This document shows positions 1 through 64,000 of a DNA stretch of 64,000 nucleotides, piece by piece. This stretch comes from a virus. The position numbers and the translations under genes are program-made. The notes below the pieces were generated by a model. The model worked only from the letters and a program-made list of their open reading frames with translations. It was not told the origin of the DNA and did not search any database. The DNA is taken from the UHGV virus genome UHGV-2031204; one strand, given 5' to 3'. The number at the start of each line of letters is the position of its first letter. The first letter of the stretch is position 1.

Positions 1-4
1 TCTC

Positions 5-523
5 GTGATGTCTGGAGAAACGCCAGAGTTTATCCTGGAAAGTATCTGCCGTTACGTATACGGTGATGACAATATCCATTTTGAAGATTTGGTCATTCGT
101 GTTTCACCCCGTGTAATGACGGTGATGCGCAACTATCTTTCAGCTATGGTTGTGGATGAACAGCTTGCTGTAGGTAACGATGCGCGTCTGACGCGTATTG
201 CAGAATACTTGCGTCTTTATCCGCAAAACCCTTCTGCGTTCGTATTCCTAAACCTACCTGAAGATCCCGATTTGACGGTTGTCCAACAATCGTTAGTGTT
301 TGACGTCGAAGATTACAGCGAAACAGAATTACTCGAGATGTATACGGTAGGGCTTTCGATTATCGATAACGATGACTTCGATGACGCGTATGCCGATCTT
401 TCGACGAACTTAGAGAAACTTAATAATGATGGGTTACAACCCATTACTGTTTTACAACCTGCATTAAAAAGCCTACGGCTGATTTATCAGGTTGAGGAGG
501 CAGAGCACGATGACGAGGTTTGA
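5..523 (+). CDS. hypothetical protein (possibly 5-prime truncated at window edge)
   Basis: ORF open from window start (GTG 5 / ATG 8); overlaps next gene by 14 nt; no motif recognised. Confidence 0.45.
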   Translation: MMSGETPEFILESICRYVYGDDNIHFEDLVIRVSPRVMTVMRNYLSAMVVDEQLAVGNDARLTRIAEYLRLYPQNPSAFVFLNLPEDPDLTVVQQSLVFDVEDYSETELLEMYTVGLSIIDNDDFDDAYADLSTNLEKLNNDGLQPITVLQPALKSLRLIYQVEEAEHDDEV

Positions 524-1811
524 GTTCTTAGTAGCGGCATGTAAAGCAGAGGCATGGCGACGTCTGGTCTGGCGCATTGCTATTTTTAACATGTCGGTAT
601 TTCCAACAGGGCGCGAAGAACCCGAAGCGTTTGATATAACGTATATCGACGGCTTACCGCATTATTACGCTGTAGAAGACGGCAAGGGCAGTTGGGAACC
701 GATTACTGACGGCGTAAAGGACCAGGAGCTGTTTGTCCCTGAAGAACAGTTCGAGCTACGCCCTGACGATTATCCCGGTTTAGACGGTCCTATTCCCACG
801 ACAGTAGGACGATACGTTTTTAACTGGATTGTTATCTGGTATGCATTTGGTACACGCTTACCCTATCTGGCGATTTCACAAAACCCGTTGGAATATCGCA
901 AAGAGATGCATCGGCGTTGTTTAGACCATGAAACCGATGAGCCAGAAAACGAAGGTGCAATTCGACCGAGTATGATTGAGCGCTTTGTAAGCGGTTTACA
1001 CGAACTCGCGCCACTTACGTCAGGGATTGCACCAACCGGTACGTTACGAAGTCTCACAGTGCATCCTGATGCGTATAAAATCCGCGATGCGTTACTGTTG
1101 AAGCACAAAGACGAGTTAGACGATCCTGCCGTTATCGTTAAGATTGAAAAAGCGTTGGATGAGTTAGACAAAGAATGGTTGTCGGGTGACCAATCTATTG
1201 AGTTTTATAACTCGCCGAAATCGCGGATGCGTCGACGTAAATTAATGCTGATGTACGGTATCGAATCGTCTTTTCAGGAAGGGGGTCATTACACGCTCAT
1301 TCCGAACGCGTTAGTTGAAGTTGATAAGGCGGGGATGGAAAACCTGGTTGCGAAATTCAACTCTATCCGTGAAGGTTCATTCTCTCGTGGTGCGGAAACA
1401 GCGAAAGGGGGTGAGCAGGTACGTATTATCCAGATGATTTTCCAGAACCACCGAATCGTCCCTGGTGACTGCGGAACGAAACTAACGTACCCGGTTGTGA
1501 TTACCGAAGATAACGTAAAACGTTACGTTGGGATGAATGCGATGGTTAATGGTAAACTGACACCATTGACTGAGGAATATTTAAAACAACAGTTAGGTAA
1601 GGTGGTGCGGTTACGCCGACCCATCTTATGTCAGTATGGCCACATCGACACCTGCACAGCGTGTTCGTCTGCGAATAAAGGGGAAGAACCTCGCGCAATC
1701 GCTGCGGATATATCCTCGGCGTTCTCTAACGTTATGTCCGTGGCAATGGCCGCGATGCATGGTAAAGAGACAGTGGTACACGAATTTAATCCATCGATCC
1801 ACATTACGTAA
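510..1811 (+). CDS. hypothetical protein
   Basis: ATG 510 preceded by AGGAGG at 495-500; 433 aa; function not recognisable by eye. Confidence 0.55.
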   Translation: MTRFEFLVAACKAEAWRRLVWRIAIFNMSVFPTGREEPEAFDITYIDGLPHYYAVEDGKGSWEPITDGVKDQELFVPEEQFELRPDDYPGLDGPIPTTVGRYVFNWIVIWYAFGTRLPYLAISQNPLEYRKEMHRRCLDHETDEPENEGAIRPSMIERFVSGLHELAPLTSGIAPTGTLRSLTVHPDAYKIRDALLLKHKDELDDPAVIVKIEKALDELDKEWLSGDQSIEFYNSPKSRMRRRKLMLMYGIESSFQEGGHYTLIPNALVEVDKAGMENLVAKFNSIREGSFSRGAETAKGGEQVRIIQMIFQNHRIVPGDCGTKLTYPVVITEDNVKRYVGMNAMVNGKLTPLTEEYLKQQLGKVVRLRRPILCQYGHIDTCTACSSANKGEEPRAIAADISSAFSNVMSVAMAAMHGKETVVHEFNPSIHIT

Positions 1812-1824
1812 GGATTATTAGCCA

Positions 1825-2334
1825 ATGGCAACTAAAGATATTTCGACACAAGATGAGCGCCCGGCAGCTGTAAGACGCGCTGAGGAAAATGCGGTAAATT
1901 ACAGCCAAGATGACGCGTACCAGGTGCGACTTATTGCTACTCAGCTCGATGAGGCTGGCGGGGCAATTAGCCAAAATAAACCGAAAGATACCCCAGAAGC
2001 TGACGACGCTTTCCGTAAGTTACATCAATCGTTCCGTACGTTGTTTGAACTTCGTGGTCAGGCATTCATTGATGCGTTCAATGTGTTCGTTGAGGCTGCA
2101 ATTAAACACAAGCGTGGTATCTTCTACTATCCTAATGTGAACTACCATTTAGATTGGTTTTACGATTCTGCTGAACGTGAAACATATGTCGTGTTTATCA
2201 ACATGTTAGTACGCTTCGCAAATTCTCAGGATAAAGCAAACTTTGCTCAGCGTGACAACGTTGGACGTTTGGTACAACGTGTGACCGATCCAGAGCTGCA
2301 ACACTTGCTGGCTTACTGCTTCAACGCGGCATAA
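1825..2334 (+). CDS. hypothetical protein
   Basis: 169 aa ORF ending just before bidirectional terminator at 2341-2380. Confidence 0.55.
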   Translation: MATKDISTQDERPAAVRRAEENAVNYSQDDAYQVRLIATQLDEAGGAISQNKPKDTPEADDAFRKLHQSFRTLFELRGQAFIDAFNVFVEAAIKHKRGIFYYPNVNYHLDWFYDSAERETYVVFINMLVRFANSQDKANFAQRDNVGRLVQRVTDPELQHLLAYCFNAA

Positions 2335-2340
2335 AAGTAT

Positions 2341-2380
2341 TACCCTACTCCCGAAGGAGTAGGGTAACGTTTATTTTTTT
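2341..2380. terminator. bidirectional rho-independent terminator between convergent genes
   Basis: Hairpin TACCCTACTCC-CGAAG-GAGTAGGGTA followed by T-run; near-identical copy at 7699-7726. Confidence 0.7.
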
Positions 2381-4160
2381 ACCGTGCAGCTTTGATGTAT
2401 TCAAAAGGATCGGTAATCGTTTCTCCTTGTCTACGTAGAAAAGCTTCTAAGACGACATTTTTATCGGGCAATAGGAAGAAATCTGTCGCGATTTCCATTG
2501 CATTGACGCGCCCCGCAGTAAGGTTAATACCGACACGACGCCGTACCTCTTCAGGAACACCGTGAATGCTCAGTAGCTCGATTAACGTTGTTTCACGAGA
2601 CTGGTTCATCATGTTCGTTGCAGATGGGTATGCCTGGGTTAAGTCAGCATCCGCAGTTTGCCCACGGAAAGCCGTGTAGAAATCATCAACTTCTTTGATG
2701 ATGTTTCGTAGCCCATTCTCTGCGTTCATACACGCAGTCAATGTAACAATCCAACCATCCGTCCCAATGACTTCATTGTCGAAATCGTTACGCATCGCGC
2801 TACCCACACAACCGATAACCAGGCCCTGTTCATAGAGGTAATACGTGTATGCAATACAGATTCGCTTCGGCAGAGAAGGGAAAATATCATACATCGAATA
2901 ACCCGCCAAAACTGAAATAGCAGAAGACAGATCGTTCGTCTTTTTATCGAGCAGAACAATCATCAAGTTATCGAAGATGTTATAAACGCAGTATTCTAAC
3001 GGGAAATCTTTCTGCGCCTTTAAGTGCCATTCCAACTTCTCCTCGTAGGGCAGTTCCGGTAAGTCCAACTTGTTTAAACCCAACTCGGTTTCCAGTATCG
3101 CGTTAAGTTTGTAAGAGGGGCGTTGTCCCTCGTGTACACGCAATGAACGGAATAGACACATTGCATCTACACAGTAGAATGACGCCGTACAATAAAGAAT
3201 GTGCCACTGTTGCGAAGGCGCTTTTGTTAATGACTTTGATTCCGTTTTCTTCGATGCTTCGTCTTTCTTAAAGTAGACACGACGGTACTGTTTTGGCACG
3301 TCAGGATGACAGAAGACGTCTTCCGGTGGAATCCCCGCAGCTTCTAAAGCTTCCAACATACGTGAAATATCGAACTCGTGGTTCCATGCGACGAGTAAGT
3401 CAGGAAGCCGAGGATGGATTTCCTCAAACATCCGTTGAATGCAACAACCTGAATTGAGGCATTCGTAAACGAAGATTTTGTAACCATCGATAACGTTTTT
3501 GTATTTAACGATAGGATTGTCGTTCTCGTCTTTTCCACGAAAAGCGATTTTAGAAAGCAATTCCTGAGCACGTTTGACGAGTCGCGCTTCAAAGTTTTCA
3601 CGCCCACAACGGGTGACGTAGTCTTTCGTAGCAAAGAAATGAATTTCGTCGTCTAAAACAAAACTCATAATCCAGGGGTCTCGAGACTTGTCTTCTTCTC
3701 GAGTTTCCACGTCGTATACACAGATGCGGTTAGGTGAAACAGCATTAGGCCATTTACGTATGTACTTTTCTTTAATCCAGCTAGTAATGGGCAAATCAGC
3801 CCAGTAAACATACGGTGAAGTACAAACCTGACGGAGTGGTTTCTTTTTATCGGGAAAACGAATCCCCAGACCCATCTGTATGGTTGAGGACATCATTACG
3901 TCCGTTGTTAAATATTCCTGGCACTTACTACGTTCTTCGTATTCTTTCTTTTCCTTGTGATTACGATGTTGTGGTAAAGTAATGTAGATGGGCCGTTTCA
4001 GATTTTCACGCATGACAATTCGTGGGATATATCTGCCATCTTTAGTATGGACGACCTCCTTTATGAGCACGAAGTCGTTTTCTTTCTGCTGATCGGTTGC
4101 GTAAGAAACAAACTTGCACTCCTTGGCAATAACGTCTTCCGGTGCGTAATAGTTATTCAT
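2379..4160 (-). CDS. DEDDy-type 3'-5' exonuclease domain protein (family B DNA polymerase-like proofreading domain; possible fragment of a split polymerase)
   Basis: Ordered motifs YDVETRE (Exo I), WNHEFD (Exo II), YCVDAM (Exo III, YCxxDA signature); no polymerase A/B/C motifs; start 4160 (MNNYY, GAGAG RBS) preferred over longest-ORF start 4274. Confidence 0.6.
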   Translation of the reverse strand: MNNYYAPEDVIAKECKFVSYATDQQKENDFVLIKEVVHTKDGRYIPRIVMRENLKRPIYITLPQHRNHKEKKEYEERSKCQEYLTTDVMMSSTIQMGLGIRFPDKKKPLRQVCTSPYVYWADLPITSWIKEKYIRKWPNAVSPNRICVYDVETREEDKSRDPWIMSFVLDDEIHFFATKDYVTRCGRENFEARLVKRAQELLSKIAFRGKDENDNPIVKYKNVIDGYKIFVYECLNSGCCIQRMFEEIHPRLPDLLVAWNHEFDISRMLEALEAAGIPPEDVFCHPDVPKQYRRVYFKKDEASKKTESKSLTKAPSQQWHILYCTASFYCVDAMCLFRSLRVHEGQRPSYKLNAILETELGLNKLDLPELPYEEKLEWHLKAQKDFPLEYCVYNIFDNLMIVLLDKKTNDLSSAISVLAGYSMYDIFPSLPKRICIAYTYYLYEQGLVIGCVGSAMRNDFDNEVIGTDGWIVTLTACMNAENGLRNIIKEVDDFYTAFRGQTADADLTQAYPSATNMMNQSRETTLIELLSIHGVPEEVRRRVGINLTAGRVNAMEIATDFFLLPDKNVVLEAFLRRQGETITDPFEYIKAAR

Positions 4161-4231
4161 GATTTCACTCTCAAATCTAGCGGCTGCTATACTGATTTGT
4201 GGGTAATGTAATTTCTCAAAAGGAAACACAA

Positions 4232-5566
4232 ATGGGATATTGGCAAAATCACATTGCATCAGTTGCGGATGCAAAGGTTGTAGCCGCAGAATCGATTAAA
4301 TTCCAAGACAAAAAGAAGCTGGCAGAATTGGCTGATATTATTGCTAAGTTTCGTGGAGCAGGCGATTTCAGTCCTGCTGGCTACGAAAGTGCCGGGGTTT
4401 CGGATTGGGTATTTAAGAATATCGGCATTACGATTCACTTTAAGAACGGTGGTGAACTGGGTCTTGCTGACGTTGCTTTTGCAGGTGTGGAACCACCGAA
4501 ATTGGATGCAAACAGTCCAATCATCGCATCGATGACTCGTGCGCTGTACGCAGGTAACAAAGACCTGGATATGTACAGTAAGTTCATCAAAGAAAACGAG
4601 CTAAACTCAACAATCGATGACAGCAGTGCAAAAATCAGTGGCGATCTGAGCAAAGTGGGTTCTCCGCTTTATCTTACCCCGGTGCTGTTGGAAAAATTAA
4701 ATTTGACCGATCTGGAAATCGCCTCGGTGATTCTTCACGAAGTCGGGCACATCTACTATTATTTCCGCACTCTGATGCGCACTGTGGTGACTGATTTGCT
4801 GGCGGATGCTGCGGCTAACCGCATCATGGAAACGGAAGACCAGAATGTCCGCTTGCGTATCGTTAAAGACGTAGAGAAGATGCTGAACACGAAAGTGAAT
4901 CAGCCAGAAACGATTTGTACTGAGTACAAAAAAGAAAACGTCTACATGCACTTGGTCACACAGCTGTTATTAGATCGTCCGTTTATTAGTGGCAGTCAAG
5001 GCTTTGCTAACAGAACGTGGGAACGTGCTGCGGACGATTTTGCTTCCCGTTTCGGAGGCGCTCCTTATCTGGCTTCCGCACTGTATAAAATGGAAACCAG
5101 TTCGTTCTATTTGCTGCGGAACTCAGCGTATATGAACATGGGTGTCCATTTGACAGTAGAACTTTTCCGCGTGACTGCGCTGATAGTCTCTTCTACGATT
5201 CCAATCATTCCGGTGATCTCCGTGACGTTCGGAATGATCTTAAATGACCCGGATAACACCATTTACGATCCGCCACAGCAGCGTTTTGAGGCAATGCGAC
5301 GTACACTCGTTGAAGAACTCAATACGATTAAAGACAAAAATACGAAAGCTGCTAACGAGCAACGTAAACGTATTTTAGATGGTATTGCGGTTATCGACAA
5401 GTTATTAGAAACCGTAAAAGATAAAGATAACTTGTACCAGTTTATCTGGAATACTTTAACGCCGAAGGGTCGTCGCTCACGTGCTGCAGTTGATTACCAG
5501 CGCGCGATTGGGAAGTATATGTCGAACGATCTTCGTATTGCTTCAGCCATGTTTAATGTCGAATAA
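4232..5566 (+). CDS. putative Zn-dependent metallopeptidase (HExxH, M48-like)
   Basis: HEVGH motif followed downstream by ERAADDFA motif; start 4232 with AAGGA RBS (longest ORF starts 4199). Confidence 0.55.
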   Translation: MGYWQNHIASVADAKVVAAESIKFQDKKKLAELADIIAKFRGAGDFSPAGYESAGVSDWVFKNIGITIHFKNGGELGLADVAFAGVEPPKLDANSPIIASMTRALYAGNKDLDMYSKFIKENELNSTIDDSSAKISGDLSKVGSPLYLTPVLLEKLNLTDLEIASVILHEVGHIYYYFRTLMRTVVTDLLADAAANRIMETEDQNVRLRIVKDVEKMLNTKVNQPETICTEYKKENVYMHLVTQLLLDRPFISGSQGFANRTWERAADDFASRFGGAPYLASALYKMETSSFYLLRNSAYMNMGVHLTVELFRVTALIVSSTIPIIPVISVTFGMILNDPDNTIYDPPQQRFEAMRRTLVEELNTIKDKNTKAANEQRKRILDGIAVIDKLLETVKDKDNLYQFIWNTLTPKGRRSRAAVDYQRAIGKYMSNDLRIASAMFNVE

Positions 5567-5580
5567 GTAAAGGTAAAATC

Positions 5581-6024
5581 ATGACGCATAAAGTTTCTTT
5601 AAATTCCCTGGTTCTGGACTTTAAACGTACGAACGAGGGTAAAGGTGTACAGGCACAACGCGCACTGACTGGCCTGGTCGCATTCGCATTGGCTTATAAT
5701 ACCGATATGCCCGATAATGGTCCGTTTGGGTCGAATGAAGTGTCGCAGCTAAAGCTTCGCCCGCTGATGAAAAATGTTGTTTCGGACGTAAACGAGCTTT
5801 ATTGTGTCGATCTGGGCAGTATTGAAGATTTGACAGTGGCACTGTTTTGTAACCGCTACGATAGCGCTTGGGGTGGTCGTCGCGCTATTGAAAACTTCTC
5901 TGTCCGTGAGATTTTCAATGAAGCCTTGGGCGACGATGTATGGGATACCGTTAATCTGTGGCTGGAACGTTTCATGGAAACGGTGAAATTCTATATGGAA
6001 GAAACGCGAGGCGAGCTGGTATGA
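5581..6024 (+). CDS. hypothetical protein
   Basis: 147 aa ORF, AAAGG RBS; stop overlaps next start (ATGA). Confidence 0.55.
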   Translation: MTHKVSLNSLVLDFKRTNEGKGVQAQRALTGLVAFALAYNTDMPDNGPFGSNEVSQLKLRPLMKNVVSDVNELYCVDLGSIEDLTVALFCNRYDSAWGGRRAIENFSVREIFNEALGDDVWDTVNLWLERFMETVKFYMEETRGELV

Positions 6025-7691
6025 GTATGGAGATGACAGCAAACATTGCGCAACCGCAGTGGAAACTCGATGAACTTCCTGCACTGTTAGAACAGCGTAT
6101 GGAAGAACGCATCGATTCTGTTAGCCAACTCAATCTCTACATGCAACGTAATGAAGCAGACCTGATTTACGGTTCTCGCCTTATCGCGCAAATTGAAGCG
6201 ATCTTACGGGAAATACGTAATGCAGGGTTGAACCGTGATGTTGCTGTGGCGACTGAATCGTTGCGTCCTGGCACAATCCCGAAGGCGGTACAAAGTGTTC
6301 TGACGTCGAATTATTCCAAAACACACCAGAAAGAAACGGTGGTGGCATTAGAGTCTTACGCTAATTTTGGTAAGATTAGCCTTATCGTGATGGTGATGAT
6401 GGGGATAATGAAAATCCTCAGTTGGATTATCAGCAACGCCGTTCCTTTTGCAGGTGCTGCGAATATTGACGGGAACGACTATCGTGAGAAACTGGAAGAG
6501 AAGTTGGCCGATGTTCCTTTCACAGAGCGCCTGAAAACAACCGTACTGAAAGAAGTTTATCTGGTACTGTCAAAAGGTTTGAAAGACAGCGAGTTAAGCA
6601 ACCTGGAGTTATCTCTTTCGCTGGCCGACGACGTTTTCGTGAACATGGAAGCTGAAGAGTTTCTAAATAAACTCGCCGCTGCGTTAGGTAAATCACCGTT
6701 TATCGATACGTTTAAGAACCATCTTAAACGTCGGCAGAATGAGTTGCAGGTTATTCAGGATCTGCTCGATACGCTGCTTCGGACGAATATCGGTTACGGT
6801 GTATTTGACTTCGGGGTTGCTGAGGAAGTCTATAACGGTTTGCCGCCTGATGTGAAACGTGCTGGAGTGAACATTCCGTCAGATATTCAGTTCAACTTAA
6901 TGAGCACGCTTCTTGACAGTTTTGCCGGTGCGCTTCAGGACTTAGACCAGTCGCTGAAAGACATCAAAACGTATTACCTGTCGAATAATCCGAAGGTAGG
7001 CACATCGCAAGAGAACCAAGTCGCCGCTGTGCATCTGGTTCGTGCGTTAGGCGAGATCAATGGCCGAATTGAATATACTGCCACGGAATTTGGACGACAG
7101 AAAGGTAGCCCGGGTCCAATTTTGCGTGTAAAAGACAAGGTTGAGCTTCTCGGCTATACCACACGTGAATTAGACAACGGTTGGATGATTGCGTCGATCG
7201 GTGCTAACTCTTTCTTTGGCTCCACAACAAATCTGGAGATGATGCGCCAGGAGTTGAGCTTAAGTAACGGGGATTACCGTGAGCTGTTGGCATGTCTGAT
7301 TACACTGGCACGTAGTGGTATCTCGGATGGTGTGGCGAACACCGCACTAGACAAGTATAAGGTGTTGGAGAAACGTGTCGATCAGGTTGTAAAAACCTTG
7401 AAAGATATGGCGCGCCAATCACGTTCTGGCGTCGACAGTCAGAAATGGCAGGCGATGGAACAGGCGTTTAAAGACCAGGTGACGCGAGGGGAGAACTTTA
7501 ACCTTCATGGTCGTGAGCTGACCACGATGATGGTGTTAAACCCTGACCGTAATGTCTGGGATTCTGTTGCGCACAGTGCAAACATGATTAACATGTGGTG
7601 CAAGGCCGCAGGGTCTATGGCAACGGTGTTGAAGCGTGCCAAGTCCAACCCACTTGTGAAAGGCGGGAAGTTCAATAAATTGATTGATTAA
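6021..7691 (+). CDS. hypothetical protein
   Basis: Start 6021 coupled to upstream stop; 556 aa; ends before bidirectional terminator. Confidence 0.55.
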   Translation: MSMEMTANIAQPQWKLDELPALLEQRMEERIDSVSQLNLYMQRNEADLIYGSRLIAQIEAILREIRNAGLNRDVAVATESLRPGTIPKAVQSVLTSNYSKTHQKETVVALESYANFGKISLIVMVMMGIMKILSWIISNAVPFAGAANIDGNDYREKLEEKLADVPFTERLKTTVLKEVYLVLSKGLKDSELSNLELSLSLADDVFVNMEAEEFLNKLAAALGKSPFIDTFKNHLKRRQNELQVIQDLLDTLLRTNIGYGVFDFGVAEEVYNGLPPDVKRAGVNIPSDIQFNLMSTLLDSFAGALQDLDQSLKDIKTYYLSNNPKVGTSQENQVAAVHLVRALGEINGRIEYTATEFGRQKGSPGPILRVKDKVELLGYTTRELDNGWMIASIGANSFFGSTTNLEMMRQELSLSNGDYRELLACLITLARSGISDGVANTALDKYKVLEKRVDQVVKTLKDMARQSRSGVDSQKWQAMEQAFKDQVTRGENFNLHGRELTTMMVLNPDRNVWDSVAHSANMINMWCKAAGSMATVLKRAKSNPLVKGGKFNKLID

Positions 7692-7742
7692 AAAAGATTA
7701 CCCTACTCCCGGAGGAGTAGGGTAACTTTTATTATTTTTTCT
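7691..7742. terminator. bidirectional rho-independent terminator between convergent genes
   Basis: Hairpin TTACCCTACTCC-CGGAG-GAGTAGGGTAA flanked by A-run upstream and T-run downstream. Confidence 0.7.
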
Positions 7743-10696
7743 TAATCGGCGGTAGTATCGTGACGGTTATAGACAATAACGATATCGTCTTTAAGTCCGA
7801 TGTCACCGCTGGCCTCAATGTCCAGCTTTTTACCTATAGTTGCTCTTGATGCTTCCGAAACAACGGTAAAGAGACGCATGTCTTTATCTGGTCCCATAGC
7901 ATCGAGTTCAACACCGATAATAGACGCATCGAGGGTTTCACTCAACGCATTACCGATTTCTGTTGCAGAGATTGTTAGATGACTACCCAAGTAATCATTG
8001 ATAACCTGAGACGTTTTCTTACGAATCTGCGTTAAGAGCTCGGTGTTATTACGGTTAGCAGCTGTTAGGTAATAACGCACGGTGAACTGGTTTTCCGCAG
8101 GGACAGGCGTCACTACCCCGTCCTCGGTACGGGCGTCGATATACCCCATTGTTGTAATCGGCACAAAGTAACCTTCGGTACGTTCTAACAACATAGGCTT
8201 CAAAGTTGGCAATATTACCGTAACGTAGTTAACGATGTTTTCGATAACTTCATTCAGATACGATTTTGCAGAAGGTGTCGTCGCGAATTTATATCGCGCA
8301 TCGAATACCGCCATCTCACTACGGAATTTGATAGAACGCGATTTCGCAATCTTCGGATTGCCGAATTCGTCTTTAACTAAGTCTCCTTCACGATGTAGGA
8401 CGATCTGTTGTCCAGCCTCGTCGAGTTTTGGATCACCTTTACGATGCTCGTACGTAATCTGAAGTGGTGGCGTGCGACCTGCGTCGTAGGTGTAGATTGG
8501 TACACCGTTCTCATCGCGTTTAACCACATCGATTTCCCACGTTGCCATCACGTCTTTTTCGTAATACTGGTAGTTAATGCTGTCAGTAACAGCACGCGCT
8601 TTACGCCAGTAGTACGTCATTGCTTTACCCAATTCGATTTTGAAAATCTCGTGAGTAATACCAATCGCATCGCGTGACGGGGCAGTGATTAACGCATCCA
8701 TTTCCGCACGTTCGTAATTACCAGGATAATAACCGGTGCAGCCGTAGAACAGGTTGAAGTCCGTCATCAACGGTACAGGCGTTTCCGTGGGTGTGCTACT
8801 ACTAATGCGTGTATTCGTTAGCATTAATTCGTCGTTACGGTCAACGTCTAGGTTGGTTTCCAGCAGGAATTCCCATACGCGCTCACTACCCTGTTTACCG
8901 ACTAACGTACCGTTGATATACGCTAAAGTGTTGTCTGCGTTACGTGGACGGAACGATAGCTGTGCAAAAACTTGATCGTCAGTCAGTGCTTGATAAGGTG
9001 CCTCTGACTTCGTTACGGTACGCAATACATAACCGGCCTCGGTCTTTTCGATAGTGTAGTCGGCTGTTACCACACTGAGTTCCGTGCTTACGTTAGTGGC
9101 AATAAAGCGTTTGGAGTTTAACGTCGGTTTATCTAATTGATAAATACGAACGTCAATGGCTTTATTGTTGATATCCACAACGTAATGGAATGGTGTAAAG
9201 AGATAACGATTAGCGTTGGCCGCGTTAATCAAATCTTCTTTACGCATGGTTTTTGCCAAGACCGTCATCTCCGCATCAACCGTCAGGCTGGTGTCGGTGA
9301 ACCGATAAAGTGTGTCAGGAAGAATCGTCAGGCGATTACCGTTAACCTTTACCGTCGGTAGATTAACCAATTCATTCCAGGAGAAATAGAACGGTGCCGT
9401 GATCGTCCCGATGGGAGAACTGACATTGGGAATTGTCGATTCGAGCATCGGTGCCGTTAAGAAGTATGTACGGCTAGTAACATAGTCGTTTGGCTTCGAC
9501 AACGTTAGACCGTAATCAGAAACCGTTGCTTCTAATTGTTTCTCCGTTACAGGGAGTTTTCGTGCACCTACAGCGTTATTGACTACACGTGTACGCAAAT
9601 CTTCGAACGTGAGCTGGCTACGACCACCTGACAACATTTTACCTGCTTTTGCAGCCATCTGTTTGATGGAAAAACTCTTAATCGGGTTAACGTAGTTTTC
9701 GTCGTATTCACCGTTTAAATCACGCAATGTAAACGTGTATTCGTCAGACGGATAAGCCGAGATATCGACACTTAAAGGTCCTAAGGTCGTGTAGATATCC
9801 ATACGAATTTCACCACTGACCAAATTCTTCGCCATGTAGATCGAGGGGATAGTACACCGTATAACACCGTCACCGACCTGGATTAACGCGGTTGGGGTGT
9901 TGGGGTCGTAAACGTCACGACTGTGCGTATGCTGAATTTCAACCCACTTGTTATCGTTGGTTGATTTCATCCACACCCTTACGTAGAAAAATTTGTTAGT
10001 GTAATGGCGGGTCATGACAAAGGTATTTTTCCCTGCAACGGTGTCACTTTCGTTCTTCACCGCATACTGCATGACCGGGATATGGATTGCCAGTAGTTGC
10101 GAGGCCGTGGTGTTAGACGACGTCAACTCCCAATCCAGCGCATTCGTCGACACAGGAGAAATCGGTGACTGTGTTTCGGTAATCCAAAGAACTTGAAACG
10201 CTGGGTTTTCATTGGTACCGTAAGGAAGTACCCTGATTTCAATCGGGTACTGGATGGCAAAGGTGTAACCTGACACCGTGAAAACTGTGTCACGTGGGAT
10301 AACAACCTTACGCACACCCGCAATCTGTAAAGGGTACGCCTTGGAGATTAAACTATCAACATCGATTAATAACAACAACTCGGTGGTTGAAGGTTGGGCG
10401 AACACATCAACGTAGTCCACATCGGACATATGTCGGAACAGGTCATCGTACGTTTGCGCCATCGATGGAAATGTCTTTGGCACTGATTCTTGCAACCCCA
10501 TAAGCGTTGCATGGCCCAACATTGTCCCCATTTCCGCCAAATAAACAACAGGGTCTGTTGGGTCACGTAACACTATTTGGCCTTCGGCGTCTTCTACATC
10601 CAGAAGCTGATTCAAGAGCAGTGTTTGCATCGCTGCCGGATGGTGGGCAAACAACAATATGTTCTTTGCCAAAGTATCGTAAGTCGTAGAACTCAT
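7742..10696 (-). CDS. hypothetical large protein (984 aa), possible virion structural protein
   Basis: Long uninterrupted ORF; start overlaps upstream gene stop; no enzymatic motif seen. Confidence 0.55.
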   Translation of the reverse strand: MSSTTYDTLAKNILLFAHHPAAMQTLLLNQLLDVEDAEGQIVLRDPTDPVVYLAEMGTMLGHATLMGLQESVPKTFPSMAQTYDDLFRHMSDVDYVDVFAQPSTTELLLLIDVDSLISKAYPLQIAGVRKVVIPRDTVFTVSGYTFAIQYPIEIRVLPYGTNENPAFQVLWITETQSPISPVSTNALDWELTSSNTTASQLLAIHIPVMQYAVKNESDTVAGKNTFVMTRHYTNKFFYVRVWMKSTNDNKWVEIQHTHSRDVYDPNTPTALIQVGDGVIRCTIPSIYMAKNLVSGEIRMDIYTTLGPLSVDISAYPSDEYTFTLRDLNGEYDENYVNPIKSFSIKQMAAKAGKMLSGGRSQLTFEDLRTRVVNNAVGARKLPVTEKQLEATVSDYGLTLSKPNDYVTSRTYFLTAPMLESTIPNVSSPIGTITAPFYFSWNELVNLPTVKVNGNRLTILPDTLYRFTDTSLTVDAEMTVLAKTMRKEDLINAANANRYLFTPFHYVVDINNKAIDVRIYQLDKPTLNSKRFIATNVSTELSVVTADYTIEKTEAGYVLRTVTKSEAPYQALTDDQVFAQLSFRPRNADNTLAYINGTLVGKQGSERVWEFLLETNLDVDRNDELMLTNTRISSSTPTETPVPLMTDFNLFYGCTGYYPGNYERAEMDALITAPSRDAIGITHEIFKIELGKAMTYYWRKARAVTDSINYQYYEKDVMATWEIDVVKRDENGVPIYTYDAGRTPPLQITYEHRKGDPKLDEAGQQIVLHREGDLVKDEFGNPKIAKSRSIKFRSEMAVFDARYKFATTPSAKSYLNEVIENIVNYVTVILPTLKPMLLERTEGYFVPITTMGYIDARTEDGVVTPVPAENQFTVRYYLTAANRNNTELLTQIRKKTSQVINDYLGSHLTISATEIGNALSETLDASIIGVELDAMGPDKDMRLFTVVSEASRATIGKKLDIEASGDIGLKDDIVIVYNRHDTTAD

Positions 10697-11994
10697 CAGT
10701 TATTACCTGTCGGTAGTGAAGCGGCATTAGCGTTATCCAGTAATCCCGCTTTCTTGAGAATATGTTGGTAGTCTGCCTGGTAAACATACCAGGTAAGTTT
10801 GCGTCGTACGGAATCGATGTGTGGATAACCGTAATAGTTAAACAACGGTAGCAATTGTGGCGCGATGGGTACTAATTGGTCACTAGCAATCGGGATGAAG
10901 TTGCCCGATTGAATAGAGCCTGGTTGCGGGAGCATATCGGGATTAAAAATGGAAACGGTGCGGTTAAACATTTCCATGTATAATGGATCGTTAAACCGCG
11001 CACCGATAGCTTGCCAGTTAATAGTAATCGTAACATCGTCGTTTAACTGCGGTTTGGAGTTATCAACGTTCGCCATTTGTCCCGCGTTATCGTTCATCGG
11101 CCATGCGACACAAATCGTCCAGAAACGGGTGATGTTCCCTAAGGCATCGTAACGCATCCCGTAGATTCGCGATTGATAATCGATTCTGCGTTGAATGGAG
11201 TTACGCATTTTCGGACGGAACTTACCCATCTTCACACCAGACATATACTCCAGCCACACCCCCATCATTTTCATTAATGGGTCGCCATAGGGGTTGTTTA
11301 ATGACATGCTGATGGAAAAGCTGTTGTTAACTTCATGGGTAGAGTCAACCATCCCCCACTGTTCACGCATTAAACCTTCACTTGCCATCCAGTTATCAAT
11401 AGATTGATCGGGTGCACCACTAAGGCTAATCAGCTGCGTACTGAGTATTGGTATGAACGCTTGTAGATTATCGAATTTTACTTGAGGCATAAACGGCGTA
11501 CCTAAGCGATTCTTCCGCCTACCGTTTTCCATAGGTGCGTCTGTAAACCCGAGTTCAAAATCAGGGTCAAGCGCAGCTAAAATCGAATAATCTATAGAGT
11601 CCTTTGGCTGCATTGCCATGTTCGACATTTTACGAGACTTAGCAATGTTGTCGTAACACAGGTTAAAATCGGGCCGGGTAATAAAAGTTAGTCCACCGTA
11701 TTCTCGGTTGATTGGCGTGGGGTTAGACGCCATCATATGGTTGAACCCCATGTAGGGGTTGGTCAAACGCTGCGCAGCAAGACCCAAACCTACAGTAAGA
11801 CGGATACGATCGTTCCATGCCGTAAGTTCAGTATTAGCGTCGTAAGGTGTCGGGGGGTTAGCATTACTAATCCGTCCGTCGAAATACCCTGCGACCGAAG
11901 GCACTGCGTCCGCATTATTCGGATTGTGGAGAGAATCGTCGTAATCAGTATTCGGGTCATACCCCGGATCGTTCTTATCTGTCTCGTCACTCAT
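10696..11994 (-). CDS. hypothetical protein (432 aa)
   Basis: GGAG RBS upstream of ATG at 11994; co-oriented and coupled with 7742-10696. Confidence 0.55.
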   Translation of the reverse strand: MSDETDKNDPGYDPNTDYDDSLHNPNNADAVPSVAGYFDGRISNANPPTPYDANTELTAWNDRIRLTVGLGLAAQRLTNPYMGFNHMMASNPTPINREYGGLTFITRPDFNLCYDNIAKSRKMSNMAMQPKDSIDYSILAALDPDFELGFTDAPMENGRRKNRLGTPFMPQVKFDNLQAFIPILSTQLISLSGAPDQSIDNWMASEGLMREQWGMVDSTHEVNNSFSISMSLNNPYGDPLMKMMGVWLEYMSGVKMGKFRPKMRNSIQRRIDYQSRIYGMRYDALGNITRFWTICVAWPMNDNAGQMANVDNSKPQLNDDVTITINWQAIGARFNDPLYMEMFNRTVSIFNPDMLPQPGSIQSGNFIPIASDQLVPIAPQLLPLFNYYGYPHIDSVRRKLTWYVYQADYQHILKKAGLLDNANAASLPTGNN

Positions 11995-12020
11995 CTTTAA
12001 CTCCGGAGTTCATTAGGAAA

Positions 12021-13127
12021 ATGTTAGAAAAAACGTTTGAGACAAGCGTTGTCTCTTTCCTCTCCAGACTTCCCATGCTGTTTCGTTCGCGTGCGGAGTC
12101 GATGGAGGAATTTAACTCAGTGCTCTATAACGAGCACATTACCTTAGTCGAACAAAGCCTGCTGGGTTTAGATTACCTTCCGGGAATTCTGGAGAAAATC
12201 CAAATTTTGCTGGCAGGAAACCAATTAACGGCTATCTCACTGTTAACCGGTGTACCGGATGTTGACATTATCGGTACCCTGGATCAGGTCAGCACACGTC
12301 GTAGTGCGCTTGATAACGCAGTCCGCACCGGTTCCCGCTTAGCAGCGCTTGCAGTCGGCGAATCTGCCCGTTATGGTTTACCATCATACGATAAAATCGG
12401 CATTGCAGTCGGCGAATCTGCCCGACGGGTCGCCCAGGAATCAAAAGGTTCGGTCAGTGGCGGGAAAGGTGATCCGATTAAACAGCTTTTCGATCAAGAA
12501 GGGTTGTCCAACGGGAAAATGTTCTCAGTAACATTCGAACGTGACGGTAATAAAGTCGAACTCCCAATGCGTTTACGTTTGGATGTGAAATCCTTACCGA
12601 CCGAACAAATTGAAACACTGATTGCGTTCAGTGACCAGACGAAAACATTCTGGGAACGTTGGCTGCGTGCACGCGTTGGCGCGTTGAGTTACGTAAAAGA
12701 CATTGCGTTCTGTAACGACCTGGTAGAAGAATATCGTAAGAACCGTTATCGCGATAAGTCCGGTTATTACCGTAAGATGATGGAGAAGAAGAACGGTAAC
12801 TGGTTGTCTGGCCTGCTGTCTTTGGCACCGTCTATCAATAACGCCTCTTCCGTTATGGTGGTTTCTCAAGACACCATTGACGGCTTGACCGCACAACTAG
12901 GTGGTGAATTTGACGATTTCAATATCCGTCAGCGTGTGTTCAAAGACACCTTGACTGTCTACTATGTTGTTGTGGACACCACCTGGAATCGTGTCACTAT
13001 TTATACCCGTGGTCAGAACGGCTCTCAGGAACTCGATAAATCTGACTTTAGTAAATCGAAGTCTGGTAGCGCCGATGTAAATAAAATCATCGAAGCGTAT
13101 CGCTCTGGCGCTCAGCCAGTTCTTTAA
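12021..13127 (+). CDS. hypothetical protein
   Basis: 368 aa ORF; contains a perfect 20 nt internal direct repeat (12351-12370 and 12405-12424). Confidence 0.55.
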   Translation: MLEKTFETSVVSFLSRLPMLFRSRAESMEEFNSVLYNEHITLVEQSLLGLDYLPGILEKIQILLAGNQLTAISLLTGVPDVDIIGTLDQVSTRRSALDNAVRTGSRLAALAVGESARYGLPSYDKIGIAVGESARRVAQESKGSVSGGKGDPIKQLFDQEGLSNGKMFSVTFERDGNKVELPMRLRLDVKSLPTEQIETLIAFSDQTKTFWERWLRARVGALSYVKDIAFCNDLVEEYRKNRYRDKSGYYRKMMEKKNGNWLSGLLSLAPSINNASSVMVVSQDTIDGLTAQLGGEFDDFNIRQRVFKDTLTVYYVVVDTTWNRVTIYTRGQNGSQELDKSDFSKSKSGSADVNKIIEAYRSGAQPVL

Positions 13128-13137
13128 GGGGTAAGGC

Positions 13138-14073
13138 ATGGCAATCCCGAATATGCTCGCTATGTTGTTGCCGAGCTTTGAAGCAACAAACTTGAAAAAC
13201 CAACTCTCATCAAACTGCGATGCGATTGGTGAACAACTTTTACCGCGTTTCCAGTCTCTGCAAGAGCTGGTAGCGTCGAAAGAAGGCAAGCCGTTTAAAT
13301 CGAAAACGGTGCAGGACATGTCGGATGATTTGGTTAAATACCTGCGGAATTCCGGTCTGGAAGCCAAAGGTCTCCGTAATCCTTCGATGCTGGAATACAT
13401 CGTTGCCTCGATGGAAAACACGCTACAATTGCGTTCTTTCTTAGACCAATGTATTACGCGTGACATTGGTAAAGCGTTAGTCACGTCTTCAATGACGTTT
13501 AATAAATTAACGGTGCTCAGACTGCTTGACCTGATTGACTTCTTTACAGGTTACAGTGCCACCTTACTTAACTACGTAACCGCAGAAGAAATAGCCGCCG
13601 TAGAAGGCTCGAATATTGAAGTAAAAGGCGTCGGTCCGAATGACCTTCAATACCTCAATACTCGTTCTATTTCTTACTGCATTGCTGTCCGTGTGCTGGC
13701 AACGCCGCTGAATAAACTGAAAGCGGATTATGCGGAAATTCCTGAAGCGATCTTTAACGACGAAACTTACGGTGAGTTGGCGCAACAGTTCGGTTCGAGC
13801 TCCGTTGACCCACTGGGAATGAGCAGTGTACCGTTCCCAATCTCACTGATATTGCGCGTACGTTTGAATATCGCTGAACGGCAGATGGATAAGTACGACG
13901 AGTGTGTAGAAGCGGCGAAAGCGGCGGAACTGCGTATCTTACTTTACAAAAAGCAAGTCGCAGAAGGTAAGGGTGATGCCCACATTGAGAAACTGATTGA
14001 AATCAGTGAAAAGCATCTGATGGAACTCAAGCACAAGCGTGAGCGTCTTGAAAAGAAATACGGTTTAGCGTAA
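13138..14073 (+). CDS. hypothetical protein
   Basis: 311 aa ORF; short intergenic spacing within co-oriented gene chain. Confidence 0.55.
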   Translation: MAIPNMLAMLLPSFEATNLKNQLSSNCDAIGEQLLPRFQSLQELVASKEGKPFKSKTVQDMSDDLVKYLRNSGLEAKGLRNPSMLEYIVASMENTLQLRSFLDQCITRDIGKALVTSSMTFNKLTVLRLLDLIDFFTGYSATLLNYVTAEEIAAVEGSNIEVKGVGPNDLQYLNTRSISYCIAVRVLATPLNKLKADYAEIPEAIFNDETYGELAQQFGSSSVDPLGMSSVPFPISLILRVRLNIAERQMDKYDECVEAAKAAELRILLYKKQVAEGKGDAHIEKLIEISEKHLMELKHKRERLEKKYGLA

Positions 14074-14090
14074 ACCGTTAGGAGAGGCGA

Positions 14091-14651
14091 ATGTTTGAGC
14101 ACGATAGTCCTGAATTTAATGTTGCTGTAGAGCGCATTAAATCCTACATGTCGATTTTATCGAAAAACCCAATCGACACACACGATGACGAGGTTATTCA
14201 CAAAACACTGGAAGCCGCCGCCGTTATTTTACCGTACTTTCGTCTGATGGCTGCGGATTCTTTGCAGCAAGTATTATATGACGAATATCCGCAGGTCGGA
14301 TTTACCTTTAATACGTTTTATAACGAAAGTGTAGATTTCTTGCTGGATGGTAAGCGACGTAATGTGACGTTAGGGCAGTGGTCGACTTTGCTGTCGTCGT
14401 ATATGAACGATGTTCGTAACACGAAGAATGTTGAACAGACGGGTGCATTAGGCTCGCGTCTATTAGCTGCTGCGTTTGGTCGCCGAGGTACTGTACGTAA
14501 TATGGGCTCTGCTCACCAATCCGTTGAGTGTAGCAAACGTCTTTTATCTTATGCAGACCATGAACTGCTGGCACGCTGGATGACGCGCCCGAACGGGTTG
14601 TCCGACATGATCTCGTCGTTAGCAGTGTTTTTGAAAATCGCACGTCCCTAA
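14091..14651 (+). CDS. hypothetical protein
   Basis: 186 aa ORF with GGAG RBS. Confidence 0.55.
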   Translation: MFEHDSPEFNVAVERIKSYMSILSKNPIDTHDDEVIHKTLEAAAVILPYFRLMAADSLQQVLYDEYPQVGFTFNTFYNESVDFLLDGKRRNVTLGQWSTLLSSYMNDVRNTKNVEQTGALGSRLLAAAFGRRGTVRNMGSAHQSVECSKRLLSYADHELLARWMTRPNGLSDMISSLAVFLKIARP

Positions 14652-14710
14652 GGGGGCCCCTCATTCTAGGGGCGTGTAATTGGGTTATATAACCAAAGGA
14701 AATAAACGAA

Positions 14711-15982
14711 ATGGCAAATTTCGCAAAAACTCGCGCCGCTCGTGAATCGATGGAAGCGGCCGATGAAGTAATCGACGGTATCAGCAACGTTGAACCGGCA
14801 GAAGAGAACCTGGACGTCCAACTTGCGGACGTAGCATCTATCGACGGTCAGCTCGATCAGCTGGAAACCGACGGTGAAACCCTGGCTGCCGATACCGAGC
14901 GTACTGAAGACGCTATCGAACAGGCGGAAGAAGCCGTTGCTAACGGTGAAGAAATGCCGGAAGAAGCGGTTGCCCTGCACGAAGTGGCACAGGAATCCAT
15001 CGCACGTCGTTGGTGCCTGGAACGTACTAAACTGGCACGCGAATCCTATCGCCGTGGTCGTGGTATGACTGCTGCTGCCCAGGAAGGTTGGAAAGAAACC
15101 CTGAAAGATCTTTACGATCGTTTCATTCAGTTCTGTAAAGAAGTGATTGCGAAGATCAAAGACCTGAAACTGAAATATTTCAACGTCGGTAAGACCGCAC
15201 AGAAACGTGCGAAGAAATATCAGGAAATGCTGCGTAAGCTGGGCAAACAGAAGAAAGATGAGATCTCTGGTGGCTTTATCACCAAGCTGTCTATCGAAGG
15301 TAAATTCGATGCCGCTGGCTCTATCGCTATTGCGAAAGAAGTTACCGCAGGTAAAGCTAAAGGTTCCATCGCTGTTCTGGAAAAACAAGCTGGTGAAGCT
15401 GTGACTGCCGTTACCAAAGGTGACGATGACGCATTCAAAGCAATGCGTGGCGATCAGCCGGTAGAACTGTTTGGTAAAGCTGCTTCTAAACTGCACACTC
15501 TGCCGAACTTTGAAAAAGGTGATGCGTCTAAACTCCTGGCTCTGCCGGGCAACGCTTACGTTCAGGCTGGTACTAAAGAACTGGCTGGCGGCCACAAGTT
15601 CACCGCAATTGCTTTCATGAGCACCGGTGACGCTTCTGACGATAAAGACGTGAAAACTCCGTCTGTTTCTGAAATGGCTGGTGCTGCTTCTGCTCTGGAA
15701 GCGATCGGTAAAGGTTTCGAAGCCGTACTGAAAGATTTCCGTGCTTACGATTCTGAAATCGTGAAGCTGCAACAGGCTGCTGAGAATGCTGCTAAGGCGC
15801 TGAACAACGAAAAAGACGATAGCAAGTGGGATGGCCTGCGTAACGCACGTCAAGCTGCCGATTGGTCTGTTAAGAACTACCAGACCCTGAACCGCGCAGT
15901 TAGCTATGTTGCTAACACCGTTATTAGCGGTCTGAATGGCTACCTGGGTGCTGGTATCGGTGCTTACGAAAAATCTAAATAA
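14711..15982 (+). CDS. abundant acidic protein, paralog A (candidate virion inner-body or scaffold-like protein)
   Basis: Strong high-expression codon bias; acidic N-terminal third; shares N-terminus MANF..ARESME, internal RKLGKQKKDEISGGFI and C-terminus GAGIGAYEKSK with 16065-17330. Confidence 0.6.
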   Translation: MANFAKTRAARESMEAADEVIDGISNVEPAEENLDVQLADVASIDGQLDQLETDGETLAADTERTEDAIEQAEEAVANGEEMPEEAVALHEVAQESIARRWCLERTKLARESYRRGRGMTAAAQEGWKETLKDLYDRFIQFCKEVIAKIKDLKLKYFNVGKTAQKRAKKYQEMLRKLGKQKKDEISGGFITKLSIEGKFDAAGSIAIAKEVTAGKAKGSIAVLEKQAGEAVTAVTKGDDDAFKAMRGDQPVELFGKAASKLHTLPNFEKGDASKLLALPGNAYVQAGTKELAGGHKFTAIAFMSTGDASDDKDVKTPSVSEMAGAASALEAIGKGFEAVLKDFRAYDSEIVKLQQAAENAAKALNNEKDDSKWDGLRNARQAADWSVKNYQTLNRAVSYVANTVISGLNGYLGAGIGAYEKSK

Positions 15983-16025
15983 TCATTTAGATTCGTAGTT
16001 CCGTACAGTTCTTGAAATAAATCAT

Positions 16026-16047
16026 CAGGGGAACAATACGTTCCCCT
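16026..16047 (+). promoter_or_regulatory. intergenic hairpin without T-tract between paralogs (possible RNA processing or attenuation site)
   Basis: AGGGGAAC-loop-GTTCCCCT between 15982 stop and 16065 start. Confidence 0.35.
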
Positions 16048-16064
16048 TAGAGGAAAAGCTTAAA

Positions 16065-17330
16065 ATGGCGAATTTCTACAAAAACAAAATTGCTCGTGAG
16101 TCTATGGAGTCTACTTCTACTGTAGTTCCAGACGGCATCGAACTGCCAGCAGAATCCGTAGAAGGCACTCTGGCCGATATCGAGCATGACACCAAACCGA
16201 TCGAAGCTCTGGACGCTGACGCTGAACTGCTGGCAGAAGACGGCGACGAAACTGACGCTCAGCTGGATGTTCTGGATGAAGCTCAGGCTGCTGCTGACGG
16301 TGAAGGTGCAGGCGAAGACGGTGAAGAACCGATGGATGCCGAAGAAGATATGCCGGACGACGCTGCGACTGCGCTGGACGTTGCTCAGGAATCTATCCGT
16401 TCTCGTTGGAACTTCGAACACCGTTCTTCTGTTGCACACGAATCCTACGGTTCTCGTAACCGTCGTCAGGTTGCTCGTGAATCCCTGTGGGAAGACATCA
16501 AAGCCTTCCTGGGCCGTATTCTCGATTGGCTGAAAGAACAAGGCCGCAAACTGAAAGATCGCTGGCTGAAATTCCACAACCAGGGTAAATCTATTCAGGC
16601 ACGTGCTAAGAAATACGATGAAGTTATTCGTAAGCTTGGCAAACAGAAGAAAGATGAGATCTCTGGTGGCTTTATCAAGTCTCTGTCTATCGACGGCAAG
16701 TTCGTCGGTGATAATATTCCGAAACTGAAAGGTATCCTTAACCAGGTCTCCTCGTTCTATAGCGCTAAGATGCCTGCCATGGCCGCTAAAGCTGCTGAAG
16801 TGGTTTCCGATGTTACCAAAGGTAATGGCGTTAAAGTTGAAAAACTGAAAGCCGACTTTACCGAACTGTCCAAACAAGACAGTCTCCAAAACTTCAAGCT
16901 CGGTAACATGGCGGTGAAAACCGAGTATGACAACGAAGGCGGCTTCAGCTCCACCTTTGTTGAAGCTGAAAACAGCGTTGAAACTAGCGTGAAAACTCCG
17001 TCTGTTGGCGAACTGGCCAAAATCAATGCTCTCTTCAACGAAGTGGGTAAACAGATTGAGAAGAACGTTCAGGATTATCGTAAAGTCGAAAGCGCGCGGA
17101 AAACCTTTGAAGATAATATCGATAAGCTCCTGAAAGAAGTCGATAAAGTTAAGATCGACGAAAAACCGGAACTGACCGAAGGTGTACGTGCTGCCCGTCG
17201 TTTCATCACCAGCGTTAACCAGGGTCTGTCTCTGGGTGAGAAGGTTATTGCTTCTACTCAGAAACACCTGGCCGGTGGTCTGAACGGTTACCTGAGTGCC
17301 GGTATCGGCGCTTACGAAAAATCTAAATAA
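16065..17330 (+). CDS. abundant acidic protein, paralog B (candidate virion inner-body or scaffold-like protein)
   Basis: Paralog of 14711-15982 with same codon bias and conserved blocks; followed by strong terminator. Confidence 0.6.
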   Translation: MANFYKNKIARESMESTSTVVPDGIELPAESVEGTLADIEHDTKPIEALDADAELLAEDGDETDAQLDVLDEAQAAADGEGAGEDGEEPMDAEEDMPDDAATALDVAQESIRSRWNFEHRSSVAHESYGSRNRRQVARESLWEDIKAFLGRILDWLKEQGRKLKDRWLKFHNQGKSIQARAKKYDEVIRKLGKQKKDEISGGFIKSLSIDGKFVGDNIPKLKGILNQVSSFYSAKMPAMAAKAAEVVSDVTKGNGVKVEKLKADFTELSKQDSLQNFKLGNMAVKTEYDNEGGFSSTFVEAENSVETSVKTPSVGELAKINALFNEVGKQIEKNVQDYRKVESARKTFEDNIDKLLKEVDKVKIDEKPELTEGVRAARRFITSVNQGLSLGEKVIASTQKHLAGGLNGYLSAGIGAYEKSK

Positions 17331-17347
17331 TCCCTGATTGTTTAGTA

Positions 17348-17394
17348 AGAGAACCACCCTGTAATGGGGTGGTTCTCTCTTTTCTTTTTTTTTC
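17348..17394 (+). terminator. rho-independent terminator
   Basis: 12 bp stem AGAGAACCACCC/GGGTGGTTCTCT then 16 nt T-rich run. Confidence 0.75.
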
Positions 17395-17409
17395 GATTAA
17401 AATAATTTT

Positions 17410-17448
17410 CAGATATATATTACCTAGGTGAGATTACACAGTAATCTC
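17410..17448 (+). promoter_or_regulatory. conserved promoter-like motif plus dyad (copy 1)
   Basis: CAGATATATATTACCTAGGTGAGA followed by palindrome GAGATTAC-ACA-GTAATCTC; immediately after terminator, before gene 17484. Confidence 0.5.
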
Positions 17449-17483
17449 TTTACGACTTGTTTATTACGTTTAGGAGAAATATC

Positions 17484-18125
17484 ATGAGCCGCATTAATTT
17501 AACTGATTTTGTTGATGGTGTTGTGTCTACGGATAAAGGTGTTGTTACGATGGTGGCACCGAATAGTAAAGTTGTTACTTTAAATCCGGTAGAACTGATT
17601 TCTATTTCTACCTGGTTGCGCTTACTTTCTGGTAAGAAACCTAAAGACCAAGCGAAGGGTGGCCTATTAGTTGGTACACGTGAGTTTGTTTTCAAAGACA
17701 TAACCCAAGATAAACTGGACAGCATTGCTAAAGAACTGAACGGCAAGCATAAAACTCGCGACATCGGGTGTGCCGAATATGACGGAGTAACGTACCATGC
17801 GTTTCTTGATAGTCACGTAGCATTGCGTGAAAAAGAAAATGGGATGTACGATTCAGTTTGTTTCTTTCACTTAATCGCACCAACAGAAAACGAAGCTGTG
17901 TATGAAACCGTTGAAAAATCGGCGGAAGCTGTTATGGAAACGGTGTCAGAACTTATAGAAGGGATGAAAAGAATCCCACGTGTGTTGAAAGTTACTGATG
18001 GGGCTTTCGATTGTTTTAAATTATTACCCCTAATAGCTAGTAAAGAATACGAAGATGAGAACACCTTCGGACTATTCGAAATTAGTCTTTCGGAAGCAGT
18101 TGTTACTTTCTTTGAAGATTTATGA
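17484..18125 (+). CDS. hypothetical protein (first gene after conserved promoter motif)
   Basis: ATG 17484 with AGGAGA RBS, downstream of motif at 17410-17448. Confidence 0.55.
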   Translation: MSRINLTDFVDGVVSTDKGVVTMVAPNSKVVTLNPVELISISTWLRLLSGKKPKDQAKGGLLVGTREFVFKDITQDKLDSIAKELNGKHKTRDIGCAEYDGVTYHAFLDSHVALREKENGMYDSVCFFHLIAPTENEAVYETVEKSAEAVMETVSELIEGMKRIPRVLKVTDGAFDCFKLLPLIASKEYEDENTFGLFEISLSEAVVTFFEDL

Positions 18126-18130
18126 GATAA

Positions 18131-18159
18131 AAAACCCTCTACGGAGGGTTTTATTTTTT
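18131..18159 (+). terminator. rho-independent terminator
   Basis: AAAACCCTC-TACG-GAGGGTTTT then TATTTTTT. Confidence 0.65.
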
Positions 18160-18179
18160 CGACCTTTAGGAGAATAGAA

Positions 18180-18731
18180 ATGAATAAATTTAATATCTTA
18201 GACGCTGAAGTCGTATCTGAAACCAGTTTACAGCAGGAAATCTTTCGTATTCAGTTTGGCGATAAAACCATTATCGTCCCACGTCCGGTAATGATTGGAC
18301 TGGCTATTTTTATTAACTGTGCGCATTGTAATGGTTCTCAACTCTCCACGCTCACTTACAACAATTACGAATTCTATATTCCAGAACACCTGGAATACGA
18401 TCGCTTCATTGCTTCACGTCCGTTCTACAAGTTTATGTTAGACGCAGGTTATTCTACGCTGACGAAAACGTACATTCGTGATTATTCGAAGCTGGAAACC
18501 TTTTACCGTCGTCGTGGTTATCGCGTTCCTGAGCCTATTGACGGTTTTCAAACCCGCGTTGTATTACTTAAACCGCTAGAAAAAGAACTGGCTTGTTATA
18601 AACTTGATATCGAGCAGAAGTTACTGCGTGAAGATTTGTTGAATTTATACAACCAGCTTTCAGTTGTACCGAAAAACACAGTAGAAAACATTCTACCTGA
18701 TTACGGAATTAGACAATACCAGGAAGGTTAA
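18180..18731 (+). CDS. hypothetical protein
   Basis: 183 aa ORF with AGGAGA RBS. Confidence 0.55.
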   Translation: MNKFNILDAEVVSETSLQQEIFRIQFGDKTIIVPRPVMIGLAIFINCAHCNGSQLSTLTYNNYEFYIPEHLEYDRFIASRPFYKFMLDAGYSTLTKTYIRDYSKLETFYRRRGYRVPEPIDGFQTRVVLLKPLEKELACYKLDIEQKLLREDLLNLYNQLSVVPKNTVENILPDYGIRQYQEG

Positions 18732-18733
18732 AA

Positions 18734-19039
18734 ATGAAACTCAAAGCCGATGCGATATGTGTTGTTAAGTTGCCGGAAAGTAATGTGGTGTACTGCGTAA
18801 AACGGCTAGACATTCGATTACTGATACCGAGACTTAATGAACCTGGTTGGAATGGGGATTTGATGATTCCTCTGATCAGACCACTCCCTACGAACGATGG
18901 CAATATAACGCATTTGCATATGGAAGCCAAAGGGCGGTACGTTACCGTTTACCATTTAGCCGATCAGTACAAAACGAGTCGGTATACCCGAAAAGATTTT
19001 ATACGCCATTTAAGAGGCTCACTGGAGATAAAGAAATGA
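18734..19039 (+). CDS. hypothetical protein
   Basis: 101 aa ORF; stop overlaps DHFR start (ATGA). Confidence 0.5.
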   Translation: MKLKADAICVVKLPESNVVYCVKRLDIRLLIPRLNEPGWNGDLMIPLIRPLPTNDGNITHLHMEAKGRYVTVYHLADQYKTSRYTRKDFIRHLRGSLEIKK

Positions 19040-19572
19040 CAATTACAGTTTCGATGATAGCTGCTGCTGGGTTGAATAACGAAATTGGGAAAGACAATAA
19101 ACTACCGTGGCGTATTCCTGATGACTTAAAGAATTTTAAGGCACTTACATCAGGTAAGGTTATCGTGATGGGAAGCAAGACATGGGAATCGTTAGGGTAT
19201 AAACCCCTGCCTAATCGTCACCATGTCGTGTTGACGAGAAGACCTGGCGGTGTGCCCGAAATCGATGGGGTGCTTAACCTTAAGGGTGAAATGGGGTCGA
19301 TTATTGAGTTCCTCAAAACTGAGGTTGAGAAAAAGGGTTATCCTAAAGAAATCTTTATTATCGGTGGTGCAGAAATTTACCATCAGGCGTTACCTTACGT
19401 GGATAAGATTTACTTGTCACGCGTAGAAGTTAAAGTCGATGGTGCAGATGCGTTCTTTCCTGAAATCGATCGTAACAAGTTTAGACTGGTTTATAACTTA
19501 ACGCACGCTTCCAAACCGGATAGTGATGTTCCACGTTGGCATTATCAAATTTGGAAAAGAGATGGGCACTGA
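19036..19572 (+). CDS. folA: dihydrofolate reductase
   Basis: N-terminus ITVSMIAAAGLNNEIGKDNKLPWRIPDDLKNFK...VIVMGSKTWESLG matches the DHFR fold signature of E. coli FolA; about 179 aa. Confidence 0.8.
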   Translation: MTITVSMIAAAGLNNEIGKDNKLPWRIPDDLKNFKALTSGKVIVMGSKTWESLGYKPLPNRHHVVLTRRPGGVPEIDGVLNLKGEMGSIIEFLKTEVEKKGYPKEIFIIGGAEIYHQALPYVDKIYLSRVEVKVDGADAFFPEIDRNKFRLVYNLTHASKPDSDVPRWHYQIWKRDGH

Positions 19573-19858
19573 GTTTGTAACCTTAGAAAAGCTCTTTTTA
19601 GGTAGAGTTGCGAAAGGGAAAATAGCGCGCTTCACCTGGTGTCCTTCCCCTGTAAAGCACGCGTTTATACGCCGTTTACATCAAGAGAAAAGCGTCAGGT
19701 TGGTCTTGATAGTGTTGTTCGAAAACGACCGTGGGCTGTTGATTAACAATCAGCGTTTTGCGGCAGAGATTTGGGCAACCACATCTGGGGGTGAGGAAGC
19801 GTCTGTTGGCTTCGCTAACGATGAGATTATCTTTGAAGGTATACCTTATCTGTTATAG
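19562..19858 (+). CDS. hypothetical small protein
   Basis: ATG overlaps DHFR end; followed by terminator; no motif. Confidence 0.4.
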   Translation: MGTEFVTLEKLFLGRVAKGKIARFTWCPSPVKHAFIRRLHQEKSVRLVLIVLFENDRGLLINNQRFAAEIWATTSGGEEASVGFANDEIIFEGIPYLL

Positions 19859-19872
19859 GTAGGTTAAACGTA

Positions 19873-19905
19873 AAAGGGGACTTCGGTTCCCTTTTATTTT
19901 TTTTT
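19873..19905 (+). terminator. rho-independent terminator
   Basis: GGGGAC-TTCG-GTTCCC (UUCG tetraloop) then T-run; same stem as 54328-54345. Confidence 0.7.
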
Positions 19906-19947
19906 CATTTCGCGCCTGTGATATGACTATAACGAAGGAACAAGCCA

Positions 19948-21456
19948 ATGCAACAGTATTTTGAAATTCCGTCGTTAGACGCGACCATTCGCAAACCAAT
20001 AATCGATGGCGTTATACAACGTGTACTTAATGAGTCCGGTATTGATACAGCAGCGGTTGTTTTCCTCGATGAATTCAATAGCGCCCATCAACCGGATTCT
20101 ACTCTAGGTGACGGTACTGAAGTAGAGTACAGTTCACCTGAAAAGGTTTACGTTGAAGTAGAAGAAGAACGTGATGAGTGGGCAAGAATCAACCGTCAGG
20201 TTGGTCAGCAGGCTGAACCGTACTTCTTTGAAAACTCCGTCGATCAGGTACGCGCCTGGCCCGTTAGAACGATGTATAACGTAACAGTAACGTTACGACG
20301 TACCAGTGCCTCACGTGATGAGTTATTGCGCTGGACGAACCGTTTAGACTCATTAGTGGACATGGGCCGTTATTCGACCATGACAGAGTCAGAAGCGTTC
20401 TATTATATCCCTAAACCCGCGTTAAAGTTGTTGAATGCCTGCTACGTTGCTGCAGGAACACGAGTACCAACGTTTGACGATTTTAAAGCCTATTTGAAAG
20501 CGTATTTTACGCCCGACGTATTTCGTGCAGCCAATGTTGCCGGGGGGCAGGAAACCATTGCGGTACGTTACGCACCTACGCGTTTAGAAACGGTATATGA
20601 CGTTCAAACACCGGCCTGGGATAAAGATGAAAACCACTGGGAGGCAACGTTCGTTATCCGTTTCTCTTATCAGCGCCCTGAAGAGATTGTGGTTTCGTAT
20701 CCGTATATCATCAATCAGACACCACTGCCTGATGAATATTGGCCGGAGATAGACCCACCGTGGGTATCTAACGAGGAGTTAGTTTACCGCCACCCACAAC
20801 AGAAGAATCTCGATTCAACCTGGTGGATTAACGAAACTCGTCAGTATATTCGTCTCCCGTATTTGTTATCTCCCACGGAACAGTTCCATCGTACGCACTC
20901 CCCGCTTAAAGATAAGCTCTTACCGATTTTCGGTACAGATGTTGTTTTTGAACCGGACAACATGTTATCGCCGAAGGTGATGTCTACGGAAGATTTACCT
21001 TACGAATGGAACGAAGCGTTGCTACCGTATATCGAACATTGTCGTGCGATTGACCCGACAGGACAGACGGGTGTTTTCCGTATCGAGTTGTTCGAAGAGG
21101 GACAGATTATCGAACCGCGTTTCTACCATTGGGAAGGAAATACGTTTTCGCTTAAAGGTCGTGACCTGAAAGTAAATAAGGGTTATTACTTAACCGAATC
21201 GGTCATGTTTGACTGGCGTGGAATGAACCTCTGGCCATTACAGTTATATCCACAGGCAGCGAAAGTATTAATTGAGTGGTTGTTCCCGAAATGGGACGTT
21301 CCTGATTGGTGGTGGGATAAGCCGGTGTTACCGCCGAGTGTTATCGATGACATTAATAAACTGATTCCGAACGTAGAAGCCCGTGTGTTATTGACGGTGC
21401 TGAACTCGACCATTATTACCATGCGAGGAACAGAGAATGCTCAAAGCGAAGCGTGA
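19948..21456 (+). CDS. hypothetical protein
   Basis: 502 aa ORF, GAAGGA RBS 8 nt upstream. Confidence 0.55.
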   Translation: MQQYFEIPSLDATIRKPIIDGVIQRVLNESGIDTAAVVFLDEFNSAHQPDSTLGDGTEVEYSSPEKVYVEVEEERDEWARINRQVGQQAEPYFFENSVDQVRAWPVRTMYNVTVTLRRTSASRDELLRWTNRLDSLVDMGRYSTMTESEAFYYIPKPALKLLNACYVAAGTRVPTFDDFKAYLKAYFTPDVFRAANVAGGQETIAVRYAPTRLETVYDVQTPAWDKDENHWEATFVIRFSYQRPEEIVVSYPYIINQTPLPDEYWPEIDPPWVSNEELVYRHPQQKNLDSTWWINETRQYIRLPYLLSPTEQFHRTHSPLKDKLLPIFGTDVVFEPDNMLSPKVMSTEDLPYEWNEALLPYIEHCRAIDPTGQTGVFRIELFEEGQIIEPRFYHWEGNTFSLKGRDLKVNKGYYLTESVMFDWRGMNLWPLQLYPQAAKVLIEWLFPKWDVPDWWWDKPVLPPSVIDDINKLIPNVEARVLLTVLNSTIITMRGTENAQSEA

Positions 21457-22807
21457 TAAACCGTCTTCTTTCGAACCGGTGGAACGCCCGATACCTGAGT
21501 TGAATAAACCGCAAGACGGTGTGAAGGAAACCACGAACGTGGTGACACAACCGACACGTACAACGGTGACGGATTTAGAACGTATACCGAAACAGTACCT
21601 GATGAAATACCTGGAAGGGTCTTCCTGGACAGTGGATTTCTTTAATTTCCTGAAAGGGCGTAACGACGCGAAGAAATTCTTCGATTCGAAGGTACTTACG
21701 CCTGACCAGCAAGTAGAGAAAATCATCGGGTTAGAATTGCGGGTTACCACACCGCTAGATCGTTCTCAGGATACAACGAACAAAACATTCACCATGTCCG
21801 GTGCCGCAACAATGGCGAACTCGGTGATTCCCAACGAAGGGTGTTTTTTCGTTGCCCCGATTGGAGACGGACGGTTCGCGTTGTTCAATGTCACGAACGT
21901 CGTACGGATGTCCAATAACAAAATTGCAACGTATAACATTGAATATACGCTGTTGTTTGAAGTTGATCCAGAAGTTGCAGAAACCATTCGCCGGTGTACG
22001 GTCCGTGAGTATTATTACGTTTCTGAACGTGCCTGGACGGGCGGTGATACGTTACTGACACCGAAAGAATACCGTGCGTTTTTGAAGGTTGTTGATGCGA
22101 TTGCCGACATTGAACAGACTTACGTAAAACGGTTTTACGATGGGGAAACGGCAACGTTGCTTTTCCCGCACGATCGGCACAGCGATGGGCTGCGTAGTCG
22201 CGCGTACTACGACGTGTTCTTAGCACAGTTCGTACGCTCTGTAGGCTTACGGACCGTCGGCAAAGATATTCAAATCTATCCGCACCCACCAACGCGTGTG
22301 GAAGATATTGAAACGGTCTGGACAGCGTTGTTAAATCAATCGCCAACGTTCTTAGCGGATTACAAACGCGATTCCAGTGTCTGGCAGGTAAAAACCTTCC
22401 GTACGATGCAGCATCGGAATTCTGTGACCTGGTCATTAATTTCGGATACCCGTTTCTTTACCGATGAATTAAAACCGGGCTATGGGATGGCGCAACGTTT
22501 CCCTGGACAGTGGCCGAAGTGGACGGAGTTTGAACCGGTTGAAGTGGAGAACTATCGGGGTAATGAAGGTGAATCTATCCCTGCATTTCTACCACTGACC
22601 TACGAACCGTATTTGTTAAGCCCAACGTTCTACGAGGGCTCGTACAGTTCGTTATTAGAATACGGTTTATATCTCTATCTGAATAAACGCCCACTGTCAA
22701 CGGTAATTGCATTACGGTTGTTTGAAGAAGTTTACCGTTTACCGAAGGATGCGCAATTCTATTATATTCCGATGGTGTATTTGTTGTTACGGTATGCGAG
22801 GGATTAA
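21437..22807 (+). CDS. hypothetical protein
   Basis: 456 aa ORF overlapping upstream gene by 20 nt. Confidence 0.55.
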   Translation: MLKAKRDKPSSFEPVERPIPELNKPQDGVKETTNVVTQPTRTTVTDLERIPKQYLMKYLEGSSWTVDFFNFLKGRNDAKKFFDSKVLTPDQQVEKIIGLELRVTTPLDRSQDTTNKTFTMSGAATMANSVIPNEGCFFVAPIGDGRFALFNVTNVVRMSNNKIATYNIEYTLLFEVDPEVAETIRRCTVREYYYVSERAWTGGDTLLTPKEYRAFLKVVDAIADIEQTYVKRFYDGETATLLFPHDRHSDGLRSRAYYDVFLAQFVRSVGLRTVGKDIQIYPHPPTRVEDIETVWTALLNQSPTFLADYKRDSSVWQVKTFRTMQHRNSVTWSLISDTRFFTDELKPGYGMAQRFPGQWPKWTEFEPVEVENYRGNEGESIPAFLPLTYEPYLLSPTFYEGSYSSLLEYGLYLYLNKRPLSTVIALRLFEEVYRLPKDAQFYYIPMVYLLLRYARD

Positions 22808-22808
22808 C

Positions 22809-23348
22809 GTGGCTGAAAAACGTAGCGCAGCATTTATGCTGTTTCACAAGTGGGTGGGATGGCGTGTTCCTGAATGGACGACGATTTCAACGTACATGTC
22901 CCAGGAACATGGGCTGTTCTTACCGGAAGACGAGAAAAAAGCACGCGCGATACTACTCAATAAAAAGACTGTATACATGCGACCTTTCGAAGTTGCGGTT
23001 TATGCAGAATCGGGCGCGGCGTTAGACGTCCACGACCCACATGACGGGATCATTGTGTACGGGTATATCATGGAACACTTAGCTGATTGGCTAAATTACA
23101 TGCAGACCCCACACCTGACAACACGTAAAGTCCCTATGGAGGGCTTGCGTCAGTTTAATGCGTTAGCGCGTAAACTGTTCCCGGTAGCGAACCGTTACGG
23201 TTACTTTAAGAAACCCGAAGTAACAATGGCGGTTTCCGTACAAGCGTTATTTGGCGAAGTTCGATTGGAAACAGAACGGCATCAGTTCAACGATACGATT
23301 ATGCACCGTATTGAACAGATATACCGTAGACGTGGAGGAATTCTGTAA
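22809..23348 (+). CDS. hypothetical protein
   Basis: GTG 22809 with GAGGGA RBS preferred; longest ORF from 22707 overlaps upstream gene by 100 nt. Confidence 0.45.
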   Translation: MAEKRSAAFMLFHKWVGWRVPEWTTISTYMSQEHGLFLPEDEKKARAILLNKKTVYMRPFEVAVYAESGAALDVHDPHDGIIVYGYIMEHLADWLNYMQTPHLTTRKVPMEGLRQFNALARKLFPVANRYGYFKKPEVTMAVSVQALFGEVRLETERHQFNDTIMHRIEQIYRRRGGIL

Positions 23349-24667
23349 TGTCGTTTGGTCGGTTACAGAACATAGCAAACGTGCACATTGCACAGGCGGC
23401 GGGATTACCGGCCATCGACTACGTACCCCTTATCACGGTTCGTGGGGTGACGATTGACGTTTACAAAACCATGTCGATAATCCATGCCAGTAATTTCGCT
23501 CAGGATTTAACGACCATCACGCACCTCAGTGTGGTGATTCCACTGAGCCAGCAACGTATTCTTACGTCGTCGGCAGAAGGGGATTTATCAGTTAAAATCC
23601 TGATGCGGACAATGAACAAGAAAACCATTGCGCAACTGAACTACCGAGGAATTGTGGTTAACAACCACGATCCTGATATGGAATCACCTACAATGTTTTT
23701 GGGTGAATCTGACCAAAAAGGGTTGGGTGTGGTAACGTTGGAACTGATGGACGAATCGATGTGGTTCCTTCGTTGTCGCCAGGTAGGCGGGATTTACCAC
23801 GAAACTGACGGGTTAAGTGTCGTTCGTGCATTACTTGCTGACACATTACCTACCGGGGATGCACCAGAAGGTCAGTTGGTTGGTGTTGAATACGAGGAAG
23901 AGGAACAACAACCTTATCGCGACATTTTGATTCCCGATTCGCAAAGTTTTCTTTCGGTTTTCGATTTCATTCAGAACCGCTACGGTGTGTATAGCCAAGG
24001 ATTAGGTGTCTTCTTGTATAAACACCGTTGGCATATCTTTCAACCGTGGGATTCTAAGAAATTCTCTACGGCAAAAAAGAAACTGGTGGTAATTAACCTT
24101 CCAAGAGAGAAAGTTGCCTATTTAGATAAAACGTGTCACATTGCAGGTGACGTCATTTATCTGATTTGTGGTGGCGATGTTCACACCTTCGAAGACAAAG
24201 ACGCTCTTGCGCTAAATCAGGGAACGGGTTACCGCGTGGGTTCAATCCGTGCCTTAGATGGACGTGCAAGTTCTTTCTCTCCAGGCGACGTTTCAGCAAC
24301 GACGTCAGATTCGTTTGTTTCGGCAGCAGACCCTACACAGTACCCCGGCGGTGTTGTTAATGCACCTATTGATCCAAACGAGCACTTCAGCGACACGGAT
24401 AAGCCTCGTCGTTCTAAGTTGGCTGCCGCCAGAGGGACACTGACCGCAACGACCTGGAACCGTTCAGCGTACGGTTTATTGCAGCCGGGTATGGCAGTAA
24501 AATATCTGTATGCGAATAATTACGGTGTATACACTCGTTATGGGACGTTGGTTGGTGAAGTTTTCCAAGCTGCCGTTGACGGTGGTTCGATGGCGTCCCC
24601 ACAATTTAATACCATTAGTCAATTGACGTTGTGGTTGACTAATGAAAAATTTACAACCGCTACGTAA
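23348..24667 (+). CDS. hypothetical protein
   Basis: 439 aa ORF; start overlaps upstream stop. Confidence 0.55.
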   Translation: MSFGRLQNIANVHIAQAAGLPAIDYVPLITVRGVTIDVYKTMSIIHASNFAQDLTTITHLSVVIPLSQQRILTSSAEGDLSVKILMRTMNKKTIAQLNYRGIVVNNHDPDMESPTMFLGESDQKGLGVVTLELMDESMWFLRCRQVGGIYHETDGLSVVRALLADTLPTGDAPEGQLVGVEYEEEEQQPYRDILIPDSQSFLSVFDFIQNRYGVYSQGLGVFLYKHRWHIFQPWDSKKFSTAKKKLVVINLPREKVAYLDKTCHIAGDVIYLICGGDVHTFEDKDALALNQGTGYRVGSIRALDGRASSFSPGDVSATTSDSFVSAADPTQYPGGVVNAPIDPNEHFSDTDKPRRSKLAAARGTLTATTWNRSAYGLLQPGMAVKYLYANNYGVYTRYGTLVGEVFQAAVDGGSMASPQFNTISQLTLWLTNEKFTTAT

Positions 24668-24699
24668 ATTATGTCGTCCGTAACCTAAAGGATTTGTTA

Positions 24700-25500
24700 A
24701 TGAGTAATCTACTTACTTTCAGAATGTCTGGTCAAACGTTAATCCAAATCGACAAGTTCGAAGAAGAGAATTTTTCGAAACCGTCGAAGTTGTTAGAACG
24801 TTGCCTTAATGTTATTCCTGGTGGCGAACAACGCCAGTTGGACTACATCATGGCGTCCAGTGCTGACAAAACGATTTCTGTTATCTATACCGTAGACGGT
24901 GTACAGAATTGTCGCTTATTACCAATCGAAGAAAAAGGGACGTTAGGTCATTTGTTGTTCCTGCACGCGATCACAACCGCCGTGGTGTCTGGTGCTTTAG
25001 AAGCGCAATACGGCTTTGCTTATTGTTACTTCTATGCTCAGAAATTAGCTGCAGCGGTTGTTCCAGGGCAACAAGAAACCTATCCTCAGTATATTGAACG
25101 TATTCTCCCTTCACACTTTAGTGAGTCGGAAGACTACGACTTCAATGCGTTTCGTTTTACCGTGGTGGGTGAAGCCCGCGATCCTGAATACACAACAGCG
25201 GTTCGTGCGGTGGTGCGCTATTCTGTTATTTCTACAGACAGCGGTACATCAAATAACTTTAATGAAGTGTATCCGGTCTTGCAGTTAGGTCCTTATGTGA
25301 CTTTCAACAGCTATGTGCCATTCAGTTGCCAGCTTGTGGGTCCGCAGGATAACGATTCTATTCTCCCTGTTGCGGAAGAAAAGTCATTGTTTATTCGCGA
25401 ATCTGTAGAAGCTATTAGCGATAAGCGCTTTATGATTTCTTCGAAGACGGGCATTAACGATCCTGAAATCGCTGTAATGGATAAGATGCAAGGTCTGTAA
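24700..25500 (+). CDS. hypothetical protein
   Basis: ATG 24700 with AAAGGA RBS; ends at terminator 25507-25545. Confidence 0.55.
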   Translation: MSNLLTFRMSGQTLIQIDKFEEENFSKPSKLLERCLNVIPGGEQRQLDYIMASSADKTISVIYTVDGVQNCRLLPIEEKGTLGHLLFLHAITTAVVSGALEAQYGFAYCYFYAQKLAAAVVPGQQETYPQYIERILPSHFSESEDYDFNAFRFTVVGEARDPEYTTAVRAVVRYSVISTDSGTSNNFNEVYPVLQLGPYVTFNSYVPFSCQLVGPQDNDSILPVAEEKSLFIRESVEAISDKRFMISSKTGINDPEIAVMDKMQGL

Positions 25501-25506
25501 AAACTT

Positions 25507-25545
25507 CCCGTTACCTCTATGGGTAACGGGAATACCTTTTATTTA
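25507..25545 (+). terminator. probable rho-independent terminator
   Basis: CCCGTTACC/GGTAACGGG stem, interrupted T-rich tail. Confidence 0.5.
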
Positions 25546-25665
25546 TTCCTAAACGACACGCAGAAGTCATTTAACCGTTAAGACGACTAATTACCCTTTA
25601 AAAAGAAAATTGCGTCAGAATGCGTTTTAGAGCGTTCTAGAGGGTATATGGATTCAAAAAGATTT

Positions 25666-25704
25666 CAGATATATATTACCTAGGTGAGAGTTTACGTAAT
25701 ACTC
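25666..25704 (+). promoter_or_regulatory. conserved promoter-like motif plus dyad (copy 2)
   Basis: 24/24 identical core CAGATATATATTACCTAGGTGAGA, then near-palindrome GAGTTTACGTAATACTC; upstream of small membrane protein gene. Confidence 0.5.
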
Positions 25705-25735
25705 ATTTATCGAATACCTAATTAGGAGTTATATC

Positions 25736-25879
25736 ATGATTTCTGTAAAACACAAAAAAGCTATCTTCGCTGTTGTTATCGCTGTTGTTCTGGGTTGCCT
25801 GTATCTGGACATCGACAAAGGCTACGACACTTGCATCGACAACGGTAATTCCGTTGCACAGTGCACTGGTCGTGGTTAA
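25736..25879 (+). CDS. small single-pass membrane protein (47 aa), strongly codon-optimised
   Basis: AGGAG RBS, ATG 25736; hydrophobic helix AIFAVVIAVVLGCLYL; sits between conserved promoter motif and terminator; shares LYLD..K.Y motif with 62281-62478. Confidence 0.5.
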   Translation: MISVKHKKAIFAVVIAVVLGCLYLDIDKGYDTCIDNGNSVAQCTGRG

Positions 25880-25884
25880 TGTAT

Positions 25885-25917
25885 AAGGCACCTTCGGGTG
25901 CCCTTAATTTTTTTATT
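25885..25917 (+). terminator. rho-independent terminator
   Basis: GGCACC-TTCG-GGTGCC then TTAATTTTTTTATT. Confidence 0.7.
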
Positions 25918-25933
25918 AATTGGAGCATAAAAG

Positions 25934-26749
25934 ATGATTACCATTAAAGATTATTTTCCGCGTGGACTGAGCAATGAAAACTTCGTTCCAACTGAAGACA
26001 TTGCCATCGTAACAGAGTCTAGTGATAAGTCTTTTAAACTCTACTTGAGTACGGCAGCAGGAAAATCCACTCTTATCCTTCGCGAACCTGAAGTGATAAG
26101 CATCTGCTCGTTTGGGGGTGGTGTAGAAGGAACGATTAATTGGTTGAAATCCAGAATGCATCGTTTGCTTATCGTGAACACCGATCCTGTGATTCGTTTA
26201 CAGCAATTGAAATCGTTGAATGAAGTTATCGTCGGATTATTGGAACATGAAACGTTCGGTAATGCAGCGATTGCGGAAGAGATTAAATCTGTAGAACTAA
26301 TCGAGTGGAGTGATATCGAATACGAACGTGCTGCGTTATTCGCAATGTACGGTGACGATAATCCTGTTGTGTTTGCACAAACATTAGATAACGTTACAGT
26401 AACAGCGCGCGTATTGTTTGGCTTACAGCGTGTTGAGTTTGAACTGAAACACGTTTATGTAAGTAATACTCCAGAGATGGTGGAAACGTTGACTCGTGCG
26501 TTCGCTTACCCGTTAGACGGAGAATGGGAACAGCAGATTAATGAAGCGTTAGGCGCGATGCTGTTCTTAGCAGGCACACTAAGGAAAGAAGAGAAATTAG
26601 AAGGTCGTGTTTATCCAGAATACGATTTTGTTTGTGAAGAATGTGGAGCACAGTATCAAATACGTGTTCCTTTAACCGGCCTGACAATCCCGAAAGCCAA
26701 CGTGCAATGTAAGGAATGTGGCCATGTTCAATACGTAGCGACTAAATAA
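25934..26749 (+). CDS. hypothetical protein with C-terminal zinc-ribbon (CxxC...CxxC)
   Basis: CEECG...CKECG pair at C-terminus; GGAG RBS. Confidence 0.55.
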   Translation: MITIKDYFPRGLSNENFVPTEDIAIVTESSDKSFKLYLSTAAGKSTLILREPEVISICSFGGGVEGTINWLKSRMHRLLIVNTDPVIRLQQLKSLNEVIVGLLEHETFGNAAIAEEIKSVELIEWSDIEYERAALFAMYGDDNPVVFAQTLDNVTVTARVLFGLQRVEFELKHVYVSNTPEMVETLTRAFAYPLDGEWEQQINEALGAMLFLAGTLRKEEKLEGRVYPEYDFVCEECGAQYQIRVPLTGLTIPKANVQCKECGHVQYVATK

Positions 26750-26755
26750 AAGCAA

Positions 26756-26798
26756 CCCCTAATCCCGAAAAGGATTAGGGGTACACTTTATTTATTTT
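26756..26798 (+). terminator. rho-independent terminator
   Basis: CCCCTAATCC/GGATTAGGGG stem then T-rich run. Confidence 0.65.
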
Positions 26799-26800
26799 CG

Positions 26801-26890
26801 CAAATTCAACAACTTGGATTAAATAAAAGGCTTAAAGCCACTAACAATCATCGAGTACAGATCTTCACCGAAAGGAGAAGTAACTACTAA
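26801..26890 (+). pseudogene. degenerate remnant of small-protein module (no start codon)
   Basis: Translates to ...QLGLNKRLKATNNHRVQIFTERRSNY, similar to C-terminus of 27047-27220 product, but no in-frame ATG/GTG. Confidence 0.3.
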
Positions 26891-27046
26891 ATAAAATAAA
26901 GGGGTGTGACAGCACCCCTTATCAAAGCTTTAACTTTTCGAAAAGAGAAGTTAAAGCAGGGTACGCTGTAGCACCAGCGTACCCTTTACAGCACCACCAC
27001 GTTTCCGTAGTGGATTTCTTTAATCACCCTACAAAGAGGGCTTACC

Positions 27047-27220
27047 ATGAACAATGGTTACTACTTTACTGACAAAATGCTTGCAGAACAGAGTGCAGCA
27101 AAGACCAATTTACAGCAACGTATCTACAAGTATAGTCAGCTCGGCATGGATAAACGGTTAAAACCGTCTACCAACCGTTTCACGCAGATATTCACCGAAA
27201 AGAGGAGTGAACACTACTAA
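27047..27220 (+). CDS. small protein (57 aa), member of tandem paralog module
   Basis: AGAGGG RBS; C-terminus ...TNRFTQIFTEKRSEHY parallels remnant at 26801-26890; below ORF-track size cutoff. Confidence 0.4.
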   Translation: MNNGYYFTDKMLAEQSAAKTNLQQRIYKYSQLGMDKRLKPSTNRFTQIFTEKRSEHY

Positions 27221-27445
27221 CAAATAAAGAGGAGGCGTGTCAGCGCCTCCCCTCCTCGTACAGTAACCTGCCGAGATGGTGGTCGTAGGTATAATAAAAA
27301 GGGGTGCACCACCACCCCTTTTCTTAGCTTTAACTTTTCCGAAGAGAAGTTAAAGCAGTAGAGACTGTTCCATCAGTCTCTACTGTACGGTGACAACGCA
27401 TAAAGTTGTTGACGTTTTTACAACATTACAAAAGGTAATGAAAAA

Positions 27446-27607
27446 TGAACGAATATCAAATACAGATGTTCAATACCGCGATGCGAAATCGTGAAAAACA
27501 AATTCAGTTTAACCAACGCATGGACGAATATGTTCGTCTCGGCCTCGTTGCGGCACCGAAAACGGTTAACAATCACAATGTTCACCAACCACCTGTAAGG
27601 AGATAAG
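27446..27607 (+). CDS. small protein (53 aa), diverged member of tandem paralog module
   Basis: AAAGG RBS; shares (Q/R)LG(L/M)...TxNNH block with neighbours; followed by hairpin. Confidence 0.35.
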
Positions 27608-27749
27608 TTACTAACTAATAAAGGGGGTGGCAGCAACACCCCCTACTTAGTTCAGTAGTTGTTTCCCGTTCATAATTAATAGCCTTCTGTTTTTTTTTGT
27701 TTTTCGAGACGCATAAGGGGTCATAAGGGGGAGCCGAAGCTCCCCAGAC

Positions 27750-29312
27750 TCAAAAGAGTTCGTCACCCATGCCGCCGGTAAATACGTTAATCGACGAGGC
27801 TGTTACAGTTTCTTCTTTATCACAATCCCATGGCAAAATGCCAACATCACGGAAAGGTATTACAGTATAATGATAAGCTTCTTTGGTATCAATAATGGTA
27901 CGGTGTTTACCGCGTTGTACTTCTAAATAGCTGTGTCCGCTGACGACACGTTTGTTAAAATACATCTCACCGTCAGCTTCGTTGTCTAAGCTAGAGCAGT
28001 TGTCGTAAAGACCACGACCAGGTAAGCTCTTACAGAAACTTGCTGGGTCGAGTGCTTTTAATTTTTTGCCTTCTGGTGAGATTTGGTGTGGTGCTAAGAG
28101 GAAACCACGATTACGTACCACTTGGATGTTTCGCGCGATACGATAAATTTCTTTAATGTCACTACCCGCAATACCGTTACCGTGCCCTGCTTTGCTGATA
28201 GTACCGAAATAGTCTCCGCGTATTCCAGCTACATGATAACCTCGACGTTTTAGATCTAAAATCAAATCATTCAAATAGTGAATTTTAAAATCGGAGTTTG
28301 TGTGTTTTTGGAAAATATACTCCCAACCGTTTGCCCGCATTTTACTACAGAGGTAATCTGACATTTGTGCATTGTGTAGCGCTTTTTCTTCGTCAGTTGC
28401 CGTTTCAGGTGCAACCATTACCGGAGCTGTACCTTCAAAGTGTCCGTAAAGTGCTTGATACGCGTAAGCCAAGTTAACATCTAATTCGTTTTCTAAACTT
28501 AAATCCAGAATAACCGGTTGTAAGTCACCTTTAACATTTGCCATCACCTTTTCTGGGGTGTTGAATACAGGAATGCTAATAGAGAGCAATAAACTGAATA
28601 ATGACTTACAGTTAAAGGGTAGTGCGGGCATTAGCCAGAGTTCTTCGGTGATCCCTTTGTTACAGCCAAGCATTTGGTTAATTGCTTTCCACCCCGTACG
28701 TAACCCATTACCTGCCGCTTTCTTACTGATAGAGTCGAATACATGTACGAAGGGTGCTTTATTGTCAGTAATCAATTCCCCTACCAGAGAAGGAATCTTA
28801 TTATGAGAGCGTTCACTGAACGTGGATAAGGTATCCTTAAGGTCGTTGAGCGCCGTTTGTAAATCAACACGCGTTTCAGTGCCGTTCAGTGCGCCTAACG
28901 TACGACCCAATTTTTGTTTCAGTTGTACGCCTTGAATAGCTTGACGTAACTGAAAGTAGTATTGTGCTACTTGGCGATTAAGATGCTCGATGCGTGCTTC
29001 TGGTTCTTCTGGAATATCATCTTCCAGGAATTTGGTAATCGTATCGTATAGAGGACGTATTTGCGTAGTGGCCAGTTTCAAACGTTTCATGACGTTTGTG
29101 TGGTCGTAAGGCATACCGCCGTCTATGATGGATGTGATGATATCCTTGATTTCGACGAGGGCGGCACGTTCGTCACCTTCTTCTGCGTAATCAGGAAGCT
29201 TAGCCTCTAACAGCACTTTTCTTATGATGTCGTGGTCCTTTTCAGGATCGGTCAGAAGACTTTCAGCGTATAATGTGGCTAAGGCGGTTATCAACATCAT
29301 TTTGTTATTCAT
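27750..29312 (-). CDS. hypothetical protein (520 aa) with hydrophobic N-terminus
   Basis: Long minus-strand ORF; N-terminal MNNKMMLITALATLYA; divergent from 29326 gene with 13 bp spacing. Confidence 0.55.
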   Translation of the reverse strand: MNNKMMLITALATLYAESLLTDPEKDHDIIRKVLLEAKLPDYAEEGDERAALVEIKDIITSIIDGGMPYDHTNVMKRLKLATTQIRPLYDTITKFLEDDIPEEPEARIEHLNRQVAQYYFQLRQAIQGVQLKQKLGRTLGALNGTETRVDLQTALNDLKDTLSTFSERSHNKIPSLVGELITDNKAPFVHVFDSISKKAAGNGLRTGWKAINQMLGCNKGITEELWLMPALPFNCKSLFSLLLSISIPVFNTPEKVMANVKGDLQPVILDLSLENELDVNLAYAYQALYGHFEGTAPVMVAPETATDEEKALHNAQMSDYLCSKMRANGWEYIFQKHTNSDFKIHYLNDLILDLKRRGYHVAGIRGDYFGTISKAGHGNGIAGSDIKEIYRIARNIQVVRNRGFLLAPHQISPEGKKLKALDPASFCKSLPGRGLYDNCSSLDNEADGEMYFNKRVVSGHSYLEVQRGKHRTIIDTKEAYHYTVIPFRDVGILPWDCDKEETVTASSINVFTGGMGDELF

Positions 29313-29325
29313 GGAGCATCCTTAA

Positions 29326-29850
29326 ATGCAAATTCGTTTTAGTCCACCGTGGGAAGTTCAACCTAACATAGATAAAGGCGCTGCCGTTAAAAGTATAGAA
29401 TTGCTCCAGGCAGGGTTCTTTAACTGGTTATATGACTGTCCGAATGGTTTCAGTTCTATTATCTTACCTGAAGTAAGTCGTTCTGCTATTTATAAAGCGT
29501 TAATGGCTCCGCCTGTGCTTCCAGGTAAATATTATGATCAGGTGTTACGTCTGGTCGAATCAGGCGAAAAGGTTTCCCTTGACGATTTATATGGGGAAAC
29601 AATTCCTTGTCGCGTACGTTGGGTGTTTACTCAACGTGGTGATACGATTGTGGCGTCATTTGCAGAAGCGAAGTCCGGTTCGGGTTTTTCTTCGGGTGAA
29701 GACCACGCTGCGAAAAAGATGTTCTGCGCAGAACTTTTTAAATATATGCGTACCAAGACTCGCGTCGTGGATGACTGCTTCAGTACCTCAACGCAGTTTG
29801 CCGCTAACGAAGTGCTGACGCAATTATACGCATGTCATTTATCTCATTAA
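29326..29850 (+). CDS. hypothetical protein
   Basis: 174 aa ORF with GGAG RBS. Confidence 0.55.
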   Translation: MQIRFSPPWEVQPNIDKGAAVKSIELLQAGFFNWLYDCPNGFSSIILPEVSRSAIYKALMAPPVLPGKYYDQVLRLVESGEKVSLDDLYGETIPCRVRWVFTQRGDTIVASFAEAKSGSGFSSGEDHAAKKMFCAELFKYMRTKTRVVDDCFSTSTQFAANEVLTQLYACHLSH

Positions 29851-29862
29851 GGTATTAAACAA

Positions 29863-32157
29863 ATGAAAGATACCCGAATCTCTAATCTGGAGAAACTCGT
29901 ACAAGCTGGTAACTCGCTGGTACAAAGCGTCATTAGTAACAACAGTGCTGGCGAAATGTGGAACACCATCGTTGCTGGTGAGTCTGTACGTAGCAACACG
30001 AAAGTTTTTGGTACCCTGCGTGACGATGCTGCACAGCACTACGCAAACGCGTTTGCTGGCGGTAAGAAAATGTCCCACGCTGCGGAAGTTGCTTCTGCAA
30101 TGATTCTGGGTGCTGCTGGTCACGGTATGGACCTGCAAGAAAAAGTAGCGCAAGAATACGCTAAGCCAGAATTCCATAGCCGTTTTAACCTGGACGTTGC
30201 GATTCCTGGTTCCCAAGCTGGTAACGGCGACTGGGGCAAAGAGCGTATGGTTGTTGCTCAGGAATACTACACCAACAAAGATTACGACAAAAACCTGGGT
30301 CTGACCTGGACGCTGAACGTACGTGCTCTGGAAACTCAGTCTCGTTTTGCTGAGACTCTGTTCCCGACCATCACCGTTGACACCAACGATGTTGGTATTA
30401 CCGTACGTACCAAAGTGACCACCGTTTCTCGTGGTGTCATGCACGCGTTACTGACCAAAGACGTTGTTGAAGATCATCGTCGTAACCTGCACGAAGCGCT
30501 GACTGACCACACCGTTCTTCAGGACGAAGCGATCAACATCGTTCCTTACGTAATGGAAACCGGTGAAAACGCTGAATACTTCGTAAGCGAAGATCTGGTA
30601 CCGAACGAATCTGTTCGTCTGGGCCGCGTACCTCCGTACCCGACTAACTACCTGAGCTTTGCTAAAGACACTCTGAACCTGTTCCAGCTGTCTGCGCATC
30701 CGGGTATCGTTCAGGAAGGTTACGACGAAACTGATGAAATCGCACCGGGTTGTGCTCTGGGCAGCCTGCTGATTTCCGTACGTAAACCGACCGAAGAAGC
30801 GAAAGCAGGTAAATTCATCAAACTGCACGTTCGTGACATGCAGTTCGCAACCTTCCAGCGTCCTGCTGAAGGTGATGGTCGTGAGCTGGTACTGCAATTC
30901 CGTCGTACTGCGTTCTCTCTGAATGCGAAAACTACCGACTGGAAAGGCGAAGCTATTCCGGCACTGAAATCACTGGAACAGAACTCCTACACCCTGCGTT
31001 ATGTGATCACCATCAACATGTCTCTGTTCACTACCGGTCAGTTCGGTGGCAAAGTTGACATCGCTGGTCACAAACTGGAAATCGAAGGTCTGTACGACGC
31101 TACCGGTAACAAAGTTGATACCAAATCTGGTACCGGCAAAGTTATCCTGGACGGTCTGAAACTTGAACTGATGGGCTGGCGCTTCGATGGTACTCGTACC
31201 AACGAAAACCGTCGTACCCAGGGTCTGCTGCTCGACCCAATCTGGGAACAAGAAAACTACAAGCTGCAATACGGTTCTCCGATTCTGACCAAGTCTCCGG
31301 TTGGCGTTGAATACGACGATACCGAACGTCTGGACGACCTGATTTCCGCAGTTAACATCCGTAACGAACAGCTGGCTATCACTCAGACGCTGTCTTACAC
31401 CGAAGCGGTACGTAACGCTGCTGCAAGCATGATCACTCCGTGGGACAAACCGGCCATTCGTGGTCTGGGCCGTCACTGGGTTGCTCCGTGGTTCAAAGAG
31501 TCTGACTACAACGTTGATGAAGTTGTACAGTCCCTGGATACCAAAGATGCACTGATCAACGCTCGTCAGGGCCTGGTACAGCGTATCGGTAATCAGGTAA
31601 CTCAGGCTATCCAGGAATCTCGCTTCATTCCTGCGCTGCGTCTGTACACTGCCGATCCGGACATTCTGCCGAAAGTTGTTATTGCAACTGACGAACCGAC
31701 TGCATCTATGCTGCTGCTGGTACAGGGCGACCAACGTCTGCTGGGCGATCGCTACGAATACGAAGTGATCACCACCAACGATGACCGCTGGCGTATCTAC
31801 AACGCAGCTGACGGTTCCTGGACTCGTCGTCTGCAATGGTTCCTGAAAGTTCCGACTGCGGACGATGGTTCCTACAACGTGCTGAACTGGGGTAACCACT
31901 TCTGGTCTCCGATCATGGTTACCAACATCAACATTCAGCGTAACGGTTCTACCTCTAAAGAGCTGGCCGTACAGCCGCGTAACGCGCACATCTGCCACTG
32001 CCCGATCACTGGTCTGATCTGGGTTAAAGGCATCACCAAACTGGTTGAAGAAAAACTGGCTTACAATGTTTCTGTTGAACAGAACGGTCAGAAACAAACC
32101 GAAGGTGGTGTAGCAGGTAACGTTGCTGGCGAAGGCAAAGCTGCTGCTGGTAAGTAA
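29863..32157 (+). CDS. candidate major capsid protein (jumbo-phage type, 764 aa)
   Basis: Strongest codon bias in window, producing a large antisense shadow ORF; size like phiKZ-type capsid proteins; followed by strong terminator; no direct homology check possible. Confidence 0.45.
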   Translation: MKDTRISNLEKLVQAGNSLVQSVISNNSAGEMWNTIVAGESVRSNTKVFGTLRDDAAQHYANAFAGGKKMSHAAEVASAMILGAAGHGMDLQEKVAQEYAKPEFHSRFNLDVAIPGSQAGNGDWGKERMVVAQEYYTNKDYDKNLGLTWTLNVRALETQSRFAETLFPTITVDTNDVGITVRTKVTTVSRGVMHALLTKDVVEDHRRNLHEALTDHTVLQDEAINIVPYVMETGENAEYFVSEDLVPNESVRLGRVPPYPTNYLSFAKDTLNLFQLSAHPGIVQEGYDETDEIAPGCALGSLLISVRKPTEEAKAGKFIKLHVRDMQFATFQRPAEGDGRELVLQFRRTAFSLNAKTTDWKGEAIPALKSLEQNSYTLRYVITINMSLFTTGQFGGKVDIAGHKLEIEGLYDATGNKVDTKSGTGKVILDGLKLELMGWRFDGTRTNENRRTQGLLLDPIWEQENYKLQYGSPILTKSPVGVEYDDTERLDDLISAVNIRNEQLAITQTLSYTEAVRNAAASMITPWDKPAIRGLGRHWVAPWFKESDYNVDEVVQSLDTKDALINARQGLVQRIGNQVTQAIQESRFIPALRLYTADPDILPKVVIATDEPTASMLLLVQGDQRLLGDRYEYEVITTNDDRWRIYNAADGSWTRRLQWFLKVPTADDGSYNVLNWGNHFWSPIMVTNINIQRNGSTSKELAVQPRNAHICHCPITGLIWVKGITKLVEEKLAYNVSVEQNGQKQTEGGVAGNVAGEGKAAAGK

Positions 32158-32172
32158 TCTTGCTTAAAAAGA

Positions 32173-32215
32173 GTCTAAGCCCTTCGGGGCTTAGACCTTT
32201 TATTTTTTTTTCTTT
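32173..32215 (+). terminator. rho-independent terminator after candidate capsid gene
   Basis: GTCTAAGCCC-TTCG-GGGCTTAGAC then long T-run. Confidence 0.75.
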
Positions 32216-32227
32216 CTATTATTTTTT

Positions 32228-32250
32228 GGATAGATATTATTAAAGGGAGA
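32228..32250 (+). promoter_or_regulatory. possible diverged copy of promoter-like motif
   Basis: GATAGATATTATTAAAGGGAGA after terminator 32173-32215. Confidence 0.3.
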
Positions 32251-32339
32251 CGGCCAGTTGGTTTTAAAGGAGTATGTATGGAAAAAATACAGTTTAAACT
32301 AAAGATATGTGTCATCATTAAAATTTAGCTTGGGTTCCC

Positions 32340-33350
32340 ATGAAACGTCTTGATATTGATGTGGTGCCCAGTATCTCTGAACGCTCGTTATGTCAAACGT
32401 CTGGATTGAGGAAACTTGTTACGTTTGAAAATAACACTGGCGTGCCTATCCACGTCACTGAAACCAGTGGCGGTAGCTTTATTTTAAATGCTTCGAAAAA
32501 CCCCGCTGATGAGCATGGGGTTATCGTTTACGTGACGTATCAATCATACGGAAGATGCGCGAATCTCAATGGGTTTGCTGAACTGATGCCGGGAAAACAG
32601 TTTTCTCGCTTTTGCGACCAATTGAAAGAAAAAGGGGAGGTAACGTTAGAGTATGCAGTAAACGACGTTGGTGCGTTGCTGCGAGGAGATTTGGTTGTAC
32701 TAAAGCAGTTAGGCTTTGCTTTCTCAACAACACCGATACGCTTAGATAGTAAACCCCCAACTATGCGCCCTGGAGGTGAGCGCACTGAATTTACATTGGG
32801 TGTTGTTGTTGTGCAACGCTACGACGAGCCCGACAATTATCGGTGGCTACGTTTCTACGGTACGAAAATGAAAATCGAACCAATAACGTCACGCTATTAT
32901 GAACCGGGCGTTTACATGATAATAGGAGGTGGAACGAGGGTGGAAGGGAGTCGAATGATTCATTTTGAATTTGACGACATTACTTCACCGTTTAGATTAT
33001 TTAAGGATGAGGCAGCGGCGGACGCGTTTCGATGGCAAGAAGCAGTTCCCGGTCTCTTTGAGATTAAGCAGCGTTTAGAAGAGCAGTACAAAGAAAAATT
33101 AGAAAGCTTGGATTCGGCAAAAGACAAGTTAGAATTGGAACACAAGAAACAACTACAGAGCATGGCTTTAGAAAAGGAGCGATTGACTTTAGCATTCAAG
33201 CAACAGGAATTGGAAGCGAAGTCACGGGCTGAGGCGCGTAAAGAATTCTACGAGACGCGTTCTTACATTCGTAAGGACGGCTCAGACCTATTTAAATCTG
33301 TCCCTGCGTATTTGGCGGCGGGTGTCGCATTTATAGGGATGCTAACGTAA
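32340..33350 (+). CDS. hypothetical protein with coiled-coil region and C-terminal hydrophobic segment
   Basis: E/K/L-rich heptad-like stretch near residues 240-300; C-terminal VPAYLAAGVAFIGML; weak RBS. Confidence 0.5.
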   Translation: MKRLDIDVVPSISERSLCQTSGLRKLVTFENNTGVPIHVTETSGGSFILNASKNPADEHGVIVYVTYQSYGRCANLNGFAELMPGKQFSRFCDQLKEKGEVTLEYAVNDVGALLRGDLVVLKQLGFAFSTTPIRLDSKPPTMRPGGERTEFTLGVVVVQRYDEPDNYRWLRFYGTKMKIEPITSRYYEPGVYMIIGGGTRVEGSRMIHFEFDDITSPFRLFKDEAAADAFRWQEAVPGLFEIKQRLEEQYKEKLESLDSAKDKLELEHKKQLQSMALEKERLTLAFKQQELEAKSRAEARKEFYETRSYIRKDGSDLFKSVPAYLAAGVAFIGMLT

Positions 33351-33360
33351 GGAGCATGGC

Positions 33361-35136
33361 GTGTTTAAAGATGCAATCAAAAAGCTTAAAGAGAATGGTA
33401 AAATAGTACCCTTTAACCGTGCGATTGCGGAAGGAGTCGGTTATACACAAGCCAAAGATGGTATTCACGATCGTGTACATCGTATCTTGAAACGTGAGCT
33501 AGATTACCATCCTGTAGAGAACCCTCGTGTTCCTGAAGGTTTGGCCGTGTTGGGTGTTCGTTTAATGTCGCCGTTCGAAACTTTTATCTATAAGCTGTCT
33601 CGTTCAGAGAGCAGCAGGATGGATAAGCGTCGTGGGGTGATGTCAATCGCGAATACAGATGCGTATATGGTCATGTCGTCGTTCCGTATTCCTGGAGACT
33701 CAAGACCAATCTCAAGACCGATTAACTTGCCATTCATTCGTCGTGGTGGGTTGATGAACTATTACGGAACAACGTATCATGTTGCACCTGTTATTCATCA
33801 GCCGGGTATCTGTCGTGAGCACGGCGGGGTGTTTGTTAATTTTGACTTTAAACGTAAAGCGTCATTAAAATTCTGTAAGCACCCGGTACGGATTTTAGTG
33901 AATGGGAAGAAAGAAGAGTTGTTCTTACCCGGAACAAACAATTTGTTTAAAGCCAAAAACGCCACACATCCTGATACGGACGAAAAGCCGTTAATGTACT
34001 GGCTATTCGGACGTTATGGATTTAAGGAAGCCATCAAACGTTATACCGGCGTGGATGTAGAGATATATCCTGCATTCAAAGTACCTGAAATCGATCTCGA
34101 TAAAAAAGTAGTAATCAGTTCAGGTGAGCCTAAACATAATCGGTCGATTATGTACGTAGTGACGGTTCCTGCAGAGGCTTTACCAAATCTCGATAAAGCG
34201 GGATGGGATCAAAACGAGCACTTATTACTCGTGGCGATTTCTGCATTCTTTAAAGCAGCGCACTATTATTGCGGAAAGCAAGCGATTAAAAACGGCAACG
34301 TTGTTCCTTTACCGCCGTTGTTTACCGCGATTAACGAACTTGCAATGGAGGACGATGTTGTAAACCTGAATTCCTCCGCAATTTGGCGGGAGATTTTGGG
34401 GAGAAGTATTGTTGGACTTAAACCGTCCGATATTGAACTGGCGCACAGCATGACGAAACACTATACGGAGTGTGAACGCTACGTTAACTCAACATTCCGT
34501 GGTGAGTTAATGATGTCAGATCCCGATATCCCGGACGATATGGATATGTTTGATTTCTTCTGGTACGCGACGAAGTTGATGGTGAGAACGCGCCTTACGA
34601 AACAAGGTGATATTCCGTCAATGTATGGAAAACGTCTGACCGTAACAGATTACCTGTTATTGGGTGAACGTGGCTTTACACCTACCATCGCTGCGATTCG
34701 TTTCCACTTGGGACAAACGGAAAATCGAACACCGGAGTCTTGTGCGAACATGATACGCAGTGCGTTGAATAAAGACATTGTAACCAGCCTGGTATTACGC
34801 AACATTACCGGCAATGGCGGTGTAAGTTATTTCAACGCTTCTACTGAGTCTATGGTGCTGGGGGTTTCAACCCATGCTATCAGCCAGACAGAAACAGAAT
34901 CAAAACGTAACAGCAAGGGCGGTAAGACGGTTAACCTTAATGACCGGACAAAACATGCCTCTGCATCTCATCTGGAATGTGGTAACGTGTATTACATTCC
35001 GAAGTCATCACCGTTCAAATCGGGTATTCTCAATCCGTATATGAAGACGAACACCCAACTGGTGATGGTACGTAATCCAAAACTCAACGAGTTGATCCAA
35101 GCAACCGAAGAAGACATTGCGAAGATTGGCCGTTAA
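33361..35136 (+). CDS. hypothetical protein
   Basis: 591 aa ORF, GTG start with AGGAG RBS. Confidence 0.5.
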   Translation: MFKDAIKKLKENGKIVPFNRAIAEGVGYTQAKDGIHDRVHRILKRELDYHPVENPRVPEGLAVLGVRLMSPFETFIYKLSRSESSRMDKRRGVMSIANTDAYMVMSSFRIPGDSRPISRPINLPFIRRGGLMNYYGTTYHVAPVIHQPGICREHGGVFVNFDFKRKASLKFCKHPVRILVNGKKEELFLPGTNNLFKAKNATHPDTDEKPLMYWLFGRYGFKEAIKRYTGVDVEIYPAFKVPEIDLDKKVVISSGEPKHNRSIMYVVTVPAEALPNLDKAGWDQNEHLLLVAISAFFKAAHYYCGKQAIKNGNVVPLPPLFTAINELAMEDDVVNLNSSAIWREILGRSIVGLKPSDIELAHSMTKHYTECERYVNSTFRGELMMSDPDIPDDMDMFDFFWYATKLMVRTRLTKQGDIPSMYGKRLTVTDYLLLGERGFTPTIAAIRFHLGQTENRTPESCANMIRSALNKDIVTSLVLRNITGNGGVSYFNASTESMVLGVSTHAISQTETESKRNSKGGKTVNLNDRTKHASASHLECGNVYYIPKSSPFKSGILNPYMKTNTQLVMVRNPKLNELIQATEEDIAKIGR

Positions 35137-35175
35137 CGAATTAAATTATAGAAAAGACGTAACAGGAGTATAATA

Positions 35176-36828
35176 ATGGCAACTGTCAATAAAGACGTAA
35201 TTCGTAACCACATCTATAGCACGATCTCCAGTGGTCGTGATGAACTTTTATCGTATCTTTGTAATCAAGCACGTGCTGCTGGATTGAATGACGACAAATA
35301 CATGGATAATGCCGTTACCGTCGCCACGTGGTTTGTATACAACCGTCGTCCAGATAACGAAACTGCATCGGCGATTCTGGCAACTTTTAAATCGACGCTG
35401 TATAGTGACTTACTGGGGCGTGGTATGCAGCCATTGGACCCGCGTATTCACAGCCAGCTGGAACAGGAATTCCGTACGGCAAATCAGTATGCGGTACAAG
35501 CTAAACAGCTTATGGCGCAATCGAGCACTTTTGGTGGCCCAGCAATGGGTGGGTCTCCGAGCTTAGCGATGCCTGCGTCTGGCTTCCCAGGCAACGGCTA
35601 TGGTAGTCCACAACCAGCACCAGCGGTACAAGGGGGTTCTATCCCAATGTCAACTTACGATCCGCGCACAGCGGCACAGAAGCAAACAGCGCAACCGCAA
35701 GGTAACTTCGGCCAGCCAGCACAACAACCAGCACAACAACCCGTGCAACAGGTACAGCCTAAACCGACTGTTTCGCAGTCTATGGTGGAAGCTAACAAGC
35801 CGCGTGAGCTCGACGAGAAAACTATCGAAGAACTTGTCGAACGTTACAATAAACCTATCATCGATCATTTCCGGGTGGAAATTGTGGAAGACTATTTAGA
35901 TCACGAACTTAGAGAACAGATTAAGAAAAATATTCTTACGCCGAAAGAACTCAATGAACGCATCAAAAATTCACCGTATTCTAGCCATCACAATTGGTCA
36001 GAAAAGGTTGACGAAATCATCGATAATGAAGACGTCGATTATTGCGTTTATGATGAAGCGGATGTGATGGTGAAAACCGAAAGCGAGTATAAATTGTTCC
36101 CGATGGTGAGTACGGATTCGAGCAAAACTTACCTTCAAGAATTTTATACTGCCGCCCGCCAGGCAATCGACGGTATCGAAGATATTCGCGATATTGACGA
36201 TCCGGAAGAAATGCTGAAGCGTACGATCGATGAGGTGTTCCGCATCCGTAAAATGTCTGAACGCCTACTGCAATATTTCAATACTCAGGCAGAAGAGCCG
36301 GATACATTGAAACAAAGCTGTGTGGAGTTTTGTCAGCAGTTTAACGCAACGCTCACTGTTTTGGTTCATAACGCGATTTCTGTTGCGACAAACTACGGTA
36401 AAGGAATCCCAGGTACGAAATTTGTACAATTCGATTGTAACTTAAGCGATCTCGAATACTTCCGTGACACGCTGTTCCCGCGCACTATCGGTGAAAATGG
36501 TGTAACCACGGCTGCGGATTTCTTCCGCGAACTGTGCTTGCTGGTTGCACGTTCTGTTCGTAAGCTGCATTTCCGTCTGAAATCTAACGATCGTGCTATT
36601 GAAATTTGCCGCGTAACTTACACTATCCAACTACCTGCGGATTACCCGTCTGCAAAAGGTCGCAATATCGTAGAGATTTCCTCCTTCGGTAATGCGTTTG
36701 AACCTATTGTCGGTATCTATGAAGCAATTAACCAACGCGCACCTGAAGCTATTGTGAAGCTGGCTACCCCGTCGGCATCCTATACACTGCTTAGCAATGG
36801 TGAAATTACCGCACCGGTGCGTTACTAA
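35176..36828 (+). CDS. hypothetical protein with Q/P/A-rich low-complexity linker
   Basis: 550 aa; linker ...GSPQPAPAVQGG...QPAQQPAQQPVQQVQPKP around residues 130-200. Confidence 0.55.
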   Translation: MATVNKDVIRNHIYSTISSGRDELLSYLCNQARAAGLNDDKYMDNAVTVATWFVYNRRPDNETASAILATFKSTLYSDLLGRGMQPLDPRIHSQLEQEFRTANQYAVQAKQLMAQSSTFGGPAMGGSPSLAMPASGFPGNGYGSPQPAPAVQGGSIPMSTYDPRTAAQKQTAQPQGNFGQPAQQPAQQPVQQVQPKPTVSQSMVEANKPRELDEKTIEELVERYNKPIIDHFRVEIVEDYLDHELREQIKKNILTPKELNERIKNSPYSSHHNWSEKVDEIIDNEDVDYCVYDEADVMVKTESEYKLFPMVSTDSSKTYLQEFYTAARQAIDGIEDIRDIDDPEEMLKRTIDEVFRIRKMSERLLQYFNTQAEEPDTLKQSCVEFCQQFNATLTVLVHNAISVATNYGKGIPGTKFVQFDCNLSDLEYFRDTLFPRTIGENGVTTAADFFRELCLLVARSVRKLHFRLKSNDRAIEICRVTYTIQLPADYPSAKGRNIVEISSFGNAFEPIVGIYEAINQRAPEAIVKLATPSASYTLLSNGEITAPVRY

Positions 36829-36872
36829 GGGGCTTCGTGCCCCCTAATCTATAGACACCACAGGACAGTATC

Positions 36873-37121
36873 ATGGCAGCCTATGTTGATTACAGTAATA
36901 CAAAAATTGAGTTAAAGGAGATTGATACCGCCGCTCGTTTAAAGCAACAGCTTAATCTGGAGTTATACCAACTCCAAGTTCGGATGCACGAACGCGAACA
37001 GTTCATTGAAAAACGCCCAATTTTCATTGACGATCGCCAAGTGAAACTGATCACTGCGGAACTGGAGGTAATGGCCGCAGAGAAGTTGTTGTTAGAAGAA
37101 CGTATTGCCGCTATTGTCTAA
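36873..37121 (+). CDS. hypothetical small coiled-coil protein
   Basis: 82 aa; followed by terminator 37131-37164. Confidence 0.5.
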   Translation: MAAYVDYSNTKIELKEIDTAARLKQQLNLELYQLQVRMHEREQFIEKRPIFIDDRQVKLITAELEVMAAEKLLLEERIAAIV

Positions 37122-37130
37122 TCGCCCCAC

Positions 37131-37164
37131 AGGAGAGCTTCGGCTCTCCTCCTTTATTTTTATT
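37131..37164 (+). terminator. rho-independent terminator
   Basis: AGGAGAGC-TTCG-GCTCTCCT then T-run. Confidence 0.7.
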
Positions 37165-37208
37165 CCCCAATTTATTATAGCCGCCCACTATAGTGAGGGA
37201 ATGAGGAA

Positions 37209-37508
37209 ATGATTAAATATGTCGTTATTAATGTAGACTACGAACGTAGCCCACGTTTTCGTTTTGAGTTACCTGAAACCAAAGCAACCATGGAGTTTAA
37301 TCGCTACTTATTAGAGCATTCAAACACCAAAATCAATCACGGTAGATACTGGCTTATCTACTATAATGCCCGCAATGAGCTACTGAAAGCCGTCAAGAAA
37401 TCAGGTCAGTCGGAACTGTTAGCGAAACTGACGGCGTTTGATAACGATCCCTTAGCAATAGGAGTGATGCTAGACCTTGCTATTAAGAAAGACGAGATAG
37501 CGTGGTGA
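37209..37508 (+). CDS. hypothetical protein
   Basis: 99 aa ORF with GAGGGA RBS. Confidence 0.5.
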   Translation: MIKYVVINVDYERSPRFRFELPETKATMEFNRYLLEHSNTKINHGRYWLIYYNARNELLKAVKKSGQSELLAKLTAFDNDPLAIGVMLDLAIKKDEIAW

Positions 37509-37568
37509 AAAAAAGAAAAGCCACTCCGACCCCAGAAGGGTCGGAGTAAGCTCGAATTATTTTTTTTT
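37508..37568. terminator. bidirectional terminator between convergent genes (best fit for minus strand)
   Basis: CTCCGACCC/GGGTCGGAG stem with A-run upstream (T-run on minus strand) and T-run downstream. Confidence 0.6.
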
Positions 37569-37573
37569 GCTAT

Positions 37574-40291
37574 TTAGAGAGTTTCGTCGGCGTTGTCGTC
37601 TGTACCGGTATCCGTCTCGTCTGTGTCTTCAGCAGAAACGTCTTCTTCCGTTGTCGTATCGGTTTCCGTCGTTTCATCATCAGACATGTCCAAGTCTTCA
37701 TCACCGCCCATATCGTCACCACCTAAGTCCTCATCGCCCCCTAAGCCACCGTCGTCTTCAGAGCCGCCATCGAAGACGCTGCCCCCGCCGAAGTTATTGG
37801 CGTCTTCAGGATTCAAATCAGCCGCTTTTGCTAAGGTTTCAACTTTACCTGTTGTGCGTTTAGCTAACTGAATCAGCGTCTTCGATGCTGCTGCGATTTC
37901 ATCAGAAATCATCTTGACGTTTTCACCACGTTTATCTTCGTCGTAGATCAAATCAAACAGATCGGTTTCGATGCCTTGATTGCGTAGCCAGTTACGCGTA
38001 TAGAACGATTTAATCATCGTCTTGAGATCATCAGGCTGCATTTCGATACCTTCATTCTGAAGCATATTCGAAATATCGTCGGTAACAACCAGATCCGCCA
38101 GTTTCTCAATGAACTCATAGCGTTTATCAAACAGATCCGCTTGTGAAGAAGAAGCTGATGTGTCTGGTGGTGGTAAGGTGACTTTCATGCCATTGATGAA
38201 CTTCGCCAGATACTCCGACGTTTGTTTGGTCAAGTCTTCGCCTGTTACATTAGGATTCTGATTGCGAATATATTCAACGATAACACGAATCAGCTCTGCT
38301 TGTAACTTAGGAGAGGCTTGCAAACTGTTTGTCACGTAGCGTGTTAACGGCGTAGACAGAATTTCTTGTTTCTTCACGATTTGCTGAGTGACCAGCAGTG
38401 ACTTGGAATAAATCTGCGAAGCAAATTCCAGGTTTTCCGGCGTCAAAACAAGATCCGGGTCTACACACGCGATGTGACAAGTACGACGGAGTAAGTTTTC
38501 ATCGATTTGTTGATCAGGCACTTTATACTCAGGCGTTGTGTCCGAAACTGACACTTTATGACTGGCGTAGTATTCATTACCTGTCACGTTAAATGCAATC
38601 CCGGCATTAGCCCCCATTGACCAAGCGTCATTGATATCACCCCACATCGGTAAACGACGGTTATAGGAGTTAAGGATATCTGATTTAACTTGGTCAACCG
38701 TTTTCTGACCGTTCATGTCATCTGGCGATAACTCGATGTCGTATTGCATGTGACGTGCTGAGTTCAACACTGAAGAGTTCATCGTTGCGAACAACAGCGC
38801 CATCCTGACCGTAGAGATGATAAAGGAACGTTCAGTGATAGACACCCCAATACCATCTTCGTTAAAGTCCGTTGCAAAGTAGCACAAGTTATTAGCCGGG
38901 ATATAGACAACCTGTGTGTGACGTTTTGCGAGGTGACGTGCCAGCAGAATACGACCGAAAGTTTCGGTAATTTTCATGCTGATTTCAGCTCCACCCAATG
39001 CCTGGCTTAACGCACGGGTAAATTCGTTCTCAGCAATCTCGCTACAACGGGCACTTAAACGATTGGCGATTTCCGGCGTTATACGAGAGGTATTACCCAA
39101 ACCCAAATTAGAGCGGTTGATAATACTGTCTGTCATGCCATCGTTGTTAAGGTAGTTCATAAAGTTCGCGTCCCCGTAAAGTGAAGAACGTGAGTTGATG
39201 AAGTTACCCATATCGTCAATAATGGTCAGAAACCCAATAGGGTTGCGAACGTCGTCGCCGATAACCAACGGTGCGGTAGACTCAGCAGGGAGTAAACATT
39301 CGAAATATTCGATTTGGTTGTTTTCATTCATCGAAATAATCGGAATATCACCATAAGTCTGAGTTTTTGGTGTACCTTTGTACGCTTCGTTCAGATCGCC
39401 TAAGTTAATGAAGCCTTTTTCAGCCGCGTCACGCTGACGATCGTTAAACTGTTGATTAACTTCATACGGCGTAGCACCTGTCGGTGTGGCAGGCTTTTCA
39501 TATGCGGCTTGCTCTAATTGGCCGTAGAGACCAGTACGTGCGTTCTCATGAGCGATTCGACGATAAGCATGGGGTAGTAACGTGATACGTGGGTTGTCAG
39601 TGATCGAGATGTCCATTTCGAACTTATCTGAGAACATCTTATCGTGGTTACTGAAATTGATTTTCAGCGACTGCGGTCCTTTAACAGGCCCACGGACACG
39701 ACTCAGAATAGATTCCACACCCACCCGTTGCCCGTCTTCTTGCCCGTTGATTGGACCGAGAATACCGAGCTGGTCTTCGAAAAAGGCAGCTTGAGAACGA
39801 CGTACGGATTCGGTAGCGACTTTGGCGTCTAAACCGAACAGCTGGTCAAATCCGTTGTCCGAGATTATCATCACTGGACTTGCGCCTTTTGTTTTTAACG
39901 CGTCGTAAATCCACTGATATAATTTCTTAGGTAATTGACGTACGTTATCATGATAATCACGCGTTGGTGCCAGTAGGTCATTACGTAAGTCAATTGGAAT
40001 GTCTGCGATGTTGTCGTAAATCAACGTGGTGTTGATTAAGTCTTTTGTCGACAGCAAGCTCGAAGTTGCAATGGTAACAATCGTTTCGAGTTCAGGTAAC
40101 GCATCAAAGATACGTTCCGCATTTTTGATAGTACGAATACGCGAACTTACAATTCCTGCAAGTTCCTGACGTGTTGGCGTAGAACCACCCTCGCTACGCG
40201 TACCGCGTTGTTGCTGGGGTGCTGGGCCCGTAGTTTTACGAAGAATTGCAGCTACGGCGGGGTCGCCCGTTAATTTACTAATATCGTCCAT
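37574..40291 (-). CDS. hypothetical large protein (905 aa) with poly-acidic C-terminal tail; candidate virion protein
   Basis: Long ORF; C-terminal about 70 residues almost entirely D/E/G/T; own terminator downstream. Confidence 0.55.
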   Translation of the reverse strand: MDDISKLTGDPAVAAILRKTTGPAPQQQRGTRSEGGSTPTRQELAGIVSSRIRTIKNAERIFDALPELETIVTIATSSLLSTKDLINTTLIYDNIADIPIDLRNDLLAPTRDYHDNVRQLPKKLYQWIYDALKTKGASPVMIISDNGFDQLFGLDAKVATESVRRSQAAFFEDQLGILGPINGQEDGQRVGVESILSRVRGPVKGPQSLKINFSNHDKMFSDKFEMDISITDNPRITLLPHAYRRIAHENARTGLYGQLEQAAYEKPATPTGATPYEVNQQFNDRQRDAAEKGFINLGDLNEAYKGTPKTQTYGDIPIISMNENNQIEYFECLLPAESTAPLVIGDDVRNPIGFLTIIDDMGNFINSRSSLYGDANFMNYLNNDGMTDSIINRSNLGLGNTSRITPEIANRLSARCSEIAENEFTRALSQALGGAEISMKITETFGRILLARHLAKRHTQVVYIPANNLCYFATDFNEDGIGVSITERSFIISTVRMALLFATMNSSVLNSARHMQYDIELSPDDMNGQKTVDQVKSDILNSYNRRLPMWGDINDAWSMGANAGIAFNVTGNEYYASHKVSVSDTTPEYKVPDQQIDENLLRRTCHIACVDPDLVLTPENLEFASQIYSKSLLVTQQIVKKQEILSTPLTRYVTNSLQASPKLQAELIRVIVEYIRNQNPNVTGEDLTKQTSEYLAKFINGMKVTLPPPDTSASSSQADLFDKRYEFIEKLADLVVTDDISNMLQNEGIEMQPDDLKTMIKSFYTRNWLRNQGIETDLFDLIYDEDKRGENVKMISDEIAAASKTLIQLAKRTTGKVETLAKAADLNPEDANNFGGGSVFDGGSEDDGGLGGDEDLGGDDMGGDEDLDMSDDETTETDTTTEEDVSAEDTDETDTGTDDNADETL

Positions 40292-40302
40292 TGGGGTCTC
40301 CG

Positions 40303-42486
40303 ATGCAGAGATTTAACATATTTCGTGATCAGAACATCGCGTTGGCGAAATCGCTGATTATTAAATCAGAATCAATCGCACAACAGATGAATCTGGCAAT
40401 AACCGAGAACGGCGGTTTCGTTTCCGATAACCGTAGTACGTGGCGATACTACCTGCATTTAGCAGGACAACGTCACGAAATGGATAAACCCATTTACATC
40501 ACGTCGCTCGACACGCAAGAGCAGATAGAATTAACGACAGCCAACCTGTCCCGTCATAAAAAGACCTCTAACGTTTTTCGTTCGAATGTCGAGTATATCG
40601 AGGCGTTGATCGCAACTTATCCCGAATACGCGGTTTATATTCGCGGCGTCTTTACGCCAATCGATTTAAATTACGCGTTACGTGTAGACGATTGTTCTAT
40701 TTTGTACTACGACAGCTCGTTAGTAGAATCACAAGAGACGTCATTGATTAGCCGACTGGAAGCGAGAATTCGTGCAGCCCACGTCCGGTATATGGCTGAG
40801 GGTTGGAAGGTCCACAACGATGCGTTTGTGTTAGCTTTCTATTGCATGTTGTTTCCGCAGCTACCGGGTATAATTGGTTATATTCGTTCTTCTTTACAGC
40901 ATACGACAGAAACACACTCTTTCTTCGTTACCGAGTTTTTAGCTTCGCATCAGGAACTGCATGAGTTTATGCCGTATCTGACTCAGAAACAAAAATTCAT
41001 TCTTTATCGAAATATTCGATACTGGGAACGTAATTCAGGGAAAGAGGAGATCTTCGATTGGCAAATCGATGCGTTACTGACAGGCTGGGGAATGCCTGCG
41101 GTTGGGTATAATGTTGCGCAGCAGATTCACGAGCCGAAAGATGATGACGATTCAACCTTAACACCGTTGCCTATCGGTTATCAGCAATCTTTAAACTACA
41201 CAGAGAAAGACTCTGGACGCGATTTGGATATTGTTACCACTACGGACATAATCCAAAAAGAGGTGGGGTTAGCGTATAACAACCCGGCGTACGAACCAGA
41301 GTACCAAGAAGACTTAGACACACGACTGAGGCTGACACAATACCCCAACTTAACGACGAAACTCGTAGAAGTAACCGCCGTTGACCCAGAAGCTATTGAG
41401 CGTTTTGAATACACACATAACCTCTTTAATGAATGGGTACATTTGGTAGCGAAAGGAAAGTATAACATCTATCACGAGATTCTTAACCCAACGAACGGCG
41501 ATACATTAAAGTTAAGTTCGAAAGAACTGTTGGCACTGTTTTTGTACGCGGCGTATAAAGGTTACTCCGATGTTGCCCTTGAAGAAATCCCCGTATTTAA
41601 CGTTTTTGATGTCTTGATTAAACGTTGGGTGCCCTTCGATGAGATGGAACAACATCTTATCCCGAGTTGGGAGCACCGTTTCGACGCGCTGATTAACTAC
41701 TATACCGACACCCACACCGAGGTAGTCGGGACCATTCTCAGTGCCGACGAACTTTACGATACGATTAATGAAATTATCTTACAGAAGCGACGCCGTTGGC
41801 GTTACAGCCAAAACCGCCGTAAGATTCCCGATCGTGCTGCGGGCTTAATGCTGTTCGATTACCATTATCGTGATTATCGCTGTGATTTAAAGTTAAAGTA
41901 TCGTAACTACGACGAGTTCTTTAAGACCTTTGGGTTAGACTATACGTTGGTCTCTGCAGAGACGTGGCAAGATATTGCAGTCGATGCATTGAACACCGCA
42001 ACAAACCTTGAAACGCGTGCAACCATTTCGCAATCTGAAATACAGCGCGCGATGGTTCGATTAATGACCACACTTTCGTCGTATACCGTACATTTTGCTG
42101 CGCGAATGGGGTCAGATTCTTACGACGTTATGGACCCGCTTTGTCCAATCTTAGGGGATATCCCTATGAGTGGGGAGGGTACAGTTACCATCATTGAACC
42201 TCTCTTAGGCGTACAGTCAGTTACGCGACACCAATACATGACGACGGACAAAGTGCTCCCCGCAGCGCCGGTGATTAAAGAGCTGTCCATGCCGCAACAC
42301 ATCAAACTACGGATGAACATTTACATGGGTATCCGTGTGAGAGTGAATCGGCAAGTCGTGGTGGATATTAATGAACCGACCACCGGGGTTGTTAAGGTCA
42401 AGTCTTCACTTGACGACTGGGCGTTAAACGAACAGGTGAAAATTAACGATCTCGAAGGGTTTACGTTAGACCAGCTACCTAAGTGA
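40303..42486 (+). CDS. hypothetical protein
   Basis: ATG 40303 (longest ORF from TTG 40291); divergent from minus gene with about 11 bp spacing; no Walker motif seen. Confidence 0.55.
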   Translation: MQRFNIFRDQNIALAKSLIIKSESIAQQMNLAITENGGFVSDNRSTWRYYLHLAGQRHEMDKPIYITSLDTQEQIELTTANLSRHKKTSNVFRSNVEYIEALIATYPEYAVYIRGVFTPIDLNYALRVDDCSILYYDSSLVESQETSLISRLEARIRAAHVRYMAEGWKVHNDAFVLAFYCMLFPQLPGIIGYIRSSLQHTTETHSFFVTEFLASHQELHEFMPYLTQKQKFILYRNIRYWERNSGKEEIFDWQIDALLTGWGMPAVGYNVAQQIHEPKDDDDSTLTPLPIGYQQSLNYTEKDSGRDLDIVTTTDIIQKEVGLAYNNPAYEPEYQEDLDTRLRLTQYPNLTTKLVEVTAVDPEAIERFEYTHNLFNEWVHLVAKGKYNIYHEILNPTNGDTLKLSSKELLALFLYAAYKGYSDVALEEIPVFNVFDVLIKRWVPFDEMEQHLIPSWEHRFDALINYYTDTHTEVVGTILSADELYDTINEIILQKRRRWRYSQNRRKIPDRAAGLMLFDYHYRDYRCDLKLKYRNYDEFFKTFGLDYTLVSAETWQDIAVDALNTATNLETRATISQSEIQRAMVRLMTTLSSYTVHFAARMGSDSYDVMDPLCPILGDIPMSGEGTVTIIEPLLGVQSVTRHQYMTTDKVLPAAPVIKELSMPQHIKLRMNIYMGIRVRVNRQVVVDINEPTTGVVKVKSSLDDWALNEQVKINDLEGFTLDQLPK

Positions 42487-42493
42487 GAGAATC

Positions 42494-43021
42494 ATGGCAT
42501 ATCGTGTCGATTTAACGAAAGCACCTAAACAAATTTTAGTAGACCGGATTAACTACGTATTTAGTCTATCCTATACTGCTGATAACATCGAGTTTAACGC
42601 AAACGGCGTTCAACCACTAACTTTAGCAGAACGTCAACGTTACGGACTAGAATCAAAGGTTGCTGCCGTCTTCCGTAACGGCGTTGTCGGAAACCAGGAA
42701 TTCATTTTAACTCGCGTTGATTTGGCAACGTTCCTGGCCGATGAACCGGTGAGTGTACCGAAAGGCGCAGTAACGTCCAGCGAAGAGTTGGCTGATTATA
42801 TCGTTGCACAAACAGGGATTGACCTGCGTGCTGACGACATTATGATTGAGCCGATTTCAGAGGAGCTGGATTCTTATGATGTTCGTCTCGTCCCGAATCA
42901 TTTGTCTTTTAAAGGAACGATTCCGGTCGTATTTACTGATTCCACCCCACGCAAATTGGCGTCTCTTGTGACGAAATTAGCGTTGGATGGGTTCCGCCCA
43001 GGAGAATTAATCAATGTCTAA
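42494..43021 (+). CDS. hypothetical protein
   Basis: 175 aa ORF with GAGAG RBS. Confidence 0.55.
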   Translation: MAYRVDLTKAPKQILVDRINYVFSLSYTADNIEFNANGVQPLTLAERQRYGLESKVAAVFRNGVVGNQEFILTRVDLATFLADEPVSVPKGAVTSSEELADYIVAQTGIDLRADDIMIEPISEELDSYDVRLVPNHLSFKGTIPVVFTDSTPRKLASLVTKLALDGFRPGELINV

Positions 43022-43901
43022 TGTCAAAGTTTACGACGGTAAACTCTCGACGGTAACGCTTAATGCGATGCGCTTGGCTACCGCATTAATTACCGGTGCT
43101 GACGTGCAATACCCGCAAAAATCCACACTGAATGAGTTCTATAAACTCATGCAAACACCAGTGCCGGACGGTAAAGCGCGTCCTCATTTGCAGTACATGG
43201 CAATTGGTAACCGTGGCCATATGGTCGACACCTCTGATGTGGTGGCTGACGTTGTGCCTGTAGGTAAAGAACCTATTGCTTCCGGGATGTTTTCCCGCGT
43301 TCCGTTTGTCCTGCGTACAAAAGACAATGATCTGTCTGACGAACAACGTAAGAACTACGCTTTTCGTACTTTGGAAACGTTTAACAAACGCGAATACTGG
43401 GCGTATTATTTAAAACGCATCGACATGCGCGCTGTAAAAACGACGGATTACGATATCAGGCGTGAGAACGGTGTTGAGACCGTCGAAGACTTTGTGTACA
43501 CAGACACGGAATTAAACCCCGTACCGAAAGTATTGCCGGACTACGATTACGACGACGATGGCACCGTTGCAATCCCAGATGGCCGTTATGTGGAGTCAGG
43601 TGCTGACCTGGTTATTCCGTGGACAGACTTTGATGTTCAGGAATATATGAACGTAACGAGCATTATGCGCGGTAGCCCGCGTAGTTCAATTATCTCTGAA
43701 CTGGCACTCTGCTCAGGGTTAGACCAGGTCGCGTCCGGGGACTCTGCAACTGGGTCTAAATTCAGCTATAACGAGGCGATCGGTGTTCAGGCGTTGTACT
43801 ATATTTCGATGTTTACCAACCTGGCACAGACGAATGACAAACTGTCTTTGACCATTCGTATCGGACAGCCTGCACCGTTCTTCCTGGGGACAGCTAACTG
43901 A
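43014..43901 (+). CDS. hypothetical protein
   Basis: 295 aa ORF overlapping upstream gene by 8 nt. Confidence 0.55.
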   Translation: MSNVKVYDGKLSTVTLNAMRLATALITGADVQYPQKSTLNEFYKLMQTPVPDGKARPHLQYMAIGNRGHMVDTSDVVADVVPVGKEPIASGMFSRVPFVLRTKDNDLSDEQRKNYAFRTLETFNKREYWAYYLKRIDMRAVKTTDYDIRRENGVETVEDFVYTDTELNPVPKVLPDYDYDDDGTVAIPDGRYVESGADLVIPWTDFDVQEYMNVTSIMRGSPRSSIISELALCSGLDQVASGDSATGSKFSYNEAIGVQALYYISMFTNLAQTNDKLSLTIRIGQPAPFFLGTAN

Positions 43902-44545
43902 TGTTGATACCCGAGCCGAGACTTCCAGATAAGATGGTAAGAATCGCGGCAATAGACCCCGGTACGAGCCATCTTGGTATGGCTGTATTGGATTGGGAAT
44001 ACGGCAGCGATCAAGCCGAAGTGGTTTGGGCTGATACCATGCATGTATTAGACCCAACGCATCCAAATGCGTTTGCAGAGTGTGTCGGTAAGCGTGACGA
44101 TCGTTTAGTTAAGCTCGAAGCTTGTTACCGTGAATTTCTTCGGATTGCCTGCCCAACTTTCGTTGCAACAGAGACACCGTTTATGCGGAGAGCAAAACTC
44201 TCCGCTTATGAATCTGGTGTCGAACTACAATTAATGTTGCGACGTACTTTGTGGGACGTTTACCCGGAGAAAATTTTACACGGCTTCAATCCTATCATTG
44301 TAAAATCATTCGTTGGGGTGGAAGCGAAGGGGACGGATAAAACCGATATGTTTCGGGCCGTGACCAAGCTCTATCGTGAACATGCTTTGTTTGATATTAC
44401 GACGTTAGATGAGCACAGTATTGATGCTGTGGCGGTGGGAAATATTTTCGTCAGGGTAAATCTGTTAAACTTAAACAGCCTGCTACCGCCTAAACAAAAG
44501 TCGACTAAGACCTCCAGGCGGAGAAGGCGTCGGAGAAAACGATAA
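43901..44545 (+). CDS. RuvC-like Holliday junction resolvase with poly-Arg C-terminal tail
   Basis: VRIAAIDPGTSHLGMAV (RuvC IDPG motif), FVATETPFM (catalytic Glu), DEHSIDAVAVG (C-terminal acidic pair); tail SRRRRRRRKR. Confidence 0.55.
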   Translation: MLIPEPRLPDKMVRIAAIDPGTSHLGMAVLDWEYGSDQAEVVWADTMHVLDPTHPNAFAECVGKRDDRLVKLEACYREFLRIACPTFVATETPFMRRAKLSAYESGVELQLMLRRTLWDVYPEKILHGFNPIIVKSFVGVEAKGTDKTDMFRAVTKLYREHALFDITTLDEHSIDAVAVGNIFVRVNLLNLNSLLPPKQKSTKTSRRRRRRRKR

Positions 44546-45123
44546 TGGAACCGAGCACACAAGCACTACCCACTGAAATACTTGACTTATTGATCCAAGC
44601 TGGAAACAGAAAGTTAAGTAAAGAACAGTCTGAACAGTTAACGAAACTCTTGAAAGCGGCGTATGGGGATGACGTCGACGTTGACGTTACCCGTTCGGGA
44701 ACAAAGATTCTTTCCGACTTACGCCCGACGCTAATCGATAACTTAGGCAAACTGTCAGAACAATTCCATCAGCAGGCAACTGACGCTGTGGAATCTCTAG
44801 GGGATGAGATTAGCAAAGAAACCATGCTAACCTTATGGCCGAAATTATCTGCTCCCCAGAAGTTCATTATTGCCCTTCTGACGTTAGCGACGGTTGTTGT
44901 AACCGGTTTCCTGGGTTACGACACGCATCAACATTTTCCAGAAGACAGTTTAGATGTTCTGATTGTGACGTTGGTACCGTTCTTTGCGTTGGTTGTTTTT
45001 GCGACTTGGCCGATTAAAACGTTGGCTTATAAGTCTCTTGAGATAGCCACAAAAGTTGTTGAGAAGAAGCTTGAGAAATCAGGCCAGCTTAAGTCGAAGA
45101 CAGAAAGCCCGACAACGAAATAA
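44545..45123 (+). CDS. hypothetical membrane protein (two hydrophobic helices)
   Basis: Segments FIIALLTLATVVVTGFLGY and VLIVTLVPFFALVVFATWPI; followed by terminator. Confidence 0.55.
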   Translation: MEPSTQALPTEILDLLIQAGNRKLSKEQSEQLTKLLKAAYGDDVDVDVTRSGTKILSDLRPTLIDNLGKLSEQFHQQATDAVESLGDEISKETMLTLWPKLSAPQKFIIALLTLATVVVTGFLGYDTHQHFPEDSLDVLIVTLVPFFALVVFATWPIKTLAYKSLEIATKVVEKKLEKSGQLKSKTESPTTK

Positions 45124-45127
45124 CATT

Positions 45128-45167
45128 AACCTCTACCTTCGGGTAGAGGTTACTTCTTTTTATTTTT
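45128..45167 (+). terminator. rho-independent terminator
   Basis: AACCTCTACC-TTCG-GGTAGAGGTT then T-run. Confidence 0.75.
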
Positions 45168-45212
45168 ACAATTTTTAAACATACTGTGAGACTTAAAAGA
45201 AGGAGTGCTATT

Positions 45213-45866
45213 GTGGAACCATTACGCTTAATGACCAGAACGTTACTGATACCTATTCAGGACCTGAAGGTTGGACCGTTGGTCACCTCCAATGGGGAAA
45301 TTGTTGATTTCGTTAAAGAGGAAAAAATTGTTACGGCGGCTTTTCAAGAGACGCTCCATCGCCATTATCGTGCAGTACCTTTATCTGGCAGTCTAGATTG
45401 TCCGGGTGTAGAGGGGAGTACGTCTGCGTTAATAGCGGAGCATTTAGAAAAGAAAGGGTTTGGGGTCGGGAAAGGACAGGTTTTTGTAGACACTGCCACA
45501 CTGAACAAATACCAAAACGACCTAATGTTACAGATAAGGAGATTACTTGCCCGTTATGGTCTTTTCTCGATTAATTGTAAGTTTGACGACGTTCGGATGT
45601 TAGACCACGGTTTTACTACCAGCCTTAAAATCTGTCGTGGTAAAAGATTCATACAGTTTACCTGGTGGGTGCCATCCCTACGAGGTGAGAGAAAAACGGT
45701 GGAAGGGCTGTATGGTTGGGCTTTATGGGCCGAAGTTCCAGTAACGAAACTCGATGCGATTATTCCACAGCATCGAAACGTTCCACTTAGCAGTTTATTT
45801 ACTTCTGGTGGGAACACCACGTGGGATGAATTTGTTAAAAACGTTTTATCGATAGGGGAACAATAA
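45213..45866 (+). CDS. hypothetical protein
   Basis: GTG 45213 seven nt after AAGGAG (longest ORF from 45186). Confidence 0.5.
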   Translation: MEPLRLMTRTLLIPIQDLKVGPLVTSNGEIVDFVKEEKIVTAAFQETLHRHYRAVPLSGSLDCPGVEGSTSALIAEHLEKKGFGVGKGQVFVDTATLNKYQNDLMLQIRRLLARYGLFSINCKFDDVRMLDHGFTTSLKICRGKRFIQFTWWVPSLRGERKTVEGLYGWALWAEVPVTKLDAIIPQHRNVPLSSLFTSGGNTTWDEFVKNVLSIGEQ

Positions 45867-46342
45867 TGCAGCAGTTAGATATTACCGAAGACAAAATTTC
45901 CGCTAAATTTCCTGAATTACGTGAATACGTCAAAGACTTAAATTCGATTCGGGAAACGCCAGTTAGAATCACGTTGGCTGTTGAAGACGATATTACACAT
46001 GGGGTTGCAATCTGGGAGCCGGGGAATCTTATCTATCTGGTAGTGGCCGAAGGTTCTCGTCGTAGCGGTGTAGGTTCCTTTTTACTGAAATACGTTCAAC
46101 TTAATTCAGATCGTCAAATGGTGATGTGTCGTGTCCATCCCTCAAACATAGACGGGCTGTGTTTCTTTTCCAAAAAAGGCTTCCAAATAGACCGATGGTT
46201 TATTGCCAGTGACTCCCGTCGGTATTTTCGTATGACGAACAGTAACGTTGATTCGTCATACGCCCCGCCGGAAGAAGGATATTTGGTGGATTTTATTGAA
46301 AACACCCCCATCTTTCTCTCTGTTGCGGATAAGATTTATTAG
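45866..46342 (+). CDS. GNAT family N-acetyltransferase
   Basis: Motif A-like RRSGVGSFLLKYV and downstream FFSKKGF. Confidence 0.6.
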   Translation: MQQLDITEDKISAKFPELREYVKDLNSIRETPVRITLAVEDDITHGVAIWEPGNLIYLVVAEGSRRSGVGSFLLKYVQLNSDRQMVMCRVHPSNIDGLCFFSKKGFQIDRWFIASDSRRYFRMTNSNVDSSYAPPEEGYLVDFIENTPIFLSVADKIY

Positions 46343-46361
46343 AAACAGTTGAGAGCCCAAA

Positions 46362-46841
46362 ATGATTCGTGTCGAATATGAGACGCGGTGCTTGGAAGGC
46401 AATAAAGCAAAAGTGTTACGTTGCGTTGAAGTTATCCCCGCACACGAGGTTGATTTACGTACAGGTCGTGTTCGGGGAGTTCCTGTAACGATACTACAAC
46501 ATAATCCTTGTTCGCAATTTAAAGGGAAGGCAACTCCAGCAGTACGTTCTCGTCGTCGAGAGGACTTTTCTGATCTCCGCAAATCTTTTACACGGCACTA
46601 CCGACGCAGTAAATGGAAAGTGTTGGTATTAATTTTAGTGGATGATTTTATTAAAGACTTGGTTTGGGAGGAGGTGCTAAAAGAGCGCGGTTTTACACCC
46701 AAACCTTTCTCGTATCACTGGGAACGTTTCAAAAAGAAATATCGTGAAGCGCTATGGTTTTCGCCGAACACACGGAATATGATTCCGCGCTTAGAGTCGA
46801 TGCCATGGCTACGCGATCATCTTGATGAGGTAGACCGATGA
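46362..46841 (+). CDS. hypothetical basic protein
   Basis: 159 aa, R/K-rich; stop overlaps next start. Confidence 0.5.
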   Translation: MIRVEYETRCLEGNKAKVLRCVEVIPAHEVDLRTGRVRGVPVTILQHNPCSQFKGKATPAVRSRRREDFSDLRKSFTRHYRRSKWKVLVLILVDDFIKDLVWEEVLKERGFTPKPFSYHWERFKKKYREALWFSPNTRNMIPRLESMPWLRDHLDEVDR

Positions 46842-47230
46842 AACGAACTGTCATTACCCTATTTCTAACGTTACTTTCATTTTCCGCGTTCGCGGAATTT
46901 AAACCGCACGATATTAGTCGTTTTGAACCTACAGTGCCGGGCGATAAACCCGTCGTTTTTAAATCTACCGACCAGCCAGTTGTTGCAGTTCAAAACGATG
47001 AGTTCGCCACGGTAAATTACGGTAAAACCGAATTGTGCCCGGCAGGTGGCTACTATTTGGTAAACATCAAACGGCGTACATATCAGTTTGTTGATCCGGG
47101 TAGTTGTTCTGCCAGTGTAAAGGTAACGTTAGAAACTGTACCCTACGCAAATAAAAGTATTAATATCCAACGTTTAACTTTCTATGTTGGTGATGAGATC
47201 ACCGCACGGTACCCATTATACGGGTATTAG
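46838..47230 (+). CDS. hypothetical secreted protein (signal peptide)
   Basis: N-terminus MKRTVITLFLTLLSFSAFA with AFA-E cleavage-like site; two Cys. Confidence 0.55.
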   Translation: MKRTVITLFLTLLSFSAFAEFKPHDISRFEPTVPGDKPVVFKSTDQPVVAVQNDEFATVNYGKTELCPAGGYYLVNIKRRTYQFVDPGSCSASVKVTLETVPYANKSINIQRLTFYVGDEITARYPLYGY

Positions 47231-47253
47231 TGATTAACCCCCGCGGAGTTTGT

Positions 47254-47892
47254 ATGTCTTTTGTAATTGATTTTGAAGTTGGTCATAGACAGAACTTACT
47301 CAACCTCGTTAGTTACTGTAATAGCGGCAGTGTACGTAAAAAGCTTTCGGCTGAGAAAGTGGATGTTTCTTTAATAGGCGCACCCACACCGGAAGGTCGG
47401 TATCGGGTAAAGTTAACTAATCGCAACGATATTAACGACGCGGTGATGATATCTTACACGAAACTTCAATTGAATGACTTTCTTGATATTCCCGGTAAGT
47501 ATCTGGATTGGTTCGATTTCGAAAACGGCCAACCTAAAAATTACGATAAATGGGCAGAGTCCGCGAAAGTGTCGGTGGAGAAGATGTGTCAAGACCGTGG
47601 TATGGTTTTGTCGCGTGCATGGGACACGGGCTCGCAGTGTCATGTTGAGTATGATGAGGATCTCGAGCGCTATGTGGTAATTTACGAATGTGATTCGTTT
47701 ATTTATAGCGCACGAAATCGATTTATTCTACCGCTTCATATCGGGCAAATTATTACGAATAAAACCCTTGACGGACTTAATTACAACAACGAACTGAATA
47801 AACGTCCTTTAGGGGGCTTAGATGGTGAGTTGGACGTCTGGATGGGCAAAGCGTTACTCGAGACCGTCGTTTTAAGTGGTTTAGAAGCGTGA
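47254..47892 (+). CDS. hypothetical protein
   Basis: ATG 47254 with GGAG RBS (alternative GTG 47230); terminator follows. Confidence 0.5.
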   Translation: MSFVIDFEVGHRQNLLNLVSYCNSGSVRKKLSAEKVDVSLIGAPTPEGRYRVKLTNRNDINDAVMISYTKLQLNDFLDIPGKYLDWFDFENGQPKNYDKWAESAKVSVEKMCQDRGMVLSRAWDTGSQCHVEYDEDLERYVVIYECDSFIYSARNRFILPLHIGQIITNKTLDGLNYNNELNKRPLGGLDGELDVWMGKALLETVVLSGLEA

Positions 47893-47906
47893 TAACATCA
47901 CCGATA

Positions 47907-47950
47907 GGAGAGAACCCTGAAAAGGTTCTCTCCTGCTTTCTTTTTTTTTC
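47907..47950 (+). terminator. rho-independent terminator
   Basis: GGAGAGAACC/GGTTCTCTCC stem then T-run. Confidence 0.75.
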
Positions 47951-47979
47951 ACTTCACAACTTCAGTATGGAGGTGACAA

Positions 47980-48528
47980 ATGTATAAAATTGCTATTATT
48001 GGTTCTCGAGAAACGCCCGAAGACACGATGCAAGAAATGTTGGATGTGTTGCAACGTGGGTTCAAAATTCTTCGTAATAAACAGCACAGTATCGAAACCC
48101 GATCAGGGGGTTGTTATAAAGGACCAGACCAACTACAGTTTATGTTAGCACGTACTGAACCAGGTCTACATATTTGCTATTTGCCCGACGATCGTAAGTT
48201 GTGGTTACGTAAGTTACATCCGAATGTGGATTTTCGCGTTATTCCACAAGACGTCCGTTATCGTGGGATTGTGGCATCGCTTCACCCTAATCCTGATAAG
48301 CTATCGGAAATAGCTTGGGCGTTGCATGGACGAAACTTAAATATTGTATCCGGTGATTCTTTGGACGATCATGTAGACGCCGTCTATTATTACGCCGAGC
48401 ATGATAAAAAGGGAAATCCAAAAGGGGGTACGGCGATGGGTGTCCGCTACGCACAGTCACTGAACATCCCTTGCTATTATCATGTTACGGATGCATCTAA
48501 GTGGTTAGAAGACCTACGCTTATTATGA
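47980..48528 (+). CDS. DprA/SLOG-like Rossmann-fold protein (DUF2493/DprA-like GSR motif)
   Basis: N-terminal YKIAIIGSRE resembles the DprA VAIVGSR motif; followed by SGG..G.D; assignment tentative. Confidence 0.4.
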   Translation: MYKIAIIGSRETPEDTMQEMLDVLQRGFKILRNKQHSIETRSGGCYKGPDQLQFMLARTEPGLHICYLPDDRKLWLRKLHPNVDFRVIPQDVRYRGIVASLHPNPDKLSEIAWALHGRNLNIVSGDSLDDHVDAVYYYAEHDKKGNPKGGTAMGVRYAQSLNIPCYYHVTDASKWLEDLRLL

Positions 48529-48578
48529 AGTTAGTCAGGGCGGGCTTCTCCCCGCTTTAGCTTAAAATGGGGTAAAGG

Positions 48579-49712
48579 ATGTCAACATTAGATTCCGATT
48601 TAGAAGTCCTTTGCGATGACTACGATCGATTGGTCGCGTTAGAATCGCTTAATGTTAAAGACAACTATCCGGCGGTTGTCGCTATCCGAAAACGGTGGGC
48701 TTTAGATGATGTCCACGTTGCGTTGGAGTCCGCAGCGATGATGGAACGCGCGCAATTTGTTGCGGACACCGAGCCTTACGCAGGGGTAGGTAAAGCGGTC
48801 GCACGCGCGACCGGCAGAGCGGTTAAGGGAGTTGGACGCGTTGCTGGAAAAGCAGCAGTGGCAGGAGCCAAAGCGTCTGGAAAATTCGCAGGTAAACATT
48901 CTAAGCAACTGGCCTTACGTTTTATCGACTTCGCGGAAGCCGCTGGTAAAGAAGTTATTAATGAACTGAAAGAAGCGACGTCCAAAGCATCGTCGTTAGA
49001 GCGGAAGCTACAGAAGTTAGAAGCACGTTTAAGTTTACTCGGTATCAAGGACACCTTAAAACCGGTTGACTGTGACACAGGAAGTTGGACAACCAAAGTT
49101 TGTTTAGAAGACAAGCCTAACGTAAAAGCATGTATTGAGTTCAGTAAGAACCTGAGCGCAATGGATGCGATGGTCAACGAGTATACTGTTAAAACACGTA
49201 CGTTAATCGGTAAGAGCAAGAAAGTTACCGAGAGCGGTTTGGAGAAAGTGGGCCGGTCAACGAACTGGGCGATTAAACGAAGCGCAGGACTGTTCGGTAT
49301 TATCGATCCGTTTAAAACGGTGAAAGCATATCCGTGGCCAGGTAACGTGGTGGTCGTTGAACACGACAGCGGTAAGATTGAGTGGGCGATTGCCCGCGAT
49401 GGTGATTTTGGCCACACAATTAAATCTCTGAACTTGCACGAAATCGGTTCAGCATTCGACGCCGTTAGAAACATTATCCGAGCGTTACGTCAGCGTGGTG
49501 CGAAACGACGTAGTGTTGGGTATACAGGAATTTATGATGAAATTCAACGTATGCGTAAGGAACTTAAGTCGCTTGAAGGGCGGGAGTTACGCGACGCTAC
49601 CGTACGTTATAAAAACGCACTGCGTTTAGAAGATGCGTTTACTACCTCGTTAGTGCGCGTTGCGGAAGGGTTACTGGAATGGTGCAGGTTGTCGCTGATT
49701 GAGGTTAAATAA
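48579..49712 (+). CDS. hypothetical protein with G/A/K-rich repeat region
   Basis: 377 aa; GKAVARATGRAVKGVGRVAGKAAVAGAKASGKFAGK low-complexity block. Confidence 0.55.
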   Translation: MSTLDSDLEVLCDDYDRLVALESLNVKDNYPAVVAIRKRWALDDVHVALESAAMMERAQFVADTEPYAGVGKAVARATGRAVKGVGRVAGKAAVAGAKASGKFAGKHSKQLALRFIDFAEAAGKEVINELKEATSKASSLERKLQKLEARLSLLGIKDTLKPVDCDTGSWTTKVCLEDKPNVKACIEFSKNLSAMDAMVNEYTVKTRTLIGKSKKVTESGLEKVGRSTNWAIKRSAGLFGIIDPFKTVKAYPWPGNVVVVEHDSGKIEWAIARDGDFGHTIKSLNLHEIGSAFDAVRNIIRALRQRGAKRRSVGYTGIYDEIQRMRKELKSLEGRELRDATVRYKNALRLEDAFTTSLVRVAEGLLEWCRLSLIEVK

Positions 49713-50179
49713 TGCGTATTACTATTATTCTCAAACCCGACAGTAAATACGGAAAGTTATACGGCGACCAGGTACTCAAACTGCACAACATGCTGTTCGC
49801 AGAAGAGAAAGTGCGTATTAGTCAGTTAACCGGTCGCGACACGTTCAACCCAATTGAACACTTAGAAGAGATTTGGCCCCAAGATTATCTCTGTGCGTGT
49901 GCCGTGGATGTCAACGAACAACTTCTGGGTTTCATGACGTTCTCAATAGGTTCTTGCTCGAAGGACACATTTGTTTATATTGGGAACTACTATGTGATTC
50001 CCGAAGCGCGTTCTCAGGGGGTAGGGCGTGCGCTTATGGACAAAGTCCGTGAATACGGAAAGTCCAAAGGTTGCGGTTGGATGAGTTTGGATGTGCTGGA
50101 CAACAACGTTAAAGCTATCTCCTTGTATGAGAAAATGGGATTCCGTACTGAATGCAGGGAAATGATAAAGGAAATCTAA
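49712..50179 (+). CDS. GNAT family N-acetyltransferase
   Basis: YYVIPEARSQGVGRALMDKV (motif A Q/R-x-x-G-x-G) and LYEKMGF. Confidence 0.65.
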   Translation: MRITIILKPDSKYGKLYGDQVLKLHNMLFAEEKVRISQLTGRDTFNPIEHLEEIWPQDYLCACAVDVNEQLLGFMTFSIGSCSKDTFVYIGNYYVIPEARSQGVGRALMDKVREYGKSKGCGWMSLDVLDNNVKAISLYEKMGFRTECREMIKEI

Positions 50180-50180
50180 A

Positions 50181-50813
50181 ATGGCTGCAAGATTAGTACC
50201 GTTTCATGACGGGTCTAGATATACTTTTGGTGTAGAGCGTTACGCTGTGGGTTTTCGTCCTGGTTGGAGAGTGGTACGAATCGATAAAGCGTGTTGGTGT
50301 TTACCGACCGGCATTTTTGATTACTTTACACCTGAAGCTTTAACGCGGTTTGTTTCTCTGGGTTCACCCACTCAACGTGCGGCGTGGGAAAAGAATATCC
50401 GTTGCCGTTATTTGGGTAAAACACGAAACGCGACAGTCCGTGGCGTTTATCACGTAAGAAGTCGTTGGTTACACGTCGAGCCGACACACCCACGATGTGC
50501 AGTCACACCCTTTAATGGGGAGTATAAAGGTCAGGTATACACAGGATTGCATTTTGCTTTTCCAGACAACCCCGATCTTAATTACTTTTTAGCCACCCAG
50601 AAAAACGTTACGTTGTCTACGTTCTATAAATACCTTTTGTTCTATCCTGCGTATGTCGTTGCAGAATTTGAACACAAAGCATTTCCTCTGCCATACGGTA
50701 GAGACAGGAGATTAGCAGGATGTTCTATCGAGAACTTCAGCAATACACCGACGCTCTCCGAAAAGCGACCATCGATGCAGACAACAACCTCAGAGATGTC
50801 GTTAGCACTATAG
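50181..50813 (+). CDS. hypothetical protein
   Basis: 210 aa; 3-prime end overlaps next gene by 94 nt. Confidence 0.5.
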   Translation: MAARLVPFHDGSRYTFGVERYAVGFRPGWRVVRIDKACWCLPTGIFDYFTPEALTRFVSLGSPTQRAAWEKNIRCRYLGKTRNATVRGVYHVRSRWLHVEPTHPRCAVTPFNGEYKGQVYTGLHFAFPDNPDLNYFLATQKNVTLSTFYKYLLFYPAYVVAEFEHKAFPLPYGRDRRLAGCSIENFSNTPTLSEKRPSMQTTTSEMSLAL

Positions 50814-51091
50814 AACAGTGTTCGGATGTATTGTATGCGGAAACGATTGAATCACCAACTCACGACGGTGTGAAATCGCTCCAGCTACACGTTTGTAGTA
50901 AACACGGGAGTCTGTCGTTAAACTTCCGTGTAGGTTTAGATTATTACATGGTTCGTAAGAGCTATTTAAGTTGCGACGGCGACCTCTATCCGGTTGTCTG
51001 GAACAACGACTATTCTAAGTTTGTTTATCCGCTTGAAGAACACCGACGCACGGTTTACGAATTTGTGAAAGCTGTTCTTGAGGGGTTCTAA
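50720..51091 (+). CDS. hypothetical protein
   Basis: AGGAGA RBS before ATG 50720, located inside the 3-prime end of the upstream gene. Confidence 0.5.
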   Translation: MFYRELQQYTDALRKATIDADNNLRDVVSTIEQCSDVLYAETIESPTHDGVKSLQLHVCSKHGSLSLNFRVGLDYYMVRKSYLSCDGDLYPVVWNNDYSKFVYPLEEHRRTVYEFVKAVLEGF

Positions 51092-51105
51092 GAGAGGGCC
51101 TTGTA

Positions 51106-51711
51106 ATGTCAGAGATGATTCTCGATTCATTACTATTGATTACAGTATCGTATATCAACAAAACGGGCAAGTTGCCTAAGCGTGGCGTTACTATCGAACG
51201 CGACGGGTTTAAACATCGCTATCCCTTAACGAAAATTTTGGATTTAGCTGCACGTTTAGCCAAGATGCGTCGTCCGAATAGCGAAGCGGCACCGAAATAC
51301 GTTTTACTAGTTTTACAACGCGCGATTTCTGAGGTGCGTCGTAAACGCCGTCGTGCCGCGTTTCGATTTTATCCCAATTCGACGCAACAAGTGGTGGGGG
51401 AATACAACGATATGGTTGTCGATCTTCGTGCAGGTCGGAGTAATGTAACCGGGCTGGCGTATAACCGCCTTAAACGCATTCTGGACGACAGTGATGCTTT
51501 AACCACGCCACAGGAGGGACAAGCGGCTCTAACGCTTCTACGTGGCGCTGAGCTCGTTATTGTGGACACTGCCGTGCAGGCAGCAAGAATGCAACACTAT
51601 CTTGCTAAACAAGGGTTAGTCTTGCTGTGCGTAACGTCTGCACAGGCTGCTAATCTCACCGCACCACAAACGTCAGAAGTGTGGAGTGATCCGATTGTTG
51701 ATCACCAATAA
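51106..51711 (+). CDS. hypothetical protein
   Basis: 201 aa, AGAGGG RBS; followed by terminator. Confidence 0.55.
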   Translation: MSEMILDSLLLITVSYINKTGKLPKRGVTIERDGFKHRYPLTKILDLAARLAKMRRPNSEAAPKYVLLVLQRAISEVRRKRRRAAFRFYPNSTQQVVGEYNDMVVDLRAGRSNVTGLAYNRLKRILDDSDALTTPQEGQAALTLLRGAELVIVDTAVQAARMQHYLAKQGLVLLCVTSAQAANLTAPQTSEVWSDPIVDHQ

Positions 51712-51718
51712 AACCTTA

Positions 51719-51756
51719 CCCCTACTTAACGGTAGGGGCGGGTTTCTTTTTTTACC
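51719..51756 (+). terminator. rho-independent terminator
   Basis: CCCCTAC/GTAGGGG stem then GGGTTTCTTTTTTT. Confidence 0.65.
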
Positions 51757-51769
51757 CTAAATTTTATTA

Positions 51770-51816
51770 CAGATTGATATTATCAATGTGACAACCGTAG
51801 TGAGTCGGTAACTCAC
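51770..51816 (+). promoter_or_regulatory. possible regulatory region with two palindromes
   Basis: TTGATATTATCAA palindrome and GTGAGTCGGTAACTCAC dyad after terminator, before gene 51842. Confidence 0.3.
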
Positions 51817-51841
51817 CAATTTAAAAAAAGAGAGATAAATT

Positions 51842-52456
51842 ATGGAAATTAAGCGCTTTGAACTCCCTAACAACTACACTTTAGTTGAAGTTGCTGAAAA
51901 TGAAATTGGCGAAAATAGAAAGAATGCGGGCTTTGTCTCGAAAAATTCGCTTTTGATTTATGAAGGTGAGAAATTAAAGTATACCGTCGGTCATCTCTTC
52001 ACTGAAAATGGAAAACTCTGGGAATCGCAGTACGAAAGACTGTTGTCGAAATTCCGTTCCCAATTATTGCTGAGATACCTTCGCGATGAGGAAGACTATA
52101 AACTCTTTGTAACAAAAGAACAACTATTGGCTGATAAATATCCCGCTTATACTGCATGTTTAGCAGCTCTTAAATTGGTCGGCGGTTATGAGGAGTTCGT
52201 GGCGGGCAGTAGCAATTTTGCTATCTCACGACACAGAGATCGCGTCATCATCAAAGATTTTGAGGTGACCCATATACGTACTGTCACGCTCAGCCTCAAG
52301 CATCCTGAAAAGGTGAGTATCGATGACCGGTACGTCATTGCAAACAAGGCCATTTCTTTTACAGCGAAATACCATACCGTCGGTTACCCTACGAGTAAGG
52401 AAGTGTACGAAGAACGTAACCTTGAGAGCTTAATTTCCACATATTTTGAATTGTAA
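51842..52456 (+). CDS. hypothetical protein
   Basis: 204 aa, AGAGAG RBS; preceded by two palindromes (51770-51816). Confidence 0.55.
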   Translation: MEIKRFELPNNYTLVEVAENEIGENRKNAGFVSKNSLLIYEGEKLKYTVGHLFTENGKLWESQYERLLSKFRSQLLLRYLRDEEDYKLFVTKEQLLADKYPAYTACLAALKLVGGYEEFVAGSSNFAISRHRDRVIIKDFEVTHIRTVTLSLKHPEKVSIDDRYVIANKAISFTAKYHTVGYPTSKEVYEERNLESLISTYFEL

Positions 52457-52464
52457 GTAAAACT

Positions 52465-52490
52465 AAGGGGTGTTTTTTACACCCCTTTTA
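52465..52490 (+). terminator. possible terminator (weak T tail)
   Basis: AAGGGGTG/CACCCCTT stem with short T-run. Confidence 0.4.
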
Positions 52491-52518
52491 TCTAAAAGCG
52501 CGTAAAGGTAAAACAATA

Positions 52519-53142
52519 ATGCTTAAGACCGTGTCTATTGATGGTCCTGATTTTTCTGGGAAATCAACGTTGTGTAAAATGGTAAAAGCGATGTTGGAGT
52601 CCGCAGGATTAAAAGTGTGTATTCGGAACCATCCGACGTCTGAAACCGAGGCGGGTATTCGTGCACGTAGCTTGGTTGTACAGTCTGCTTCGAAAACAAA
52701 AATTGCTGAAGCAATGTGTGATGACTTCCTTCACACGTTAGACCATGTTGTTGACGAGTACGATGTTGTTATTTTCGATCGCTTCTGCCCTTCAACGATT
52801 GTTTATCAGGGGACAGATGGCAAGGACGTGGTTTTCCAACGTAAGCTAACTCGTCATTTCCACGCACCCGACCTTTATGTTTGGACAGATGTTGATTACC
52901 CAACAGCGTTAGCGCGATTTAAGAAACGTGTAGAAGAACAAGGTAAGAATTGGGACGATGAGGTACTTACGGTTAAGTACCTAAAGGACAACCAATCTTG
53001 GGATGGCTTACGCGACCATTATCGTTTCGCGCATCACATCTTAACAGAAGGTGGTTGTCTTCACGCATTATTACCAGTAACGCAGAATGACGATTACCGT
53101 TTGAAAGCCGCTGAGATTGTTACGCACATTTTAGCAAACTAA
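52519..53142 (+). CDS. tmk: thymidylate kinase-like nucleoside monophosphate kinase
   Basis: P-loop IDGPDFSGKST, DRF...YQG motif resembling Tmk DR...AYQG. Confidence 0.6.
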   Translation: MLKTVSIDGPDFSGKSTLCKMVKAMLESAGLKVCIRNHPTSETEAGIRARSLVVQSASKTKIAEAMCDDFLHTLDHVVDEYDVVIFDRFCPSTIVYQGTDGKDVVFQRKLTRHFHAPDLYVWTDVDYPTALARFKKRVEEQGKNWDDEVLTVKYLKDNQSWDGLRDHYRFAHHILTEGGCLHALLPVTQNDDYRLKAAEIVTHILAN

Positions 53143-53148
53143 CCGCTT

Positions 53149-53187
53149 AGGTACCACCCAACGGTGGTACCTATATTTTATTTTTTC
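53149..53187 (+). terminator. rho-independent terminator
   Basis: AGGTACCACC/GGTGGTACCT stem then T-run. Confidence 0.7.
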
Positions 53188-53188
53188 T

Positions 53189-53226
53189 CAGATATATTTT
53201 ACTTAGGTGAGAGTTATGATTAACTC
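53189..53226 (+). promoter_or_regulatory. conserved promoter-like motif plus dyad (copy 3)
   Basis: CAGATATATTTTACTTAGGTGAGA then GAGTTATGATTAACTC; between terminator and HTH gene. Confidence 0.5.
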
Positions 53227-53262
53227 TTTACACCGACTTGTTAACCTAAAGGAGTATTTACA

Positions 53263-53622
53263 ATGGCTTACAATCACAATTCCATCGTTCTGGCAAAACG
53301 TAAATTCGGTCTTCACTTGTCTTACGTAATTCGTCATTTGACCACAAAAGACATTACCCAGCGTGAACTTGCCCAGCTTGCGAAAGTTTCACAACCTGTT
53401 ATCTCGTCTATTAAGAACGATCACTCAGAACGTTTAAGTTTACCGATTATGATGAAAGTTGCTGATGCGATTCGTCTGAAATACCAGATTAGTTTTAATT
53501 CCGTTAAGGGTCGTTGCTCAGTAACCGTTCACGTAGAGTCCGCGTTAGACTACGTTGCAAACACGTCCATTAAACGCACCACGAAGAATGTGCGTTTTAT
53601 CACTAACACCGCAACACACTAA
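53263..53622 (+). CDS. XRE-family helix-turn-helix DNA-binding protein
   Basis: ITQRELAQLAKVSQPVISSIKN matches the HTH_XRE pattern; first gene after motif and dyad at 53189-53226. Confidence 0.55.
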   Translation: MAYNHNSIVLAKRKFGLHLSYVIRHLTTKDITQRELAQLAKVSQPVISSIKNDHSERLSLPIMMKVADAIRLKYQISFNSVKGRCSVTVHVESALDYVANTSIKRTTKNVRFITNTATH

Positions 53623-53643
53623 TCAACCTTAAGGAGTATTATC

Positions 53644-54315
53644 ATGCCACCGAAAATTGGTAAAACTGTAATTGAAGAAACTGTAAAGAACGAGACTAAA
53701 GCCAATGAAGTTCAACATGCTGCGAAGGTTGAACTTTTACCCTGCGTTAATGAAATACTCGGGGTGAAATTCTTAACTTTTAGCCCGCATACTGACCTGG
53801 TTTTCGATCTTTATCAAGACCAGCCTTTCAACCTATTCACACTTGTCTGTACTTATAATGGCGATGTTCTGGCAGTTGCTCCTGCTCTTAATAGAGACAA
53901 GTTACTTACAGGTACGGTTATTACTGAAATTCTTCTGCGGTTAATGCATAAGTTTGAAGGGCCTGAACTTGACAAAATCGCTGTTAAGTTAGCTGACCTA
54001 CTAGTCAATGCTGCCGTCTGGTTGAGTTTTAACCCTTCTATCTATTTCCATTTCAATACAAATATTCTTCACGCCGTAACAGACGATGGTAAAAAGTATC
54101 GCATCTTAATTAAGGGTGGGGTGCAACAACCTTTGTTCTCTAGACAAAACTGCCATATTAAGTTTTCGCCTGACTTGGTAGAAGTTTACGGCCAGCGAGT
54201 AGCGGATGGCCACTACGAGGTCCATCTCAGATTTTTCAATTACCTGTATGAAAAATTAGGGAAAGCTGGCTTGACACCCAATCTTGCTTTCACAAGTTCT
54301 GCCCCTTTTGCGTGA
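53644..54315 (+). CDS. hypothetical protein
   Basis: 223 aa, AAGGAG RBS; terminator follows. Confidence 0.55.
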   Translation: MPPKIGKTVIEETVKNETKANEVQHAAKVELLPCVNEILGVKFLTFSPHTDLVFDLYQDQPFNLFTLVCTYNGDVLAVAPALNRDKLLTGTVITEILLRLMHKFEGPELDKIAVKLADLLVNAAVWLSFNPSIYFHFNTNILHAVTDDGKKYRILIKGGVQQPLFSRQNCHIKFSPDLVEVYGQRVADGHYEVHLRFFNYLYEKLGKAGLTPNLAFTSSAPFA

Positions 54316-54327
54316 TGTTTAATAATT

Positions 54328-54362
54328 GGGGAACTTCGGTTCCCCTTTCTTTTTTTGTTTTT
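54328..54362 (+). terminator. rho-independent terminator
   Basis: GGGGAAC-TTCG-GTTCCCC then T-run. Confidence 0.75.
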
Positions 54363-54410
54363 ACAGCTTTAGCGTATTGTTTTGAGACGACCTTTTAAGG
54401 AGTAATTAAC

Positions 54411-55409
54411 ATGGCTTTTAGGATGATTATAAAACATACCGCCACAGATTTAACAGTAGGTCGGTTAGCACGTAGAGATATTCGCAACCCTCAACTTCAG
54501 GCATGTTTATCGGGCCCTAACGGTGCTGTGATTCGTGAGGCGTTGTGCAATAGTGAACTGAATACGTTCTCTTTACAAAAAGGAAAAACAATTCAAGGGT
54601 TTATCATCACAAAACACATTTACGGTGACCCAACGTTACACTGCTTGTATATGCATGAAATTGTACCGGGCTGTTTGAACAAACTGAACCTACTATTGGT
54701 ACTCGACTATACCGGTTTTACGTATCTTAATCGAATCGCCAGTGGTGTAGAAGAAATCGCCGAACTTAATGACTTAGGATTTAAACACACCCGCACTACG
54801 TACCGTTTAGGTACACGCTCGTTGTTGGATATCGCTCTACCAACAAACGTGAAGAACGTCTCCGGCGATTTTTATAAAGAGTTAACCGCCGCACAACGCG
54901 AACAGCTTATGTTGCTTTTGGGTACGAGCGTCGTTGAAAACATCAACGCTGACCCTGTGGGCCGCACACGACAAATAATGCCGCAAGTCGAAACGTTGGT
55001 GGAGCTAGTACGCCACGTCAACCACCACACTTACGTTTGGATGGACGCTAACGATGTTGTGGGTGTGGTGCAAGTTAAATTGCGTAATCTTAACGAGTGT
55101 GAATTAAAAGCCATTGCGGTAAATGAAACACATCGTGGTCGTGGTATCGGACGGACTTTGTTGTATCGTGCTCTACAGATTGCTTCGACAACAGCGGCAC
55201 CATTAGAGATAGGGTGTTTCAATAACAACGCACCGTTTAGACACTTGGCCGTCGATTTATTTAAATTTCGACCTTTCGAATACGAATTTGTTTTAGTGCG
55301 CGACGAAAACGTCGTCAGTTGGGAGCGTCAGAAAAATCATGTCAAGTTGGTGTTAGACGACGAAGTGTCATCGTTACAAGGCGGATATAATGCGGAAACC
55401 AATTATTAA
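54411..55409 (+). CDS. GNAT acetyltransferase-domain protein (C-terminal GNAT, N-terminal unknown domain)
   Basis: C-terminal LKAIAVNETHRGRGIGRTLLYRAL motif A-like block. Confidence 0.5.
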   Translation: MAFRMIIKHTATDLTVGRLARRDIRNPQLQACLSGPNGAVIREALCNSELNTFSLQKGKTIQGFIITKHIYGDPTLHCLYMHEIVPGCLNKLNLLLVLDYTGFTYLNRIASGVEEIAELNDLGFKHTRTTYRLGTRSLLDIALPTNVKNVSGDFYKELTAAQREQLMLLLGTSVVENINADPVGRTRQIMPQVETLVELVRHVNHHTYVWMDANDVVGVVQVKLRNLNECELKAIAVNETHRGRGIGRTLLYRALQIASTTAAPLEIGCFNNNAPFRHLAVDLFKFRPFEYEFVLVRDENVVSWERQKNHVKLVLDDEVSSLQGGYNAETNY

Positions 55410-56205
55410 GTGGATGGGTGGGAAAACACGCGTTTTAGGGGAATTACAAAAGGTCTTACCTAAACGTACAACCTTTGTAGAACCGTTTGTGGGTGCAGGG
55501 TCTGTTTTCCTAAATACGAATTACAGCCGGTATATTTTATCGGATTCTAACCCCGATTTGATACGCTTACTTTGTGTTGCGCGTGAACAGCCTGAAGAAC
55601 TGATCGCCGCGTCGCAGCCGTTGTTCTTAGACGGTAATACCGCCGTAAAGTATATGGAACGTCGTGAGCTCTTTAATAGCGGTAAATCGATGTCAGAAGT
55701 TGAACGGGCAGCGATGTTTTTATACTTAATGCGTCACGGCTATAACGGGATGTGTCGCTATAACAGTAGTGGTGGGTTCAATGTTCCGTTTGGTCGTTAC
55801 CCGAATGGGGTTTATTACCCATTAGAAGAAATTCGGGATTGGGCTAAACGTTGCGCAGAAGTTGATTATCTGGAAATTGTTTGTGAGGACTTTCGTTCTG
55901 TATTAGCGCGGACACCTGAGGATGCTGTGATTTATGCTGATCCTCCTTATATTCCGTTATCGGATACCGCGAAACATGCGCAATACCACCGTAAAGAATT
56001 CTCACAAACGGATCATCGAGAATTAGCCAAGTTACTACAGCAGCAGGTGGAACGTGGCAACAGCGTCGTGCTGTCAAATGCAGACACCCTGCTCACCCGA
56101 GAAATTTATTACGGTTTTGAGTGGCGCAGTATTGAGGTCGGTCGCTATATGGGTGCGTCTGGTGCCGCTCGGAAAACAGTGACTGAACTACTGGGAGTGC
56201 TCTAA
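55390..56205 (+). CDS. dam: DNA adenine methyltransferase (Dam-like, N6-adenine)
   Basis: IIKWMGGKTRVL, VEPFVGAGSVFLNT (AdoMet binding), DPPY catalytic motif, FLYLMRHGYNGMCRYN; collinear with E. coli/T4 Dam. Confidence 0.85.
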   Translation: MRKPIIKWMGGKTRVLGELQKVLPKRTTFVEPFVGAGSVFLNTNYSRYILSDSNPDLIRLLCVAREQPEELIAASQPLFLDGNTAVKYMERRELFNSGKSMSEVERAAMFLYLMRHGYNGMCRYNSSGGFNVPFGRYPNGVYYPLEEIRDWAKRCAEVDYLEIVCEDFRSVLARTPEDAVIYADPPYIPLSDTAKHAQYHRKEFSQTDHRELAKLLQQQVERGNSVVLSNADTLLTREIYYGFEWRSIEVGRYMGASGAARKTVTELLGVL

Positions 56206-56978
56206 TGCGCATAGTGGATATCCACGATTATCGTAATGACCATTTAGCAATTGGTGTGGACGGGAAAATGGTTTCACTAACCCGTGTACGGAAAGGGTTA
56301 TTGGAAAAGGACGTCATACGCGAGTCTGAAGACCCGACCTTTATCATTCTTTCGAACACGAATCAGCTACAAGGAATCTTCTCCGGTCGTGTCGATGGTA
56401 AGTTTTTCTACATGTCGGCAATCGTTGTGTTTGCGAAGAAGAAAATTAATTTCGCACAACTCAAACGTTTGTTAAAAGTGGAGATGTTTGATGTCACATA
56501 CCCTGCCAATGACCTAAAACGTCGTGACCAGTTAATGGTGTATTTGGGTATGCAGCCGACGTCCATCGACTATGACCTGACGTTTACTGAAGAACCCGAA
56601 GTTCGCACCGATTTACCTGATGTAGTTGATATTGAATCTCTAACGTTAGAAGAAACGTTTACGATCCCTAAGGTGGTTAATGTCAGTTTGGATACATACT
56701 GCCTGGGATTGTTAGCTATTGGGGCTGCTGAGGGGCTGTGCTGTCGTAAAGACGGTAAAGTTGAAGGTATCTTAGTCTATTCGAAAATCAACGAAAAGAC
56801 GTTTGCAACCGAAGGTTTCTTCTATAACGACTGTACATACGGGATTGCGCTCTTGACCACATACTACCGTATTGCGTATTTAAAGGGTGCATCCGTGCGT
56901 CTTACTTTTCCATACTCAGCACCTCCAGCAATGTCTGGTGTTGAAGTAGAAGCATTAACTGGCCATTTTATCTTTTAA
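56205..56978 (+). CDS. hypothetical protein
   Basis: 257 aa; start overlaps Dam stop. Confidence 0.55.
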   Translation: MRIVDIHDYRNDHLAIGVDGKMVSLTRVRKGLLEKDVIRESEDPTFIILSNTNQLQGIFSGRVDGKFFYMSAIVVFAKKKINFAQLKRLLKVEMFDVTYPANDLKRRDQLMVYLGMQPTSIDYDLTFTEEPEVRTDLPDVVDIESLTLEETFTIPKVVNVSLDTYCLGLLAIGAAEGLCCRKDGKVEGILVYSKINEKTFATEGFFYNDCTYGIALLTTYYRIAYLKGASVRLTFPYSAPPAMSGVEVEALTGHFIF

Positions 56979-56987
56979 GGACATTGA

Positions 56988-57215
56988 ATGGAAATCAAAC
57001 GTATTGTAACCAAAGACAAAAAGATTACTTATGTTGCAGGCGATAACGAATTCTCGGCGGTTATTAATGACGAGAACGTGCTGATTATCGGTTATCCAGG
57101 TAAAGTCATTACTCGTAGCCATCAGCGCGTGATTGACAAACTCATCGCCAAAGCAAAAGCACGCGATGGTGTTGGTTCAGTACAAACCCATACCGGGTTA
57201 ACGTTGGCACTCTAG
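56988..57215 (+). CDS. hypothetical small protein
   Basis: 75 aa ORF. Confidence 0.5.
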   Translation: MEIKRIVTKDKKITYVAGDNEFSAVINDENVLIIGYPGKVITRSHQRVIDKLIAKAKARDGVGSVQTHTGLTLAL

Positions 57216-57253
57216 CCAGCAGGTAATATGACCTCTTAACTGGAGACTTAGAG

Positions 57254-57760
57254 ATGAAAGAGACTCTGGATTTTAATCAGCTGGAGCAGCACGATTTTGA
57301 TCTCGGTGTTCGCAACTTAGAAGCTGACTACGAAACACGTTGTAAAGAATTCTTTAATCGCTACGGGCAATTGATTACCGGGGCGTCTGAAGACACCGAA
57401 TTCTCGTTAGACGATTTCGAAAAGATTCTGTCTTGCTTTATCACCGACAGCTTAGCGAAACAGGCGTTGCTGGTAGAACAGAACCTGCAAATGGTGGAGC
57501 CTACGGATGCTCACGCCGTACTAAAAGAATCCATTATTCCGAATGACGAAATTATGGATGCGGTAGCAGGTATTCGCGGTACGTTCGACACAGCTGTGGA
57601 AGACTATACCGAACAGCTTCGTGAGTCTGGGTTAACGTTGTGTGCACCTGCGGGCGAACAGTTACCTTCTGAAGAAGAAACGGAAGAAGCACGCAGTCGC
57701 TTAGCGCGCTATGTGATTACTTCTATTTTAGTAGACGATCGCGAAGAAAACGTACTGTAA
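57254..57760 (+). CDS. hypothetical highly acidic protein
   Basis: 168 aa with high D/E content throughout; terminator follows. Confidence 0.55.
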   Translation: MKETLDFNQLEQHDFDLGVRNLEADYETRCKEFFNRYGQLITGASEDTEFSLDDFEKILSCFITDSLAKQALLVEQNLQMVEPTDAHAVLKESIIPNDEIMDAVAGIRGTFDTAVEDYTEQLRESGLTLCAPAGEQLPSEEETEEARSRLARYVITSILVDDREENVL

Positions 57761-57765
57761 ACTTC

Positions 57766-57802
57766 CCCTCTCTCCGTTTGGAGAGAGGGAGTATTTATTT
57801 TT
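57766..57802 (+). terminator. rho-independent terminator
   Basis: CCCTCTCTCC-GTTT-GGAGAGAGGG then T-rich run; identical stem at 58813-58836. Confidence 0.7.
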
Positions 57803-57858
57803 ACGCTTTCGTGTCTAATTATGCACACGTAAACAAAATTAATTGAGGAACAGCTTAA

Positions 57859-58176
57859 ATGTGGTTAAGTGCGATTCACCGTGATTTACCAAAACAAGAA
57901 ATGGTATTTACCGTTGGGGAACCAGCAACTGTAGTAGGTGTTGCTAAGTTCGAAAGGGTAGAAGAAGGTCAATTCGTCGTAGTGGACGACAACGAAAACG
58001 AATTCATGCTGTTCCACCCTGAGGTCGATACCTCTGAAATCTGTGAGGGTTCTCTTTTGTTATCCTGGCAAAACCCTGAAACTAAAGAATGGAAGTGGTG
58101 CGTTGCTAAACCGACAAATGAAGCCGGAACCGCATACGTGTTTGGGGAAATTTATGTCGAGCCAGAACCACACTAA
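57859..58176 (+). CDS. hypothetical protein
   Basis: 105 aa, GAGGAA RBS. Confidence 0.5.
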   Translation: MWLSAIHRDLPKQEMVFTVGEPATVVGVAKFERVEEGQFVVVDDNENEFMLFHPEVDTSEICEGSLLLSWQNPETKEWKWCVAKPTNEAGTAYVFGEIYVEPEPH

Positions 58177-58462
58177 TGCTGATGAGACTAATTTACAGCG
58201 TTTGCAACGGGTACTAACTGCACCGCTAGGTGGTGAGATTCACGAACGTTGGGTAATTGCGAGGGTAGTAGAAATTGACTATTCTCGAGATCAGTTGCTG
58301 TTAAATAACTGCTCGACGAACGTGCCTTTCACGTTATCGCGTGCTGTATTCCGCCTTACGCCCAACGTTGATGAAATACTGACTATTGACAGGAAGCTTC
58401 TATCGATAGAGCTTCAGCATTTCCCGCTACCTGGTAAGTCGGTTAATATTGCGCTGTGTTAA
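58154..58462 (+). CDS. hypothetical protein
   Basis: ATG 58154 overlapping upstream gene end by 23 nt (longest ORF from 58043). Confidence 0.4.
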   Translation: MSSQNHTNADETNLQRLQRVLTAPLGGEIHERWVIARVVEIDYSRDQLLLNNCSTNVPFTLSRAVFRLTPNVDEILTIDRKLLSIELQHFPLPGKSVNIALC

Positions 58463-58480
58463 TGACAGTCTAAAAAACTT

Positions 58481-58512
58481 AAGATATATTTCATCTATGT
58501 GAGAATTCTCAC
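58481..58512 (+). promoter_or_regulatory. conserved promoter-like motif plus dyad (copy 4, diverged)
   Basis: AAGATATATTTCATCTATGTGAGA overlapping perfect palindrome GTGAGAATTCTCAC; upstream of gene 58536. Confidence 0.45.
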
Positions 58513-58535
58513 TTAACTAAATGGAGTAATCTAAA

Positions 58536-58805
58536 ATGGCTAAGATTTACATTGTTGAGAAACGTGCGGCTAATGTTCTTTCTTATTACGAAGAAGGTAA
58601 GCCTGAGAAAATCAAAACACTCAAACTCGACGGGTATGATGTGAAGAGTTTACGTAAGGGTGTGAAGATTACCTTTAAAGGTCTGACTCGCGTAAGTAAC
58701 TTACACATTGTTAAAGCCGATGGTACGATGGTTGCGTTAGCACCTGTCAGTGCTGCGAAAACGACAGCAGGTCGTGGCTGCTACGGTAGCAGTCGTAAGA
58801 TTTAA
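58536..58805 (+). CDS. hypothetical protein
   Basis: 89 aa with GGAG RBS, between promoter-like motif (58481-58512) and terminator. Confidence 0.55.
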   Translation: MAKIYIVEKRAANVLSYYEEGKPEKIKTLKLDGYDVKSLRKGVKITFKGLTRVSNLHIVKADGTMVALAPVSAAKTTAGRGCYGSSRKI

Positions 58806-58812
58806 GCAGTGC

Positions 58813-58852
58813 CCCTCTCTCCGTTTGGAGAGAGGGTACTTTTATTTTTATT
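58813..58852 (+). terminator. rho-independent terminator
   Basis: Identical hairpin CCCTCTCTCC-GTTT-GGAGAGAGGG then T-run. Confidence 0.7.
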
Positions 58853-58863
58853 CGAGGTGTGTG

Positions 58864-59352
58864 ATGACAACAGTTTTAGTAACAAAGGATTACATTTTAG
58901 CCGATCGGTTGGTTGACTACGGCGGTACAGTTAAAGCGGCACCTAAATTACACAAGTACAAAAACAAATTCGTTGTTTATACTGGGGAACGCATATTGGA
59001 CTCGGATCTCTGGAAAAAGACGATAATGGTCGCAGCAGAAAAATATTTGATTGAAGAAAAGCGAGCCAAGATTGAAGGGTTATTTAAAGATCTTATCGAA
59101 AAAGAACAGTTTTACGATCAGATTATTATTTTTACAGCCGAGGAAACACACTGGCTCGGGCTGCTAGAGGGTAAATTTGAATCTCGTGTACTGAATAAAA
59201 ACACGGTTTGGGCAACGGGTTCAGGTCAAGCTTTTGCTCGTGCGGCCTGGGCATCTGGTATAAGCGAAAAGAATATTATTCCTTTAGTAGGATCTATTGA
59301 TACCGCCACATCGGAGACGTATGACTTATTTTACAGGAAGCACTTACGATGA
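58864..59352 (+). CDS. hypothetical protein
   Basis: ATG 58864 with GAGGTG RBS after terminator (longest ORF from 58750 runs through the terminator). Confidence 0.5.
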   Translation: MTTVLVTKDYILADRLVDYGGTVKAAPKLHKYKNKFVVYTGERILDSDLWKKTIMVAAEKYLIEEKRAKIEGLFKDLIEKEQFYDQIIIFTAEETHWLGLLEGKFESRVLNKNTVWATGSGQAFARAAWASGISEKNIIPLVGSIDTATSETYDLFYRKHLR

Positions 59353-59870
59353 AGATAAACGCTGTCTTAATTGGCGATGAAATATTCGTTAATACAAAAA
59401 CACAACATTTGTATTACGAAGGTATTACTGTAATAGACGATTATTACGGTAAGTACGGTTGGTGGATTCCGTCCCCTAATTCTTTACGATTAGAAGAAGC
59501 ATTAACTGCTGAAGAGAACAAACTGGAAAAGGAGTGGTGCTATATCAGTTCCGTAATTGACGTCAGTGGTCGAATTAAAGATGTTTACTGGGCTAAGGAA
59601 TCAGGGTGGCGGGTTACACTTCACCAATCTGCACCAGTAAGACTGCTGTACGACCACTCGGACACATCGGAGTTAGCGTTTACCATTGAGACGCTCTCGC
59701 TACGTAAAGATTTAGATAACGTGGGTAAAGGGAAGTGGTCTATTGAACGCGTGGAGGAGATTCTCAGTCACTTTAAAGCCAACAACAAATTTAAACCTTG
59801 GTGTACATTACCTGAGTTAGTAGAAGAGTTGAAAAAGCGGGATTGCAAACCGCTACCTTTTAACCCGTAG
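59349..59870 (+). CDS. hypothetical protein
   Basis: 173 aa; start overlaps upstream stop (ATGA). Confidence 0.55.
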   Translation: MKINAVLIGDEIFVNTKTQHLYYEGITVIDDYYGKYGWWIPSPNSLRLEEALTAEENKLEKEWCYISSVIDVSGRIKDVYWAKESGWRVTLHQSAPVRLLYDHSDTSELAFTIETLSLRKDLDNVGKGKWSIERVEEILSHFKANNKFKPWCTLPELVEELKKRDCKPLPFNP

Positions 59871-59915
59871 TCTTTTTTACAACTGCGGCTATTTTAATGA
59901 TTAGGAGAAAAGAAA

Positions 59916-60380
59916 ATGAAATGTTTTGAATCTAAAGAAATTGTTGAGTTGTTTAAGCAGCGTGAGAAAACCGCTTTCCGTGACCTGTACGATTCTGATT
60001 ATCGTCCACTGTTTGCGGTATTGTTGAAACTGGATAAAGAACCCGAAGTCGCGTTAGCAGAGGTACAGCACCACCACGTCAGTTTCGTATTAACCGAAAA
60101 CATGAGCCGGTGGGTAGATGCTATGCTGATCCGTATCGGGCTCTTGGAAACGCCGCACCGTTGGGAAGTGGTTATTCAGAAATCATTATTCCCACGGGAA
60201 GACATTTTTAACAAATATCGTCCGAAACAGTATTACAACCACGACGGGTCGCCAAAACGTGCTTTTCTGGCACCACAACACTTCGTAACCTACGTAACGT
60301 TGCGTTACAAAGACACCGTGGTACCGTTTGACACCTACCTGGAAATGCGTGAGATAATTTTAGGGAAGAATCCGTCATGA
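59916..60380 (+). CDS. hypothetical protein
   Basis: 154 aa with AGGAGA RBS. Confidence 0.55.
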   Translation: MKCFESKEIVELFKQREKTAFRDLYDSDYRPLFAVLLKLDKEPEVALAEVQHHHVSFVLTENMSRWVDAMLIRIGLLETPHRWEVVIQKSLFPREDIFNKYRPKQYYNHDGSPKRAFLAPQHFVTYVTLRYKDTVVPFDTYLEMREIILGKNPS

Positions 60381-60859
60381 TTCAATTTTCTGTTGACGCA
60401 GAAAGATTGGCGTCATTTAAAGAGCGTGCTCAGTTTGCAGTTAAAAACGGCTATATTGAAAAAGGAGTTCGCGACACCTGTAAACTAATCAACGACCATC
60501 CGCACCTGGCGACAATGTGGAGTTGTGAAGGTCACGGTATGTATTCTAAGTCACCTGGAAATTTGCATATCGTTTTTGCAACAGACGCTATTGGAAGTCA
60601 GATTCCAATGCAGGTTATGACCGAACTTGCAAAATCAGATTTACCGAATTTCTGGAATCTTAGTTTGTGTCGTCTTTATATACCTGACGCATACACGGAT
60701 TTGGTATATCTTGAACCTGACTATGGATTGAATACCGACGACACTTCTTACTGGTCTTGGAAAATCGGATACATGTGCTTGATTAATCGCCCTGCGTTAG
60801 TTGAGACACGTCAAGCTCTTTATAAAGCATTTCACACCGTATTAGTTGAGAATAAATAA
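60377..60859 (+). CDS. hypothetical protein
   Basis: 160 aa; ATGA overlap with upstream gene. Confidence 0.55.
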   Translation: MIQFSVDAERLASFKERAQFAVKNGYIEKGVRDTCKLINDHPHLATMWSCEGHGMYSKSPGNLHIVFATDAIGSQIPMQVMTELAKSDLPNFWNLSLCRLYIPDAYTDLVYLEPDYGLNTDDTSYWSWKIGYMCLINRPALVETRQALYKAFHTVLVENK

Positions 60860-61551
60860 TGGCTACCAAACAAAAGAAACCTCGTAACAAAAAGTATAAC
60901 CCGAAAGCGGCTGCTAACCGTACTGCGCACACCATTGCTGAGAATGCGCTAAACCGCATTACTTTCGTCGGTAGCTCAATTCGTCCTATCGGCCCGTACG
61001 CAGGTCGTGGTTTCCAGTTTACAACGTCACCGCGTATGCGCATGGCAGCCACCGACATGTTAATCGGTGGTTTGTTTGACGAACCGCGTAACTGGAAACT
61101 TTGGGTTGCACATCTGTACGAAACAGATAACGGTGTACAAGCAGAAACCATCGTTGCAACGCTTGACGACTACACGTTAAGTGATTTCTGTCAACACGGT
61201 GACAAAATCATCAAGTCGCTACGTGAGACGGAAGAAAACTATTTCGGTTACGCTTTCGTTGCTGCACCTAACGAACGTTATGATTTCGACCAGGGAGAAG
61301 AACGCTTACTGGAAAACTTCATGCATTCGGGTCTGTTAGACAAATCCTTACACTTACCTGAAGAAGAACTGATGGTTTCGCGTAAGGATATGGTAACGTT
61401 GCTGTTAGCCGATCGTGGTCGTTTTGATGTTACCGAATCCCATGTACGTAAAGTACAGAAACTCGTGGATAAGGTAGACGAAACTGACCTGGACACTAGC
61501 GAAGCCGCAACCCGTATCCAATCGGTAGTCAATCAGGAAGAGGATTACTAA
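60859..61551 (+). CDS. hypothetical protein
   Basis: 230 aa; basic N-terminus KQKKPRNKKYNPK; coupled start. Confidence 0.55.
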   Translation: MATKQKKPRNKKYNPKAAANRTAHTIAENALNRITFVGSSIRPIGPYAGRGFQFTTSPRMRMAATDMLIGGLFDEPRNWKLWVAHLYETDNGVQAETIVATLDDYTLSDFCQHGDKIIKSLRETEENYFGYAFVAAPNERYDFDQGEERLLENFMHSGLLDKSLHLPEEELMVSRKDMVTLLLADRGRFDVTESHVRKVQKLVDKVDETDLDTSEAATRIQSVVNQEEDY

Positions 61552-61553
61552 AC

Positions 61554-62075
61554 GTGATAGCGCGACTTGCGAGTTGGTTTAAGCAACGTCGGGCAAAGGC
61601 GGTCGAATGGCCGCCTATTACGCACGATGAAAAGGTGATTGCTTTTCTGAATTATAACAAAGACTTGAAGAGATTGGGCGAAATAATGCACCTAAAGGAA
61701 ACCCAAGTCTTTGCTAAGATTTCAAGTAGTGCTTTACGTAAACAGGTAATTCCCCACCTATCCTTTTCAGGGCAGGTTTATGCAATAACCGCAGAGAAAT
61801 TTTTATCGATGGCGGGCAATGAAACCCCACACATACGGTTCTCGGTTACAGATTCATCTGATGCGGTCGGTACCGTTGATTTCGGACGATTCTATCGATG
61901 CATTAAAGACGTGGGCCATATACATGTTAAACGGGTATCAGAAACTTCTGTAGTGATTTATCACCGTACTGAGAATGATTTGTTAGGGCGTGTTATAACG
62001 TTAACAAATTTACATAGTTTTTACGTTGATTTACTCACTGAGTTTTATCCAGAACCATGGTGTTTTATACGATGA
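61554..62075 (+). CDS. hypothetical protein
   Basis: GTG start 61554 immediately after upstream stop. Confidence 0.5.
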   Translation: MIARLASWFKQRRAKAVEWPPITHDEKVIAFLNYNKDLKRLGEIMHLKETQVFAKISSSALRKQVIPHLSFSGQVYAITAEKFLSMAGNETPHIRFSVTDSSDAVGTVDFGRFYRCIKDVGHIHVKRVSETSVVIYHRTENDLLGRVITLTNLHSFYVDLLTEFYPEPWCFIR

Positions 62076-62284
62076 ACAGAGCTAATGGATATATCATCTC
62101 GGCAATTGTTTCAACCGTGCTGATTGTGACGATGTTGATGTTTTATGTCCGAGTGTCAGATGACTCACGCAAAGAAAGTCTTTATCGTGAATGTATGTCG
62201 GGAACGTCCGTGGACAATCCGCGTTACAGCGAATTAGTAATAGCGTGCACAGAACATGCTAAGCTAATGGGAGATGGTCGATGA
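62072..62284 (+). CDS. small membrane protein with Cys pair
   Basis: ATG 62072 (ATGA overlap); hydrophobic IISAIVSTVLIVTMLMFYV; LYREC...C motif related to 62281-62478. Confidence 0.45.
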   Translation: MNRANGYIISAIVSTVLIVTMLMFYVRVSDDSRKESLYRECMSGTSVDNPRYSELVIACTEHAKLMGDGR

Positions 62285-62478
62285 AAATTTGGTTACCGAT
62301 TGTAGCTTTTATTCTTATCGCAGGGGCACTAGCAAGTGCCGAGTGTGACAATCGTGTTTTAGAAAAGAAAAGCGAATTGTATCTGGATTGCATAAAGGAT
62401 TACACGCCAGGTACAGAGCTTCATGCGCAGGCTGTAAAAAGTTGTGCGTTGATGGCTGAATCGCAGACCCGTTCCTAA
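62281..62478 (+). CDS. small secreted or membrane protein with Cys motif
   Basis: N-terminal MKIWLPIVAFILIAGALASA; LYLDCIKDY motif shared with 25736-25879 product. Confidence 0.5.
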   Translation: MKIWLPIVAFILIAGALASAECDNRVLEKKSELYLDCIKDYTPGTELHAQAVKSCALMAESQTRS

Positions 62479-62852
62479 TGCGTATCTGGACGTTACAACT
62501 CGCTAAGTGGCGGTTAGCTAAGCAGAAAGGATTTCACGCAGTGGATATCACTGTGAAGTCAGGGCGAAAGGAACTCGCCCCCGACTGGGATTTCCTAATG
62601 GCGTACAAAGCCTCTGCCCAGGACGCTGTCGCTGAACGTGAGTACACGATAAAGTATTTGTACAAACTCGAACGACTGTTAGATACCGATGCCGAAGTTT
62701 TAGTGTCATTACTCAGACACGAAGACTTGGTTTTGATGTGTTATTGTCCCGCAGGTAAGTTTTGTCATCGCCACCTACTGGCAAGTAAACTTCAAGAGGT
62801 GGGAATGATGTTCGGTTTTGACGTTGAGTTATGTGGAGAATTAATCGAATGA
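62478..62852 (+). CDS. DUF488-like protein
   Basis: C-terminal LVLMCYCPAGKFCHRHLLA matches the recalled DUF488 LLC...CHR..LA signature; N-terminal IWT...AVDIT..SG fits the family N-terminal block. Confidence 0.45.
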   Translation: MRIWTLQLAKWRLAKQKGFHAVDITVKSGRKELAPDWDFLMAYKASAQDAVAEREYTIKYLYKLERLLDTDAEVLVSLLRHEDLVLMCYCPAGKFCHRHLLASKLQEVGMMFGFDVELCGELIE

Positions 62853-63283
62853 AAGTAAAAGCAGAAATAACGGTGATACCTGAAAGACAAGATATTAAAG
62901 TTAAAGGGTTATTATTGACATTACCTCGTTCAGATTTCTACGATCCTGAAAACCCCGCCGCAGCGTTTGCACGCCTACTAAGATATCACATGAGCGTTTG
63001 TGAGGCTATTAAAGATCCTACAAAATTCAATTCTGACTTTCCAAAAACTGTCAGAATTGAATTTTCTGGTGGTCATCTTACTGACATTATGGTGACAGCG
63101 GACGATAATAATGTTGAAGTTTATGGTGAGTTTTGTCCGGGTGGTGTGTACGGTGACGATGTTCGAAACTTTATTATTGAACATGGTTACGTAGATCTAA
63201 AACCACGCATAGTGTATCGCAACGATAAAATTTTAGAAATCCGATTCTTTGATATCAATCTAGCAAAGTCTGTTAAAGTGTAG
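62849..63283 (+). CDS. hypothetical protein
   Basis: ATG 62849 (ATGA overlap); terminator follows. Confidence 0.5.
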   Translation: MKVKAEITVIPERQDIKVKGLLLTLPRSDFYDPENPAAAFARLLRYHMSVCEAIKDPTKFNSDFPKTVRIEFSGGHLTDIMVTADDNNVEVYGEFCPGGVYGDDVRNFIIEHGYVDLKPRIVYRNDKILEIRFFDINLAKSVKV

Positions 63284-63317
63284 TAACTACTTCGATTTTT
63301 AGCTGTAAAACGACTGT

Positions 63318-63362
63318 CTACCGCCCGATTCTATGGGCGGTAGGTGTTTTTATTTTTTTTTT
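63318..63362 (+). terminator. rho-independent terminator
   Basis: CTACCGCCC/GGGCGGTAG stem then 16 nt T-run. Confidence 0.7.
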
Positions 63363-63378
63363 GATCTGGGAGGTTTTA

Positions 63379-63945
63379 GTGACTACTTACGTACCTGATT
63401 TAAGTCTGGCCTCAGCCGAATTAGTGGTCGCTTTAATCAACCACGATAACGGTTCACGGTTGTCTCTAAGCGAAATCCGTATTAGCAACACTATGGCAAA
63501 CCCGTCCCCGACCACGTCGCGTCGTAACACACTGACAGAGATTACAAAAATCAGGAAACCTGACGGTGCTTCTGTGGTTGTTTATTACGACCGCTTGGAT
63601 GCGGACGAAGTATTAGCGTCTGAACCTATTTTGATTTCGTTAGACGGTACTGAAGACAACGTTCGCGACATTTTAGGTGTTGTAAATGAATTCTGCGGAA
63701 CGAACTTACAACCCGAGGATTTACGTGCTTCGGATATCACCTTAGGTAAAGAACCCATTGCTGTTAACGTTGCTGACGATTCTCCCGCGTGGATGAACGC
63801 GTTTATGGTGACGTTATTCGATACAACCGAAAGGGCATTAGCAAACGAAGAAGATGCAATCTTCTGTATTGGCGATGACGCCGTTCTTACATTCGAGGTT
63901 CCAGATGACGACACAGCTGAGGAAAACCCGGCTACAAAAACTTGA
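63379..63945 (+). CDS. hypothetical protein
   Basis: GTG 63379 six nt after GGGAGG (longest ORF from TTG 63361). Confidence 0.5.
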   Translation: MTTYVPDLSLASAELVVALINHDNGSRLSLSEIRISNTMANPSPTTSRRNTLTEITKIRKPDGASVVVYYDRLDADEVLASEPILISLDGTEDNVRDILGVVNEFCGTNLQPEDLRASDITLGKEPIAVNVADDSPAWMNAFMVTLFDTTERALANEEDAIFCIGDDAVLTFEVPDDDTAEENPATKT

Positions 63946-64000
63946 CGGTTTTACCGGTAACGGAGGCCAAAACAAACTATTATCAAGACTTAACAATCCC

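Follow-up and report, generated by a model that had tools for sequence, protein, structure and literature searches.

A conserved 47-residue predicted membrane micro-protein with extreme codon bias behind a putative early promoter in Seoul-like jumbo phages

The stretch of the viral genome UHGV-2031204 analysed here (64,000 nucleotides; hereafter the window) carries at 25736–25879 on the + strand a reading frame for a 47-residue micro-protein, MISVKHKKAIFAVVIAVVLGCLYLDIDKGYDTCIDNGNSVAQCTGRG, and both position and translation agree with the original prediction. The gene stands alone in a compact cassette on this strand. The 22-mer CAGATATATATTACCTAGGTGA, with a T-rich stretch just 5' of it, occupies 25666–25687 and sits 70 nt 5' of the gene start as a candidate promoter core. 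The 5' leader (25688–25735) contains a TCGAAT(A) element and the Shine-Dalgarno sequence AGGAG at 25724–25728, 7 nt 5' of the ATG, and is near-identical in a relative. The terminator proposed 3' of the gene is present at 25885–25914, where a hairpin search found a GC-rich stem (AAGGCACC/GGTGCCCTT) with a TTCG (UUCG in RNA) loop, followed by a T-run. Another terminator-like hairpin on the + strand (25505–25532; 12-bp stem with six GC pairs) ends the preceding gene (24694–25500). Because this hairpin isolates the cassette from the preceding gene, the cassette is a transcription unit of its own, self-contained from promoter and leader to 47-codon gene and terminator.

The window belongs to a Seoul-like (SPN3US-related), phiKZ-type jumbo phage, since both protein identity and gene order match SPN3US. 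The genes flanking 25736–25879 share 66–69% protein identity with virion proteins of the Salmonella phage SPN3US and the Erwinia phages Asesino and phiEaH2, and the gene order of the window is that of ~40–105 kb of SPN3US. Among 50,697 deposited phage genomes, none is a close relative of the window. Relatives at ~80% nucleotide identity are 222-kb circular "plasmids" from E. coli strain 98232 and Enterobacter ludwigii. The exact 47-residue protein is encoded on at least 1000 contigs, many of them 220–238 kb long, from Salmonella and E. coli assemblies, and its family is found solely in phages of Enterobacterales. The occurrence on Salmonella and E. coli contigs agrees with the account of "persistent virulent jumbo phages" in bioRxiv 10.1101/2024.12.31.630880.

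The reading frame is almost certainly a genuine protein-coding gene, as judged from its match to phrog_8574, its orthologs, their pN/pS and a codon simulation; this grading, like those given below for the promoter, abundance, topology and exclusion, is a judgement and not a computed value. The PHROG 8574 profile covers the protein from end to end (E 3.4e-23, residues 1–47 on profile positions 1–47), and the gene is the counterpart of SPN3US_0066 (YP_009153360.1), with orthologs known in Seoulvirus, Machinavirus, Erskinevirus and Wellingtonvirus. It is thus already in databases as a hypothetical protein family: all PHROG 8574 members are annotated "hypothetical", with one exception in UniRef, where the ortholog of Kwan is named "Lipoprotein". 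The homologs, comprising 13 orthologs from phage genomes and 32 clusters retrieved with the family profile from 5.8 billion proteins, are all 45–51 residues long. A single-sequence search of the 5.8-billion-protein set returned just one match, a 98% relative, because the 47-residue query is so short; the 32 clusters came from the alignment-based search. Identity is 43–60% to other family members and 98% to this closest metagenomic relative. The gene and its orthologs form a single-copy family located between the virion-protein block and a divergently oriented DnaB-like helicase gene.

Constraint within the family is concentrated in the C-terminal tail. C33, G37, S39, C43, T44, G45 and R46 are invariant in 33/33 sequences, Y30, N36 and G47 are nearly so, and the window protein carries the family signature C-x3-G-x-S-x3-C-T-G-R-[GS]. 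The codons of the invariant residues differ at third positions (GGT/GGC/GGA/GGG, ACT/ACA/ACC, CGT/CGC). Comparison of orthologs gives a pN/pS of 0.47 for the whole gene and of 0.24 for its last 18 codons; synonymous sites are close to saturated. Conservation in related phages, which the original prediction had named as a check, is seen in the full-length PHROG 8574 match, the orthologs of 45–51 residues and the invariant tail. A unit this short (~230 nt), whose promoter and terminator are strong and whose leader and terminator show high nucleotide-level conservation, could also be read as a small regulatory RNA, or as a leader peptide whose translation alone matters. However, synonymous substitutions preserve the amino acids among orthologs of 45–55% identity, the codon adaptation of 25736–25879 is extreme, Rfam gave no match, and the fold is unremarkable except for the terminator (z −1.9), so that next to no weight falls on a locus without a protein gene.

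The gene has the strongest codon bias in the window. Forty-three of its 46 codons are among those optimal for E. coli, compared with 23.5 ± 3.3 expected from the window's synonymous usage, and 43 was reached in 0 of 200,000 simulations, whose maximum was not above 38. Its value of 0.93 is the highest among 69 window genes (mean 0.49, s.d. 0.08), where the genes of the major head protein and of an internal head protein reach 0.84 and 0.79, and the earlier description of almost only optimal codons is accurate. Codon adaptation of the orthologs is 0.70–0.89, with the SPN3US ortholog at 0.71 against a background of 0.53 ± 0.09 in its neighbours. High expression had also been predicted for the gene, and the signals typical of an abundant product are in place: the codon bias, AGGAG, the terminator and a conserved promoter. 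The strong ribosome-binding site and the codon adaptation suggest that the product is likely to be highly expressed and abundant.

The perfect motif copy claimed 5' of the gene is the 22-mer at 25666–25687, and two more copies occur on the + strand of the window. One is exact (17410–17431) and precedes a 213-residue non-structural gene (17484–18125), with a copy at the SPN3US ortholog at 56293; the other has two mismatches (53189–53210) and precedes the gene of an HTH DNA-binding protein (53263–53622), with a copy at the SPN3US ortholog at 94238. The expectation from shuffles was 0.00 copies against the three observed. Among related phages, the 22-mer heads the transcription unit of the ortholog in 9/15 examined, either exactly or with up to four mismatches. 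It is exact and on the same strand in SPN3US, ChrisDB, pSal-SNUABM-04, Huxley, SPAsTU and pEa_SNUABM_29, and has 1–4 mismatches in Asesino, the E. coli 98232 element and the Logan contig SRR6193081, as well as on the contigs of two distant relatives of the protein (P0035 and P0036). In most relatives, one or two small genes lie between promoter and ortholog; in the window and in SPN3US the ortholog comes first. Seven copies occur in the 140 kb of SPN3US examined, and each of them points, on the coding strand, in the direction of the gene that follows. In six cases a non-structural gene begins ~70 nt further on, and three of these six copies are the positional orthologs of those in the window. 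The remaining copy, a variant with four mismatches, precedes by 155 nt a 617-residue gene with the RefSeq tag gp244. The chimallin homologue of SPN3US is gp244 according to PMC9365700. Pfam and PDB sequence searches gave no support for a chimallin identity of the 617-residue protein, so this link rests on the gene number in PMC9365700 and on protein size.

The 22-mer is probably a virion-RNA-polymerase (vRNAP) early promoter, by analogy with phiKZ and AR9. In jumbo phages that encode their own RNA polymerases, a conserved AT-rich motif near −10 with T-rich sequence upstream is the vRNAP early promoter (PMC7598289; PMC8244752). Our motif resembles this class in being a conserved AT-rich element with T-rich sequence upstream, in recurring several times on the coding strand ahead of non-structural operons and in lacking a sigma-70 signature, and no sigma-70-like site was found upstream of the 47-residue gene. 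It differs in that the sequence CAGATATATATTACCTAGGTGA is specific to the Seoul-like clade. Because the motif class matches the literature and a sigma-70-like site is absent, early timing is a well-grounded prediction. Transcription would start near 25685, with the primary 5' end expected ~10 nt downstream of TATATATTAC.

The cassette is more conserved than its surroundings. The block from promoter through leader and gene to terminator is ~97% identical to that of the E. coli 98232 element, compared with ~77% for the flanking genes, and the four differences within the reading frame are all synonymous. The terminator at 25885–25914 is identical in relatives, and a matching hairpin lies downstream of the Huxley ortholog. 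In the window, promoter and terminator enclose this one gene; in most relatives the operon has one or two small genes ahead of it or other genes behind it. The ~97% identity agrees with strong constraint on a highly expressed unit; recent recombination could also add to it, as other islands of ~90–97% identity lie nearby.

The protein is predicted to consist of a basic cytoplasmic end (residues 1–8), a membrane helix (residues ~9–26) and a periplasmic tail (residues 27–47). All family members have an N-terminal charge of +2/+3, followed by 16–20 uncharged residues with a mean Kyte-Doolittle hydropathy of 1.9–2.8 and by a polar tail. AlphaFold2, run on the 33-sequence alignment, returned a model with a pLDDT of 86.8 that comprises a helix over residues 4–35, a turn at NGNS and a helix over residues 40–44, and it agrees with hydropathy on the single hydrophobic helix and Cys-containing tail described earlier. 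One face of the helix carries small residues, at positions 9, 12, 16 and 20. The Cys codons lie on the + strand at 25832–25834 (Cys33), 25862–25864 (Cys43) and 25796–25798 (the non-conserved Cys21). The model suggests that a Cys33–Cys43 disulfide may close the helix-turn-helix. Because of the positive-inside rule and the invariant Cys pair, we place the N-terminus in the cytoplasm and an oxidised tail in the periplasm, and this N-in/C-out arrangement with a disulfide-bonded tail seems reasonably likely. The envelope location that had been predicted is the natural reading, because the protein has one hydrophobic helix and a Cys-bearing tail. The functions put forward with it, superinfection exclusion, lysis control or host takeover, are candidate roles.

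The Cys loop may be an autonomous mini-module. Searched exhaustively with the profile, 1.84 billion representatives contained only this family and a few outliers. Three distant proteins of 45–51 residues keep Y-x2-C-x3-G-x-S-x3-C but lack TGRG, and one of them (P0036) is syntenic, its neighbour on a jumbo-phage-like contig being the DnaB-like helicase gene. In a metagenomic protein of 381 residues (P0033), the N-terminal hydrophobic region is followed by four AY-x2-CIGNG-x-S-x2-QC units in tandem, and it is this repetition that suggests a module. Beyond these, searches with the 47-residue protein and the 33 members against Pfam, NCBIfam, PADLOC and PDB sequences yielded no match above noise, the strongest (MLANA, DUF6672, Thionin and CRF receptor) all falling far short of the cut-offs. 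Foldseek with the AlphaFold2 model against the PDB gave E > 3, which is uninformative for a 47-residue helix. Hok/Gef-type membrane toxins had no match in Pfam or NCBIfam. We also rejected a twin CX9C (CHCH) hairpin, as the protein has a single C-x9-C and its predicted second helix is just five residues long.

The 47-residue gene is unlikely in the extreme to belong to the scattered three-member family in which the original prediction had placed it, together with 62072–62284 and 62281–62478, as paralogous Cys-motif envelope proteins of common function. The two genes near 62 kb are real: they overlap, are syntenic and are 72–97% conserved. The shared strings also exist, as LYLDCIKDY in the protein of 62281–62478 and LYRECM...C in that of 62072–62284; LYLDIDKGY of the 47-residue protein has six residues in common with the former, all three proteins combine an N-terminal hydrophobic segment with Cys, and the two 62-kb proteins weakly align (E 0.013; hhalign probability 17%). 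However, the similarity is at chance level, since a 6/9 match among the + strand ORFs of the window arose in 144 of 200 shuffles of the 47-residue sequence (72%). BLASTP aligned the 47-residue protein with the 65-residue protein of 62281–62478 over the 9-mer only (pairwise E 0.045) and found nothing between it and the protein of 62072–62284. The motif is not kept in the orthologs of either side, a loss that the original prediction itself had named as refuting: LYLDIDK is replaced by LSITVTQ, SYITLNK, GMMTINN and similar strings in orthologs of the 47-residue protein, and orthologs of the 65-residue protein read ELYQDCIKDY. The family HMM aligned to the 62057 ORF in the hydrophobic segment only (E 0.028), with 62281–62478 not among the matches displayed, and profile-profile comparison with a 62-kb protein, again confined to hydrophobic segments, gave a probability of 5%. 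The orthologs of the 65-residue protein conserve C37 and C55 (C-x17-C, against C-x9-C here) behind a cleavable-looking signal peptide (ASA before E), and the signature C-x3-G-x-S-x3-C-T-G-R is missing from both 62-kb proteins. Codon bias is 0.93 for the 47-residue gene against 0.38 and 0.45. Finally, the 62-kb genes are confined to the isolate-borne ~225-kb clade (tblastn of both proteins against 50,697 phage records gave no match), whereas the 47-residue family occurs in several genera. With BLASTP, family HMM, hhalign, shuffles and orthologs all negative, paralogy is refuted at the sequence level.

The reading that best explains the locus as a whole is an early, abundant inner-membrane micro-protein whose disulfide cap acts on an envelope target, for example in exclusion, and we hold it with confidence and doubt in about equal measure. 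Small single-pass membrane micro-proteins act by binding a larger envelope component. Here, the injected virion RNA polymerase would recognise the CAGATATATATTAC... promoter and the gene would be transcribed immediately after infection, and the strong ribosome-binding site and near-perfect codon adaptation would yield an abundant product. The peptide would insert into the host inner membrane as a single-pass protein, with its basic N-terminus in the cytoplasm and a C-terminal tail of ~21 residues in the periplasm, where the Cys33–Cys43 disulfide would staple a helix-turn(NGNS)-helix cap ending in TGRG, invariant through TGR. The helix face of small residues and the cap would then bind an envelope component. 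Most likely this would protect the infected cell from the entry of more phage DNA or from damage to its envelope, a form of superinfection exclusion like that by T4 Imm; modulation of a host inner-membrane protein would be the next option. T4 Imm is longer than 47 residues, with two predicted helices, and has no sequence or profile similarity to the 47-residue protein. What T4 Imm (and Sp) would share with it is being a small, early phage membrane protein at the inner membrane and periplasm, and the mode of action proposed here is taken from that likeness. No match to T4 Imm or Sp, T5 Llp, Cor or P22 Sie appeared in Pfam, PHROG, NCBIfam, PADLOC or the PDB (Foldseek E > 3). The target of T4 Imm in blocking superinfection is the incoming phage's tape measure protein, to which this small, early membrane protein binds (bioRxiv 10.64898/2026.03.06.709160). 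By analogy with such proteins, we tentatively suggest an exclusion-type function.

The main alternative, which we consider unlikely, is that residues 1–20 act as a signal peptide whose removal yields a secreted peptide or a lipopeptide. In Cys-bearing members, this one included, signal peptidase II would make the cut ahead of Cys21 (between VLG and C), and in the others signal peptidase I would make it after an AxA-like site. Either would release a disulfide-looped peptide of 26–27 residues, lipid-anchored or soluble, in the periplasm or at the outer membrane, where it might mask a receptor in the way of T5 Llp. That lipoprotein is made early and serves superinfection exclusion; it and Cor-type lipoproteins, which block the phage receptor, are likewise small, early, envelope-directed and Cys-containing. 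The N-terminus has an n-region, a core of 10–12 residues and small residues at alignment positions 18–20; VLGC, ALAC or AVAC occurs in 16/33 members and AFA, VSA or SVA in others, residues 21–28 alternate hydrophobic and polar in a strand-like manner, and UniRef calls the Kwan ortholog a lipoprotein. In the window protein, V-L-G-C has Leu at −2 and matches a loose PROSITE-type lipobox. However, the Cys at the lipobox column is missing in about half of the family, so the conserved lipidated Cys of bacterial lipoproteins is not there, and most sites violate the strict [LVI][ASTVI][GAS]C, with Leu or Phe at −2 or Ala at −3. The hydrophobic stretch also runs on past the Cys to 16–20 residues, and AlphaFold2 models residues 4–35 with high confidence as one uninterrupted helix. 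A mature part of just 27 residues and the lack of sequence similarity further set the protein apart from T5 Llp and Cor. Another option, rather improbable in our view, is an MgrB-like modulator of a host inner-membrane protein that reprograms Enterobacterales envelope signalling, transport or division early in infection. E. coli MgrB is a 47-residue protein with one helix and two periplasmic Cys that represses the sensor kinase PhoQ, and the two proteins share length, N-in/C-out single-helix topology and a similar Cys layout (one Cys in the helix, a second at +12 and a third at +10–11). The restriction of the family to Enterobacterales phages and the small-residue face along the helix would suit such a role. 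Homology to MgrB is nevertheless rejected: Pfam MgrB had no match at E ≤ 10 in any of the 33 members, hhalign against the MgrB sequence aligned only the helix (probability 23%), and the loop NGNS...CTGRG is unrelated. Nothing points to a particular target.

A role in lysis timing or persistence is also doubtful, more so than the MgrB-like one. The protein would then be an antiholin or lysis-inhibition peptide whose periplasmic loop senses or blocks a holin or endolysin, and it would contribute to the long-term carriage of Seoul-like jumbo phages in bacterial isolates. T4 rI, a small, early, membrane-tethered periplasmic antiholin, provides a precedent. The clade indeed occurs as ~222-kb circular "plasmids" and on the at least 1000 Salmonella and E. 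coli contigs, and the preprint on persistent virulent phages (bioRxiv 10.1101/2024.12.31.630880) discusses lysis inhibition as one possible mechanism. Against this, SPN3US and the Erwinia phages, which are ordinary lytic isolates, have the gene too, and it adjoins no recognisable lysis gene and encodes a protein without similarity to RI, holins or spanins. The match to the Rz-like spanin phrog_4297 (E 0.042) is not significant and covers the hydrophobic segment only; together with the 21-residue tail, the early-type promoter and the absence of adjacent lysis genes, this led us to reject a spanin. On a bolder reading, the disulfide-stapled micro-protein would be a dedicated envelope "lock" that makes the infected or carrier cell refractory to further genome entry or lysis and so contributes to persistence, an idea to which we assign a low probability, between those of the MgrB-like and lysis-timing roles. 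In a more speculative version of it, the protein would act on the early infection vesicle, at the membrane around the injected genome.

The preferred reading, an early and abundant inner-membrane micro-protein, concerns a well-delimited hypothetical gene and not a new system. New here are its conserved coupling to an early-type promoter, its record codon bias and the definition of its C-terminal signature. If our reading holds, the micro-protein probably ranks near the top in expression among the early proteins of its clade, and its site of action would be the cell envelope and not the phage nucleus. This clade of nucleus-forming jumbo phages is widespread and is encountered in clinical isolates of Salmonella and E. 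coli as episomes of ~222 kb. For engineered jumbo phages in which strong early expression is wanted, the conserved promoter, leader and terminator offer a compact candidate cassette. A protein of 47 residues is easily synthesised and expressed, and it could open access to how infected cells are protected during long latent or persistent infection. If the "lock" were true, the protein would be a determinant of persistent infections in hundreds of Salmonella and E. coli isolates.

The promoter-gene-terminator cassette that carries the micro-protein gene is an island of nucleotide conservation: across 25650-25949 of the window it is ~97% identical to the element of E. coli 98232, against ~77% in the flanks. 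The same comparison placed a second high-identity island at 27300-28200 and showed that 26850-27300 is a non-homologous replacement. The gene 3' of the cassette (25934-26749) encodes a 271-aa protein with a CxxC...CxxC zinc-ribbon at its C-terminal end; the protein's Pfam Zn_ribbon matches and its PHROG match (phrog_10180, E 2e-6) are weak. Most relatives carry a different small gene (…FAEFLSNPR.KREWDNL…) 3' of the micro-protein gene instead of the 271-aa gene. Additionally, two small Gln-rich ORFs stand in tandem next to the DnaB-like helicase gene, which has a divergent orientation, and immediately precede it in both the window (27047-27220 and 27445-27606; 53-57 aa) and SPN3US (67452-67598 and 67711-67857; 48 aa). 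Each of these ORFs contains a ...Q(F)NQR/QQR... stretch; the whole pattern was recognized by eye only.

Within the leader of the cassette, a short element, TCGAC(T/C)(A/T)T, is located 10-25 nt 5' of the Shine-Dalgarno sequence, and the window copy reads TCGAATAC. The element is found just 5' of the ribosome-binding site in most of the orthologs at loci L001-L014, including cases in which hundreds of bases separate it from the promoter. It also precedes several other genes of the window, with sites at 17464-17472, 18160-18168, 53240-53248, and 54388-54396 in addition to that at 25709-25716. The element could be an additional promoter, or else a site of processing or a signal for translation. 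The early-type promoter core itself recurs in SPN3US (NC_027402.1; loci L026-L028), where the 140 kb examined contains seven copies, all on the coding strand (4426, 15613, 56293, 65412, 72683, 94238, and 223276). The copy at 15613 is diverged and stands 5' of a 617-aa gene with the RefSeq tag gp244; the chimallin homologue of SPN3US is numbered gp244 in PMC9365700.

The window phage belongs to a clade that is common in bacterial assemblies but absent among deposited phage genomes. The exact 47-aa protein occurs on at least 1000 Salmonella and E. coli contigs with sizes up to 238 kb, and the 222-kb circular 'plasmids' of E. coli 98232 and Enterobacter ludwigii are relatives with 80% nucleotide identity; the locus used in this comparison (L025) spans 88289-95101 of NZ_CP173450.1. 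The clade matches the Seoul-like persistent jumbo phages that are the subject of bioRxiv 10.1101/2024.12.31.630880.

Two overlapping small envelope-directed genes lie near 62 kb. The product of 62057-62284 (70/75 aa) has a hydrophobic helix at its N-terminus, and that of 62281-62478 (65 aa) carries a conserved C-x17-C pair behind a putative signal peptide (ASA|E). Both are syntenic and 72-97% conserved, occur only in the ~225-kb isolate-borne clade, and gave no match among 50,697 phage genomes. The two proteins may be weak paralogs of one another. A gene for a DUF488-N3a domain protein (62478-62852; Pfam E 8e-12) is located immediately 3' of both, and this arrangement recurs at loci L023 and L024.

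The putative disulfide-loop signature of the phage micro-protein is shared by the repeats of P0033, a 381-aa metagenomic protein, in which four tandem AY-x2-CIGNG-x-S-x2-QC repeats follow an N-terminal hydrophobic region. This arrangement suggests that the predicted loop is a stand-alone extracytoplasmic mini-module.

Follow-up and report, generated by a model that had tools for sequence, protein, structure and literature searches.

The convergent gap at positions 26750–27750 of the window, by which we mean the whole 64,000-nucleotide stretch of viral DNA analysed here (UHGV-2031204), probably holds a hyperplastic array of accessory-gene cassettes that are shuffled in the manner of the PeSL (promoter-early stem-loop) modules of T4-type phages; from sequence comparison we put the probability of this reading at roughly 0.62. 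The genome is that of a jumbo phage related to SPN3US, ~222 kb in size, which infects Enterobacteriaceae and comes from an uncharacterised coliphage clade; the array varies a pattern already known from phage genome plasticity. A first-pass annotation had described three repeated units of small open reading frames and hairpins in this gap. The elements it listed (a startless coding tail, 57-aa and 53-aa ORFs with ribosome-binding sites, and the hairpins) are all there, at the positions given below. Absent from it is the main feature, namely that this is a recombinationally shuffled cassette locus.

The array is framed by two conserved genes. A plus-strand gene (25934–26749) encoding a 271-aa Zn-ribbon protein, homologous to SPN3US gp70 (BLASTP E=1e-10; its Zn-ribbon Pfam matches are weak), is the conserved left boundary; gp70 itself is an essential non-virion protein of SPN3US (PMC5105663). 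Immediately 3′ of this gene stands a bidirectional terminator-like hairpin (26753–26784) with an 11–12 bp stem, an A-run before it and a T-run after it, which is called on both strands (−19.3 kcal/mol on the plus strand, −19.8 on the minus strand). To the right, a minus-strand gene for a DnaB-like replicative helicase (27750–29312; PF20307) converges with the array, and its product shares 83–85% amino-acid identity with the phiEaH2 and SPN3US helicases. The right boundary is marked by an element just 3′ of the helicase stop codon (27705–27745, GACGCATAA...GGGGAGCCGAAGCTCCCC) that is kept across genera in the window, SPN3US and phiEaH2. In phiEaH2 and Asesino the same convergent gap spans about 110 nt and carries no array. 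The DNA of the region had no match among INPHARED phages in either near or distant search modes, and a tRNA and tmRNA scan of the region found none.

Within these boundaries, the array is a mosaic of four gene-derived segments, two intact small genes and two deletion remnants, in the order psi-b, type 2, psi-x, type 3. The repeats reported earlier are real, but their number is four rather than three, as 27256–27288 derives from a fourth paralogue, type x. The first segment, psi-b (26801–26890, plus strand), is a startless 3′ remnant of a type-b gene that retains codons 28–56 and the stop, with the tail QLGLNKRLKATNNHRVQIFTERRSNY preceding the stop codon; it is 86% identical to type b residues 28–56 by tblastn and has a profile match at E=2.5e-11. 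Its missing start had been recognised and read as a lost start codon; it was removed by deletion and not by point mutation. Relative to L023-like arrays, about 386 nt are absent across a 7-nt TTCAACA microhomology at 26805–26811, where window 26772–26811 corresponds to L023 2–41 and window 26805–27228 to L023 428–853. The intact type-2 gene follows (27047–27220, plus strand; 57 aa), with the Shine-Dalgarno sequence AAGAGGG at 27034–27040. Next comes psi-x (27256–27288, plus strand), an 11-codon deletion remnant (SYSNLPRWWS and a stop codon) that matches type x residues 51–61 by tblastn; array L005 carries an intact type-x gene, and window 27256–27745 aligns to L005 370–857 at 94.9% identity. 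The last gene, of type 3, is also intact (27445–27606, plus strand; 53 aa; Shine-Dalgarno AAGGT at 27432–27436) and differs from its orthologues mainly at synonymous sites.

The small ORFs align as one narrow family, which includes SPN3US gp71 and gp72 (phrog_18219). These two match phrog_18219 at E of about 1e-27 and type a matches it weakly, while the two window ORFs and type x gave no match to PHROG models; we regard the window ORFs as distant phrog_18219 members because alone they miss the PHROG model. A family profile built with gp71 and gp72 recovered types 2, 3, a, b and x at E values of 1e-11 to 1e-21, and in a pairwise comparison ORF3 matched the 48-aa SPN3US protein MEQLRSQ... (gp72) at E=6e-4. 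Searching with the profile yielded 61 clusters from E. coli, Shigella and Salmonella assemblies and from SPN3US-like Salmonella phages, the longest contigs of which are nearly all jumbo-phage sized (215–245 kb) or fragments. An exhaustive profile search of 1.84 billion representatives returned 13 proteins, 12 of them family members; the sole outsider is a repeat protein, which we judged spurious. As far as these searches reach, the family is confined to the jumbo-phage clade of the window. By tblastn against phages, the two window ORFs gave chance matches only (E at least 1), and the small proteins found nothing in Pfam or in a PDB sequence profile search, leaving no homology to a known RNA-binding protein or solved structure in either.

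Selection on these genes acts on the protein. The dN/dS ratios are 0.14 for type 2 (7 alleles), 0.11 for b, 0.27 for x and 0.41 for 3, variable sites concentrate at third codon positions, and amino-acid conservation spans the whole length of the ORFs. Judged by substitution patterns, the micro-genes are protein-coding paralogues under purifying selection, in agreement with their first description. The proteins are hydrophilic, with a single amphipathic helix that AlphaFold places at residues 3–31 (mean pLDDT 75), so that the predicted product is an N-terminal helix of ~30 residues and, behind it, a basic tail for which the model shows no regular structure. They are not markedly arginine-rich.

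Between and behind the genes, the RNA is structured far beyond chance, as indicated by folding z-scores of −8.0 and −9.4 against dinucleotide shuffles and by 12 terminator-like sites where 2.4 ± 1.5 are expected. Each cassette closes with a GC-rich hairpin, A, which has the look of a bidirectional terminator, lies only 8–17 nt downstream of the stop codon of a small ORF, and is preceded by an A-rich tract of the AATAAAG type. Hairpin A1 (26898–26920, plus strand; −14.8 kcal/mol) lies 3′ of psi-b and, behind its A-tract, has no good T-tract on the plus strand. Hairpin A′ (27226–27255, plus strand; −16.7 kcal/mol) follows the type-2 gene, A2 (27297–27322; AAAAGGGGTG...CACCCCTTTT) is terminator-like in both directions, and the terminator-like A3 (27622–27644) sits between the type-3 gene and the convergent helicase gene; all four fall between −14 and −17 kcal/mol. 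Canonical-terminator scoring picks out five array hairpins on the minus strand and one on the plus strand. Most A hairpins in the window have their T-tract on the minus strand, where as canonical terminators they would better stop antisense transcription or helicase read-through, a point against the cassette-array reading.

The remaining hairpins have no T-tracts on either strand. Hairpin B, an AU-rich 13-bp linker hairpin of the form GCTTTAACTTTTC-loop-GAGAAGTTAAAGC, has two matches in the window and none in 100 shuffles: B1 (26927–26957, plus strand; −15.6 kcal/mol versus −10.9 on the minus strand), which carries an invariant U·G pair, and B2 (27327–27356, plus strand). Adjoining B1 is the 11-bp hairpin C1 (26958–26985, plus strand; −19.5 kcal/mol), the variant found with type-2 genes, and its counterpart C2 (27356–27385, plus strand; 12 bp) is the variant of type-3 genes. 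We also found a fourth, gene-specific hairpin, D, before each intact gene, in addition to those described earlier. The type-2-specific leader hairpin D1 (26994–27013, plus strand) has a C·A mismatch in the window and a perfect 8-bp stem in relatives; the type-3-specific D2 (27390–27414, plus strand) has the loop CATAAAG. Hairpin B is the sole element conserved in sequence and never inverted, its loop varying among GAAA, GAAAA, CAAA, CGAA and GGGA, whereas the loops of A, C and D are readily inverted. The best matches to Rfam 15 scored 24, 17 and 15 bits, where the gathering thresholds are 42, 95 and 376 (E 0.13–0.36), which is chance level. A tRNA-like or intron origin of the three hairpins was rejected, given stems of 11–13 bp and no ARAGORN or Rfam match, as was a dnaX-like frameshift site (SD-like motif, A-run, hairpin), since the A-run comes only after the stop codon and there is no conserved slippery heptamer.

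We asked how the hairpins vary in an alignment of 37 unique linker copies from related phages, covering 30 base pairs. Paired cells make up 97.3% of this alignment versus 43–58% in slid controls, compensatory changes occur at 10–12 of the 30 pairs overall and at 7 of the 11 pairs of hairpin C, and RNAalifold independently predicts the same three hairpins. In this alignment, compensatory changes preserve hairpins A, B and C on the plus strand, and the earlier view of them as conserved RNA structures is borne out. The first-pass annotation had named lack of conservation in related phages as what would speak against its modules; hairpins and genes alike are conserved there. G·U cells (67 in 12 pairs) far exceed A·C cells (8 in 4 pairs), and the covariance model scores 108 bits on the plus strand versus 33–41 bits on the minus strand; together these place the structures in plus-strand RNA. 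Hairpin B is also more stable on the plus strand, by 4–5 kcal/mol for the first copy and about 3 for the second. It is nearly sequence-invariant, and its U·G pair is present in 37/37 copies. This near-invariance, the fixed orientation and the invariant U·G suggest a sequence-specific role for B beyond that of a recombination linker or stabiliser.

Comparison among relatives reveals the shuffling. We recovered 32 distinct arrays with differing cassette sets and orders, including a-3, a-2, a-b-3, a-x-2, a′-b-x-2, a(fs)-b-2, psi-b-x and psi-2-x-3, alongside psi-b-2-psi-x-3 in the window. Both x→2 and 2→x adjacencies occur, so deletion from one linear ancestor is insufficient. Two proteins are chimeric, P0050 (b/2) and P0016 (a/x), and microhomology deletions inside ORFs, away from B, account for several rearrangements. 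The C variant tracks the type of the downstream gene; across the aligned arrays, each A stays with the gene before it, C and D stay with the gene after them, and all cassettes have B as a common linker. The composite layout, TAA ATAAAATAAAG ... hairpins ... AAGAGGG N6 ATG, is the same in all 37 linker copies, and the A-B-C linker of about 100 nt is roughly 85–95% identical between repeats. It is confined to the array locus, with 2 copies in the 64-kb window and the same restriction in related IMG/VR contigs of 152–225 kb. Hairpin B likewise occurs only at the array in three related IMG/VR contigs, two of them near genome length, and of the 16 matches to B in a scan of the viral collection, 12 are non-palindromic chance matches in unrelated contigs. 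The placement of crossovers within B is only suggestive: half-compensated variants, with A·A at columns 60/78, may reflect point mutation instead of a crossover. Chimeric joins can arise when repeats are assembled from metagenomes, yet the same architectures recur in many independent assemblies, and relatives occur as closed circular records. In the Seoulvirus sister clade the array is fixed at two genes in 10/10 places sampled, and the linker is not repeated between the genes.

The nearest candidate start for plus-strand transcription toward the array is an early-promoter-like motif, AGATATATATTACCTAGGTGAGA, at 25667–25689 (plus strand). It has exact copies at 17411 and 25667 and near-copies at 53190 and 58483, where 0 are expected by chance; it surfaced from reading intergenic gaps, and exact k-mer counting revealed no promoter motif. 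It resembles the AT-rich vRNAP early-promoter class of phiKZ-like phages (PMC7598289), and its promoter function is putative. No match to this early-type motif lies within 26750–27750 at up to 3 mismatches, and sigma-70-like sites in the array number 5 versus 6.3 ± 2.2 in shuffles, none of them conserved. The small genes stand downstream of at least two terminator-like hairpins without an internal promoter, which counts against the cassette-array reading. A further promoter candidate, TTATGCGT, is shared by the D2 loop and the helicase-downstream element on the minus strand and contains the phiKZ late TATG core; it was dropped, as 3 were found versus 2.9 expected. In related giant phages, more than 100 intrinsic terminators have been mapped, 15 of them bidirectional (PMC11512511).

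In the explanation we prefer, each cassette begins with a plus-strand RNA leader made of hairpin C and a gene-specific D, followed by a Shine-Dalgarno site, a gene of 50–60 aa, an A-rich stop region, and the GC-rich hairpin A in the form of an intrinsic, often bidirectional terminator; the nearly invariant AU-rich 13-bp stem of B joins one cassette to the next. Homologous recombination, both among cassettes and among co-infecting phages, would act on the repeated A-B-C linker, and in this way cassettes would be reassorted, duplicated and deleted. Hairpin A would attenuate or terminate transcription in both directions, and B, C and D would protect or punctuate the mRNA as candidate 5′/3′ stabilisers or processing sites. 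The small proteins would be dispensable accessory factors, possibly early genes and possibly involved in host takeover or counter-defence.

The closest parallel is with the PeSLs of T4-type phages, described as mobile regulatory cassettes through which modules are shuffled in hyperplastic regions (PMC2839356, PMC4122927). Like them, the array has a conserved composite intergenic element of ~100 nt that starts in an AT-rich stop region, includes a GGGG...CCCC stem-loop and reaches the Shine-Dalgarno and start of the next small ORFan; its GC-rich stem-loops (A1, A′, A2 and A3) resemble theirs by structure only. Small, non-essential genes are flanked in a plastic region in both, and close relatives differ by indel or replacement of the flanked ORFs and by chimeric linkers, with exact crossovers only suggestive. 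PeSLs are further characterised by a strong early promoter with sigma-70-like −35/−10 boxes, by dispersed copies and by mini-circles excised during infection. In contrast, the array element contains neither a sigma-70-like nor a phage early promoter, its linker has two or three extra covarying hairpins (B, C, D) and sits at one locus instead of being scattered over many hyperplastic regions, and its genes are paralogues of one family rather than unrelated ORFans. Unlike T4-type phages, the clade of the window phage is believed to transcribe with multisubunit RNA polymerases of its own. Lacking a promoter and restricted to a single locus, the array does not belong to the PeSLs proper. Its counterpart in SPN3US is gp71/gp72 (SPN3US_0071/0072), two tandem 48-aa genes of the same family, in syntenic position and the same orientation, with a GC hairpin after each gene and a weak B/C-like hairpin pair before gp71; they lack the repeated conserved B linker between genes and share ~20% protein identity with the window genes. 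A limited search of the SPN3US literature found no function for, or mention of, gp71/gp72. The hairpins also recall REP/BIME-type stabilisers and phage terminators or attenuators, which are stable, GC-rich, placed right after stop codons and often bidirectional; they differ in forming an ordered module of three or four, in which B is sequence-invariant, AU-rich and fixed in orientation, features unusual for a generic terminator.

Several other readings draw on the same features. The A-B-C-D clusters could be stable trans-acting non-coding RNAs, cut from the array transcript or separately transcribed, that for example titrate an RNA-binding protein of the host or of a defence system, with the ORFs secondary. 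The modules are indeed very stable and kept by covariation, B has the invariance and fixed orientation expected of a recognition element, and giant phages make sRNAs derived from 5′ UTRs (PMC11512511). Yet the modules match no Rfam family and have no promoter motif before them, nor is there one inside the array able to launch an independent sRNA; C and D co-segregate with the downstream gene, as ordinary leaders do; the ORFs are under purifying selection and hence not secondary; and the freely flipping loops of A, C and D argue against loop-specific recognition. We consider this account improbable. The decoy or antitoxin-like role floated in the first-pass annotation found no evidence, with Rfam matches at chance level only and hydrophilic products unlike the small hydrophobic membrane peptides of type I toxin-antitoxin systems; no conserved antisense promoter was found. 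The processing-site array that it also named may yet apply. The behaviour of B could instead mark an operator bound by an RNA-binding regulator, possibly the array's own helical basic proteins, through which translation or stability of every cassette mRNA would be controlled as a post-transcriptional regulon or autoregulatory loop. That only B is conserved in sequence and never inverted fits such a model, as do its absence elsewhere in the window and in the three related contigs that bear it, and the long helix and basic tail of the modelled proteins. These proteins, however, have no homology to a known RNA-binding protein or solved structure and are not markedly arginine-rich, the B loop varies, and SPN3US retains the genes with at most a weak B-like hairpin, so an operator of this kind seems to us improbable. 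Integron-like site-specific exchange has its own attractions. Here B, folded in single-stranded DNA, would be the site that a phage recombinase or a structure-specific nuclease cleaves and religates, and cassettes would be excised and inserted as units. The array consists of tandem, promoterless small cassettes, each bounded by an imperfect palindrome and varying in content and order between close relatives; cassette boundaries fall at B, the halves to either side of it reassort freely, and the loop inversions in A, C and D show that these palindromes extrude or template-switch at the DNA level. The outer arms of B, CTTTAAC and GTTAAAG, agree at 6/7 positions with RYYYAAC / GTTRRRY, which we take to be the inverted core sites of attC, a resemblance we treat as a lead only. 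But no integrase or recombinase domain, by Pfam, lies within 2.5 kb on either side at any locus, where the neighbours are the gp70 homologue and the DnaB-like helicase. Sites of the attC type span 57–141 nt, have R″/L″–L′/R′ boxes and extrahelical bases, and fold from the bottom DNA strand. With 31 nt, B is shorter than known attC sites, and it behaves as plus-strand RNA, the G·U over A·C asymmetry pointing to RNA and away from a site in DNA, whether double-stranded or on the bottom strand. A number of rearrangements, moreover, are simple microhomology deletions that lie within ORFs and not at B, and homologous recombination over the linker of about 100 nt suffices for shuffling; we judge such exchange very unlikely. 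That B is a dedicated recognition element of either sort, an attC-like recombination site or an RNA operator for the small proteins, we rate as unlikely; if true, the array would be a self-contained cassette-exchange and control system for diversifying jumbo-phage micro-proteins, an integrase-less, RNA-structured integron analogue in phages whose clade relies on polymerases of its own for transcription.

Position and terminator scores bear on two further accounts. The hairpins might mainly insulate convergent transcription, stopping minus-strand helicase read-through against the plus-strand gp70 operon, with the ORFs as tolerated passengers; the array lies exactly in the convergent gap, and its canonical-terminator scores favour the minus strand five to one. 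Against this stand phiEaH2 and Asesino, which cope with a short gap and no array, the purifying selection on the ORFs, the energetic preference of B for the plus strand with G·U exceeding A·C across A-B-C, and the lack of T-tracts at B, C and D, all of which render a pure insulator quite improbable. Alternatively, the small ORFs could be leader peptides, regulatory uORFs whose translation controls formation of the downstream hairpin: their stop codons closely precede hairpin A, and the ORF tail GGAGAAGTAAC is similar to the right arm of B and might base-pair with the left one. There is, however, no regulated gene downstream, as the array ends at the convergent helicase gene, the amino-acid sequences are conserved end to end, and transcription and translation are spatially separated in nucleus-forming relatives (established for Chimalliviridae) and may be so in this phage. 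We judge attenuation of this type highly improbable.

The cassette-array reading would extend the "conserved linker plus ORFan" mode of plasticity from T4-type phages to the SPN3US-related jumbo phage clade, with a covarying RNA module of several hairpins as the linker in place of a promoter and terminator. It also draws attention to an uncharacterised enterobacterial clade of ~222-kb jumbo phages that is present in many gut metagenomes and whose members have been entered as 'plasmids' within complete genomes of E. coli and Enterobacter. Because dozens of near-identical genomes differ only in their micro-protein cassettes, the protein family is a good candidate for tests of accessory functions such as host takeover and counter-defence, and of how structured leaders are used where transcription and translation may be separated.

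The array lies in a convergent gap between two conserved genes, a plus-strand gene for a 271-aa protein (25934–26749) and a minus-strand gene for a DnaB-like replicative helicase (27750–29312). The 271-aa protein is homologous to SPN3US gp70, an essential, non-virion protein (PMC5105663). The helicase shares 83–85% identity with its counterparts in Erwinia phage phiEaH2 and Salmonella phage SPN3US, and together with a major capsid gene of phiKZ type this assigns the window to a jumbo phage in the SPN3US/phiEaH2 lineage. Among 50,697 phage records, none matched the array region at the DNA level, and the ~222-kb clade was not found in the phage collection searched. Close relatives are 215–228-kb contigs from gut metagenomes and from E. 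coli and Shigella assemblies, as well as circular ~222-kb records, NZ_CP173450.1 (E. coli strain 98232, 221,873 bp) and NZ_CP134650.1 (Enterobacter ludwigii, 222,441 bp). Both are deposited as non-mobilizable 'plasmids' of complete bacterial genomes, which points to a carrier state, to pseudolysogeny or to co-purified phage DNA. The major capsid gene downstream of the helicase is annotated at 683 aa at two related loci (L040 and L042), with a start ~230 nt later, and at 761–764 aa at others (L041, L043–L047); a start-region indel, a frameshift or an assembly difference could be responsible.

Between the anchors, an ORF scan found nothing longer than 73 aa. The elements listed in the first-pass annotation are all present: a startless coding tail (ψ-b, 26801–26890); 57-aa and 53-aa ORFs with Shine–Dalgarno sequences (type 2, 27047–27220; type 3, 27445–27606); GC-rich A hairpins, each preceded by an A-rich tract (26898–26920, 27226–27255, 27297–27322 and 27622–27644); hairpin B, with conserved arms GCTTTAACTTTTC/GAGAAGTTAAAGC (26927–26957 and 27327–27356); and hairpin C, which abuts B (26958–26985 and 27356–27385). 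Its two intact ORFs stand, but its count of remnants fell short by a fourth gene piece, ψ-x (27256–27288), and ahead of each intact gene stands a fourth hairpin, D, specific to that gene. The B palindrome had no match in 100 shuffles, the folding z-scores of the two intergenic blocks are −8.0 and −9.4, and terminator-like sites are enriched five-fold in the array; thus, its structure is not due to chance.

The window ORFs, the remnant, the relatives' ORFs and the two 48-aa genes at the same position in SPN3US (gp71/gp72) align as one family with the common core ~KQxxFNQRxxExxxLGL, comprising five types (a, b, x, 2 and 3) in the ~222-kb clade. Variable sites concentrate at third codon positions, and dN/dS is 0.14 (type 2), 0.11 (b), 0.27 (x) and 0.41 (3). 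By these sequence measures the small genes encode protein, and the paralogous micro-genes proposed earlier hold up as one aligned family with dN/dS of 0.11–0.41. Searching 5.8 billion clusters with a profile returned 61, whose longest contigs are nearly all jumbo-phage sized or fragments, and exhaustive comparison with 1.84 billion representatives returned only 13 proteins, 12 of them family members and the thirteenth a spurious repeat protein. The array is the family's sole site within the 64 kb, and no small genes occupy the corresponding position in phiEaH2 or Asesino. Structure prediction gives one helix (residues 3–31, mean pLDDT 75) followed by a low-confidence basic tail without regular structure; Pfam and PDB gave no annotation and PHROG no informative one. 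The small genes end in codons (CGAAAGGAGAAGTAAC) that are similar to the loop and right arm of hairpin B (CGAAAAGAGAAGTTAA; 26869–26884, 26939–26954 and 27196–27211), a likeness that may reflect alternative pairing, history or chance. An SD-like GGAG lies 8–25 nt ahead of the stop in 7/8 family tails, including that of SPN3US, where it codes for different amino acids.

Across 37 unique A-B-C linker copies from 34 arrays, the proposed structure pairs 97.3% of cells, against 43–58% with slid partners, and ten pairs have changed on both sides. Covariation touches 7/11 pairs of C and 2/13 of B, and RNAalifold independently recovered the same three helices. G·U cells (67 in 12 pairs) outnumber A·C cells (8 in 4 pairs), one U·G pair of B is invariant in 37/37 copies, and both B copies are more stable on the plus strand than on the minus (−15.6 versus −10.9 and −14.4 versus −11.5 kcal/mol). 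Scored with a covariance model, the plus strand gives 108 bits and the minus strand 33–41. Judged from these comparisons, the A-B-C structures belong to plus-strand RNA and are kept by selection, and the pairing and covariation uphold the conserved RNA hairpins of the first reading. Near-identical phages can carry the loop of A, C or D in either orientation, as exact reverse complements (TGACAG/CTGTCA, TAGCAC/GTGCTA, CCTATA/TATAGG and TTTC/GAAA; window 26898–27013 and 27297–27414, loci L004–L057). These are small hairpin-mediated inversions, familiar from other palindromes. B was never inverted among the relatives' linkers. Selection on A, C and D therefore acts on the stem, and in B both sequence and orientation are constrained.

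Inspection of the intergenic gaps upstream of plus-strand genes brought out a 23-nt plus-strand motif, AGATATATATTACCTAGGTGAGA, with copies at 17411–17433 and 25667–25689, a near-copy at 53190–53212, a variant at 58483–58504 and a weaker copy at 32229–32250. Each leads directly into a hairpin whose left arm is the motif's 3′ GTGAGA. The motif fits the AT-rich early-promoter class of phiKZ-like phages (PMC7598289) and is probably an early (virion RNA polymerase) promoter whose transcripts would start with a 5′ stem-loop. The 47-aa ORF preceding the 271-aa gene lies ~45 nt downstream of one copy. This ORF (25736–25879, plus strand), between the motif and the gp70 homologue, is conserved, carries a hydrophobic stretch (AIFAVVIAVVLGCLYL), has its own terminator at 25887–25902 and is annotated as a gene of the same length in relatives. 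The array contains no AGATATATATTACCTAGGTGAGA motif and sigma-70-like matches only at chance level, and two terminator-like hairpins separate it from the 25667 motif; the cassettes may therefore be transcribed by read-through or from an unrecognised middle or late promoter. The T-tracts of the window's A hairpins are mostly on the minus strand, and about half of the relatives' A hairpins also carry four or more Ts on the plus strand; related giant phages carry many intrinsic terminators, some bidirectional (PMC11512511). Just past the helicase stop, behind a long plus-strand T-run, an element GACGCATAA...GGGGAGCC(G/T)AAGCTCCCC (27705–27745; about 5575–5615 in L002 and 5575–5610 in L001, two related loci) is kept across three genera (this phage, SPN3US and phiEaH2), while adjoining sequence is not. 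Elsewhere, a bidirectional terminator-like palindrome, TTACCCTACTCC ... GGAGTAGGGTAA, occurs twice, 5.4 kb apart, each time between convergent genes (2340–2367 and 7698–7725).

Between the same two anchors we recovered 32 distinct arrays of 668–1329 nt. Those of relatives read a-3, a-2, a-b-3, a-x-2, a′-b-x-2, a(frameshifted)-b-2, ψ-b-x-ψ-3 or ψ-2-x-3, and the window reads ψ-b-2-ψ-x-3. The most frequently recovered, a(frameshifted)-b-2, occurs in nine places among the matches listed, with at least 15 similar besides. Type x stands immediately before type 2 in some arrays and immediately after it in others (x→2 and 2→x), a pattern that deletion from a single ancestor could not produce. Two proteins of relatives are chimeric: P0050 joins a b N-terminus to a type-2 C-terminus, and P0016 is type a ending in an x tail. 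Which C variant and which D occur always corresponds to the type of the gene downstream, the form of A and the spacer correspond to the upstream gene, and B is common to all cassettes. By alignment, the window array is itself a mosaic. Its positions 26772–26811 match 2–41 of the related locus L023, and 26805–27228 match 428–853, a jump that marks a 386-nt deletion across TTCAACA microhomology. This deletion took out type a along with the 5′ portion of type b, and it was this loss, not a point mutation, that left the first unit startless, as it had been described. Positions 27256–27745 match 370–857 of locus L005 at 95% identity, and only the last 11 codons of the type-x gene remain. In Seoulvirus, the linker lacks a repeat between the two genes and the covariance model gives only 20 and 15 bits, and the array has two genes in 10/10 places sampled, as would be expected if the repeated linker drives plasticity. 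These comparisons show cassettes reassorting and decaying among near-identical genomes.

We propose that the ~100-nt A-B-C linker provides homology through which general recombination would shuffle cassettes. A may attenuate transcription from both directions in the convergent gap; B, C and D may protect or punctuate mRNA; and the small proteins would be dispensable accessory factors. The strict conservation of B goes beyond what this mechanism asks of it and leaves room for other roles. B could be an operator for an RNA-binding regulator, which we consider unlikely, and we hold it just as doubtful that the hairpin modules act as sRNA; that B is a dedicated recombination site draws on the same conservation and is less probable again.

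If linker-mediated shuffling is correct, the locus would operate like the promoter-early stem-loop (PeSL) cassettes of T4-type phages (PMC2839356, PMC4122927). However, the promoter and the dispersal through the genome that define PeSLs are both absent here, and we rejected that label. An integron label was likewise rejected, given no integrase nearby, a palindrome of only 31 nt and RNA-level asymmetry, and the locus matched no Rfam family. Its value lies mainly in offering a clean comparative system, and it also points to an unstudied clade of enterobacterial jumbo phages.

Follow-up and report, generated by a model that had tools for sequence, protein, structure and literature searches.

Among solved structures, the closest relatives of the enzyme studied here are the bacterial RuvC resolvases. 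Structures from E. coli (1hjr), T. thermophilus (4ep4, 6s16), D. radiodurans (7w8d) and P. aeruginosa (6lw3) have an RNase H-like fold, a D-E-H-D catalytic tetrad, a Phe three residues past the catalytic Glu and a P-x-x-V-K motif. This Phe, which is F69 of the E. coli and F73 of the T. thermophilus enzyme, is given as conserved in PMC3864405. Several resolvases with the RuvC fold stand alone and work independently of RuvAB, namely the RuvC of Lactococcus phage bIL67 (4ktw), the poxvirus A22-type enzymes (6p7a, 5e6f), mitochondrial Ydc2 and chloroplast MOC1. According to the same paper, whose consulted passages do not mention a polybasic tail, the DNA-binding surface of bIL67 RuvC is more positive than that of E. 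coli RuvC and the enzyme cuts varied branched DNA. In jumbo phages, a RuvC-like resolvase without RuvB has been described and a RuvAB partner has not been reported (PMC7824862). Finally, T7 endonuclease I carries a disordered, predominantly basic N-terminal peptide of 16 residues. Experiments have shown that this peptide keeps the dimer on duplex DNA, and that one-dimensional diffusion along dsDNA and an efficient search for junctions depend on it (PMC9547003).

We analysed a stretch of 64,000 nt, referred to as the window, from an uncultured jumbo phage of ~224 kb, a member of the SPN3US/Asesino group within the nucleus-forming Chimalliviridae. The RuvC-like gene of the window (Table 1) corresponds to SPN3US gp85 (SPN3US_0085 / ACQ60_gp181) and Asesino gp101, with ~80% amino acid identity over residues 1-198 by tblastn. 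These proteins have in common the catalytic residues, the LNLNSLLPP linker, a polybasic tail and the flanking genes. They differ slightly in length, 216 aa in SPN3US as compared with 214 in the window, and in the sequence of the tail, which contains a run of seven Arg in the window protein and reads KAKAGKRKGRRRRK in gp85. At the DNA level, a near-identity search of the phage collection returned only Asesino, at ~73% identity, and thus the collection contains no annotated near-identical genome. Orthologs of gp85 and gp101 are mostly annotated as 'hypothetical protein'; those labelled RuvC or Holliday junction resolvase are found in SPLA5c, SPFM2, Kwan, Wellington, pVa-21, Goslar and PA1C, and the label RuvC-like is already applied to the gene in a 2021 comparative study and in a number of GenBank records. 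Taking all the evidence presented below, our joint reading, to which we assign a probability of about 0.6, is that the gene encodes a RuvC-family junction-resolving endonuclease of a Chimalliviridae jumbo phage whose C-terminal tail works as an electrostatic DNA tether.

Table 1. Position of the resolvase gene, its coding features and its neighbours in the window.
Feature	Position	Strand	Remarks
Upstream gene, DUF7208/phrog_3315	43014..43901	+	Pfam E=5.8e-100; PHROG E=8.9e-116
RuvC-like Holliday-junction resolvase gene	43901..44545	+	214 aa + stop, ATG start; SPN3US gp85 / Asesino gp101 ortholog
RNase H-like/RuvC catalytic core, residues 12-188	43934..44464	+	AlphaFold2 model, Foldseek
Asp19 codon (IDPGT), predicted first catalytic carboxylate	43955..43957	+	Invariant; aligns with D7 of T. 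thermophilus RuvC
Glu91-Thr-Pro-Phe94 codons ('TETPF')	44171..44182	+	Predicted catalytic Glu and aromatic 'wedge' Phe; all four invariant
His172-Ser-Ile-Asp175 codons (LDEHSIDA)	44414..44425	+	Predicted third and fourth catalytic residues, start of last helix
Linker LNLNSLLPP, residues 189-197	44465..44491	+	Conserved hydrophobic/proline stretch from last helix to basic cluster
Polybasic C-terminal tail KQKSTKTSRRRRRRRKR, residues 198-214	44492..44542	+	12 K/R, no acidic residue
Arg/Lys run within tail	44516..44542	+	Protein end SRRRRRRRKR
Downstream gene, phrog_8722	44545..45123	+	192 aa; PHROG E=3.1e-69; two TM-like segments
Putative bidirectional intrinsic terminator	45127..45152	.	Perfect 11-bp hairpin, loop of 4, T-rich runs on both strands

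The open reading frame and its arginine-rich end are present as a previous sequence-only reading had described them, and the RuvC-like assignment made in that reading was borne out by profile matches, fold and catalytic residues. The window protein matched PHROG 159 ('RuvC-like Holliday junction resolvase') with an E-value of 4.2e-37 and coverage of residues 1-211, and a profile built from the family retrieved RuvC chains only when compared with the PDB at E<=1e-3 (best, 6s16 with 1.5e-4). The Pfam RuvC model (PF02075) did not match the window protein at E<=1, and NCBIfam NF000711 scored it with 14.2 bits, below the curated cut-off of 163. Because it falls under both RuvC cut-offs, the protein belongs to a divergent RuvC-like phage clade rather than to the bacterial RuvC equivalog, and its identification comes through PHROGs, the family profile and the fold. 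Among 25 members of the family, five matched PF02075 at E<=0.01, the best of them with E=1.8e-7. By tblastn, 217 phage records matched the window protein, nearly all of them jumbo phages, including Goslar, RAY and PA1C. The apparent homologs in SPFM7, SPFM8, SPFM9, SPFM1 and SPFM20, in which blocks of 20 aa appear in reversed order, were left out as what looks like a record artefact.

An AlphaFold2 monomer model (mean pLDDT 86.9, pTM 0.84) predicted a RuvC-like fold, with a core in which the elements follow the order beta1-3, alpha, beta4, alpha, beta5, alpha, alpha. When this model was compared with the PDB using Foldseek, the best 12 matches were bacterial RuvC structures, with E-values from 5e-10 to 1e-7 and target-normalised TM-scores of 0.68-0.79. 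They were followed by phage bIL67 RuvC, the poxvirus resolvase, Ydc2 and MOC1 (E 6e-5 to 8e-4), which are also further than bacterial RuvC in sequence. Although fold, tetrad, Phe and P-x-x-V-K motif are common to the window protein and bacterial RuvC, their identity is only ~20%, and the window protein departs from bacterial RuvC in having insertions that extend the core to ~188 residues, an acidic core and the polybasic C-terminal tail.

Failure to align with the catalytic tetrad of RuvC had been set beforehand as the result that would refute the assignment, and it did not occur: D19/E91/H172/D175 of the window protein match the D/E/H/D of the T. thermophilus and D. radiodurans enzymes. In the 'VEEQF' segment of T. 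thermophilus RuvC, the counterparts of E91 and F94 are E70 and F73, and H172 and D175 pair with the H and the D of 'nnHAADALA' in the D. radiodurans enzyme (7w8d). These four residues together with F94 were invariant in 25/25 homologs (39-78% identity). On the basis of these alignments, the predicted metal-binding tetrad and the wedge Phe94 are intact. The catalytic blocks listed by the sequence-only reading stand in the case of IDPG (D19) and the Glu (E91), while the C-terminal 'acidic pair' has to be corrected, since the third position is occupied by His172, accompanied by D175. The window tetrad also differs from the D-E-D-D that bIL67 RuvC uses according to PMC3864405.

Beyond this conventional core, the protein ends in a strongly charged extension. 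Net charge is +12 for K198-R214, again +12 for the whole of the 26 residues past the last helix, and -5 for the folded core. Such a run of basic residues is far beyond chance. With K+R making up 11.6% of the 63 long ORFs of the window (19,279 residues), ~6.5e-5 runs of at least nine K/R are expected in the complete set, and shuffling of the resolvase sequence yielded a run of that length in 2 out of 200,000 shuffles. The resolvase is also the sole window ORF of at least 60 aa with at least eight K/R in any 12 residues. Its eight tail Arg are encoded by five codons (AGG, CGG, AGA, CGT, CGA), indicating that the tail is not a nucleotide-repeat artefact. The tail had been called unusual for RuvC, and this holds, because the solved RuvC chains that matched comprise 158-179 residues and leave the tail unaligned, and ~79% of the representatives of the phage family lack it.

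In the AlphaFold2 model, pLDDT is ~80 for residues 191-200 and falls to 52-56 for residues 201-214, which show no secondary structure; the polybasic tail is therefore predicted to be disordered. The window tail thus combines terminal position, predicted disorder and strong basic charge, the traits of tether peptides of the T7 endonuclease I type. Both proteins are phage junction-resolving enzymes with a terminal disordered basic peptide outside the folded domain. They are unlike in that T7 endonuclease I has a restriction-endonuclease-like fold, carries its peptide at the N-terminus and shows a less extreme charge, and the likeness is one of mechanism only, not of family.

To place the tail in the family, for which there were 1,156 hits in all, the net charge past the last helix was compared across 165 representatives. 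The distribution was bimodal: 130 proteins fell in the range from -3 to +3, and the other 35 in the range from +6 to +19. In a clade that includes the window phage, SPN3US and Vibrio phage pVa-21, the tail was present in 27/27 representatives, down to ~35% core identity, and within it the composition of the tail is kept while the order of its residues varies. The tail is a conserved clade feature and not a peculiarity of the window gene. About seven scattered lineages are tailed, which suggests that the tail was gained repeatedly. Nucleus-forming phages RAY and PA1C have RuvC orthologs without the tail and the end of the Goslar ortholog is only weakly basic, meaning that a strongly basic tail is not required for the basic job of the enzyme. 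The linker preceding the tail is near-identical in close homologs and can still be made out, as L-x-L-P-x-L-F/L, in tailed homologs that are distant. With respect to the whole protein, mean net charge is ~-2.4 in untailed and ~+7 in tailed members. The cores of tailed members are a little more acidic than those of untailed ones (-4.5 versus -2.7, P = 0.003 without correction for phylogeny), a weak shift that suggests acidic-core compensation for the tail but does not decide it. The literature searched contained no description of a polybasic tail on these resolvases.

The gene lies in a string formed by a virion protein, the RuvC-like protein, a small membrane protein and a terminator. The TGA of the upstream gene overlaps the resolvase ATG by one base (cTGATG), and the resolvase stop codon overlaps the downstream ATG in the same way (TAATG), an arrangement consistent with translational coupling. 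The downstream protein has hydrophobic, TM-like segments at ~104-126 and 133-159 by hydropathy. Coupling to a two-helix membrane protein, as the sequence-only reading had it, agrees with these observations; the upstream gene, described there as unknown, is instead a DUF7208/phrog_3315 member, whose SPN3US counterpart is annotated as 'putative virion structural protein 10'. The hairpin behind the downstream gene, called by a consensus scan alone, likely ends the transcription unit as a bidirectional intrinsic terminator. Judged by the position of annotated genes, a comparison in which homology of the neighbours to the window genes plays no part, the order of a ~290-aa gene, the RuvC-like gene and a small protein gene is the same in Asesino, SPN3US, pVa-21, PA1C and RAY. 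In pVa-21, RAY and PA1C the downstream position is occupied by a small protein with hydrophobic segments, in PA1C both genes flanking RuvC carry a virion structural annotation, and in Goslar a different gene lies downstream.

What could the tail contribute to such an enzyme? From our analysis, its most likely role is that of a nonspecific electrostatic tether to duplex DNA. By extension from RuvC and other phage resolvases, the enzyme would be a Mg2+-dependent homodimer that nicks two strands at Holliday junctions and other branches of replicating and recombining phage DNA, and this debranching would provide unbranched DNA for packaging. The enzyme presumably operates without a RuvAB partner. 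The tail would raise the affinity for DNA, so that the dimer could stay on the DNA and slide to locate junctions, and the tether would in this way stand in for the loading function that RuvAB has on bacterial RuvC. The sequence-only reading had offered nonspecific DNA affinity and capsid targeting as the two possible roles, and by analogy with T7 endonuclease I the former is the better supported.

When the complete SPN3US genome was scanned for C-termini of comparable basicity, the two longest annotated genes that had one were gp85 and an SF2 DNA helicase, both of which are DNA enzymes. None of the annotated virion proteins carried a polybasic terminus, and neither did any annotated enzyme besides gp85 and the helicase, including the DNA polymerases and the RNA polymerase subunits. 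A generic capsid or nucleus address tag is disfavoured, with virion proteins and most nuclear enzymes of SPN3US devoid of such termini. Neither gp85, gp101, RuvC nor resolvase is mentioned in the SPN3US genetics and proteomics papers (the 2016 genetics supplements included) or in the Asesino and Chimalliviridae core-genome papers, and a literature search joining RuvC, phage nucleus and chimallin found nothing.

An unlikely alternative is that the tail is a localisation device, which other DNA enzymes of the clade would share. It would favour import into the phage nucleus or retention within its chimallin boundary, for instance through contacts with the import machinery or with the shell, whose lattice has been described as negatively charged (PMC13282480). 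The DNA on which the enzyme has to work lies inside the phage nucleus, a structure that Asesino, the nearest named relative, has been shown experimentally to form (PMC11724907). In addition, SPN3US, Wellington and CR5 have a second DNA enzyme with a poly-Arg run at its end, the SF2 helicase. Poly-Arg is missing from the helicases of Goslar, PhiPA3 and Ea35-70, just as a strongly basic tail is missing from the RuvC of Goslar, of the PhiPA3-like PA1C and of RAY, which belongs to the Ea35-70 genus. This co-variation of helicase and RuvC tails is only partial, however: it is seen in the enterobacterial clade and unclear in pVa-21, which has the RuvC tail and no clear helicase tail. Furthermore, nuclear import has been reported to proceed via surface patches recognised by Imp1/PicA and not via terminal signals (review PMC13282480), the RuvC orthologs of other nucleus-forming phages are untailed, and the polymerases of SPN3US, as noted above, lack such a terminus. 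A narrower version, in which the poly-Arg tails of at least two DNA enzymes, resolvase and SF2 helicase, form a linear signal of the SPN3US/Asesino clade that concentrates or retains them in the phage nucleus, on the acidic shell or at docked capsids, seems to us a shade less probable again. If true, it would amount to a simple NLS-like device in phages whose import is now thought to depend on folded surface patches only.

We consider it still more doubtful that the C-terminal extension is mainly a protein- or RNA-interaction module, with L-x-L-(N/P)-x-L-L/F-P and its basic flank recruiting the nuclease not to DNA itself but to a partner such as a replisome, a helicase or a terminase. Conservation of LNLNSLLPP goes beyond what a mere spacer would call for, the segment recurs as LDLPPLF and NLPSLF in distant tailed homologs, the pLDDT of the linker leaves room for partial order, and linker plus basic flank may resemble clamp-binding or PIP-like peptides. 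Nevertheless, the segment may just cap the fold, given that many untailed homologs have 5-14 residues past the last helix. The sequence of the basic part also changes freely, as is typical where the contacts are nonspecific and electrostatic.

Capsid targeting, in which the tail would direct the nuclease to the capsid or carry it on the DNA into the head as a packaged or portal-associated protein, has a very slim chance of being correct. Packaging is the stage at which resolvases act, and T4 endonuclease VII has an association with it. The window gene sits among virion structural genes, one of which it overlaps by a single base, and the virion annotation on both sides of PA1C RuvC would fit the same idea. 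However, SPN3US gp85, Asesino gp101 and PA1C RuvC carry no virion-protein annotation, unlike the genes immediately upstream, and this, together with the lack of polybasic termini among the annotated virion proteins of SPN3US, disfavours the capsid role that the sequence-only reading had raised. The absence of gp85 from the SPN3US virion-proteomics texts and supplements points weakly in the same direction, as the tables may not be searchable. Least probable of all is a neutral low-complexity tail without function, which would account for the many orthologs that do without one and is opposed by its mixed codons, its apparently repeated gain and its retention throughout the tailed clade while residue order turns over.

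Taken together, a RuvC-family resolvase probably held on DNA by its tail represents a modest variation on a known enzyme, in a gene family that is already catalogued. A resolvase is expected in these phages, because jumbo phages replicate through recombination and must debranch their DNA before packaging; what is mildly new is the polybasic tail as a conserved and probably repeatedly acquired accessory. If the tail is indeed a tether, it would provide a second, independent case of junction-resolving enzymes that use a disordered basic peptide for substrate search, and also a simple handle to engineer resolvases with a tighter hold on DNA. Should the tail affect localisation to the phage nucleus, it would bear on the selection of cargo for import.

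The RuvC-like protein of the window had no RuvC match in Pfam at E ≤ 1, and NCBIfam model NF000711 gave 14 bits, the cut-off being 163. PHROGs placed it in phrog_159, 'RuvC-like Holliday junction resolvase' (E = 4.2e-37, residues 1-211). We built a family profile from 25 homologs (39-78% identical), whose only PDB matches at E ≤ 1e-3 were RuvC chains from T. thermophilus (6s16, 4ep4) and D. radiodurans (7w8d). An AlphaFold2 model derived from the same alignment was confident (mean pLDDT 86.9, pTM 0.84) and places three strands before a helix, a strand, a second helix, another strand and the final helices, an RNase H-like order. Comparison with the PDB by Foldseek put bacterial RuvC at places 1-12 (E from 5e-10 to 1e-7; target-normalised TM 0.68-0.79), followed by phage bIL67 RuvC, poxvirus resolvases, yeast Ydc2 and chloroplast MOC1.

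Residues invariant in the family include D19 (IDPGT), E91-T-P-F94, P131, K135 and L-D-E-H172-x-x-D175. In HMMER alignments, D19 corresponded to RuvC D7, E91 and the aromatic wedge residue F94 to E70 and F73 in the 'VEEQF' of T. thermophilus RuvC, PxxVK to the 'PMQVK' of RuvC, and H172 and D175 to the H and D in the 'nnHAADALA' of D. radiodurans RuvC. Alignment of the catalytic tetrad, chosen beforehand as the test able to refute the RuvC assignment, thus left it standing. The sequence-only reading had listed IDPG, a catalytic Glu and a C-terminal acidic pair; the first two are present (D19, E91) and the acidic pair is not, the third catalytic residue being His172, as it is also a His in the T. 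thermophilus and D. radiodurans enzymes. Its main interpretation, a RuvC-like resolvase, is upheld by phrog_159, the RuvC fold and the aligned catalytic residues, and the protein is very probably a RuvC-type nuclease.

The ORF with a poly-arginine end that had been claimed is real (Table). The TGA of the upstream ORF shares one base with the ATG of the RuvC-like gene, whose TAA shares one base with the ATG of the downstream ORF. Such close packing of the three genes is consistent with the coupling to both neighbours proposed earlier, here as translational coupling, and the downstream protein, expected to be a two-helix membrane protein, has two TM-like segments. Judging from its sequence, the hairpin that follows is likely a bidirectional terminator separating the membrane-protein gene from the gene after it, and seems to close the transcription unit. 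Other neighbouring genes matched major head protein, virion structural proteins, internal head protein, polymerase and a DprA-like protein. Directly after the RuvC-like gene, pVa-21 (gp021), RAY (gp13) and PA1C also encode small proteins that have hydrophobic segments; the PA1C protein has one, at its N-terminus, and is annotated as a virion structural protein. The ORF starting mechanically at 45186 is called as 217 aa on identical metagenome contigs, and its start is probably downstream, at about 45213.

Table. Coordinates of the features in the window and in compared phage genomes
Feature	Source	Coordinates	Strand	Remarks
Upstream ORF	window	43014..43901		
RuvC-like gene	window	43901..44545	+	ATG start, 214 aa, end ...LLPPKQKSTKTSRRRRRRRKR
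Downstream protein	window	44545..45123	+	192 aa, phrog_8722, two TM-like segments
Hairpin, putative terminator	window	45127..45152		perfect 11 bp, TAACCTCTACC-TTCG-GGTAGAGGTTA; T-rich runs on both strands; directly past third gene
ORF	window	45186..45866	+	226 aa from GTG
ORF	window	51106..51711	+	201 aa, internal RRKRRR cluster at residue 78
ORF	SPN3US	91896..92495		internal ...RRKRRR cluster resembling that of window 51106..51711
SF2 DNA helicase	SPN3US, NC_027402.1 (stretch L008)	33403..35109		end ...GVSRRRRRR, +9
SF2 helicase	Wellington (stretch L013)	389..2086		basic tail, poly-Arg C-terminus
SF2 helicase	CR5 (stretch L014)	401..2101		basic tail, end ...GRRGRRR

Lysine and arginine make up 11.6% of the 19,279 residues in the 63 long ORFs of the window, and about 6.5e-5 runs of at least nine K/R are expected there by chance; shuffling the RuvC-like protein yielded such a run in 2 of 200,000 trials. 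The basic run is not a chance event. No other window ORF of at least 60 aa has eight or more K/R within 12 residues. Five different codons encode the eight arginines of the run, so it is the protein sequence that is kept, and the run does not stem from a DNA repeat. The last helix of the model ends at residue 188; pLDDT is about 80 for residues 191-200 and 52-56 for residues 201-214, which have no secondary structure, and these values predict that the polybasic part is disordered.

All 24 other homologs in the alignment carry a basic tail, different in sequence and similar in composition. A hydrophobic/proline linker stands before it and is conserved, reading LNLNSLLPP, with LDLPPLF or NLPSLF in its place in distant members. 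Searching the whole library with HMMER brought up 1,156 family members at E ≤ 1e-3. We aligned 165 sequences: the window protein, those of five named phages, and representatives drawn from the two homolog searches. Net charge past the last helix was bimodal (-3 to +3 in 130, +6 to +19 in 35). In a neighbour-joining tree of the cores, 27 tailed sequences formed one clade including the window protein, SPN3US and Vibrio phage pVa-21 (about 35% identity); the remaining eight occupied seven separate positions, with eight changes by Fitch parsimony. Direct translation gave the ends ...KAKAGKRKGRRRRK for SPN3US and ...SSKKKKKRGGRRRRKKGKKG for pVa-21, a weakly basic end for Goslar and no tail for PA1C and RAY. 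Thus, the tail is a conserved clade character, and the tree suggests that it was probably gained more than once. No earlier description of it was found in the literature searched. Seven GenBank records of Salmonella phages (SPFM7, SPFM8, SPFM9, SPFM1, SPFM20, SPFM10 and SPFM14; proteins P0054-P0059) hold the RuvC-like protein with blocks of ~20 aa in reverse order, and SPFM2, 4, 16, 17 and 21 are normal; this looks like a deposition artefact, sequence lines in reverse order, 20 residues being 60 nt or one FASTA line.

Junction-resolving enzymes bind DNA electrostatically. The folded core of the window protein is acidic (net -5) and the tail brings the whole to +7; mean core charge in the family is -4.5 for tailed and -2.7 for untailed members. 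In T7 endonuclease I, a disordered, mostly basic 16-residue peptide, at the N-terminus rather than the C-terminus, holds the dimer on duplex DNA and permits one-dimensional diffusion to the junction, which without the peptide is reached by random collision only (PMC9547003). By analogy, the tail would tether the enzyme to DNA, giving longer residence and a faster junction search. Bacterial RuvC is positioned on junctions by RuvAB, a partner not reported for the jumbo-phage enzyme, so a basic tether is the most economical explanation. We put the probability that tethering is the main role of the tail at roughly 55-60%.

If the tail were an address tag, capsid- or nucleus-bound proteins should share it, and we scanned the complete SPN3US genome accordingly. 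The most basic C-terminus among its annotated genes was that of the RuvC-like ortholog gp85 (+12 over the last 20 residues), and no DNA polymerase or RNA polymerase subunit had such an end. One other enzyme did, an SF2 DNA helicase, tailed also in Wellington and CR5, not clearly so in pVa-21, and untailed in Goslar, PhiPA3 and Ea35-70. That two DNA enzymes of one clade share a polybasic C-terminus fits a DNA-binding role; it would also fit a clade-specific device for localisation to, or retention in, the phage nucleus, an improbable reading given that import reportedly uses surface patches, not terminal signals (PMC13282480). Capsid targeting, raised by the sequence-only reading, fares worst: no SPN3US virion structural protein has such a C-terminus, gp85, Asesino gp101 and PA1C RuvC lack the virion annotation that the gene directly upstream of each carries, and gp85 is unmentioned in the SPN3US papers, as far as these were accessible.

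In the DNA surrounding the gene, the closest deposited phage is Erwinia phage Asesino, at only about 73% identity; formation of a chimallin nucleus by Asesino has been demonstrated experimentally (PMC11724907). Asesino (gp99-gp104) and Salmonella phage SPN3US (SPN3US_0083-0088) have the gene order of the window, and their orthologs share about 80% amino-acid identity with the window protein. In public assemblies, 217 blocks (loci L019-L022) contain the identical protein, on ~224 kb contigs from several metagenome samples; the window phage is therefore a common, uncultured jumbo phage, widespread, and the phage collection has no close cultured representative of it. By tblastn, the protein was found in 217 phage records, nearly all of jumbo phages, including Goslar, RAY, PA1C, Psa21 and many Vibrio, Serratia, Klebsiella and Ralstonia phages, and several records label the gene as RuvC or Holliday junction resolvase. 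According to a comparative study, a RuvC-like resolvase with no accompanying RuvB is present in most jumbo phages of these groups (PMC7824862). The enzyme itself is thus already known; the gene, carried by an uncultured phage, adds a member to an established family, the RuvC-like resolvases of Chimalliviridae. Its polybasic tail is genuine and conserved, though not all nucleus-forming phages need it, and its probable role, tethering to DNA, is a conventional one; other phages do without the tail.
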